Source: Lineus longissimus (taxonomy: Eukaryota). Taken from it: a stretch of DNA of 64,000 bases. This document shows, piece after piece, positions 1 through 64,000 of this stretch. The notes beneath the pieces are model-generated. The model had not been told where the DNA came from and searched no databases. It saw only the letters and a list, made by a program, of their open reading frames with translations. The stretch lies in the NCBI RefSeq assembly GCF_910592395.1, contig NC_088312.1, forward strand, positions 2,997,858 to 3,061,857. Reading direction: 5' to 3'. The translations under genes were made by a program, and so were the position numbers. Each line of letters begins with the position of its first letter. Position 1 is the first letter of the stretch.

Positions 1-146
1 CCAAGAGCAGTAGAGGATCTCTTCCTTGTACTTCATTGAAGTTCATGGCATGAAGAGATGCATTTTAGCAAGCAGGGTGGTGTACTGTGACACAACAGAG
101 GTTATGTTATTTGAAGCTCATCTTTATGGCCTTTCCTCTTTTTCAG

Positions 147-202
147 GGGCGATAGAGATCGAGGCAGATTCGGACGCGGTCCATGGGGTGGTCCAGGCAC
201 GA
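147..202 (+). CDS. SYNCRIP: hnRNP Q/R (SYNCRIP-like) penultimate-2 exon: RGG-box segment GDRDRGRFGRGPWGGPGTR
   Basis: Acceptor tttcag at 141-146 and donor gtactt at 203. The RG-rich frame continues in phase into the next exon. Confidence 0.6.
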
Positions 203-580
203 GTACTTTCTTGATTATTCCATCAAATTGGGGGTGGACTATCCACTATCCATGATAACATTGGATCGAAAGGATTTCCACTTACTAACTAACTTCGGAC
301 TTGATGTTGAAGTCCTGTCGCATCCCCTGCATTACCTCCTCTATTTACTTCTATTCTGGGAATCCTTTATGGGGAATAATTAGAAAATTAGTCTGCTACA
401 AACATTCATGTTTTCTGTTACAAATTCAGCATTATTGACAGTGTGATATTAATGTATTAAGATCCTGTTCAAGGCAGTAATTTTGCCCTGTTGAAATGTT
501 TTAGTACATGTGATATTCGTATGATAACTTCCTGCTAAACATACAACTTTTCAGTGAAGATTTTTCTGTTTATTTTGCAG

Positions 581-750
581 ATATGTACTCTGACTACAAT
601 ATGTATGGTGGCTATGATCAGGGTTATGCAGGTGGCTACTTCGACCCCGTCTATGATGCCCCAGCAAATGATGATGGTTATGGCGACCCTAGCTATGGAT
701 GGGGATACCGAGGGGGACCCCCAAGAGGCCGAGGTGGCCCACGAGGCGTT
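581..750 (+). CDS. SYNCRIP: hnRNP Q/R C-terminal Tyr/Gly-rich exon (NMYSDYNMYGGYDQGYAGGYFDPVYDA...GWGYRGGPPRGRGGPRGV)
   Basis: Acceptor tattttgcag, donor GTT|gtaagt at 751. The composition matches the Y/G-rich and RGG region of hnRNP Q/R. Confidence 0.75.
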
Positions 751-967
751 GTAAGTTAAAGTTCTTTTCTTTGAGTAGTTGTCACTTTGACAGCAATGAT
801 TTTTGAGAGCAAAGAACTGTTTTTCTTCCTTTGAGTTGGAAAAGAAAATTGGTGGTTTCTCTATTGATCATATTCCAGGATTTTTGCAACGAGTGTTTGT
901 TCCACATGAATATGAACTTAATGTATAGAAGTTTTCAGTTGTGCATTGTTTTTTAAAACATTTACAG

Positions 968-1321
968 GGTATGCGAGGACCAATGGGAATGCGAAGACCT
1001 CGTCGGGGAATGCCTGTTGGACGTGGTCGGTCCGGTATGCCAGCAGGCCGTGGTGGCCCACCAATGCGAGGTGGTCGTGGTGCTCGTGGTGGTATGGGTG
1101 CTGGTGATGCCAAGCCACCAATGCGGGGAGGAGGTAAGCGCAAGGCGGGTGGTGACCACATCCAGGGTGGTGGCAAACGCCGTAACGTTCAGGATTACAA
1201 CAACCAAAATTGGGGTGAAACACCCATTCCACAGCAGCCTCTTCAACAGTCAACGTATGACTATCAAGGCGACGATTCGCAATGGTACACAGATTCATTT
1301 GGTGGTCAAAATTGGAACTAA
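968..1321 (+). CDS. SYNCRIP: hnRNP Q/R last coding exon (RGG repeats, GGGKRKAGG...NQNWGETPIPQQPLQQ...GGQNWN, stop TAA)
   Basis: Acceptor tttacag at 961-967. The tail GGKRKA..NNQNWG..PI.QQPLQ...QNW closely matches the conserved SYNCRIP/hnRNP R C-terminus. Stop at 1319-1321. Confidence 0.8.
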   Translation, partial: GMRGPMGMRRPRRGMPVGRGRSGMPAGRGGPPMRGGRGARGGMGAGDAKPPMRGGGKRKAGGDHIQGGGKRRNVQDYNNQNWGETPIPQQPLQQSTYDYQGDDSQWYTDSFGGQNWN

Positions 1322-2100
1322 ACCTTCTCAACCCACCTCCAAAACTTGGTGCCTATGGTGGCCAGTCATTTTTTGATAACCATCAGAAAACAGTATAATC
1401 TCGGACACCCATTGCAAAAAGGGGATTATTGAAGTTTCTTGGGATTATCATTCTTGCTTCAGGTGGAAGAAGGGATATCAAAAATGTTACTGTTTCTGTT
1501 CTAGAAACTCAGAGAAATATATCAGGTCATATATGTTTATGTAAATATATATCTACATATTCTTGAGCAGCTGTTTGAGAAAATTCATTATATAAAAAAT
1601 TCATTCAAAGTGGATTAGTTTTGAGCATGCTGAGTCGACAAATCCAGTCACGTGTGTATAGACCATATTCATAGACATCATTTTATGAAACATGAAGCTG
1701 AAGGCGTGGATTATATCTGTTATTATTTTCCTGCACTAAAAAAAACAACAAAAACTGCCAAAAAAACTTATCAAGATCCAAAAACTCAAAACTGAGAGAC
1801 AAAAGATCAGGAATATTTCGAAAAGAATTCGAAAGTCGCATATTTCTTTGATCAGATGATGCTTTATTGCCCAAATTGGCGACATTGTAGTGAGGATTAG
1901 CATATTATTATTTCTGTGTGATTGTGTCTTCAAAATTTGATCATCTGCATTGATTTTGTACTCGTACTACTGTTTTGATAGTGGAACCTGTATATTTTAG
2001 AATTGGATCAGTTCACCACAGTAGACTGCTTGTTTTACTTAATCATTTTATTCTGGCTTTGTCTCCGTGTCATTGGTGTAAGCTTGACGTTCAAACTGGA

Positions 2101-2110
2101 AATAAATAAA
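2101..2110 (+). promoter_or_regulatory. Candidate polyadenylation signal (aataaataaa) in the 3' UTR of the hnRNP Q/R gene
   Basis: An AATAAA hexamer in an AT-rich 3' region about 780 nt after the stop codon. Confidence 0.3.
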
Positions 2111-5100
2111 GTGTAATACGTTTTAAATTTTTTCTGATTTTTGCTATTTTTTTGGATATCGACTTCACAAAATTGAAATACAAAATTCTAATTTTTGTTG
2201 ACTCAGTGTGAAGCTTTTGATGTCCCAGATTCAGATGCTGAATGATTTTAACTATGGTGTAACCTGCTGTCCCTGGTTGTGTTCTACGTCTACTGGCTGC
2301 TGTCAGGTGTGGTGCCATTCGGGAAGCTTGTGTGTGAAGTGTCGCCAACCTATGTATTGTTTAGTAGTGATAGTGAAGACACTTTGCACGCATGCTTGAA
2401 GAATGGCCCCTAATTTACATCCATCCATGCCCGTTGATACTGTAGTTTTCAGTTTTGTTGACACTGGGCAAAAGCAATTGGGTAATAGATTATAAGGAAA
2501 CCACTTTGTCGCCATCCATTTTTGTGCAGTGTGAAATGTCGTCATGTTGCATTGGAGATTTTGAAATCTTCGGAATTACATGAAATGTCAATCGGCATGA
2601 TGTACCTTACAGTTTGCTGCAGGAAATATGTTGTGACAAAGTGGTTATGTTATCTGTGCTGCAACAATTTTAGGAGTACTGTTTTGCCAGGATCCTGATA
2701 TTATTCTTGACAGAAGCAGGCTTGCTGTATCCTGAATTACTGAAAATGAAGGCTGAATTTGCCTAGCATCGTAATTGTCCCCAAAAATGCAAATATATCG
2801 ATATGAACGATCAATAAATGTTTCTCAGATCTATTGTAAATTCAACAAGAATGAAAACATCAAAAAATCGCTCTGGTTTATATTCAGTAACACTTGATTC
2901 AAAGAAAACTGGTGTTTGTGTTACATGCACCATCCTGCAAATTGGAGCGTCGTCTCCAGACCAGAAGCTTTTGAAATTTTCTTTCTCTTGTCATTCATCA
3001 TGATGGTGGTAAAAACTGAAATTTGTTGTACACAAATAAAGATTTTCTATTTTGAAATTTCTAAGCTTTTTCATCCCATCGGTAAATTTTTTACCAATGG
3101 TTGTTTACGGCCTTGGGTGACGCTTTTCTCGAGAAAACTACAGATGAATACATGTGTACAAGTTGACATTGGAGATGAATTTGGTGTGATGTCTAGTGGA
3201 TGACCGAGACTGCTACATTATGAGACTGCTCTCATGTGTCCCCAATAAGCAACTGTTCTCCTTAAGAGTGAAGTGATGTTTCCCTTTGTTGGCTCGCACT
3301 CTATCGTGTGTTGTTGGCAGTGCAAGCTGTTTTGCAATTGAATAGTTTATTTCCATCTGAAATTTTCTCAAATGTCTACCCTTGGTTATTACAGCATGTA
3401 TAAATTCTATTGCTGTCACTGTAGTGGTTCAATATGTTAGTATTAGTGTGTTGTTGCAGCACAGGTAGGAAGTCCTCCAAGTCTCGCTTGAGAAAAAGAG
3501 TGAACAGAAGTAGTTCATTTGCTGCCAGCTTATAAAAAAGACCATTGCTCCTAAGTGCCTTCGTGCATTTACTGAAAGTGGGCTATAGAATGTACATTGG
3601 ACAGTATATAATGGAGCCGAAATTATGAAGTATTCCCCTATGGATTATTTTTTAAAGAACGGGTAAATAGCTGAAAAACGTCCATACCAGCAGTTGTCTA
3701 CTTTCTGTGTAATGGGAGTCCCAGAAGTTACTGATGGCGTCAATTTAAGTATGCCTGTGAAGAGTGTTAAAAGAACGTAATTTTGATGGTCTATGCTTTG
3801 ATAATATCCATTCATATGGACATGTGAATTGCGCTAGACACTTCAAAATGTCAAAGTCGGCACTGTAAGCTGTGAACATTACAGATTGCTGTCAGTTTAA
3901 CTCGGGACTCCTAAACATGAAGTAGGTGGTCTGTTGTTCCTTCCAAGCATCTGCAATTGTGACCCGTTCTCGCGCAAAATAAAAAGTGGTTTTAGAGTTA
4001 CCTTTTGAACGTGACCTTTATGGTGGCCGATGAATTGGTGTTTGAAAAATAGTTTGGTGTCGTGACTTGTCGTGTTATTCTCGGAACTCCAGAATGAGAT
4101 GGCGATTACATTTCTGTGTTTTCTTCAGACATGTCTGAAGGTGTAAACTATGTGTCGGTCAGTCACTTGTGTTGCAAAATTAGTGAAGCTAAACTTCATT
4201 CTGACATTTCATGTTCAAATTCGGAGGCAGGGAAAAATACATCTCGGCAAAAGGTAACTCCAATTCGAATGTATTGCATGTCTTATTCCGTGTGTGTCTA
4301 AACTGGTGCCTTACATAAGATGAATCTGCATAATCAATGTGACTGCAAATTTTTATCAAGCTGATCACCATGAGCCTCTGGGAGAAATACCAGTGCTTTT
4401 TCCTTGCCTACACAGCTTTTCTCAAAAATATGGCTGACCATCATTGAACAAAGAAGGTTTTTGCATGCTTGACTTCTGAAGAATATGGCTGAGTTATTGC
4501 TGGTAAGCTCAACCAATCACCAAATGTACTACTCTGCTGATGCAGCATACATTTTAATGAGCTGCTTTGGAGACTTCGAATAAAGAGAACATAGCCTCAG
4601 TTGTAAAATTGTCTGTCATTTCGCAATTTAAAGTCCATGTAAGGCACCAGTGTCCTTTTCATAATTTTGTTGCTACTGGTAACTAATTATGGCTTTTTCT
4701 TTTCTCTTTTTCTCCCCTTGTCACAAAAGCGAACTCCAAAAATTGATTGGAAATAACCAAAAATTATCATCCAGCACAAACTAAAAATAATTTGGAATAT
4801 GGCCTGATCACTTCAGTTTCAAAAACATTGTGCGATGTGCAGAAACATTTTTATTATTATTTCACATTTGATGGTATACATTTTGTGCTTTTGTAGAAAG
4901 AAAAACATTTTGAAAGTTTGCAGCTATTCATATAGTCATCAAAACTAAAAACTAGAAAAATTATGTTTATTTAGGATTATATAGTAAGCCAGAATTTGGG
5001 CATTTTATTTATGTGAGGAAAATGCATTGAGGAAATATGTCTTTTGCCATTGTGCACACTGCTGCAAACTGTCATCTGTCAGCATATGGAGTACTTGGCT

Positions 5101-6280
5101 TCATGATCTGGCTGTTTAGGAGGAACTGGAGGTTGGCGAAAGCTGGTCTTCGCAACAGCGCAAGTCCCATTGTCAACAAAGAGGAGCCAGTTTTTGTAGG
5201 CATCATACCCGTCAGATGATAGTGTTATGACGACAGCAGTGGACAACGCAATAGGACCATGAGGTATCAGGTAAATTTCAAGTGGAAGTCTGCATTGATT
5301 GTCACTCCACGGCATTATTGTTCTGATTCATAGGAAGAGACCCTGTCGGGCAGACTACATGTATTTTCTCCGACAATCCAAAATCTCACCAAAAAAATTG
5401 CGAAGTTTGCTGGATGCATATAAATATTCGTTTAAGTCTTAAAATTTCTGTGTTTTCTTTAATTATTCAAAATAGCCTTTTTGGCCTGCATGATTTCTCA
5501 AATCAATGGTATGATTCTTTTTATGCAAACATAGCCTGCCGGGGAGGTTGGTTAATCGCCTAGTTCATGCGATTTGGTACTTTGAATCGTGGGATTGATC
5601 TCAAATACTAGAAACCAGGTACTACAGTTCAATGATTTATACGTAGCTCCTAATTGCAGAGTTGGGTAACAAACCAAACTTGATGACAGGCTCTGTTGCA
5701 GAAGGGGTTTGAGTACCTTCCTGAGACTTCCTGCCCCAAACAATATTCTCGGGTGATTCAGCCTGTCGGCATCTTGAAGTTGCCCTACTTGTTAAACTGT
5801 GCATGTTGCTGTTGACACTCTGCTACCTACTGGAAGTTGTGGTCTTGTGAACGTGTCGGTTATCGTGCTTTTGATCAGATATCTTGGAAGTTGGGGATAA
5901 TTGACTGCTGGAGGCTAATCTGATGAACTTTCGGGGCAACAATATTCAATCAAAGGCTTGGGAGTGACCGCTGTCATAATTTCTTCGTCTTTAAGTAACG
6001 TTTTCTTTTCCCTTTTATAGAAGGAGGAAATGGAGACAGCCTTTGACAATCAGCTGTTTGCCTCTAAAATAATGCTAGTTACGGTAAGTATTGAGACATC
6101 CTTGTGGAATATATCATTCAGTGCTAATCTTTTCGCAGGCCGCAGCAAGACCTAATATCTTGTGTGTGCTTTGGGATTTCAGTATCATGCCATTTCAAAA
6201 CTATTCTTTTAGTATATGGCAGTGCCATTACCATCACAATGCTGGTGTGCCCCTAGGTTAGGTTTATAGGATATTGAATC

Positions 6281-6302
6281 GGGGGGGGGGGGGGGGGGGG
6301 GG
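6281..6302. repeat. G22 homopolymer tract
   Basis: 22 consecutive G read directly from the sequence. Confidence 0.95.
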
Positions 6303-9300
6303 ATGTATAGTTAAGGTCTTCTGATCCAATTCGCTACCTCCTTGGACAATGGCACAAGATTTGGAGTCATAACTCCAGATCTTCAGTTTGTTTTCTAATC
6401 TGGTGTGTTTTGCTTTGTAGGTGTTGCCCTTGCTACACATGGGGTTGTAGCAGGAGTTTGCTACCAGAAAGGAGAACAACAGTTGCCAGTGCCACATACA
6501 TAACTCAGGGACAATGTACATATTGGCAGCTCTTTTATACTAAGAACCGCTTCAAGAGTGGAGGTCATTGGATGATCCTTAGGGAGCTCATTTACAGCAT
6601 GCACCGGTGCATGGCTGCTCTTCACACCTCGTATTGAGTGTGTGCAGGCTATGGATCATCTCGTGATAGTAGTCGACAGTTGTTATCATGGTGTACTAAT
6701 AAGGATACATGATTTAACTTGGATGTGCAGATCATGATCGAATGGCAGTTAACATCTTTGAGGAAATAAACATTCGTTAAAAATGTTTTGAAAAGGTTCG
6801 GTAAATTCAACCAACACCTGATATTGTTCTCATCCGAGTGTCAGGCTGATTGTAGTAAAAGGGAAAAGCTGACTTAAAATGTTAAATCAAACTGACAGAA
6901 CATAATTGACGAGTAACTTTTGAAAGCACTCAACTTTTTCGTTTTGGATCTTGGTCTGTGCGCAAATGTGAATTTTCCCCAAAATTGTTACCTTGTGTAC
7001 AAATAATTCCATATTTTGAGATGAAATCTTGTATCGAAACAAAAAAGATGAGGTGCAATTGGCACCGGTCGCAGTTGTGTTTGTCAGTTAGATATGTTTA
7101 GATAGTCCGAAATTATTTCAAATAATTGAGACAGCTTTTTGGAACAAATGCTTTTGATACTGCGCATGGACCTTAGAAAAATGTATGAATCTAGTGAATA
7201 TTAAAAATTGATAATAAATATTGTATGAAACTTTTACTTGGCTAATGGTCATATTATGTAATTTTGTCATGAAAGTGTGTTGCACCCAGAGGGTTATGAA
7301 TTATATTTTGTATTTAATTTGAAATTAATATTTGTGAATGACTGACTATTCATTGCAAACTATGCAGTGTCATTTTGGGAATATTTTGCCCAATTACTGT
7401 AAACTTGTTCACAAATTTTGCTGTAGACTGTGTTTACTGCCAAAATTACAAGAGATTTTAGCGGGTAAATGTTGCGAATATTACCCGAGTTACAGTATAC
7501 TTTTTAAAAATTCGCCTTCATGCATGCAAGCCCTTGGGGTTGGGACTAATTGTGTTGTTTTAGATTAGTAATAGGGAATATGAAGCCAAAAGTGGCCATG
7601 GCTAAATAAGAAAATACAATTCATCTGATGGCACCTTTTCTGTTCTGATGGATTGCTCTGTATGAGTGTGGAACACCTTCACTGTTTTTTTGTTATATTT
7701 TACGAATGAATTGATGACAAACTAAAACGAAGCACAAACAGAAAACGTAATCTATACATGTATGTCATACTATTTGAAAAATCTTGATTTTTCAATTTTT
7801 TATCTAAATTAAGTTTGACATTGAAATTTGATTGTGTTTTCTGTGGAGATAAAAACCGTGAATACTTTCTGCTGTATATTGTGACTGCTTGTCTATATTT
7901 TTGTTCTGTAAACCACTGTACGTGTAGTATGTAAGGAAATGTGAATCTAGATATTTATCGAATACCATCAAACTGTAAAAATGTTCCATGAATTTCATGC
8001 TAAAGAATCCATTGTAAAATAAAACTGTTCTACACACACATATATTGCGAATGGGTGTCTTTGCAGTGTCAACTTGGAAGGTTTTGGCCATTTAACATGT
8101 TTTTTGTATTGATCATGAAACTGCACATTGCATTATATTATAGAATATATCTGTTTAATTTATTAAATTCGGTATGAACCATGTATAGGTATAATTATTA
8201 TTGAAACGTTTTGAAAGTGACAATTCAGGCCTATTAGAAAATCATATTCCAAATAATTAAAACATTTTAACTTGTGTCTATTTGAGAAATTTGGAATTAT
8301 TCAATAATGTGAAATTTTACTCATTTGCTTCAAATGTACTAGTATATTGGGAAATGTTATTAACATGTTGAAAATTGTATAATGATTTTTTTTGTGTATT
8401 TGCGACCTTGAAATGAAGAACAACATTACTGTTCCAGTGATCTTCTTCCTTGAGAGGATCTCTCTGATTCAGTCGGTATGGTGACATCATCATGTGGTTC
8501 TGCCTAGAAGTTTTTGGGACTTTCTTTTGACGAGGGTGGGTTAGAAGTATTGATTATTACTTTATGCTTACAAAACTTTCGGTAATGCATACGTTATGCT
8601 TCGTATCATCTGAAAAATAAAGGTTTCTTCATACACTTTGAACGTCCTTGCTGGAACCCCCAACATTTTGAAACCATTCTAGCTGTAAATTTCTCTCAGA
8701 TTTTAGTTGTTGATCAAAAATTGAAGTCCTTGTGTGTATCTTTGTCCTAATATTTTATTGCAACAACTTCAGAACCATTTGTTTTGAAACATTGACAACA
8801 AAAGGTTTTGTTCTGACCAATTCTGTTAGAAAGACAACTCAGGTCTGCTCAGAATACCAACCAAGTTTGGCCACCTGGGTATTTTTAGAATCTCTGTCAA
8901 TGTTGACAATAGGTTAAATGAATAATACATGTAATACCTCCAGTATCCTGCTCCTTGTGACTTGATAATAACTATGATGAATTTACAGTATAAACATTTC
9001 TTTCATTTGAAAGGTTGGGGTAAAACCTAAAAAAGCAAGGAATTCTTTTGAAAGTATTAACTGGGAGTCCCTCATGTACAGACGAAACGACCCTCATTAG
9101 GATGTGTTGGTGCATTATCACACTTGACTGCTCTTGGTAATTGGTTCCATTCAGCGCTGAATTTCAGCTCTTCCTCCAAAGTTAATGGTATTGCGAGTAG
9201 ACCTGAACAAATACACATTACTAGTATTTGCAAGTGGAGGGGATAAAACATACTGCACAATTCTGACACTGTGTGCTGTTTGTTGGCACATGTACAGGCT

Positions 9301-12225
9301 CTTTCTTGCCAGTGGTAACTTGCTAAGCAGTATTGGTCCTTATATCCTCTTCTTAGAAGTTCTGGTTATCATCTCCCACAAGCAATACAATGTATCAGCA
9401 TGAGGAGACAGAACGATAGCGATCGATCAGCCAGAATTTGATATGCACAACCCAATTGGGCAATTGAGATTTTCCTGGACTGCCTGTGATCAAACTTCTT
9501 CAGACCTTCGCTTGAATTGGATCACTTAGTGTAGCCAGGGAATACAGGCAAGAACAGAAGGGTTAAATTGGCCACCTTTGGGTGACTAATATGCACAGTA
9601 AGGGCACTAGGTCATGTTTGATTCACAGCTAAATATATTCCTCATACTAGCTTGTTAGCTGATAACATAATGTATGTGCATTGATGTACATGAAACAACA
9701 TGTCAACATGCTTTCTAACAACCAGGCCCAGGCTAGTTGATTGAAAACTAAGAATTTTGATACCAGTCTCTACAGGAAATCTGAAATAGGTAACTTGTTG
9801 CATGAACTTAAAAGACAGTGAAGTGATCTGACCTTGACAGGAACGAGAGCTAAAATAGAAGTAGGTTGAAACTTAGTGCAGTTGTGTGTGAATCTTTAAC
9901 CTCCCCTCTGGAGTGCAACATTGTGTGCAAGCTGTGATCATGTGCATTTATTGCTGTGATAATGTGAAGATCATGTCTAGTGGATGGATATACGTTTGGG
10001 TTATGTCGAATAAATTGTATATCATGAAAACTGATCTTGTCTTGAGTTCACTTTTGATGCCCATTCTTCCAGGAGAACAGGATTCTTACAGTTAAAGTGG
10101 ACTATTGTGTTTTAAAAATCCAAGGAAAACAAGCATAAAAAAGACCACTTGTGAAAGCTGAACCCATAGTTCTGACTTTGGACATCCTGCACAGGTCTGT
10201 GCTGGTTCCAACTGTCACCTTGTCCTTAGCATTTGCCTCGTGGTTCGCTCTTGCTGTGATAATGACGGCATCATATGCATGCTATTCCCAAAGGAATGGT
10301 GCCAGTGGTCAAATGACTGGAGTGTCCATGGCCAAGACACTTACATGCTGACTTTGTTCGATGTGCCATCTCTAGGTCTATAAAAAAGTATAAACGGGTC
10401 GCGCAAAGTTATCAACTTTCTTACGTGTGGTCCTTTAACAGCCCGTACACTGTCGCCATCTATAGTTGGGTTCTAAAAATAAATATGACCTAATTCCGAG
10501 GTCAAGGTCGAAAATATTACAATGGCGAGAACAAGATTTATTTGGCAGGGAAACCACCCAAAAATTATCTCTGAGACCCACGGTTGTTTATCAAAATGAG
10601 TTGATAAGTGAAACAGTAAGTATTGAGACTTTATTCTAAGCAACCAATATCGTTTGGTGAGTGAAATTAGCCCGAATCGGGTGCAAAATCGTTGACATTT
10701 TTTGTGATCCACCATCAAAAATGATCCATGATGAGGTCCTGGATCCGGCTGCAGCATGCATGTATTTATGCATGCATTGACTATGTTATGTACTTTCAGT
10801 TTTTAGTTCCAGTGCAGCGTGTATAGTTCACCCTCGGTTAAAAATCCCTGATCGGAAAAAGTTGGATCGCATTCAACTATATTAAATCCGTTGAACAGTG
10901 GCCAGCGCTTCTTTAGTCAACCTATGACCTTTTTTGGGCCTTGAACGGAACGGGGCCAATTGTAGACTCGTTCCTAACCCTTTCATTATGATAACATAGT
11001 CTGTCATACAAATAAATGGCTTGCTAAATAGATTGTCCCCATGACGTCGTCAAAGATGTCAGCTGGTACCGTTGAGTTTACTTTTGGCAGCACTCGGCAG
11101 GGCCAGGGGCCGGTCACCCTAACAGTAACAGCATCCACCACCATATCACTATCAGCGTCGACCAGGTTTATTAGTTTAAAGATGGTCGGGTATAAAGTCA
11201 TCAAAATAAAACTGAGTGCCATTAAGTAAACAAAATATTAAGTACATCATAAAATACATTTGCTGAAAACTTCATGTGTATTAATTAGTGTATTAATATT
11301 GGTAGAATTTAGGGGGTTGTGTACTTACAAGGAGGCCAAAGCACATTCCAAACCTGTGTGTGCATGTGTACAATTTTGAGTAGGGTTACATTTAGAAGCG
11401 ACCCCTTCACAGGAAGTCCGAACTATACATGGTGTCCAGTGAGTCAGTCCCTTCTGTTTTTCCACCACTGTATAATTACATAGTTAATACATGATGCTGC
11501 TAACACCCCTATCTGTTTGTAATTGATCTGTTGCATATCTTGCTCGCCACAATTCATGATCAGTTCATGGGCATGAATTGTCTGCTTCCCAACAATGTCA
11601 CAATGATGTTGATAGGTTGACCGGTCTTCACATCATTATCACTCTGTGATACAATGATGAAATAATGACACATTTTACCTTTTTTTTTCTCTCTGCGACA
11701 GTTTTGTGATTACAATTCCTGCTGAGTGTCCTTGTTTCAACATAATCTGTTATATACTCACTAGAGTATGATTGATCAAGTACCAGTGCACGGATGTTGG
11801 CAACTTTGATAATGGGGATGAACAGGCTTTGTTAGGTTATGCATAATTACACTGTAATTATGTCTGTGTGAGTTCTATACTTTTATCAGGAAGCCATGTA
11901 TGTTTGAAACCAAAATTGTGGATAGGTGTATTTATTTTCAACTGGCCATCTCATTTTCATGTTCTACCAGTGATTGTACACATTTTCAGAGTGTTACCAA
12001 CCGTGGATATTCTGAATCACTTCCAGAGTTGTTCCCTTTAGAGCTTCCACACATACACAGCGTTCGTGTGATGAAGTCTTGAGAGTGAGAATCAACAATT
12101 ACAAGATCAAAAGATTGCAATAGGAATTTGTTACATGCTTCTTATGTACAACCTTCTTATCATTACAGATTGACATCTACATGTAGTGTAAGACATCTGA
12201 GGGGCCGAAGGGTGTATCCTCCACC

Positions 12226-13632
12226 ATGGGCTGTACAATATCCACGGGGGAGAACGACTCCAACCCAAGGTTATTCAACGTGTACAATGTCGATGATCAG
12301 GGCCAAGAGTTGACACCGGGAAAAATAGAAGTTGGAAACACAGAACTGATTCTTTACCAAAAAAATAAGGAGCCTATTCGATGGCCCTTGCGTTGTGTTC
12401 GGCGGTATGGCTTTGATGCCGAACTGTTTTCTTTTGAAAGTGGGCGAAGGTGTCCCACAGGACCTGGAATATATGCTTTCAAATGTAAAAAGGCTGAAGC
12501 TTTGTTTAATTTACTGCAGGAATGTATACGGCTGGCTGGGCAAGAAGAACAGGAGCGCTACAACGCTTCTAGCTCTTTACCCATGAATGCCATGAGTGTA
12601 TCTCGAAATGATTCCCTAGAAACTGCTCAGACAACTAATGCTGGTAATTTATTGAACAGTAATATGTTTCCATCTCAAGGAGAGGAGCCCGCATCACCTG
12701 GTCACCATTATGTGAATGGAGATATTGCTTCTAAACTTCCTCCAGGACCCAGTGACAGTCGGGTCGCCTCAGATGAGGAAGGGGACCATGAGTACATGAA
12801 CGCTAGGTTACCTCGGCCTCCAAGTGAAGAAGCTGAGCTGATCCCTCTGGCTGATTTGAATGGGGTTCGTGTGGAAGTGGAGGGGGTTGCTGAACCTGAG
12901 GATATTGAGGATCCTGCTTCATGTGTAAATTACGCTGTATTAGATTTACCGCAAAGTATGGAAAGTCTGAGCCATGACACAAATGTTGCCAATGAACGTG
13001 ATCGTAAGGCAAGTGCCTATAGTACGGACTCTGATACACCACAGACAGTTGCTAATTATATGAACCTAGACTATGTTCCCGATGAGGCTGGCACTGCAGC
13101 TTCTGCACAACAGGACTCAACATACGTGAATGTTAATTCTGAGGGTGTAAATCAAAATGGTACACGAGCTGGGCGAAGGGGCAGTAGCACCAGTAACAAT
13201 CTTTTGAAGCGGACTTTACAAAAGCAAGCTTCGCTCGAACAGCATAATTATGCTAATCTTGACCTCATGCCAAATGGCAATGGCACAGCACCGCCGGCTG
13301 CACCGAGACCTCCGATAGCTACGGTGACAGTTCCACCGTCTGCTGCAGCCGCCGCAGCTGCGGCCCGAAGCAACGCTACAAGGAATGTCAACTATATCCA
13401 GCTCGACTTGGATCATAACAGTGATGTCTCAAGTGTAACCAGTACATCGCCAGCATCACCTAGAAGCATCGGATCAAATGGCCCGGAGTCGCCTGTTAGA
13501 CGACCAATGGAATCGTATGCCACCATAGATTTTGACAAAACTGCTGCTTTATCCAATTCTGCTAAAGCATCCAATGATGAAGGGTCGCGGAGAACGCGGC
13601 ATAGTAGCACCGTCAGTGACCCTTCTTACTAA
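12226..13632 (+). CDS. FRS2: FRS2-like FGF receptor substrate / docking protein, complete CDS in one exon (468 aa)
   Basis: MGCTIS gives N-myristoylation Gly2. The PTB domain ELILY..RWPLRCVRRYGFDAELFSFESGRRCPTGPGIYAFKC..AEALFNLLQE closely matches FRS2/FRS3. Multiple Y-x-N (Grb2-type) and Y-[IV]-x-[LV] motifs are present. The C-terminal NYIQLDL...YATIDFDKTAALSN...RRTRHSS matches the FRS2 tail. A Kozak caccATGG precedes the start. Confidence 0.9.
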   Translation: MGCTISTGENDSNPRLFNVYNVDDQGQELTPGKIEVGNTELILYQKNKEPIRWPLRCVRRYGFDAELFSFESGRRCPTGPGIYAFKCKKAEALFNLLQECIRLAGQEEQERYNASSSLPMNAMSVSRNDSLETAQTTNAGNLLNSNMFPSQGEEPASPGHHYVNGDIASKLPPGPSDSRVASDEEGDHEYMNARLPRPPSEEAELIPLADLNGVRVEVEGVAEPEDIEDPASCVNYAVLDLPQSMESLSHDTNVANERDRKASAYSTDSDTPQTVANYMNLDYVPDEAGTAASAQQDSTYVNVNSEGVNQNGTRAGRRGSSTSNNLLKRTLQKQASLEQHNYANLDLMPNGNGTAPPAAPRPPIATVTVPPSAAAAAAAARSNATRNVNYIQLDLDHNSDVSSVTSTSPASPRSIGSNGPESPVRRPMESYATIDFDKTAALSNSAKASNDEGSRRTRHSSTVSDPSY

Positions 13633-15522
13633 AAACACGAGCTGTTGGGCTGATAGCCAAGATATAACTTGTATGTAAATGTAAATGTAGTAGTAGAATT
13701 TACAAGGATGGATAAGGACATGACAATTTTTTTCAAAACGAGTCCAGATATGTTTTCTTAAAATATATAATAAGACTTTTTGCTGAGTGCTGGTCATTTT
13801 TCACTTTTCAGCAAACTTCGACCTTTTTGAACGAATTGTGCTAGTCATGTTTTTAAATTGTAAATTTGTGTGTACATTAGCTAATTTTTTCCTGGTTTGC
13901 GTGGAATTTTCGAATCCCTTTGGCAGCTGGGACTCACTGATTGGTAAATTCTCAGTTGTTCCCTCAGTCATAGTCTATCCCTAAGGTGTTTGTGAGTGAA
14001 AATTTTATTTACGTGACCCTGAATTAAAAATACACTGCCTGAAAAGAAAAATTGAATAGGTTGCTTGGGGTGGAGATGTATTTCCAAGCAACTTGTCCTC
14101 ACTTATTCAGTTTGTTCTTGGTTGTACTTAATGAGACCATTTTGTGCATTGCCTTCAGTGTCCATTTTTCGTTTAAATGGGGGTGGGGGGCATTATGGTG
14201 TTATGCTTAGCAACATTGTATACATGCACACAAAAATTGCCATAACTCTTGACTTTTGACCTGCATTTAGAAATAATCTTTAAATACCAAATCGGTCAGT
14301 TCAAATCAGGGCAGTGACATGCTTTGATAATACACAGTGTTGTTCCAATTTGTAAGTAGCATAATGAGGGTTAGAATTACTGTGGCATGTCCTGTTTAAA
14401 TTTGCGATGAGTCAGCAGAGTTCTGGTGGGTAAATAAATTGGCTAAATGACATACTTACACATGATTCTGGCAAATTCTGGTTGGAAAGCAATTGTTGTC
14501 TAACATCTTTGCTTCTTTAGATAAATTTCAATAATTGGTGCTAAGAAGGAGCAAAAGGGGTATGGAACTAGACATTACATGACACCAGTGCTGGTTGACA
14601 GTTTTCAATTCTTGTCTGTCAATGTCGCTGTAGTGGGTATATAGACGATAGTTAACACATCAGTGGAATAGGTCAGTCATCAATCGGCCCTGCAGAAACT
14701 GGCACAGATCCAGGGGTTTCCCTTGTTCATGGTGACCTATGATTTTGGGTCATTGAGTGTCACCAGGATTGCCCTGAAAATTACATCTCGAAGCATCTAG
14801 ATTTCAAAACTGTCCTGCTGACTTTACCTTTAAGAGCGCCAAACAGTTTTCAGAAAGTATAACGTGGTGCAATTTTACAGGCAGAAATGTTTAATGTTGC
14901 ATTTAATATTATGAGAGATTTTGGCTGATATAATACTGATAATCACTATAGTACTGAGAGTATAAAAAGAGGTATGAAAATACGGTGTGTACTGATTTTA
15001 TTCAATGAGCTCTACATCAATATAATTATGGTCTTTATTAATGGCGTACTTGCACAGTACATGTAGTGGTTTGTAGTACAGTGGAACCTCTCTTAGCGGA
15101 CACCTCTCTATTAAGGACAACCTCTCTATTAAGGACACTAGTTTCAGTCCCAAATAGGTTGCTTCCATTCAACTTGACATCTCTAATCAGGACACCTCTC
15201 TTTTCAGGACAGCATGTGTCAGTCCCGAGGGTGTCCTTAACAGAGAGGTTCTACTGTATATTGTGTTATACATACAAAAACTTCCAGCTGAGAAATTTGT
15301 CTTGCTGTTGGGGGGTTTCTGCTTTCATTCATCACATCATCATCTGGATGGTACTTCCCACATCGTAGACACGCGTGATTTTACCACCATGAGCGGACCG
15401 TGATAATTTTTTTACAGGTTTAGAGGTTAATGTATTGTACCCAGTTGTCTGTACAAGGGTTTCATTCTGTACATTTTTATGTAATAAGCAGTGTTTTGGA
15501 TCTACTGTGATTTGAGGGATTT

Positions 15523-15669
15523 GTGACTCGCTCTACCAAAACTAGGCGCTTGCCGCATCTGAACTTGACAGAATGATACGGACTTGTTGTTCATTTCCCT
15601 ATTGTAGACCTTTTGTGAAATGTGCAAGTTCAGATGCGACAAGCGCCTAGTTTTGGTAGAGCGGGTCAC
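15523..15669. mobile_element. Palindromic MITE-like element, short copy, terminal motif gtgac(t/c)cgctctaccaaaactaggcgcttg
   Basis: About 45-bp near-perfect terminal inverted repeats. Longer related copies lie at 38337-38557 and 38560-38745. Confidence 0.7.
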
Positions 15670-18600
15670 ATTTGTGGACTTAAGTGAATTAACAGGGCAT
15701 GCACTTATGGTAATAGAGATCTTGTGTAAAGGCTATTACAGCCATACAGTACATGCAGTTCTGAAATTGTGTACATTTTCTGATGTCTCCAATAACTGCC
15801 CTTTTGACATCAAATTGTCAACCCAACTCTTGCTGTTCCATGATGGTAAATGTACTAGAATCTATAATAGATGCTGGGCAGAATTGAAGATACTTATACC
15901 AATCATATAACCTCAAAGTGCTGGAGTTACGTGGAGCTTGAAATGTCCTATAATCACTGAAGTGTAAAATGTAATGCATTAGGAAAAATCCCTTCTATTT
16001 CACATTTCACACTTGATGTGCTTGTTATTATCGGGAATATAACCCTCAGCAAGAACTGGTACTACTTGTGTGAATATGCTTTGTTTTAATGCCCTATCAT
16101 ATATATCCTTGCTTGTCATGCCCTCCTAACCTTCAGTTTTATCGCTCAGGTGACGTACAATATTGCCACAATGGATTGGACAGGTGCATGAAGTGCAACT
16201 GCAATATTATTACCGGTAGAACTTTTTAAAAAAGTAATTTGACTGCTGACGGTAGACCTACATTGTCATGATGGTGACAACTAAAAAGTCAATCATTCTA
16301 TTACCTGGTATGCTTCCTGTAACTGGTGTGCAACTTTGGTGTTACATGTGTGCCTCAAATAATATTACATTCTAGACACATGTAGCTGGTTCTACTGATA
16401 CTTCCATTATGTCCCATAACACAACTGATTTTACAATGGCTGTAATATTTCGTTGATAATCCATTAATCCCTTACTCCAGACAGCCCCATCTTTAAGGAC
16501 CAATGGGATTTTTAAGGCCATTTTTACCAAGCTGTCCCCACCCCAGTCACCTGTCACTCTACTCTAGAAGTTCCCATCATTAAAAAGCACATAAAAGAAG
16601 AACCACAGGTTGTGAGAAGCTGATATGAATTCCCAGTGATGGGGACTGGCGAAGGATATTTCCTTGGAAATGTTGTGGGTTACAACGCTTGCTATGAGAT
16701 GCATTTCACTAGTCTTAAATTCTTCATTCTGCTGGGCTACTCGGTATGATTTTTAATACCTTGATTTGTATTTTTGTGTTGATATTTAGCTAAATGTTGT
16801 CTGCAGCTCTCTTCCATTGGCATTGCTTGGATGAAAACAACTCCTTTGCCAGGTGGTAAAGTGGCTTGAAATGATTTGCCTCATCCAAACACCATACCAG
16901 TGTTGTCAGAATCCTGGCTGGAAAAATCATGCAGATGTCCAAACATGAAGAGTCCCTCTAACTACAATCTAGTCGCCACGGTTTCTGTGCCCATACTAGT
17001 CGGTAGTTGTTTTGTGTTTTGTTAAATGATAATTAGACGGTCAAAACTTCCAAATAAAAATTATTGAATTTGATTGTTTGAAATCAAATTTGCATTTACA
17101 AGTTATGGCATCAGTTTATAAAACTGGAATTTTACGGTGCATTTATTTATTTTCAGTCTTAATTTTCAACTGAAGTGAAACATTTTTGTGAAGGGCAGTT
17201 ATATTGTTTAAAATTGAGCAAAGACCATTTGAGTTAGAAACATGGCTGTTTATTTATTATAATTTCTACTGCTATTGTATGGCAGCTCTTCCTTGTTTGT
17301 TTACTTCACTTCACAGTAAGGTGAGAGGTGAGACCTTAGCATCATCGAGGACATTATCATATTTGATAGCAATTTATGAAATCATAAATCGGGTTGGGTT
17401 CCTTCTCATTTTGCAATCATGCAAGTGTATATGGGCGGGACTTTTTTCTCACCTCTGCAAGGTTATGAGGGTGGGATTTTTTTTCACTTTTATACACAAC
17501 ATTGTTTTGGGTGTATAGCCAATATCCAAACTGGTACACAATTCAATTTTCTAAATTTTTTATCGCTACAAGTTGAATTTTCAAGGGTCATTGGTATTAT
17601 ATCAGTCCCAGAGAATTAACGAATACTGAATTGAAATCAGTGATAATTCTTTGGAAAGCACATCTGTTCTGTGTGTTTTTATGTCTGACTTCCAGTTTAT
17701 TAGTTGTACAGCTACATGTGCATTGTATTGACCATTTAGATCCACCTGAGCTCGATGTGTGAGTGTAGCAATTACATCAGTTGGAAGGCTTGTATGATTC
17801 TTGGCAAGCTGAGGAATTGATTATCCAGGGTGAGGTGGAAAAAAAACACCCAGAAAGTTGTATAAGTGCAATTAAAGCGCTGGAATACGATAGCGTTACA
17901 AGTTGGCCATTTCACAGAATGAAGAGGGCTGGTGAATAAGACTAGTCTCGTCGTTTTTGTGTGGTAGTCTTTCTACGAACACACAAAGCGTTGATGGTAA
18001 ATCTGAATCATGTCTACTGTAAAATCTAATACTGTTTATATCATTAAACTGCTTTGCCATTGTCTTGGCATATGAACAACACAATTTTAATTGTGCACAG
18101 TTAATTTTATATGACCGTGCTTGTTCGTGTCCGAGCTAAACTGTCCAATTAAATACCTGCATCATAAAAATCATGTACCATAAGGATAATTCTGACATTG
18201 GGGGCACAGTGTTTCAATGTTTTCATAAACTTTCTGGTTAGTGTTATGTGACATGAATTGTTGCTACTTTGCTTCAGACCTTCATCTGACAACAGGCATT
18301 GCAGCGACATGTAGTTTATACAGCTGCACGTATTATCTAGCCATGCTAAAGGTGAAAGAACGAATTTTGAAACCATCTCAGAAAAGTCACTTTCAACTCA
18401 ATCCTCATTGAGCTGTGGCTATTAAGTATTCTAAGCTGTATTACCCTGAAGTTTTGTAATGGGACATGTCCGTGTAACTCTAAAGGTTCTGAAATACATG
18501 TTAAAATGTCAGTTGTAAAATTCAAGGCAGGAAATTTTGAGACAACAACAGTAAGACTTTTAAACCAAGGTATTAAATAATGATTCTTCCTGTTCTGTTG

Positions 18601-18750
18601 TGAGCAGTATTACGATCACAGTGTACATGTATATGTATATATCATACTCATCTTGTACTCAGCCATTGGATGTGCAATGAAGGAGAATAAATAATATTCT
18701 GTTACCTTTGCTTTATTGTTCTTTAATTTCAATTCCTGATAGGTTTTAAA

Positions 18751-19088
18751 CCCCATGCAGTCAGCAGTGATTGATGTCTGGCTGACATATGGATGCAGAT
18801 ATCAAACTCGTCTGCAGGTCTTTTTTGTGATTGTGACTTCATATTATGGTTGTGACTTTGTCCCAATGCAGTCAGCAGTGATTGATGTCTGGCTGACATA
18901 TGGATGCAGATATCAAACTCGTCTGCAGGTCTTTTTAGTGATTGTGACTCCATATTATGGTTGTGACTTTGTCCCCATGCAGTCAGCAGTGATTGATGTC
19001 TGGCTGACATATGGATGCAGATATCAAAATCGTCTGCAGGTCTTTTTAGTGATTGTGACTTCATATTATGGTTGTGACTTTGTCCCAA
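18751..19088. repeat. Tandem repeat, 3 copies of ~112 bp
   Basis: Near-identical units, each starting cc(c/a)atgcagtcagcagtgattgatgtctggctgacatatggatgcagatatcaaa; this repetition produces the artefactual ORFs on both strands. Confidence 0.95.
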
Positions 19089-19261
19089 GGAATGGTCGGG
19101 TTGCAATGTCATTACAGGAAAGCTTAATTGTTTTGATTGCAACTTTATCCTGGGTAGTTGCATCCTGGGTGGATACAACCCCATGATCACAGTCTGGTTG
19201 TGTGTCCATCCTAAAAAGCATGGCATGGTTGTGACCCCATCCAGATAATGGGCATGTACTT

Positions 19262-19500
19262 TACCCTTTCTCTCTTGCTGTGACATGCTCTTACTGGGTT
19301 CATAATCAAGAAGTGGGTTCGACTCCCAGAAGGATCACTGCTGTGATCACTTTTGTCTTTGTGTCCTGGGTAAGGCCTTTAGCCCTACTTGCTTCACCCT
19401 GTAGTAAATGGGCACCTAGCTGCTGAGATACCCATGTGAATGTTGAGTCTAAGTGCAGCTGGACTACTCTCCCAAGGAAGTTGAGCTTACAGGAATGCAC
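19262..19500 (+). mobile_element. Possible tRNA-derived SINE-like fragment (T-arm-like gtgGGTTCGACTCCCag)
   Basis: A GGTTCGACTCC box-B-like motif is followed by a non-coding tail and embedded in the satellite block. No full tRNA cloverleaf is present. Confidence 0.3.
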
Positions 19501-19599
19501 AGGCTAAAAGCTTGGGTGATTACATGGCATAGCCTTTGTGAGTGCAGTCTAATTCAAAAGGTAAACATTATCATTATGGTCTAGTTGTGAATCCATCTC

Positions 19600-21480
19600 A
19601 AATATGGTCAAGCATAGAACCAAACCTAGATCCACCTCCTTGCCAGGAAGAGATAGCAGGTTTACCCCTGGATGGCTGGTTGTGACTTTGTCCTGCAGGA
19701 TCGATTGAGGAGTCCACTCAGGATTTGATCTGGTTTTGTTATGGATGAGCATAGTGTGTTATGTTGCATGGTCTCATTGTAAGCCCACACAAAAATTTGC
19801 CACATGTGACATTCTTAACTCATATCTAGAAACATGCTATTGAATGCAGTGACCCAGCCTTAACATGGTCTTATTGGGGCTCCATCCGCGTACAATCAAA
19901 TTCTGATCCTGTCCCTGTGCGCAGTGAGTGACAACAAATAGGCTGTCCACCAGTTGAAGTCACAATCAGTCTATGCTTAGAGTGAAGACACAATCATGGG
20001 TAGTTGTCCAGGCATGAGGTCTTTCAAACACAGACCCCAAGCACATATTGGTGCCCACAATTGCGACCATGCAAGGAAGGGATATAGTAGATTGACTCAA
20101 GGATTAGCTGGTTGTGACTTTCCTCCACAGGATTGCGGCTGGTCAGGCGTTGTCCTCATATTGGCTTTGTTATGGTCCTGGCTTGGCTGTGACTGCACCC
20201 TGAGCTTGGTGTAGCTGTAGACATAGGCATGGTCTTGTTGTGACTCCACCCAGAAAATTGCTTATTTGTTAACTTCCGTCTGGAAACATGCTCTTGCATG
20301 CAGTGAGCCTGAACATTGTTTGGTAGTGACCCCATCATGAGTACTGATTCTGTCCCTAACATGATCTTTGTGACTAAAGCCCGACACGCTCAAGGTGAAG
20401 TTACAATCAGACCGTCCTCAGGGTATAGAGCCAAAGCCCTGACTAAGCTGGTATGAGGGATAAGCAAAGGCCCATCAAGCAAGACCATGCCATGGAGGGG
20501 ATGTAGGTTTAACCCAGGGTAGGCGATTGTGACTGTGCCCTGGACGATCAAGGAGTGTAAGGTTTTAACTTCCTCCTGCCTTGGTTGTGACTACCCTCAA
20601 CATGGAGAAGCTGTAGGCTTACCCTGAGGTTGGGCGATAGTGACTTCCTCCTGCAGGATCAAGGAGTGTAAGGTTTTGATTTCATACCGGCTTTGTTGGT
20701 CTTAGCTTGGTTTTGACCTCCCTGAACCTGGTTTGGCTGTAGGTTGACACATAAAGGTTTGGCGATTGTGACTTGTCTTGCAGGAACAAGATGGGTCAGG
20801 TTTGGCTTTCCTACTGTCTCTGTGGGTCTTGGCATCGTTGTGACTACCCTTATCATGGAGTGGCTGCAGGTTGACCCGAAGGTTGGGTGATTGTGACTTT
20901 GTCCTGCAGGATCCAGGAGTGTATGGTTTGGACTTCTTACAGACTATGCTGGTCTTGGCTTTGCTGTGATTATCCTTAACATGAAGCTGCAGGTTGACCC
21001 AAAGGTTGGGCGACTGTGACTTCGTCCTCCACAATCAAGGCTGGTAAGTTTTTGACTTCGTACTGGCTTTGTTGGACTGAGTTTGGTTGTGACTTCCCTG
21101 AACCTGGAGTGGCTGGAGGTTGACCAAAAGGATAGCGATTGTGACTTTGTCATGCAGGATCAAGGTTGTCAAGGTTTTGACTTCCGACTGGCTCTGTTGG
21201 TCATGGCTGGATTGTGACCCCACTTAACATGAAGTGGCTGGAGGTTGACACAAAGATTGGTTGATTGTGATCAAGGAAGGAACTGGCTTTGTTGGTCTTG
21301 GCTTACATGTATATGTGACTGCCCTGAACATGGAATGGCTGTTCCAGAGGTTGGGCGATTGTGACTTTGTCCTGTGCAGGATCAAGGAGGGTAAGGTTTT
21401 GACTTTGTACTGGCTTTGTACTTGGCTTGTGACTACTCTGAACATGGAGCGACTGCACGTACACCCCTAGCACATGGTCA
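19600..21480. repeat. Minisatellite/satellite array, ~124-bp unit, more than 12 copies
   Basis: Period read from unit starts near 20506, 20626, 20752, 20878, 21002, 21124, 21248 and 21350, with core ggttgggcgattgtgactttgtcctgcaggatcaaggagtgtaaggttttgacttc. It shares the ggttgtgactttgtcc core with the 112-bp repeats. Confidence 0.85.
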
Positions 21481-24291
21481 TGTTGTGAACACCACCATCC
21501 TTATAGGTTACTCTTGTCTTCACCTCATGCTGGCTTCAATATGGTTGTGTCCTCATTGAGTGAGAATGGCCATGTTGTGGCTCCAGTCTGAACCATTGTG
21601 TTCATGACCAAGTTGCCAAGGAGAAATTTTCGACTCGAAATAAAGAAACGAAGAACATGAGCATTTTGTTTTGACTGATCCAATTTGTACTTTATTTATA
21701 TAGCACCTGAATAAAGACGACTTTGGACACAAACAAGAGACAGATTCACAGAGTTCAACAGTCAAATATCTACAAAGAAACAATGAGATTGCAGAGACAG
21801 CTCGTCAGACTACCTCAAAATGTAGGCAGTTTTTAAAGTACAGCATGGATTGATCAAGTATTTGAATGTCAAAATGAATTTCATGGAGATTTTCGCATGA
21901 GAGTTCCTGTTAATAAACCCAGTATTTTACGTGTGATGAATAACTATAATTTTGCTGGATTCAGGGAAAATAGACACACATTTCCAACTCACCAAAAGGG
22001 AGAAGGGTATGATGTGAAGAGCCTACACAGGCTTTGTCTTAATAACATTGAACCAATCCAAGTATTCAAAGGTCCAGAAACCACAAAGACCTCAACAGAG
22101 GCAGAACATCACAAAGTTGACAGAAAATTGCACATAGAATATATACAAAGAGTACAGTGTGTCCCATAAAACATGATTCCATTTTAAAAGTTACTTCAAG
22201 GACAACCATCAATATATACAGAGATTAACAAATTTTTTGTCTTAAGCAATAATGCTAACTCATGGGTAATAGTTGTTTTTTTCTAATTTTGAATTTTCTC
22301 AGGATTTTAACATTTGATATTTTTACTGATACTTCCTAATCCTTCAAAAACAAGTCACATCAAAAACACATTTCCATAAAACATTCCTATTTAACAATTT
22401 ATTTACAATAAGAATTGTTGAGATGGAGCGTTGAGTACTGACACCCATTCCCAACCCTCACAAAACTTAAGCATGGAGTGTATTGAAACTCCATGCCCAA
22501 CCTTTACAAAAATATATCTTAATTCCTTAACACGTATTCTCTCGAAAACAGAACAGATCTTTTCACTCCCAATCAGATCTCTTAATTCAACACCTTCGTT
22601 TGTCCAATGAACACAGAAATACAGAGAAAATCGCCCCTCCCCCAATTCACCCTATAAAAGATCAAGCTTGGTACAACACCTGTAATTACTCACTTGGACC
22701 ATTAAGTCAGCATTGTTGTCTAGCTAAGCTGAATGTGAAAGGTTAAAATGAATGTTATTTTTTCTGTCCTTTTTCCAATTTTGATAGAAAAAAATTATTT
22801 ACACTGACAAACAGATATACATATATTTGATTGTGAAGCTCAGATTCCTGAACGATAAATTGTAATTAAAACTATGAAAGCAAATTTTTTTGTGACTTTT
22901 GATAACATGGTCTGATATACAATTGGCAATAGACAATATAGTACACTAGGATAAACAACTGAGTATAGCTTAAGTAAACTGAGTATACATTAGCTTAAGT
23001 AAACTGAGTATTATAATAAACTGAGTACTCATTCTCTCGATAACGGACCATACAGGAAATGCAAATGAACTATTTACCCGTACCAGTTTGAAGACAGTAC
23101 AATCTACATTATTTGGCAGTACAAATGCTGAATTGGTCTTTATCTTGTGTGACAAGATGATTCATAAACAAGTTACCCTGGTTATAATATCAAATAAGAA
23201 AACAAAAAACTTTTAAATATTTGAGAAGGAATTGTTTCTGTGAAATGCAATGATTCAGAACACTTTTGTGAGCATCAGGAACTTAGTTGAAGAAAAGGTC
23301 TCAATGGTCTCCGAAGCCAGAGACTTTGTCCATCTTCCACAGTTTGAACTGTACAAATCAATGAAACAAGCCATAAATTACGAATTATGAACCCTCCAAG
23401 GTGTACAATGTAGCAAATAAATGGTCCTAAAGAGTATTTTAACTGAGCAAAGGGTTAAATAGTCAACAGTTTGCCCCATGCAATTTCAAAGAGACTTTGC
23501 ATGCATTTCTCTCCTTATGCATGAAGTATCCATCTCAGTGGATCTATCTCAAACACTACTATGAAACTGGTCTGTCCTATGCTCAAACACGGAAAATGTG
23601 CTTGGACATTACATAAAGTAAAGTGATTGTATCAGACATGTAAATGATATAAAAGAACATTTACAAAACACAGTCAGCCATCACAGAATCAAATCAAATG
23701 TTAAACATATCATTTTAAGAGGGCCAATGATGCCTAGTTCCTTGAATCACAGTCCAATTCATTACATCTCCAACTTCAACGTCAGATGTAGGCCAAAGAA
23801 ACATCATCTACATTTCAAATGTTCCAGACATACACGCCCTTGATGTCATCTACACATAAAAGTCTTTCCACTTTAAGTGTTTCAGACAAGTCATCTACAC
23901 TTAAAGTGTATCTGACACATCGACTCCATTCTACAGTGTTTTCGACACCCATTCTGTGAAGCTATCCACATCTTCAACTTCAAGTCTTTCCGACAACACA
24001 AATTCCTTCCTGTCATCAACACACTCAAGTGTTTCCAACATCATTCCTTGATTGAGGCACACACCTTGTAAACAATTCCGCCTCAATCATGGCAGTCATT
24101 CTATCCAGATGTCCTCGGTTGGATGAGCGGTTGCCATGTACTCTTGGTAGAACCGACGGAAAGCTTTCCTGAAAGTGAGAATCATGAATAAAGTCAACGA
24201 AGGACCTCTGAGATGACTGGTGCTGAAGTTTCCACTCTCCCTCTCCGACAGCAAGAACTAGACCAGGGGGTTTAATAGATTTTAACTCCGT

Positions 24292-24339
24292 GGGACAGTC
24301 ACTCCCAAACACTTTGTAAAGAGATGTCTCCATCAGTCA
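24292..24339 (-). CDS. MAPK8IP1: Putative terminal coding segment of JIP-like gene (TSLYKVFGSDCPTE..)
   Basis: Resembles the JIP1 C-terminal tail FYKQFVEYTCPTEDIYLE. The only AG acceptor (gag|ACATCT) gives phase 0, but the upstream donor is phase 2, and the ORF then runs on about 100 aa further. The true 3' end is uncertain. Confidence 0.3.
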
Positions 24340-24405
24340 ATTTAAGAAGTAGTTGTAATTTTGATGTTTAATGTTGCGAACCTGAATTTTTGAGCAGATA
24401 CCTAC

Positions 24406-24484
24406 CCGATTGATTCTCCGACTCTCTTCGTGGAGTGTTCACTTTCAAAGATGTGAGCTGCGAATCTCATTTCCCGAGGATGCT
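24406..24484 (-). CDS. MAPK8IP1: JIP1/2-like PID-domain exon ([33 protein letters not shown])
   Basis: Near-identical to JIP1 [33 protein letters not shown]. Acceptor tctgttgcag and donor CGG|gtaggt on the minus strand. Confidence 0.8.
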
Positions 24485-24785
24485 TGGTGATGAAGCCAAA
24501 GAACCTGCAACAGAGAATGACGAAATGGTAGAGGCATTCCTTAAATTCGTGATTATCATGTGTTTATTCCATGCATGATAAATTACTGAAAGTGATATCA
24601 GCTCAGTCTTGCCCCGATGCAAAACACATAACATTCCACAAAGGTTACTTTCTGTTGCAAAGAAACATGATGGCTCAGTGCTGACACCTAGCAGGAGGCA
24701 GTCACACTATTATTTACCTAATGCATGGAGCATATATATATATAACGAGTCTTGTATAGCGCAGTATCCGATCCATTAGGATCGC

Positions 24786-25050
24786 TCAAAGCGCTGCATC
24801 ACTGCTAATGAAGGCTTCAGAAAAGAGGAAATGTTTCAAGGAACGTTTGAAAGGAACAATGTCTTGGATGTTTCTGATAGTTGCTGGAAGTTTATTCCAC
24901 ATTTTTGGTGCACCAATAGAAAAAGCTCTAGTTCCTATTGATTGCACCTTTGCTCTGGGAGGTTGAAGGAGAGTTTCAGCTGAGGAGCGAAGGGGACGGT
25001 TAGGTGTGTAGATTGATATAAGCTCGGAGAGATAGGATGGGGCCAGACCA
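24786..25050 (-). mobile_element. Fragment of non-LTR retrotransposon ORF2 C-terminal tail (..LHGLAPSYLSELI..YTPNRPLRSS..IGTRAFS..APK.WNKLP..IRN..FKRSLKHFLF)
   Basis: This conserved tail motif recurs in LINE-type ORF2 3' regions of many metazoan genomes. It lies inside a JIP-like intron with no intact RT upstream. Confidence 0.6.
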
Positions 25051-25620
25051 TGGAGACATTTGAAAGTAAGGAGGAGGACCTGCATAGGCAGAACTACAAC
25101 ATAAAGAAAACAATGAATGTTTGGCTCCAATGAAACAGAATCAATATACACCTACTTGTCATTTCGTGGATGATAGCCACAGAAGGACACGTTCTTCAAG
25201 TTGAAGAAATGATTGTATTGCATTGGACTGGAACCACTTGATTGCTGAAAGAGATTGAAAGTTGAGAGTAAGACATCTGCCAAGAAAAATACTTTTCAAG
25301 GAACGAGAAACTGTTTACAAAATCACAAACTGATGCCTTCACCGATATCAGATACTAATCAATGCTAGCAATCACCACTACATGTTGCTCACAACAAGAT
25401 TGCAATTTCTGTATTGTGGAGGTCTATTTAAAAGTATCTATGCTTTAAGGACACAGTGCCGCCTTTTCCCATATTTTCATACAATTTCTGTATTGTGGAA
25501 CATTACAAGGCTAACCACAGCTGATCTTAAATTGACATAAGAACCATCACCACACCTTGCACTTTGGTCTATTCAAATCAACAAGTCAGTAACTCACATC
25601 ATTTTGGAAGTTTTGCTGAC

Positions 25621-25655
25621 CTTGGTAAAACAACGTACAATCTGAAATTCTCCAA
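25621..25655 (-). CDS. MAPK8IP1: JIP-like PID micro-exon (LENFRLYVVLP-R)
   Basis: Flanked by gtgcag acceptor and AAG|gtcagc donor. Its phase 2 joins the FFGFITKHP exon and aligns to JIP1 FQLKNISFCGYHPK. Confidence 0.5.
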
Positions 25656-25801
25656 CTGCACATACACAAATATCTCCACGTGCAAAAGTACATAAGAAGA
25701 ATCCCACAATCATGCATGCAGTCATGCAAAATAATAAGAAACAAAACTGTCTGTACTTTATAATAGAAGCGTCAACATTGATAAAAAATTGGAAAAATTA
25801 C

Positions 25802-25885
25802 CTTTGTAAACAATTTTCCAATCTTTTTCAACAGAGATCCTTTTCTAGGCGCAGCCGCTAAATTATCATCAGACTCTGAGGGACA
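25802..25885 (-). CDS. MAPK8IP1: Candidate JIP-like PID exon (CPSESDDNLAAAPRKGSLLKKIGKLFTK)
   Basis: Canonical ttccaaag acceptor and AAG|gtaatt donor, phase 0 on both sides, consistent with neighbouring exons. Sequence similarity to JIP1 is weak. Confidence 0.4.
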
Positions 25886-26399
25886 CTTTGGAAAAAATGA
25901 ACAACATGTAGACACAGAATTCGAAATAAATGAAATATACACAACAAGCAAAGTTATAATAATCCTAGGTAATCACCAAGCTCATTTCAATAGGTTCTTT
26001 CTTGGATTGCAAATTGAATAGGCACAAAATTTTTGTGGTTTACAGTATCATAGGGCCATGCTGTGTTATGATGCTAAGTAAAAGTATAAAGGGCTGGTGA
26101 TTACTATGGAACGAATTCAACTAAAGATAACTAACACAAATAGAAACTGATTACATGGAATGGACGCATAAAGTAATGGATTGGCCATAAGCCAGCTACA
26201 GACAAAATAGTTTTCAAACTGCTGTTTGAAGCAAGACTTGAAGACTTTCAACACTTGATATTTTAAAATGTAACCATTTTTCTATCCAGTTTGAGTTTAG
26301 TTTTGGCTCTAGTACTACTAGTAGCATGAGAGTTATCCTTTACTACACGAATGTCTGCAGCTAGCTTGTCATGACCGACATCAAGACCACACAACTCAC

Positions 26400-26498
26400 C
26401 CGTCCTTTGATTTTATCCACCATCCTAATGCCAAACTCATTGATCTCCAATGTACACAGTTGTGCTTTTGCTGGGTTATTACGTCTCTGGCCCTGTAC
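26400..26498 (-). CDS. MAPK8IP1: JIP-like PID exon (VQGQRRNNPAKAQLCTLEINEFGIRMVDKIKGR)
   Basis: Aligns to JIP1 [28 protein letters not shown]. Acceptor tttgtag, donor CGG|gtgagt, 33 codons in phase 0. Confidence 0.6.
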
Positions 26499-26699
26499 CT
26501 ACAAATCGAAGAAAAATTTGACAATTTCCATCCAATTCTATTTTGGTTTCTGTTTCTCCCATTTCTAAATAATCATAACGCTTGTGGGAGAAGCACACTG
26601 TTATTGGCTGCTAGTGACAACTATTGGTCCAGAGATACTTTTTTTTCTGCCCAACTGGGCCACTTCTTGAGAAGCATCCTGGCTTGAGCATGGACCTAC

Positions 26700-26797
26700 C
26701 TTGGATATGGCTTGGCAAAGCACATCATTGCCCTTGTGGTAGCTGACCTCAACCGAGCCAAGAAACTTGAGGGTGTACTTATCTGGTTTACCATCAT
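26700..26797 (-). CDS. MAPK8IP1: JIP-like PID-domain first exon ([33 protein letters not shown])
   Basis: Very close to JIP1 [26 protein letters not shown]. Acceptor aacttccag, donor AAG|gtaggt. Confidence 0.8.
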
Positions 26798-27104
26798 CTG
26801 GAAGTTAAGAGTCCCTGGTCATTTCAATCATAACACATACTGATATACAGCTAATGGAAAAAGCTGTACAGAAATCAATAAGTGTCAAGCTGAGTAACGA
26901 ATCTATAACAACTTCTGGGACGAAAGCACATGCTGAGATAGCCAGCAGTACAGAGCTCTTTCACTCTCAATCCAAACTGTAATCTAGGATATTGTGACTT
27001 CTTGCTGTTGCAGCCACAATTGTAGTCAAGTTGGTCAGCCACACAGGGTTGCTCTTGTGCGGAAAATCTCCATCCAGTCTGACGATGGAAAAAGTCACGC
27101 TTAC

Positions 27105-27185
27105 CATCACTGTCTTCTAAGAAATCCATATCTTGTGCATATACTGTTGGATAGATGCCTTTCTTCCCCGTACGAAGATTCACAG
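27105..27185 (-). CDS. MAPK8IP1: JIP-like SH3 domain, second half (VNLRTGKKGIYPTVYAQDMDFLEDSD)
   Basis: Matches JIP1 YNMRTGARGVFPAYYAIEV. Acceptor tcttcttccag, donor GATG|gtaagc. Confidence 0.8.
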
Positions 27186-27393
27186 CTGGAAGAAGAGAAA
27201 GTTGATTGACAGTGAGAATGACTGTTCATAGTCAGAAACTCATTCTCGAAAGACACTGCAGAAAGCGTAACATAATGTCATGGAATATCTCGTTGTAGAA
27301 TGGTTATCAAAATGTTTTGAGGTCTGCGTTTTGTTACTGCTGCCTGATGATATTGACCTATATGACCTGCTCTGGAGCAGCACTATTGCTTAC

Positions 27394-27782
27394 CTAAACA
27401 CCACAAGTCATCACTTTCCTCTATCACATGTAGCATATCACCAATCTCAATGGCCACCTCATCTGAATGCCGTGGTATAAACCGATGAATCCCTCGGTGG
27501 GTTGCTTCCAAGTCGTCAAGGCCGTTGGACAGTGTGCTCGAGGTGGATGACCGTGAAACTGAAAACGAGAGGAAAATGTTTAGATCTGATACGAATTTCA
27601 CTGCATGCATTTGGTCATGTATCTTTGCATAACTGCCATAATTCATTGCTAAAAGGTCAATGCGAATCGAATGTGGGCGTCTGCCTATATCGATAACACG
27701 TTCCATTTCATTAAGCCAGAATAAATGAAGCATATGATTTGCAACCAAGCCACCGGCATCCCCACAGACAGTATTAGTAACT
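27394..27782 (-). CDS. MAPK8IP1: JIP-like exon carrying SH3 first half (..THRGIHRFIPRHSDEVAIEIGDMLHVIEESDDLWCL)
   Basis: Matches JIP1 [37 protein letters not shown]. Donor TTAG|gtaagc. The upstream acceptor cctggcctag was chosen by phase consistency. Confidence 0.7.
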
Positions 27783-28429
27783 CTAGGCCAGGGGACTGTT
27801 TCAATCTGATATTGATTTGCTCTTTTTATCTAAGAGTAAGAGCCTCAAACAAAACCTTAGACACTGTCTTCACGATCACAAACCCAATACTCATCTGACA
27901 GCAGTTTCCACTTGGCACACAGACTGCCGCGGAACATGGAAATTGATTTTTCATTGGGTATACACGAACAAGCTAGAGGACAGCGTCTTGCTCTCACTAT
28001 GGATTGATATCACGATCAATACAGGCAGATCAATATTGAAACACCCAATTAATTCTGAGGGAATGTTGTGGTATTTGAGGTTATCAGTTTTTGAATGCAG
28101 TATGCTGTGAAAGGTTAAAGTTCAATTTGATGTCTGATATACCTTTCCAAGGACAGATCCTTACTCACACTACTTTATCTTAGAACTACTGGTATCAGCT
28201 TATGTTAATTTCACAAGTCTGGTGCGCTACCCTTACAATATCGTGCCCCCCCCCTCCAGGAGGCTTATTTTAATTATCAAAGCACACAGGAAACCAATCA
28301 AAGCCATATTAAAGAATATTGCCCCTGACAACATGCCCCTTCATCACTAACACCTCTTGACACCTGTCACTGCATGTCAGAATGCTTCTAAGCTAAGGCG
28401 TTATGAACATAGGAAAAAAATACTTACAC

Positions 28430-28748
28430 CGGGCATCTGTATTGCTGTAATTATAATGTGACTTTGATGGAAGCCGTGATCGAAGTCTCTCGTCATCAGG
28501 TGAGGAATTATCAAGAAGAAGAGGATTCGTCGAAGATAAAAATGCTGATGGTGGCACAGGTTCGTTGAAATCTAAATGCAGACTCTCGCTGAGTTGACGG
28601 GCATAAGGCAGCGTTGGAGTGACTTGTTCCGACGTTGATCCGTTCAGCGTATGGGCACTTTGCGATTTCTCTAGTGCAGCAAAAGTCTCTGCTTCAAATA
28701 TTTCGTCTGCTAGTGACTTTTCGGAACATATTGACATAGGACTGGCAG
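28430..28748 (-). CDS. MAPK8IP1: JIP-like central Ser/Pro-rich exon (AASPMSICSEKSLADEIFEAETF...SNTDAR)
   Basis: Acceptor ttctaatttcag. The donor, CCCG|gtgtaa or GGT|gtaagt, was resolved by phase to the first. Confidence 0.5.
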
Positions 28749-30361
28749 CTGAAATTAGAAGATATCAATAGTAATATAAGAATGATCACATACAATAAAA
28801 CACACAAAAATAGAACATGCAACTGAATTACCATGAGCCCAGAAAAACAGCTCGCCAGGACCCATGATCTCAGACGTGTCAAAAGGCACAGAATATCTGT
28901 TGTACATTTTGACGGTGAACAAATGTGAATAATTCTGAATTCAATATGACTCCACTGTTTGGGAAATAAAGTCATCCTCATAACGCCATCATCTGCATTA
29001 TGATCGAACTTTAACATAACGACTTCATGCATCCAGTTGTACTTTAACACAGGCGTTTTATACCGCAAAATTACATAGGCAGCAACACTTGCACAGGAAA
29101 TAGCTAGATTTCTATTGCAGAACATACAGAATCTGATTACGATATCAGAAACCTTGGCATAATTCTTGCAAGTGCTCTGACTTGATGAACTTTGCACCAT
29201 CAAGGCACTTGGTCTGACTCTGAGTCACCAGTTAATGACTGAGCTGCTGGGCTGGGAATTCTGCTGAACTAGGTTTCATGATTACTTGACCATGAAGAAA
29301 TGTCGTAAAGAGAGAAGAAATTCATCAATATTGCTGGATTAACTTGGAATTCCTTGGAATTCATAGTTCAAGGTTTCATAGTTCTCAAGGGTACAGATGA
29401 TCACAGAGGCAGTAGGAACATAAGGGACAGACTCAATACCTCTCATTGTTTATGACTTTGAAAGGTTAATGGCAATCCTTTACCTAACAATAAGAGCCTG
29501 CCAATTTATTACACATCATATCAGCAATGTCTGGTATTTGAATCAGATCGGGAGAGACACCAGCAGATCCCTGCTTTGATGTGATCCACTCATCTCCGAT
29601 ACCTTTACTGATCCCTTCACTAGTCCTAGCCAGTGGAATTTGCCCTTTCGACATATAATCCAATAGCTTCCCCGGGAATAATCTGAGATACTATTTTAAA
29701 GTACATTTATCTACAACAACAATAACAGCAATGATATGTTATTGATCATAATGTCTGAATAACTGTGCTTTGATCATACTCCACAGAAAGTCCCTCCGCA
29801 AACGCAGGGGATATCAGTGATGGTCAATTGGCTAAAGCTGCCTTAATAAAGCGGCAACATGACACACCAAAATAGAAGCTGTGTGTTTGGCAGTGATGGA
29901 GGAGATACTAAGTGACCCAAAACCAGCGCAGGGAATCGGCAAGGAGAGCTTGAGCTTACATACAAGTACTAAAGGCATAGCAGCTCTGATTCCTTATCCA
30001 CCATAAATTTGACATACGGGAGGGGGGGGTTGTACTGGCTCATCAATACAATCTCACAGTTCTATTCACATCAATTAATCTACAGAGATTTCTCCGGCAG
30101 TCGTTTACATTACTGAATGCTGACTCAGCTTTAGAGGGGCACTCGAGCGATTCTCATTAAGAACACATTCAATGTCCATAAATCCTGATATAGAACGCCT
30201 ACAAATTGATAGATTGCTGTATTATTCGAATGGAAACCATAGAAACCAGAAACGGCCCACATTAGTGCAAAGCCAATTGGTGATACTCGGCCTACACAGT
30301 ACATCATGGCAGGCAAGGGTTAACAGTAGAGTTCGTGACACTAGTTAGTTTGTGATCTTAC

Positions 30362-30500
30362 CCCGTGGAGGTGATGGTCCGCCTGATGGGTTGCGACTCC
30401 GATTGTTACCCTGGCGATGATCAGGGGAAGACCATTGTTTTCCTGTATTTTGTTCATTTGTTGGAGTCGTCTCGCCTTCCCTGTCGATGAATACGGAATC
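30362..30500 (-). CDS. MAPK8IP1: JIP-like exon (DSVFIDREGETTPTNEQNTGKQWSSPDHRQGNNRSRNPSGGPSPPRG)
   Basis: Acceptor ctcttccag, donor CGGG|gtaaga. Low-complexity linker, in phase with flanking exons. Confidence 0.5.
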
Positions 30501-30990
30501 CTGGAAGAGGACAGACAGAAAGATCATATCAACAATGAAATTAAGGGAAGTTGTGCCCACCTCCCGGCAGAAACATGTTCATCCCTGACAGCAACTGGTT
30601 TCCTCTCCAACATGGCGTGGGAAGGAAATATTAGTACAGTTTGATGACGCACAGAGACCTTATGAGGCAGGAGCTATTCTTAGGTCTAGGATAATCTCAA
30701 TTTGACTGGTTCCTTTTGTGAGGATTTGCACCAATTGGAACGTGGGACGACACAAATGGAAACAACAAACACAACCAATGCAATCATTATTCACTATAAT
30801 CGTGGAGATAAGTGGGAGTAAACCAGAGTCAACTAGATTTCTAACGGTAATGACACCCTCAGACATCTCATCTTGTAACATCTCACTCCAAAGCAATCGT
30901 TCAAAACAATCAGATCATTTGTGGTGCGGCACCCGACTATCCCGAGACCCAACAAAACAGTCAGATTCATTCGCCGATGTTACGACTTAC

Positions 30991-31285
30991 CTCAACATCC
31001 GATAACCGACTTGGCGACATTTCTCGTCGAGGAGTTTTTTCATATTCATTATTTTGAGTGTTCAATATATTACACGAGTTACATGAGGACAACAGTTCCT
31101 CCCGATTTGCTGTTGCCCGGATATTCCGAACATCACCATGTGTCACCTTGTTTTTATCACATTCATTGCACGCCACGTCCTCAGAATTTGAGTTGTCATG
31201 GTCGATATTAAAGTCTTTTTCAAATTCGAAGCAATCATCGTCCGAGATGAATTCAAAATTGTCAATACTTATGTCATGGGTCAGT
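30991..31285 (-). CDS. MAPK8IP1: JIP-like N-terminal acidic exon (LTHDISIDNFEFISDDDCFEFEKDF...RLSDVE)
   Basis: Matches JIP1 N-terminus [26 protein letters not shown]. Acceptor cttttcttttcag, donor GAG|gtaagt. The first coding exon was not found in the window. Confidence 0.7.
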
Positions 31286-34200
31286 CTGAAAAGAAAAAGA
31301 CAAGAAAACTACAGAGTTGAGACATTTAGTTTAATACATGTATATTCTGTCTTTTTCAGAGGCCAATGAATGGCAGATCGCACCTTATTTCTGATGGGCT
31401 CTTCTGGTAGCTGAAAATCGATCGTGCGATCAAGCTTGCAACCTCGGGCTATAGATATTTCACTCTTATGATATCAGGGTACTTCAAAGAACTGCCAGCC
31501 TAAATGTCAGGCTTCACACCATAACCTAAAGGCCATGGATGCATTGCAAAGTGCATTTCAAACCCTACACGAGAAAGGTACAATACAGGCCAAGGCAAGA
31601 TCAAATATCTAATGTACATGTAGTGCTTTTTACCTCACCTATATACTTAAAATTAGACACGACATTAATTTTTTAATCAAAGTTGAAAGGACAGCTATTC
31701 TGGGATATCAACCTGACAATGACAGTTACTTTCCCAAGATGACTCACCCAACACATACACAATCTGACTTCTTCATGGGCAGCTACAGAAAGAATACAAC
31801 CAATATATCGCCAGGGAAATTGCCTCGCAAATGGATACTCGGAAACATGACCAAGCGCCAACAGGCTGTCGGAGGGTTAAGCCTGGGGTGATGCCAGGGA
31901 ATTATCAGAAAATATCCTGATGAGCTCGAAACCATACATTTCACCATACAAGTTAAGCGCTTCCCACAGAATGCGGCATTACTAAAATCAATACTGCTGT
32001 CTACCAAGGGAAATGTGAATAATGTAGAATATGATACAGAGAATGTATGGTGGAACCTCGCTTTATGGTCACCTTAGAAAGCAGGACAGCCTCCCCTAAA
32101 AAGAATGCTTATTGTGGTCCAGTATTGGTCATTTCTATTCAATTAGACATCTGCAATCAGAACAACACATGCAGCTTTCAATCTCTGGGATGTTCTTTTA
32201 GGGAGGTTTACTAATGGGTAGTGTATCATTTATCTAACGCATGAGACTGAGAGTGGTAACTTTTGCTGCGCCCACCGGGTATAGGACGATCGGATGGTCT
32301 CCAAGACCTACAGTGCAAGAAGCCCATCTAAGGGAAACAAGCCGAAAGGAACATATCCTTTAGACATCGCATGGGATGATTTAGAAATAGAGACCCAAAA
32401 ATGGAAACAACATTGTATTGTACTTGTAGCACCAGTATCATTAAGAATGAATAAAGACTCTTCTTTTATGCTATTTAACATACAAGTAGGGAATATTGTT
32501 ATAACTGTGAATAGCATCCTGGCAGAGGACCTACTGAAAACAGTCCAACAAGAACAAAGAATCCACAGCTTACCTCAACTGATAAATCTTGATGTTCGGT
32601 TCACAAATCTGATCATACGATACAGGGCGACAGACTTTCAGTATATCCATGGCTAATACCAGCTTATTAGGATACGCGATTGATCAATACAGAATGTTAA
32701 CTGGTCAAAATGTAAGATTTCACTCTAGTTCGCACAACTGGAGAGCAAAAATATGGAAAACATCCTAGAGTTTTGAAAATCCTGATGTGAATATTGCTAA
32801 ATGAAAAGACACATATGGAAAATTAGTATGCTGTACGTTGCATCACAGCCATACGAGTCCTTTTCTATGCCGAATAGAAAATGGAAGACAAAATTTCAAT
32901 AAAGAAGTGTCTTCTTTTGTCCAACGTTTATCCAAGAAATTTACTCGTTGGTGGATTGCTGAAGATATTCCAATTTGACGACTGCAGACTACAGCACAGT
33001 CTGGTTTGTGAAAGCCATCTTGCCTAATGAATTATTCATGAATTCCCACTATCGTATGAATTATATATTAGCGAAGAATCTAGCATTAGCAGAGCTTGTT
33101 ACCGTGCGTCTAGATGCAACCGTTTTCCCCAATAACAATGCCAGAAATTTAAAGCTTTTGCACCAGTGTCATTATTTCATCACACTAGATAGCTATGAAG
33201 AATAGAGCCGTTAGCACTGGGAAAGCTAAGACAATCAATATCGAAATATATCATGTTAATTAGGACTCTCATTCATGGATCGAAATGCATGAGGTGACGT
33301 GAGTTTGACGTCACAAGGTTGGATACAGGTTTTTAGATCATCCCATGATCGCTAGGGAAATTGCGATCACAATCGTCAGCCATCAGGATCAAAAATACTG
33401 GAGGAAAATGGAACGATCAAGTATAAGAATAAGACCTCATTAGATGGGTAAAGGGAAATGTCACAGCTGCAAATGATACATTCTCTACATGGTCTAGCTG
33501 TAAACATGGTTAACAATATTTCTCTGAAAAGCCAGCTTTTGGGACTGAGAATTTAAGTAAAATGCAATACATCATGTATTTTAAAGTACAGTGGTATTAT
33601 CAAATGGTTTTCTTCTGACAGAGGTCTCATAAAACAACAATCTTATTACTCACTTCATGAATTTTTGATCAGATGGATTTTTTCTACCCAATCGTATCAA
33701 AAATTCATATATTTTCGATCTTTGTCGAAGCTGTAGATATGTACTGTAATGCATCAGGTCAACAACATGCTCTGTTTTCTAACTAAAATATTGACATCTT
33801 GATAACATTTCCTCCTGTTTTTCTTATATCAGGTATTTATATCCTAATCCTGGAGGTAAATTGGAAACACAAGTAATATTTGCACATGACAGATTGTATT
33901 ACTATTGTTGTCACTGAGGAAATTCTTTTCACCAATATTATATTTCAGCAGCCTGGTCTCCTAAAAACATGCTGAATGAACCTTTCAATTTCATTGCTCT
34001 GCCCACTGCATATCAACATTACAACATAGATGTACACTGCTGGGTATCCAAAGAACTTCACTGGGGGACATAGCGTAAATCATTGAGTTGGATACCAAGA
34101 ACAAGGTTTCCATGGCAACATGGTCTCAGATGCATAATCTTTAGGCGCCACTATAGTATGTGTCGATTTCAGGAGATGTCAGCACTTGTTATTGTGCGAA

Positions 34201-35480
34201 TGACAGACACAATTAACTTAACACTAAGAGAGAAACCCTTGGTCGTACATGTAGCCACTGTATCTGGTCATATTTTAACCCCTTAACTGCCAATCACCCA
34301 GGTAGTTGTATTGTAAAACACACTTGAAGGTTATCTGTCACTGGCAGATTCAAAGTTATTGTGAATAGCCTATGGCTTTCTCAGGACTGCGTTGTTCACC
34401 TCTCATCTCACAACATGAAATAAGACTGAGAAAACTGATGGCATCATCCCCATGGCTTATTGGACAAAACTGTGCTTTCCATTCTCACTTGCAGACAATG
34501 GGCCATTCATTTGACATCATGTTTATTTGTGACAAACGAGACAAGTGGTTTCAAAGAGGGATACCTGATATCGGAAACACTCTAGTAGTGACATGAATAC
34601 CCTCCCCTAGCTCCAATCCATTACTACTAAGCACTAGATACCGACTTGAGTGTGGCTTGCTTTTAAATTGCAACACACGATTTGGGATCGTTGTGGCATT
34701 GACATTGTGAAAAACAAGTTCTTCCCAGGTGACTGGACACCTAGTCCTAGCCTCAATGACAATACTCAATAGTCAACAGTGAGGTTAGGACTAGGAGCCC
34801 AGACTACTTGTACTAGCCAATGTTGTGGTCGGTGCAGATATCAGCATCAGGAGAATCCATGGCATCAGCATCAGGAGAATCCATGACATGCCAAAGTAGT
34901 TAAAAGGACGATATTCGATTTGTCCAGAGTGTATATACTACGCCAATATATGCCTCAAGAAAAAAAAGTACGTCTGAGTTCACGTATGGTAAATCTTAAC
35001 CTCTCTATTTTAAGAAATGTCAAATCTTTCATCTAATTCAAGGAATGTTGTCAATTTAACTACCTTTATCGCATCTGAAAAGAAAGCAAACTCAAGTTCT
35101 GTTCATCAAAAATACAACATGTTGTTACTAACCGGTAATTATACTTTCTTGATGCATATTTTTGTATTTTTCGAGAGGAATCTTCCAAACTTTTTCCAAG
35201 ATTTATTTTCGCCATCTTGATTGCAAGTCACGTGAAGAAAGAACAATGATGTTAGTCTGTAAAATTGAATATCTACATGTTCTAATGTCCTAACCTCATT
35301 GAAAATAATAATAGACGCCTCAAAAACCAAATCGAAATAATTTTTCGCTGTGTGATGACATAATTTATGTGCAAATGATTGATTAGTTTATAGACGTATG
35401 TATTTATTGATATGTTCAGACTATTGCCTTTGGAGGCTGCCATGTTTTTTTCTCCGGCAAATTTTGTGAGAGGTCAAAAT

Positions 35481-35508
35481 ATGCTGTCGAGATTAGCATT
35501 AAAATCAG
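35481..35508 (+). CDS. ATP5PB: ATP synthase subunit b (ATP5PB) exon 1, presequence start MLSRLALKS
   Basis: The ATG opens a mitochondrial-presequence-like peptide. Donor CAG|gtaatc, and phase links to downstream exons. Confidence 0.5.
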
Positions 35509-35919
35509 GTAATCTGATGATCTAAAGATTCTACAACTTACTTAAATGGCAGAGTGTTATGTTAGCATTCAGAATATGTTAAAGTTACATGGAAGTCGAT
35601 GGTCATTTTTCTGATAACTACCCCTTTTTGTAGAGGTCACTGCACAAACAACGCACGTAGGCCCCTGCAGTACACTGTCACTGCAATGCATGCAGTGCAT
35701 ATTTTATATACACCTGTATTTGTTCTGGTGGTAAAGAGATTAGACTTTGATAAAAAAAGGACGTTGCGTTGAAATGGGCTGCTCTTTTAATTCTTTAAAA
35801 TGCGCTTGAAGTGCATCAAATTCAATTTATCTCGGTTTGATTGATGATTGATGTAACGACACAAGCCTATTCAATTGTAGCATGCGTTTTCATTTTTGAT
35901 GTCCTCCTTTTCTTTTCAG

Positions 35920-35959
35920 GCCATTTTGGCTTTGCTGTGAGGGGCCAGTTAAACAGATG
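35920..35959 (+). CDS. ATP5PB: ATP5PB exon 2 (GHFGFAVRGQLNR)
   Basis: Acceptor tcttttcag, donor ATG|gtatgt. Phase 1 in and phase 2 out make it compatible with exons 1 and 3. Confidence 0.45.
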
Positions 35960-36314
35960 GTATGTTTTTGCAGTAGAATGATTGATTGGATCATGGGTCT
36001 AGACCTGCTCTTAAGGGGGTCCACCCACACATCACAGTCAGTGATCAGTCGGCAGTGACAGAGACGGAGTAGAACTACTACTAGTAGAACTAGATTCATA
36101 AAGTTAAAGTCTGCAGTGATCCTGTTTCATGGTGTATAGAATTGATCCCTGGCATATTCATGATAGGAGCACAAACTTCTTATTTCAAATTCAAGAAACA
36201 AAATTGAACACAGTTCAAAAGTTGTGGTCTACTTTATGAACGTTGCTCTTTTTGTGCCAAAGGCTACTAACTGTGCTCCTTCTGTGCCATTTTAGTTATT
36301 TCTATCGTTTTCAG

Positions 36315-36520
36315 TGCTGCTCCAGCTCTAGTACGAGGGGCCAGTTCCGAAGTCTCGAAGCAGGACCCTTTTGACAAGGCCTACACACTGTACAACTCGC
36401 CAGACCGGGACCTTGTGAACTTCCCAAATCCCAAGATGCCCGATGTCTCACCACCCGTTCGATTGGGTTTCCTACCTGAACATTGGTTCCAAGCATTCTA
36501 TGACAAAACTGGTGTGACAG
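36315..36520 (+). CDS. ATP5PB: ATP5PB exon 3 (..AAPALVRGASSEVSKQDPFDKAYTLYNSPDRDL..VRLGFLPEHWFQAFYDKTGVTG)
   Basis: Strong match to the subunit b motif IPEEFFQFLYPKTGVTGPY. Acceptor ttttcag, donor CAG|gtatgg. Confidence 0.85.
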
Positions 36521-36687
36521 GTATGGTAGTAGATCAATCATTCTTTTATGTGTTTGCTAATGCCACCAACTAATATTAAAACTGAACAAGTTCCAGGATT
36601 CCGTTCTGACAGCAAATCATTCAACTTAGTCAAACGTATCACCCAATGCCTCACATATTGAATGTCTGAATCAAATTTCATTTCCAG

Positions 36688-36851
36688 GTCCCTACCTTTT
36701 TGGAACTGGCCTTATTGCCACTCTCCTGTCCAAGGAAATCTGGGTAGTTGACCATGGCTTCACTGAGGTGTTAGGTTTCTGGGCTGCTATGTTCATCCTG
36801 ATCAAAAAAATTGGTCCTGCTTTTGGAGAATATTTGGATAAAAGGAGTGAG
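36688..36851 (+). CDS. ATP5PB: ATP5PB exon 4 (PYLFGTGLIATLLSKEIWVVDHGFTEVLGFWAAMFILIKKIGPAFGEYLDKRSE)
   Basis: Transmembrane and stalk region homologous to subunit b. Acceptor tttccag, donor GAG|gtttgt. Confidence 0.85.
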
Positions 36852-37129
36852 GTTTGTATTCTTTTGCTCTGTCTTAAGTTGTCTAAGGGTAACGGTTCAC
36901 TTATTCTCGTCCCAAACACTTGCAATGACCACCACAAACCAGCGATTTTTGTGGCATGCAGTCATTGCCCTGTTGTGTGGCAAATTATACTCCTTGGAGA
37001 CTGATTTATCCAGTCAATAGGGCACACAGAAGAACATGCCTTCGAATTGACGTGTAGCTTTGGATTCACGAGCTGTAATCTCACCCTGACATGAAAATGT
37101 GGCTGAAACTTGTTGATGTTGTTTTCCAG

Positions 37130-37258
37130 TCCTACAAGGAGGTGTTTTATGACAAGCCCCTGCAAAATGCCAAGTCAGCAAGCTTGGAGTTTATTGACAA
37201 CACAGAAAAGATGATCGAAGCTCAGAAAGGCCAGAAGTTCCTGTTTGAGGCAAAGAGG
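37130..37258 (+). CDS. ATP5PB: ATP5PB exon 5 (SYKEVFYDKPLQNAKSASLEFIDNTEKMIEAQKGQKFLFEAKR)
   Basis: Acceptor ttttccag, donor AGG|gtaaga, with phase continuity. Confidence 0.8.
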
Positions 37259-37493
37259 GTAAGACTGTGTCGACGCTTATTCTTTTTTGTTATCAACTGT
37301 GTAATTGATGGTGATTCGAAGAGTTCTGGCACAACCAATAGCTTACTACATGTAGACCAGGTTGAATCAAGTTATGTTGATGATGTTCGCGAACAGAATC
37401 GCTCAAATGCAGAGTGATTCAGTAGCCATCACCCTGTGATCTATCAGAATTTGTAACCTGTTGTACATTTGGATGTTCTGTTTTTTCTTGCAG

Positions 37494-37571
37494 GAAAATG
37501 TGGGTCTTCAGTTGGAGGCTATATACAGGCAACGATTGCATGATGCACATCAGGAGGTCAAGAAACGATTG
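37494..37571 (+). CDS. ATP5PB: ATP5PB exon 6 (ENVGLQLEAIYRQRLHDAHQEVKKRL)
   Basis: Matches subunit b ALEVTYRERLYRVYKEVKNRL. Acceptor cttgcag, donor TTG|gtgagt. Confidence 0.85.
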
Positions 37572-37763
37572 GTGAGTATTAGAGACTATTGTGTGATCGA
37601 TTTATTGTGCTCTGCAGTATATAGCCTTTTGATGGCCTTGAAGTGATTGAGCTGCCGTTTTGATGCGCATTAACATTTTTGAGAAACCTGTGTGTTTATC
37701 AAAACATTGGCGGCCCACAGACTTCTTTGCCAAATCGTTGTCTCTTTCTCTTTGGCATTATAG

Positions 37764-37865
37764 GACTATCAGGTTGATGTTCAGAACACCAAGAGGAGCT
37801 TTGAGCAGACACACATGGTCAACTGGATAGTTGATAATGTTATCAAGGGAATTGATGCAAAGCAG
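37764..37865 (+). CDS. ATP5PB: ATP5PB exon 7 (DYQVDVQNTKRSFEQTHMVNWIVDNVIKGIDAKQ)
   Basis: Matches subunit b DYHISVQNMMRRKEQEHMINWVEKHV. Acceptor ttatag, donor CAG|gtatgt. Confidence 0.85.
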
Positions 37866-38107
37866 GTATGTTGAGATTCCATTAAGAGTGAGACAGATGA
37901 AGGCTGGGTTAGTTTGTGAATCATCTTGTGCCTCACTTGAGATCAACAGCATGGTCATGATGATAATTAGGAGACTTGTAAAGCACTTTGATGGGTGAGC
38001 TGTTTATAGGCTGAAGGCTCAATTAGTAGACTCAGCTCTAATTCAAATTCTAGTCTCTCTTTGTCATCCTTTACTTAGTTGTCATGGTTTTCTACATTGT
38101 TTTTCAG

Positions 38108-38179
38108 GAGAAGGATGCCTTGAGTAAGTGTATAGCCGACTTGAAGGTCCTATCCAAAACTCATGCTGCTTCACTTTAA
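38108..38179 (+). CDS. ATP5PB: ATP5PB last exon (EKDALSKCIADLKVLSKTHAASL, stop TAA)
   Basis: Matches the subunit b C-terminus KETIAKCIADLKLLAKKAQAQ. Acceptor ttttcag. Confidence 0.85.
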   Translation, partial: EKDALSKCIADLKVLSKTHAASL

Positions 38180-38336
38180 TGTCACAAACAACTTTGGACA
38201 ATTAGGAAATCTTTTTGAGTGAACCAGTGTAAAAAGTCAAATGTCCTGTAGGTCAGGGGTAGAAGCAACAAACCTGCTCTTTGACCATTTACAAGCATAT
38301 CTTGGCTATGAAAAACCAGAACTGTTGAGTGAATAT

Positions 38337-38557
38337 GTGACCCGCTCTACCAAAACTAGGCGCTTGTCGCATCTGAACTTGACAGGTTGATACGGACTTG
38401 TTGTTCATTTCCCTATTGTAGACCTTTTGTGAAATGTGACCAAATCAGTTTGTAATAGATTTCACAAAAGGTCTACAATAGGGAAATGAACAACAAGTCC
38501 GTATCAACCTGTCAAGTTCAAATGTGACAAGCGCCTAGTTTTGGTAGAGCGAGTCAC
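38337..38557. mobile_element. Palindromic MITE-like element, full-length copy (~220 bp), same family as 15523-15669
   Basis: A near-perfect hairpin whose two arms are reverse complements around the centre cagtttgtaatagatttcac. The terminal ~45 bp are identical to the 15.5 kb copy. Confidence 0.8.
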
Positions 38558-38559
38558 AT

Positions 38560-38745
38560 ATATGACCTGTCACATGAAAACCAGGTGTATGTCGCACAGA
38601 AGATGAGCCGAACTGACACCAGGGGTAATAGAAGGTATTGATGTAATCAGATTTCACGAAAGGCAGACAACAATGAAACCAACAACAGTCTGTCTCAACC
38701 TGCTCAGAGCACTATGCGCCTGGTTTTGCTGTGATGGGTCACATA
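38560..38745. mobile_element. Degenerate third copy of the same palindromic element, adjacent to the intact one
   Basis: Shares the termini gacctgtcacat...gcgcctggttttgctgtgatgggtcacat, with diverged arms. Confidence 0.5.
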
Positions 38746-39489
38746 TTATCTACGATTCACTCTCATTCTAAGTTCATCCAGTGAGTTGGGAGTTCAAACA
38801 TTCTTTAAGTGATTATTTAAGTGACAGTGTAATAGATCAGTTAAGTCCCTGGCAAGACATCGCCAAGTAACTCTGGTTTCCAGCATATGTACATACCATG
38901 CTCACTTGATGATTAGTGTAGTGCACGGGTACACTCTTAGAACTTATGATGTGCTGATTAAATTCCTGTTTTGTGATTCTGTTAAAGACAGTGTACGTGT
39001 AAAATAGAATAAAAGTAACTTTGTATTGATAACTACTTTTGTTATGTACCATTCTTTGAGTGTTTTCTGTCCGTGCAATTCCCTCGATATTGTCACAAGT
39101 TCAGGGGAAATGTAAAGGATGGCAAACATTGGAGGTCAGTACAGTTGTGGCCATCACATAAACTTTCTTTGTCGGAAAATGTCACCTTGGAACAAAAGAG
39201 TGAGGTGACATTTTTGTACGTGAAGACCCGAGAACATCCCAAGAAAATCCATCTGTTGCACATGAATTTTTGCGGTGGTTGTGACCTCGTCTTCAGTTGC
39301 GCCAAAGAAACTAGCCATTTACCATTATTTTCCGTTGATCACCCTTGACTCTAAGAGTATGATACAGATGGCAGCACTACTGGCGGAGCCTTCTCCTGAG
39401 CAGGCGTGACGATCTATCGACAATACTTGTGAGATTCTGTTCCATGTGAATGTGCAGCCGGAGACCATGTCAACTCCACTTCATGGGTT

Positions 39490-49456: not shown

Positions 49457-51596
49457 CCAGCATGAGGCATATCTTCCTCATGCACGAGTTCCGCATCATG
49501 GTGTCCATCTTCAAATCAAAACACGACAGAACGTTGAATTGAACAGCGACAATTCTTCCCGTCTTCTTCTCCAGGACGACATGGGACAGCCGGCTTGCTA
49601 AACTCCCCTCCCACACCGCATCCGTAAAGAGCCGCATATCTTCATTGCGAATCCCGGCCGAGCCGCACAGGGGACACTTCCTCACCATCCCATGCTCGAC
49701 AATCGGGTCGATTTCCTTGCGGTCGGATGGTTGCAGGGGTCGGAGTTGATATCGGCTTGCCAGCACGGTCTTTGCTTCGGCGACTAACCCAGTTTTTATC
49801 GTCTCTACGATCTCACTGATTGTCCGAGCAGCAAAGAAAGCCCCTATTTCTATAGCGTATCCTAAATTTCTGAGACCTGCTACTGCATTCACTGCTTCGA
49901 CTGAGTTACCACCAATTTGAAAGAAATTGTCTGAAAGTTTCACGCGAGATGTTCTGACACCGGTAACGGATGCTATGACGTCGACAACATTTCTGTTCAC
50001 GTCGTCTGTTTCTGTGCATCCGCTATCAATCAGGGTTTCATCGTAGATATCTTTCAGGCGTTCTAAGTCTATTTTGCCCGTGTGGCTTTGCACGGGCATC
50101 TCCTTCAGAACAACGACTGTCGGCACCATGTAATCCGGCAGGGAGGAGCGACATGCCTCCACCAGACGGCTTGCTTCCAATGCCCGTTTAGCATTCTTCT
50201 CCGTGACCGTGAATGACACGATTGTGCCCGCTGAACCCCTTGGTCGGCAGACGATAGAAACAACATCCTTGACAGTCGACAGGGAAGAAATCAGACGATC
50301 GATTTCAGACAAATCGACTCGTTGTCCTCGGATTTTGACTTGAGTGTCTCTCCTGCCGTAGAAGTAAATCCTCCCTTGTGCAATCTTGCCGTAGTCACCG
50401 GAACGAAATAGGGGACTCGCACCTGATTTCTCAATCGTGTTCTCCATGAAATCATCTGCTTGCTCCATTTTCATGTAACCATCCGCGACATTTTTGCCCG
50501 ACATCAAAATCTCGCCGATCTCCCCCTCAGCTACTGGTCGCATTTCATTGTCTACAACGTAGACAGTACAGTTGTCGATAGGCCCGCCTATGGACATTCT
50601 ATCATCGAGGCATTTCTCCTCAACATCTCTGACGTCTTGGAACACATCATAAGTGACATCACCCGTTACCTCGGTCGACCCATAGTAGTTAGCAAGGACA
50701 GTCCCACTGAAGAAGGAGAAGAACTGCTTGGCTAGAGACGGCGGGAGCGTCTCTCCGCTACAGACGATTAATTTCAATTTTGACAACATATTAAAACGGT
50801 CACTCATCTTCAAGTACAACAGCAACGTCTTTAGCAACGTAGGCACGACAACCAGTCTCGTTACTCCATGGTCAGTGACAGTTTTTACGAAAGACTCGGG
50901 GTTCTGCACGATGTTTCTTGGAATGATTACAACGGGAATCTTACGAAGTAAGCAGCCCCAAGTCTCCGTGATGCTGTCTACGAACAGTAGTGACGTTTTT
51001 GCCGCCCCCACCTCACTCTCCGTGAAGGGGAACTGTCGCCATTGCCAGCGAAGGCGATTCAGGACGCTACTGTGCCGCAAGCGGACCCCCTTGGGTTCGC
51101 CAGTACTACCAGACGTATAAAGGACGCACGCTAAGGGATCCTGATCATTTCCTTTCTGGTACGTTGTAAGCATTTTGAGCTTGTCGCCCAACAAATCGTA
51201 ATCAAGGAGTCGGGTACTTTCGCTGAAGATACTTGTCTTGTTCACAACTCCCGCATACTCCGCAGCGTAAATGATGATCTCTGGCTTGGCTTCACGGACA
51301 ATTTGCAACACCCTTTGTGGTGGGATCGTCGGCTCCACAGGAAGGTACCCCATGTGCAGTTTGAACGCTGCAAGGATGGTGATAATGCGTTTCTCACTCG
51401 GCGGCATCGCAATGCAAATCAGAGGGTTCCTATTGGTCTTCAACGGTGACACCATTCCCATGATTTCATGCTGTAACCGGCAGGCGACCAGGTCGGCCCG
51501 CTTGTTCACCTCCCCGTACGACATGGTCTTGCCCCCGTAGAAGATGGCTGGGGCGTCCGGGGATGCGCTGGCAATGTCCTCGAAGATATGGTGCAT
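49457..51596 (-). CDS. ebony: Ebony-like NRPS-like enzyme (beta-alanyl-amine synthase family), exon 1: complete adenylation domain, PCP/thiolation domain and start of the C-terminal domain (713 codons)
   Basis: A-domain core motifs LYTSGSTGEPKGV (A3), NYYGSTE (A5), YRSGDYGK (A7), GRRDTQVKIRGQRVDLSEID (A8) and PVQSHTGKIDLERL (A10). PCP motif FFQIGGNSVEAV with the Ser for phosphopantetheine. The stretch VLYTSGSTGEPKGVRLRHSSVLNRLRWQWRQFPFTE..FVDSI.E.WG..VVVPTLLK.LL.YLKM is near-identical to Drosophila Ebony. The exon ends at donor CTGG|gtaagt, 28 nt before the in-frame stop. Confidence 0.9.
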
Positions 51597-53339
51597 CAGC
51601 TTCCCATCTTCGCCTGGGGTCTTTTCGCCTCGGAGGATGCATAACGAAGACTAGAACGAGAAAGAGATTAACAAGAGTTAAAATTGGAAGACGTTTCGAA
51701 GAGAATGGTACATGTACGTGTATATGCACCTGTATCCTCCTCGTTGAACTACTAAAGGGCAACTACAGGCTTATAGCATGAGCCAGGAAGTCAGTGTAGG
51801 TTAGGCAGTGTTGTATTAACAATGACGGGCATACACATGATGTCGAGAGAAATAGCAACCTCATTTTCTATAGCAGCGACTTGCCCACTGATTCATCGAG
51901 GATCAGTAATCCCAACATCACCTTCACACAATCTAGTCGAAATTGCGCCCATTGTTTCCCAGTAGTATCGATTTTGGCACTGCAGGGAGATGTCCGAGTT
52001 GTAGCTACACTGTCATGCTAACATATAATGGGAAATATCAAAGGGGCAATTGTATGAGATTGCCTAATGAGGCAGAATGTAATGTATACGTAGAGCAACA
52101 TTCGGTCGTAGCCTCGAGGTATGGTTCACCTTTTACAATGATAGACACTATGGCTTTCATTACACTGAGGTATGGATCGACAGTCTCTTGAATACAATCT
52201 TCGACAAGAAAAGAGTATGAGTTGAGAGCTGAGCCCCAGCTGGGATATTATTAAACTAATATACTGGAGTTTTGTATGTGATGAAAAATGAAACTGAGTC
52301 GCCGAAAGAAGCATACGTTGTCAAAGTTCGTCCTCTCTATCACAGAAGGAAGTGGACCGACTGGGGACTGAACCACCTACAGATCAAGGTGACAAGCGCT
52401 CTACGACAATTTCAAACCCTAAAGTCTCAATGACATCTGGGTGTTCGTAATTTTTCTCTGTCTACAGGTAGAAACCATCAGTCAGATGGAGATGTCACAA
52501 GCTAATCCTCCGGAAAATGGCAATTTCACGCAAGCCAAAAGGAGAGCCCCCAACGCCAGGATGTTTAAAGGCAATTCACTAGTCCAATGATATGTCGTAA
52601 TAATCTTCTACAAAAGTACAAACACTGATAAGGTACTCTGCAGTGTTTGTTGTGCTTGTCAGTGTGTGAAACATGTCCATAACCGTCATGGCCTGATGAT
52701 ACAACCTGGCGGTGCTGTACTACGCTGTCATCCTCCCTGGTTTGGTGTTGCCAGTCTGAGTGCCTTTAAAAGCCTGTGGCATGTTTTACCCCCCAATCAC
52801 CCCTAATCGCCCGCCATAGCCAATCTCTGCCACGATATTGCGGATTCATTGCAAATGGATCAATACTCGGAGAATGAATTACTATCACCATTTTCTATTC
52901 AAAAGACCCGAATTACTTTGTTGACCGAGAAAGTATGATTTATTGGCGAATGTAGTTCCCGTACGTACACTTCCTGTCTGCAGGGGGGAATTTGCATTCG
53001 TCTGCTGGTTGGTGGTTGGTACGACGCGGTTTTAAAGTAATGGAGACAAAAAGTACACTGTTGAAACGAAGGCAATTTCCGCCGGCAACGTTATTAGTGC
53101 AGGGAAGTAGAACCGACGCAATCGCTGAAGGAATCTGGCTCTCTTCTACAGTGAAAATCGGCCTTTTTCAGTTTAGATTTTAGTTACCACGGTACGGCCT
53201 CTCTTACTGGAGATCCTCAGTTTTTGCTATAAGCGCATCACTTCATTGGGGTTTCTCCGCTGGTTCTGAAGAACTCCTGTGTAGGCTTGTTGAAGCTTGC
53301 ATTGGTAACGCCATCTTGTACCGTATAGACACCAGCGTG

Positions 53340-53445
53340 TTCCACCAGCCGACTGACCCAACAATGTATCACATGGGTAGTTGTAAAACAAGAAACACAG
53401 AAACGAAACAGAAACACAGAAACACAGAAACGAAACGCAGAAACC
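53340..53445. repeat. Left arm of large inverted repeat (gtatcacatgggtagttgtaaaacaagaaacacagaaacgaaacagaaacacagaaac...)
   Basis: Its reverse complement is found at 54296-54400; the arms include a short (aaacacag/aaacgaa)n microsatellite. Confidence 0.8.
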
Positions 53446-53840
53446 AGTCTTGTGGCGAATTCTGGTCTGCAAACTCCATCTTGTTGCCATGGTTGTGGCC
53501 GCGAACGCGGGTGTAACTAAAACCGGTATTCAGTCGGAATGGAAGGAGGAATGCTCATTTCCCAATACCCCTTTTAGCCTCATCAACGTGTGCGCAGATT
53601 GGCAGCATCCGGCCTTGATCGTGCCAATACACTACATGTATGTACTACACGGCGTAAATAGAAAATAGTCCTTCGAATAGCGAGTCCTGTTCTTTTGTAC
53701 ATTCCATGGCCTGTGCACGACACTAGGCTGAACTTCCCTACTGCAACCTCATTAACATAAACATATATTTAAAGGGACTATTTAAAGGCAGCAGCTGGGC
53801 AGGCAAGATTGAGTTACTCCAAGTCCAAGTCTAGTGCCCG

Positions 53841-53857
53841 CCCCCCCCCCCCCCCCC
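53841..53857. repeat. C17 homopolymer inside the IR-bounded segment
   Basis: Read directly from the sequence. Confidence 0.9.
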
Positions 53858-54121
53858 ACTTTACTCTATTCTAGTCGCCAAAATTGGTCTCTCACGTCTC
53901 ACATAACGTCGAAATGATTCACCCATGTACTGGTACCGTACCTTGCATTTAGTGCTGCATCAGACGGGATTTGTAGGATGATCCTGGTACTTCATGTAAA
54001 TTGAACACTACAAGGCAAGATGTTGCACTGCACCTTCATTTAAAATAACATGCTGTAGGAATCGAATCGAACCTACCAAAGTACTACACCACCACCTCAA
54101 AAGACTTCACATATCGTGCCG

Positions 54122-54149
54122 CCCCCTCCCCCCCCCCCCCCCCCCCCCC
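54122..54149. repeat. Poly-C tract (C5 T C22) inside the IR-bounded segment
   Basis: Read directly; it creates the artefactual poly-Pro ORF at 54116. Confidence 0.9.
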
Positions 54150-54295
54150 AAAGTTGCTCCATGTATCCCCTCAACAACTCTATTGCATTCCGGCTGGCCG
54201 CAACCCACCAACCTCAGATTTTACTTTTAAACGACAATAACAACGGATTGGGCAAGGAAAGTATCGGCGTGCCGCTTGATTCCAACCTTTTTGAA

Positions 54296-54400
54296 AACCC
54301 GTTTGATTTTCGTTTCTGCGTTTCGTTTCTGCGTTTCTGTGTTTCTGTTTCGTTTCTGTGTTTCTTGTTTTACAACTACCCGTATCACATAGTTTGTTAC
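54296..54400. repeat. Right arm of large inverted repeat
   Basis: Reverse complement of 53340-53445 (cgtttctg...gtttcttgttttacaactacccgtatcacatag). Confidence 0.8.
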
Positions 54401-57400
54401 GGATTGTACAGGATGCTTCCTCATACCCACCTGCCAAAACCAACCTTGATTTCTGCCTGCCACAACTGCTCCAGGATAATATCCTGCCTGGCGCCTCGCC
54501 TAATTGTGATAGACATTAGGCAGTGCCATCCCATTCCATTAGGACACAGGATGATCAAATTACCCTAATCAGTCATAAAGGGGGTGGGGGCTTCATATTC
54601 TACCAGTATCATCCTACGTTACGCCTACATGTGCTCTCAAAGATATCCTTTTGAGAACCCCGCTAAATTTCTGTGGTGAAGATCATTTTCCATCTTGTTT
54701 TAGGCCTGAGGGATATAGTCAGCAAAACTGTGCTGTTTGGTTTGCCACTTTTCAACGCCTACTCTTCTGTGTTCTAGAGGCTTTGGCAAAAAAATTTGGT
54801 AAAAAGTATTGGCTTATGCCAAATTTTATTCAAGCAACGAAGACGTTCTCTTGCCTTGTCAACAACGCCCACTTCGACCAATTGGCATTAAATGCACCAT
54901 TGTATTCTGAGGGAAGAGGCTGGTGTGCATATCTATTGCATCCGGAAGCTTCTTTACAGGCTTTGTATTCCACGGCTGATGAAAGGACGAACGACTGAGC
55001 CGTGCCGTTGATCGCTGCAGGAAAGACGAAGCAGATCGCAATGATGTCATAACGAAACTGCACGTAATACGGGATGTTTATGCTATATACCTCACTGACC
55101 TAATAGACCCAACGCGATGCATGCTTGCATTCTTCGCCTGTCCTTACCGATGAAATAATTGTTTGAATCAGCAACACCATTTCGGTATACGGCAACAAGA
55201 GGTCGGCTGTCACTTTTCCTTAACTGAAAGGCAATCCTATACATCATCGAAAACTTTATCCTTAGAGGAAGAAGGGTATCACTTCTTAGAGTTATTCACC
55301 GATGCAACTATTGGTAATTTCCTCAAGGAATGTAACTAGAACACTGCTTGTGATATATATATATCATATACACCATCCTCCATACCTTTATCCGTAAAGG
55401 AAACTGGGTATCATTGTGGCCGTATGGTATTCTCTTGCAAAGGCGGCAAGTAGCGCATCGAAAATCGATAACACCTTGTTGTACATTGCCTGAGCGCAAC
55501 CCTTCGTTTTAGCAGGCAGATTTAACATGATTTTTCATTAATCTCCCTGGTTTGACCAATGATATTTTATTTATTTACGTCTTTTACATAATTCAGATCT
55601 GACGAAACAGAAATATTGCCATACGTTTTTGATAATAGTATCCGTGTATGAGTTCAAAGCATGCCGGCAGTGATCGAAAGGTGACGATTTTCTTTGAATC
55701 TTGAATAGATCAATCAGCACACTGTTGTCATTGAAGATGCCCTAATTATATACCGGCTCGAAGGTAGATTTTTAAAGAAGTTTCATCCGTGTACAGTATG
55801 ATCACGAATGTGAAGTAAATGTTCATTTTTATATAATGTCCTTTCGAATCAACTATTTGTCGGAAATATTCATGAGATAAATGAAAAATCACAACGTCCA
55901 TGATGGGTACGATCCATATGGGAGACATTCGATCCGTATCCGGATAGACGCAATACCAGCGCACATCCCTAAAAACCATATAGAAAAAGTTCGTCAACAG
56001 TCATGACTTGTGTAAAGAGAATTACGTTGATTGACTGTCCATAAACATTTTATGTGGATGCAATATTGACTTGACATTTCGCCATGCTCGCCGTCATTTT
56101 GTAAAGCACGGCAAAGACGGCAATGTCCTTTTAAGCTTCCGGCTGGAGCGTAAGGATCGATGATGTCATTACAGGCCACGTCGAAACAGAGAAATCAGAG
56201 GAAACCGTAGATTCAGACGACTGGGGATCGGTCTGTATTCCCTGTTGGCTTACTGGACTTTGCGCAAAGAAAGCAACGCACATCAGGAAATGACATGGGT
56301 TAAGTGCGGTCAGTATCCCAGACAAGACGGTTATAGTCGAATTGGCGAGTGTGTATTTTGGCGACAGCAAGCCGTTCTGGGATCCTTGCCTGACTGCTAA
56401 CTGCATGTCCATTGGGCATGTGGACAATTGGATAAAAAAATGTACATGTGACACGCAAGTACTGGGCCAACTCAAAATATCTAGAGGCTGTGACTGGGGA
56501 TGATGAACCTAATCTATTCCATTCTATTTCCATGGATACTGAACAAGCCATCGGATGCCTGAGGAAAGACACGGATTTGGTTGCAATGCTGCTAGTGTTT
56601 GCCAATTCGCCTGCAAGCGAAAAAATCCGTTAGAGCAGAGTATAAAGTGGCTCTTCTATATTTGCTGGTAATAAAGCAATTTCAGTCACGTAATGAAAAG
56701 AGCTTCAGCAACCCACCATGCTTGTTCTTGGTCTGTTTGGACTGATCATTCATGTAACTTGGTGACCTCACCACACGTATAAGAGATGCCATCAGGTTCC
56801 CAAATTAACAACACTATTGTAAAAAAGGAAACAGAAGATATCCGAGTAATCTAACGAGAGAGGAATGGCCATGCGTGGATGCCGGCGGCGCCAATATATC
56901 TCCACCCTCGCATTATATTGATTGGACTACTGCTATAATGCATTGATTTATTTTTATGTTGGTATCCGAGAAGATCTTGAATCTTGAAATTCGCAGATGA
57001 GTCTATGTGACCTTTTGTATATTTTCTAGCCATCTGCCTCTTGATAGATTTATAAGACATGAGATTTGTATCTACAACATAAACCAATAAAGTACCTGAA
57101 TTTAAAACACTGCATTTTCTATTCTTTTTGCCACGTCTTCCATGCCAATTTACAAAATGTATCAGCGTTGTGCGTCAGTAATCTTCTTCAAGATTCATTC
57201 AGGCCTGACCTTTAAGACTGACGCATAACTTCAACCAGTTTACTCCATGAATCGATCAATCAATACTAAATTCAACCAGCTAGATGTTGATAAAAGTCAG
57301 TACTAGATAAGTCAACAATGCCCGGGGGCATGATAATCAAATAAATATATTCTGGTCCTGAAACATTCGATTTGAGGTTGGATGACTTTTGATGAATTTT

Positions 57401-60400
57401 CTATTATCTCAAGGTCGTCAGGCAATATCTTTCATTAGCATCGATATTCCGTTATTTTCTATGCTGATAAAAGCGCTTGCGCTGGCTATAACTTGGGGCC
57501 TTACATTTCAATTCGCTAGCTTTGTCTTTGAAATTAGCTGATATAACTAGCTACACGCTAAAGTGATGGATGATCAATGAATGTCACAACAGCAATCCCC
57601 TCAAATCAAATGAACGTCAAGAAGGAAAATCGATTCTGGATGGTTTTGCTGGTGATATGCCACTGGGGGTTTTCCATCAGAGATGAGATTAGCTACGAAT
57701 CACGATGGAAGGAAGATATTCTTAGAAACCTACTGGGCCAAGACTTGCGGCAAATATGAGAATATGTCTGAATCATGTGTTCATGACTGGTAGTCTCACT
57801 GTCCTAAATATTTATGTGGGCCACAACACTGTCATGAGCATCTAACATTCGGATTCTTAACACTCTACAAATCGCCCAATGTAGGTGACGTGTTCTTTTA
57901 AATCTTTAAAATCGCAGATGGGACAAAATAATAGTAGTGGATAAGCTGCTTGATAGTAGCAATGAAATTGTCTCAACTGCCGTGAGTCTATCAGGAATCA
58001 GCCATTGATCGCCAACTCATGGTACTTTGTAATGTTTGTGAACAAGTTGCTCTCCTAATTTCCTCGCACGCCATGCCATAAGTGAGGGAACATTGGGGCG
58101 GAAATTAGGAGCCTGATGGGCTTTTTATTTGTCATCCTGTCGCTCTGCTTCCGGCCAGACTTCAGCCTCCAGACTCCATTAGTACATGAAAAAAATATAA
58201 TCAAAGAAATGAATTCGCCCTCTATACCGTTGCTTTCAATCTTGTAACAGAATTACCCCCACCAGCCACCCCCATACATCTATAATGACCATGTTCACCC
58301 TTAAACCCCACACAACCTCAAAATGAAACCGATGTCTTCATCTAGCGTTTGTGAGCGGTTCATGTCTGCGTTATTGAATGCTTGGTGAAGGCATCACTTG
58401 CTTGTTAGCTTGTCAGTATTCCGAAACTCCGCCAGTAGAATGCGTATCACTATGTACAGTAACAACACATATACATCATTTTACTCACCACTCTATGAGG
58501 TGCCTCGTGATAGCGAGTCCTCTTCGTTAACAAGCCGATCCAACCAGTGCAGATACTGGACACGAACTGAGACCAGCTTTCAACGACTCCAAAACACTGA
58601 CCCATGTTTGTTACCTTTCGGTTCCTTCCACAAATAGGACTCAAAGCTGATAATGAAATCAGTAATAACCGGTATCCTTATCGCGTCATGAGAGCGGCGT
58701 AGTCGCGAGGCTAGCCGCCCAGTTCTTCCTAGCCTTCTTCTCCACCAGCTCCCTGCCTGACTCGCCCACAGCCTCACCACAGCAACCTACTCCAAGAATC
58801 TCTCTCGAACATGAACAGTTTCTCCTTGATCAATGACATTCGTTGGTGTAGGCGTGCCTGAATACGGTGTGCAGACTTCAAACCAAAGAGAATAATCAAC
58901 AGGTTATTACAATTGCAATGTCTCCAATATCTGAGGTAGGTTTATCATAGTAAGGTCTTCAATTTCACAAATCGAAATCACTATTCCTGGTGCAAAATCG
59001 GAAAACCTGCCATACCGAACCAATATTTCGAGATGATCGAATAGCTCAATATAAAGAAGAGAATGTTGAGATCTACAGACGGTATGAAAGTTCAGCTACA
59101 CCGGCACTTCTGCTTGTCATCACAGGGGAAATCAAACCAACTGTTTCTATCACGCCTATAGCCCTAGCTAACATCAAGGGGCTAATATTTCCCGATAAAA
59201 GGACATGTATATTCGATATCGTCCAGGATGGCGGCCAATTGGCTATGATGTAAAAACGATCGGCAGAAGCTTCAGTTGGCTTGTTTCTTTTTTATGCCGA
59301 AGGTGCAGGCGTTAACAATGCTTCAGCGATTTTTCCTTTAGTATTACATATCGAAATGTATCTGGGAACATGCTCCAATAGATGACACTGGTAATATCCC
59401 AGTCCAATCGATGATGCTTGGCAAAGGAATGTCTCGCTCCCACCAATCACCAGGTCACTATGTTATTGTCCAACAAACCATGAAATGAAGCTGTTAACCC
59501 TGTTCGACGTTCACTACCTTCAGCCACAATCCCAGTGCTCCGACGACCTCTGGAGTTGCTTCTGCCTTCAGAAGTACAATCAATCCTGTATCTTAATGAC
59601 CTTTATTTTGTCGGTTCACTTTGACTCTCTACATCGAATGCTACCAATGTCTCGGAGGTCCTCACCTACTTCGCTTCTCCAATCCATACCTCCTTTACTT
59701 TGGAATCGCCCCTGAGCACCCACTAGCAATCATTAGCAAAAGTCATCATATCCAAACCCCTGTAGAGCTTCACTTCAAATGTCACTCCCTTCCTTGTCGT
59801 TGTATTAAGTTCTGAGGTCACAACCAGCTAATATTATTTGCTTCCCCTGTCAACAGACCGTTTGTATCATGCAGTTCATGTATCCCCAGCAAATGTATCC
59901 CTATAGCAAAGTTCTGCCAGCCAGCCAGCCCCTGATAACTAAAGGACCTCTAAATCTACACCCGACATGACTTCCTTCATACACCGAGTGGCTGTAACAC
60001 ATGATATAGTCGTCTTCCTTCGTGGCTTCTTCAGTTGGCTCACAATAGTGTGGGCGACAACTGCTGACAGTATTGCCAATTTCCATTAATGAGGAAGGGT
60101 GATGCTCGCATTGCCTTTGACTTTTGCAAGATTACTTATGCTAATAGGTCGTGATTAATTATATCACGCAATTTAGCATTAAATGAGGGTTCTCTGTAAT
60201 TTTTGTTTATACCAAAATATCTGACTGAGCGTATTAGCGTTCTCGGAATAAGCAAAGCGGAGTTGTGAGAGTGTTGTCTCTCTGAATTTGTTTAACTGCG
60301 AGGTATAAACTAAGGGGCATGAAAACGTAGTGCATATCTTTATCGCTGGTTACTCTTCTTAGCCCCCGCAAGAACACCATGAAAACCGTTCAAGGAGCTA

Positions 60401-61635
60401 CATGTCTGAATATGCGGGATGGTGAAAGATTTGCATAGAAGCAAGGAACAGGAAATTAAAATACATGCTCCATTCTTGTCGTTCTAGCCTGTATTTTTAT
60501 AGACCATAAGAGAGTAGTTTAGAAAATCTCGGTTGGGGTTATTTAAATGTCGTATTGATTTCTCGTCTCGATGGTAACATGTCATATCGTGACAGTAATA
60601 GAGTGGACTGAAAGGAAGGTGGAGCTGCGATATGGCTATTTAATGGACCGTGTACATGTACATACAATGCCGGATTGTGTTCCCGGTAAGCGTCATTATC
60701 ATGGACAGGGCGAGCCTTCCAGCTGTCCCTCCACACGCAGGAAGACTTTCCCTGCTCCAAGTGCATTTCGTAGAGATCATGAGATCAATAATTGTTCCGT
60801 TGACCGATTTTCTATCATGATCATCTTGCGGGATACACACCTCCATCTAGTGTCGAGTTAAAGACTTCCCTCAACATACATGATGGTTTTGATATCGGAG
60901 TGAATATGACAGTATACATGTACCGAATAAAACTCCAACATGCCGAATGTATCACAAATACTCACCGAAACAATCTACTCTGTTCACTATATCATTAAGA
61001 TTCTACCACATATCATGTATATGGTCCACGCAAGAGAATACATGCACACCACAACTTATACGTAGGAGCGACCACACAAAATGTGTTCACCAACGGCACT
61101 GCGCGCTATCCGTGCACTGGTTTGAGGTGATGTAATATGTGTGAATGGGTCGTTTTCTATTGTGAGGTAAATCGAGCTGAATGGCGCATTTAGGATTATA
61201 CAGGGACGAGAATGACAAAGGGCCATGGCTTGCACGCCTTGGTGGGCAGGGGCATTGTGCGCTGGCTTGAGGTGCTGTTATATAATGTAGACCATAAAGA
61301 TAATCTAGTGTTGTGAAACACCACTATCTCTTAGCATTCCTGAGTACTACTTGGTACCTTTGGCCAGAACGATATATCAAAAACACTATACCTGGCCGAT
61401 AGGACCCCCTTTTAAATGTAATAAGATATCATATAATCTAAGGTTACATATATTTGTGGTTCACTAACGTTTATAATATCAGCCAATTAGACCGTGCACG
61501 CAGTTTATCATTAATGGTTATATCAACAAAACCTTAGGACTACATATAGGACAGGCATTGACAGGGGACATTTTCGACTATTTTTGGAATTCAAAACAAC
61601 TTGTACAATAGGGCAGGACATCCTTCTACAACTGT

Positions 61636-62229
61636 TTGCATGCTGTATACAGAAATATGCGAATGCAGCGGAATGTGTTCGTGTCCCCTCGCAGGATTTT
61701 CAACGTTTTCCTGCCGTTACTTTTCGGAGCTGTCTTGACACATGTCTTTTACGTCTATCGAGAAAGTTCGAACCCAACTTTCCTGCAAGAACATCTCGGA
61801 TTACGGAGGTTCCAGTCAGCCTATGAGGACCAGGATGTTCTCGACCCGTCAGTCAAGTTGGCATCAACGAAAATGCCAAACAATCGAATACTTGGGGATA
61901 TAAACCAGCTCTTCCCCACGTATAGCCACAGTCCGGTGCGACAAAAGGTGAAATATCATAAGGTGCGACCAAAATTAAGTGTTCAAAAGTTTAACGCTCC
62001 GGTAAAATTCAGTGAGATACGCAACGTGCAGTCTGCTTCAACTGCTCCGGAACATCTAGGAAAAGCGAGCTCTGTGCAACAAAAGTTGACATTCAAGCTC
62101 AATCCGATTGGTCTTCCCTTTGTCGAATGGACATCTGGAGAGGTCTTGCAACATATCGCAGCCTACAGTCCGCCATCGGAATCAGAGTTGGCGAGAGAAC
62201 TGAGGGAATTGAACGGATTTGATGAAAAG
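61636..62229 (+). CDS. Carbohydrate-sulfotransferase-like type II membrane protein, exon 1 (cytoplasmic tail, TM IFNVFLPLLFGAVLTHVFYVY, stem)
   Basis: 198 codons, donor AAG|gtatgc. An N-terminal single-pass hydrophobic segment is typical of Golgi sulfotransferases. The start may instead be M at 61657. Confidence 0.5.
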
Positions 62230-62799
62230 GTATGCAGTTATTTTTATTAGCACCCAACAGGGCATCCAAGGTGTCCAGGACATTTTTCCATTATAGCAAA
62301 CCCATGACCGATGAGACATTCATGGCCAATACAGAGGACATGTATCCAATACAAAGAAATGTGTCGATACACATGTGCTTGGGGGGCCTGAATATTCACT
62401 CAGGTGGTACACCAATGTAGGCCTATTAGTTCAACGTGTGCGCACCGATTATTCTACAAGTCGTTGCACAATTCTAGTACTTGATCTGTCAGTATATCTA
62501 TGGATAATCGTTGAAAAGAGTTTAATGGTTCAGAACAATTTTACAATTAATATTACATAATGGGGAGAGGTTTTTTTAAATCTCTTTTCAATGATAAACC
62601 ATCTTACAAAGCTGCACATATGGCATTCTGCCCATAGAGTTGTTCTAACAGCAAATGCAAAAGTTAACGATATGCCCAGTCAAGCAAGGATCCGGGCCCG
62701 AACGGCTATGACATTTAATGAGGACGTTTTTACATTTTCAATTATCGAATAATGAACACTATATGTCGTACTTTTAAACATCAAGTTCTCAAATTGCAG

Positions 62800-63025
62800 C
62801 CACCTGGACATTTCGTTCAAGGATGGAAAACACCTTGCTGGATAGGAAATTCCGTGTACAAGAAGTCGAAATTGAAATGTTTACCAGCCTTTTATATCCC
62901 GGGGTTTCCAAAGTGTGCCACGACAGATCTGTGGTATCGGTTGAAGAAGCACCCCCAGTTGAGAGCTCTTGCGATAAGGGAAACTAATTGGTGGACCCAG
63001 GGCAGATACCGCATCAACGAAACAG
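62800..63025 (+). CDS. Sulfotransferase-like exon 2 with PAPS 5'-phosphosulfate-binding-like motif (CLPAFYIPGFPKCATTDLWYRL)
   Basis: Acceptor aaattgcag, donor ACAG|gttagc. The motif hydrophobic-P-K-c/g-(A/G)-T-T resembles the 5'-PSB loop of carbohydrate sulfotransferases. Confidence 0.55.
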
Positions 63026-63435
63026 GTTAGCACCTTTTTTTTAGTTTAGTGGGATAATTGGTTATAGAGCTTGAGAAATGTATTTCAATTCAATCAACAT
63101 AAGAAGGAGAATATGCTCGAATACAGATCTTCAAACAAAAAAAACCGGGATCCTCCGACGAAACAGAAAGTCAACTGGCCATATTACAATCAAACAGATC
63201 CGTTGTGTCCACGTTTCTTCTGGTATCTCCTTTAAGTCTTGTTGCCTCGCCAATGGTCGCCGCAGTCTGCGAGTCAATATCAAACCCAGCGGTTACTGGT
63301 TTTCCTGCAGACGAGAGATCATTTTGTCGCACATATCAGCGATTTAAATCGCAGTTTCAGCGATTTTAATCGCTCGTTTATTTGGTTTATCCGTGGTGTT
63401 CGTCATCCTTTACTGTTATAATGAATTATTTTCAG

Positions 63436-63513
63436 AGTCGCTTGGTAAATTCAGCGGGATGTTGGGGAAATCGCTGGAAAGGTGGGGAAAGGCTGCACCC
63501 AATTTGCTTCTAG
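63436..63513 (+). CDS. Sulfotransferase-like exon 3 (ESLGKFSGMLGKSLERWGKAAPNLLLG)
   Basis: Acceptor ttttcag, donor TAG|gtaagt, phase consistent with exon 2. The gene may continue beyond this point. Confidence 0.4.
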   Translation, partial: SRLVNSAGCWGNRWKGGERLHPICF

Positions 63514-64000
63514 GTAAGTGTAGACCATTGTGTCTTTTGGGACATCATGGTGATAATTGTATTTGTTCTGCCTTCCATCTCAATTTGACCTATATAGGCT
63601 ATGACATTGAGTTTAACTTCGGGTGACGCTGCAATCTACAGCGACCAGCAACTGAGCGACATTCGTCGCAGAAGCAAGAATCGGCTGTCGCCTTGTCCTG
63701 CGATCACCATCAAACGGGGGCCTCCGCACAACAGTGGTTTTTGCCTTTTAGCGTTTTTAGGTTGAGCGTTTTGACTGTCTTCACTGCCCGGCCAACAGCT
63801 TGAACGATGACAAAAAGCATTTGCTATCGTTTGCGGGACTGATGGTTCTTCCCGTGTATTTCAGCCGAAGGTTCCCCTTCGAATATGTGGATGGCACATA
63901 ACGAAATTCGGTTGTCGGAAAACACGACTGATGAGCCTTTAGCAGCCCCGAGGGTCCTGACGCCCCACCTTATCAAGACGTACACGCCTCGGGCCAAGTT

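Follow-up and report, generated by a model that had tools for sequence, protein, structure and literature searches.

In the Drosophila protein Ebony, the closest described system, an adenylation (A) domain and a carrier (T, PP-binding) domain are followed by an arylalkylamine-N-acyltransferase-like domain, which replaces the condensation domain of a nonribosomal peptide synthetase (NRPS). The likeness of ebony to microbial synthetases has long been noted (Hovemann 1998, as cited in PMC11214079). Flatworms have lophotrochozoan enzymes of the Ebony clade (Schistosoma Sm-NRPS and planarian nrps) that produce beta-alanyl-tryptamine, which acts as a reproductive signal (PMC11214079, PMC10531068). 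A 2023 survey of animal NRPSs reports ebony-clade homologues from Cnidaria to Chordata, including Hydra, Saccoglossus, amphioxus, priapulids and flatworms, and already contains matches in the nemertean Lineus longissimus (PMC10531068, text and Table S5). Here we describe one such Lineus gene, the catalytic core of which had been singled out in a sequence-only reading as an uninterrupted exon among finely split genes. We conclude, with a probability of about 0.8, that the region belongs, as exon 2, to an Ebony-type, single-module NRPS-like gene with four exons and the exon layout ancestral to its family.

The window, by which we mean the whole 64-kb stretch of DNA that was analysed, carries on its minus strand a stop-free ORF of 723 aa (51596-49425), the longest that it contains (the next is 468 aa and the rest are at most 204 aa). 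The best database match is an 883-aa NCBI protein, "beta-alanyl-bioamine NRPS ebony-like [Lineus longissimus]" (P0001 below). Exact spliced alignment recovered the whole of this protein, without a mismatch, from four exons on the minus strand. The gene was already in the annotation and is an ordinary Ebony-family member, one of three paralogues in Lineus. The coding part of the predicted exon 1 (58489-58605, minus strand, as are all coordinates given for this gene) comprises 117 nt, running from an ATG at 58605 through 39 codons (MGQCFGVVES...APHRV) to the donor GTGAGT; the resulting 39-aa extension of the N-terminus is peculiar to this Lineus gene, and no homologue in the alignment has it. 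Intron 1 (51651-58488; 6,838 nt, phase 0, GTGAGT...TTCTAG) carries a 70-nt inverted-repeat pair. It is followed by the giant exon 2 (49457-51650; 2,194 nt, codons 40-770 plus 1 nt), intron 2 (49211-49456; 246 nt, phase 1, GTAAGT...TTCCAG), exon 3 (49008-49210; 203 nt), intron 3 (48671-49007; 337 nt, phase 0, GTACGT...TTCCAG) and exon 4 (48533-48670; 138 nt, i.e. 45 codons and a TAA stop). All three introns have GT...AG boundaries and pyrimidine-rich acceptors, and exon 1 and the splice junctions rest on the NCBI model, the canonical splice sites and conservation.

The uninterrupted exon of about 2.1 kb is therefore real, as are the two bona fide spliceosomal introns said to follow it, but its outline has to be redrawn. 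The 3' end had been placed exactly, at 49457; the proposed 5' end, 51596, coincides with an internal ATG, and the exon in fact starts at 51650 and is 2,194 rather than 2,140 nt long. The 18 codons upstream of this ATG (SSLCILRGEKTPGEDGKL; also given as …ILRGEKTPGEDGKL) match the conserved N-terminus of the homologues in the alignment (VLRGRETVVEA in Owenia, IVKGQQQDYVP in the fly) and include no in-frame ATG, indicating that exon 2 begins at the acceptor at 51650 and is joined to a spliced 5' exon. Of the small spliced exons thought to flank the large one, the two on the 3' side had been recognised but the 5' exon, 6.8 kb upstream, had been overlooked. The giant exon does encode the entire A and T domains; this description was nevertheless incomplete, since it also encodes about 115 aa, the first half, of an Ebony-type C-terminal domain.

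Pfam analysis of the 723-aa ORF returned AMP-binding (PF00501; aa 5-374, E = 1.4e-63) and PP-binding (PF00550; aa 537-600, E = 3.9e-9) only, with no condensation (PF00668), thioesterase or reductase domain. The A domain (50037-51596, with the AMP-binding match at 50475-51584) also matched NCBIfam TIGR01733 (E = 1.8e-81). It contains the A3 motif TSGSTGEPKG (51087-51116), an A4 variant, FVDS (50973-50984), the A5 motif NYYGSTEVTGD (50658-50690) and the A10 motif GKID (50067-50078), and the T domain (49797-49988) contains the phosphopantetheine attachment motif GGNS (49902-49913). Two other identities were considered. A canonical modular NRPS was rejected because neither the ORF nor the C-terminal 225 aa contains a condensation or release domain. 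The other animal protein with a beta-alanine-activating A-T arrangement is AASDH / ACSF4-U26, in which A and T are followed by PQQ-like beta-propeller repeats; it was rejected because the C-terminus of the Lineus protein is a 225-aa GNAT-fold domain and not a PQQ-like beta-propeller.

The best 120 database matches are all ebony-like and, where an organism is named, all nemertean, annelid or arthropod. F[VI]DS is present in 111 of these 120 family members, where bacterial modules have FDxS. Similarly, NxYGxTE..GD is carried by 111 of these 120 animal proteins but by none of the 149 top-scoring non-animal megasynthases, which use NxYGPTE. The Lineus protein bears FVDS, NxYGxTE..GD, GGNS and GKID. 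The shifted aspartate in A4 and the GD that follows the STE of A5 make up what we take, from the Stachelhaus positions, to be a beta-amino-acid pocket signature. Together with the characterised relatives, these pocket motifs suggest that the substrate of the A domain is beta-alanine. By analogy with those relatives (Drosophila Ebony and the schistosome and planarian NRPSs), the A domain would adenylate beta-alanine, which the T domain would then carry as a thioester on its phosphopantetheine arm. The C-terminal domain would bind a biogenic amine, make the amide and release the beta-alanyl-amine, the acyl donor presumably being the carrier-bound beta-alanyl thioester. The same chemistry would be expected to hold for Lineus and the flatworm enzymes, which we compare here from the published papers.

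Pfam detected nothing significant in the C-terminal 225 aa. However, this segment matched the C-terminal domain of Drosophila Ebony (PDB 6DYM, chain residues 7-204) with E = 5.2e-7. An AlphaFold model of residues 655-883 consists of one α/β domain (pLDDT 89, pTM 0.87), and its top fold match is again 6DYM, on which it superposes with an rmsd of 1.9 Å (TM 0.84/0.89). The next-best structural relatives are insect arylalkylamine N-acyltransferases (6V3T, 4FD5 and 3TE4; TM 0.69-0.82), which differ in being free-standing and acetyl-CoA-dependent. Thus, the domains, the motifs, the 6DYM match and the annotation of P0001 all bear out the Ebony-type, NRPS-like identity first proposed from the letters alone. 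A profile of the third domain matched 113 of the 120 animal proteins; run against the same 149 non-animal megasynthases and against 78 metagenomic NRPS loci (957 kb), it gave no match.

The first part of this arylalkylamine N-acyltransferase-like, GNAT-fold domain lies within the giant exon (49458-49754), the middle in exon 3 and the last two strands in exon 4, so that its β-strands are distributed across exons 2, 3 and 4. Introns 2 and 3 each interrupt a helix of the model (at residues 116/117 and 184/185, respectively). In one Tubulanus gene (P0009) and both Owenia genes, the large exon includes all of the third domain except its last 46-52 residues. The suggestion that an intron-free core was later extended by spliced 3' exons therefore fails, since exons 3 and 4 and the last 115 codons of exon 2 encode one compact domain. 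Rather, the introns would have been inserted into a pre-existing, continuous C-terminal domain.

Over the A-T region the Lineus protein is about 38% identical to Drosophila Ebony, with which it shares the order of the three domains and the motifs FVDS, NxYGSTE..GD, GGNS and GK[IV]D. Identity in the third domain is only about 20%, and the preferred amine may therefore differ. The genes are built differently: Drosophila ebony has 5 coding introns, two of them within the A domain, and has lost the last intron that is conserved elsewhere in the family, whereas the Lineus gene has no introns in A or T and has its unique N-terminal exon. Bacterial NRPS A-T modules (e.g. LgrA, PDB 6MFZ) are homologous to the A and T domains, with 27-32% identity and all the core motifs. 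In contrast to these systems, the Lineus protein lacks condensation, epimerisation and thioesterase domains, has the shifted A4 aspartate (FVDS versus FDxS), and joins its single module to a GNAT-fold domain, which was not found in the bacterial proteins sampled.

To place the giant exon in context, gene models were rebuilt from genomic loci with a purpose-written exact spliced aligner, and introns were mapped on a MAFFT alignment. The comparison covers 8 genes from 4 lineages (Nemertea, Annelida, Chelicerata and Pancrustacea). First exons of 2.1-2.5 kb were found in two Tubulanus genes (P0009, with coding exons of 2388 + 138 nt, and P0015, with 2122 + 123 + 173 + 135 nt), in two Owenia genes (P0010, 2403 + 156 nt, and P0012, 2502 + 138 nt) and in the scorpion Centruroides (P0118, 2082 + 246 + 132 nt). 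In addition, a homologue from a eukaryote in ENA (P0014) has a single ORF of 2,856 nt, and two metagenome single-ORF calls stop exactly at an intron position: P0002, which is 89% identical to the Lineus gene, ends where intron 2 begins, and P0004 (812 aa) is a relative of the Lineus paralogue P0003. The two other Lineus paralogues enter the comparison indirectly, by way of such metagenome calls. A large exon is thus not peculiar to this locus but the norm for the family in Nemertea, Annelida and Chelicerata. The sequence-only reading had named a shared single large exon in sister taxa, combined with vertical phylogeny, as the outcome that would speak against transfer; the exon is indeed shared and the phylogeny (see below) looks vertical.

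In the six non-pancrustacean genes, the sequence for A and T is free of introns. The last intron (intron 3 of Lineus; P0001 codon 838, some 45 codons short of the stop) occupies the same alignment column, in phase 0, in 7 of the 8 genes and is absent only in the fly; we regard it as the conserved, ancient intron of the family. Other introns in the third domain are lineage-specific (given as codon/phase: Lineus 770/1, which is intron 2; Tubulanus P0015 736/1 and 778/1; scorpion 755/0). Pancrustacean genes are much more fragmented, with 6 coding exons (5 introns) in Drosophila grimshawi and 19 exons (18 introns, spread over 88 kb) in the shrimp Penaeus indicus. Four of the fly introns coincide with shrimp introns in column and phase and so date to the pancrustacean ancestor, but none of the 13 shrimp introns in A or T is common to any of the six genes from outside Pancrustacea. 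Literature searches found no published discussion of the Ebony intron pattern, and introns go unmentioned in the 2023 survey (PMC10531068).

The most parsimonious interpretation is that Lineus inherited the giant exon as part of a layout that is ancestral to the family and goes back at least to the protostome ancestor. Under this model, the ancestral gene would have encoded A, T and the greater part of the third domain without interruption, with the phase-0 intron next, some 45 codons from the stop. Lineus would have gained a 5' exon and one phase-1 intron, and pancrustaceans many introns; that is, we infer that the change in Pancrustacea was one of gain rather than loss.

Consistent with vertical descent, neighbour joining on 575 columns of the A-T region, with 30 animal sequences and an outgroup of 12 modules from top-scoring non-animal megasynthases, recovered the animal family, Pancrustacea and Chelicerata as monophyletic in 200/200 bootstrap replicates each. 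Arthropods were monophyletic in only 23/200 replicates. Each Lineus paralogue grouped with a metagenome relative. Of six outgroup proteins that were looked up, the four with names were all bacterial (Ktedonospora, Tenacibaculum, Lentzea and Nocardia). A protein-representative search with the full protein returned only multi-module megasynthases; because its scores are summed over modules, it is uninformative about distant animal homologues. A metagenome scan with P0001 retrieved bacterial NRPS loci only; one candidate from it (L035) was rejected as a GC-rich, two-module bacterial NRPS.

The composition of the gene had been described as host-like. GC3 confirmed this, at 0.59 for the giant exon, 0.68 for the small exons of the same gene and 0.34-0.60 for coding fragments of the neighbours. 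The correlation of RSCU values between the Lineus gene and a nearby FRS-like ORF (IRS-type PTB domain; 12226-13632) was negative (-0.19), but we do not read this as a sign of foreign origin because GC3 is similar in other neighbouring fragments and in the gene's own spliced exons. The observed/expected CpG ratio is 1.02 in the giant exon versus 0.64 in the whole window, a difference that may mark an unmethylated, tissue-specific gene. As for the neighbours, Pfam analysis of six chosen stop-free fragments identified parts of ATP synthase subunit b (36630-37001; Mt_ATP-synt_B, profile 1-47/163), a cadherin (42757-43146; Cadherin, profile 16-92/93) and a C-type lectin (43932-44333; Lectin_C, profile 39-107/107). 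The partial domains per fragment agree with the earlier description of these genes as split into many exons. However, this does not extend to the FRS-like gene, which is a 1.4-kb single ORF, and a long exon is therefore not unique within the window.

These results bear on several explanations of how an intron-free block of this size arose. Contamination by bacteria and recent transfer into Lineus have only the bacterial type of the domain family in their favour. The exon lies between spliceosomal introns, with cadherin, C-type lectin and ATP synthase subunit b genes on its flanks, its nearest relatives are all animal, and its GC3 is inside the host range, so that we give this explanation a negligible chance; the sequence-only reading had likewise dismissed contamination. 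A retroposed origin, in which the Lineus copy or the founder of the family was a processed mRNA copy that later gained introns, would account for a long intron-free block within an intron-rich genome and might fit the existence of three Lineus paralogues. However, the phase-0 intron is at the same position in orthologues and paralogues from four lineages, and the giant-exon layout is also seen in the lineage of the Lineus paralogue P0003 (via P0004) and in Tubulanus P0015. Since a retrocopy would lack this conserved intron, the Lineus gene itself cannot be one, and overall we consider retroposition improbable. At the level of the family, a poly(A) tract or target-site duplications would not survive for so long. 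Taken together, the shared exon layout, the conserved intron and the monophyly of the family (200/200) exclude recent transfer, contamination and a Lineus-specific retrocopy. Recent horizontal acquisition is further contradicted by the splicing of the gene and by a GC3 within the range of its neighbours.

A different possibility is that the ancestor was intron-rich, as the shrimp gene is today, and that the introns in A and T were lost independently in chelicerates and lophotrochozoans, for example by cDNA recombination. Wholesale intron loss is well documented among animals, and Penaeus has 18 introns, four of which, matching Drosophila introns in column and phase, go back to the pancrustacean ancestor. 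Yet all 13 shrimp A/T introns are absent from the six genes outside Pancrustacea, and the identical end state, with everything but the 3'-most intron gone, would have to have been reached at least twice. Moreover, introns near the 3' end are those that cDNA-mediated loss preferentially removes, whereas here it is the 3'-most intron that was kept. For these reasons we consider an intron-rich ancestor unlikely and favour an ancestral giant exon.

An ancestral giant exon is compatible with an older and more far-reaching idea concerning the origin of the family itself, namely that an early animal received an intron-free A-T module from a bacterial NRPS, which then became joined to an animal arylalkylamine-N-acyltransferase-like domain, the scarcity of introns being a relic of that event. 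Identity of the A-T region to bacterial modules is 27-32%, compared with 34-48% across animal phyla, and the region's best solved relatives in a PDB search are all bacterial (about 200 bits per module, e.g. for linear gramicidin synthase), with fungal ones scoring about half as much (98-112 bits). In addition, a 2.1-2.5 kb intron-free block has been kept in intron-rich genomes of three phyla. The absence of the third domain from the non-animal megasynthases and metagenomic NRPS loci searched, together with the animal origin of its nearest folds, also fits a chimera. Against this, no donor clade was found among the 12 outgroup modules, composition is wholly host-like, and the junction between T and the third domain has no intron, where exon shuffling should leave one. 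Furthermore, the family spans Cnidaria to Chordata (PMC10531068), so that any transfer must be very old and hard to tell from vertical descent with rate differences. On balance, we view ancient transfer as possible but doubtful. The fuller scenario is one we offer more tentatively still: a stem animal would have gained an intron-free, bacterial-type A-T module and fused it to an amine N-acyltransferase-like domain, and this state would have been kept for more than half a billion years in slowly evolving lineages such as nemerteans, Owenia and the scorpion, with a burst of introns in pancrustaceans (up to 18, in the 88-kb shrimp gene). The origin proposed in the sequence-only reading thus survives only in its weakest form, that of an ancient intron-free founder of the Ebony family, which is plausible.

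On its own the Lineus gene changes nothing, since it is in RefSeq under the same name. The useful result is comparative: outside Pancrustacea the genes consist of one 2.1-2.5 kb exon and one conserved phase-0 intron, and fly and shrimp have common introns that are seen in no other lineage sampled. This pattern provides a cheap and concrete test of whether the Ebony ancestor was intron-free, be it transferred or retroposed, and of when pancrustaceans gained their introns. If an intron-free, transferred founder proved to be true, the family would offer a clean natural experiment on the spread of introns into a gene acquired by transfer. Finally, Ebony-family products elsewhere serve as pigment precursors, neurotransmitter-recycling intermediates and reproductive signals, and the three Lineus paralogues could be of interest for nemertean chemistry.

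The ebony-like gene of the shrimp Penaeus indicus (locus L004) spans 88 kb and is divided into 19 coding exons, and four introns of its Drosophila grimshawi counterpart (L003) match shrimp introns in both position and phase. None of these four common introns is present in the scorpion, annelid or nemertean genes compared. The pattern looks as though this gene underwent a burst of intron gain in pancrustaceans. Elsewhere, three introns of different lineages fall inside eight alignment columns (843-851; codons 770-778 of the Lineus protein P0001), where the third domain has a variable loop. Their phase is 1 in Lineus (intron 2, 49211-49456), 1 in the Tubulanus paralogue P0015 and 2 in fly and shrimp. 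The cluster could represent a hotspot with independent insertions, or else one old intron that slid.

Three of the predicted proteins (P0008, P0013 and P0016) carry unrelated C-terminal tails that start directly after the conserved ...HPVT motif, the end of which is the site of the conserved last intron. The public gene models of these proteins probably read through that intron and omit the final exon. In P0014, an ebony-like eukaryotic homologue from ENA (L008; ERZ24900295, contig ctg6683l), which is encoded within a single ORF of 2,856 nt, an insertion of about 20 tandem copies of the 8-residue unit THGSDPLM lies close to where the A domain begins.

Intron 1 of the Lineus gene contains a 70-nt inverted repeat with 99% complementary arms (53375-53444 and 54312-54381), separated by 867 nt. 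Short ORFs on both strands at this repeat encode a low-complexity run, ...TETQKRNRNTETQKRN..., and the repeat may be a foldback or MITE-like element. Tandem repeats also lie at 18751-19088 (111 bp x 3; 96% matches), 20580-21270 (126 bp x 5.5) and 42390-42546 (31/64 bp x 5), the last between the cadherin-encoding fragments 42042-42374 and 42757-43146.

A single plus-strand ORF of 468 aa at 12226-13632 starts with MGCTIS and resembles FRS2/3, with an IRS-type PTB domain at E = 5e-19. It has a GC3 of only 0.38 and a codon usage uncorrelated with that of the ebony-like giant exon (RSCU r = -0.19). The giant exon (49457-51650) has a CpG observed/expected ratio of 1.02, compared with 0.71 in the FRS-like ORF and 0.64 in the whole window, which suggests that the ebony-like gene body escapes germline methylation, as invertebrate tissue-restricted genes do.

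The first exon (58489-58605, minus strand) encodes an N-terminus beginning MGQCFGV, in which, by inspection, Gly2 followed by Cys4 is like N-myristoylation plus palmitoylation signals. Since this extension has no counterpart in the homologues of other species, the Lineus ebony-like paralogue might be anchored to the membrane.
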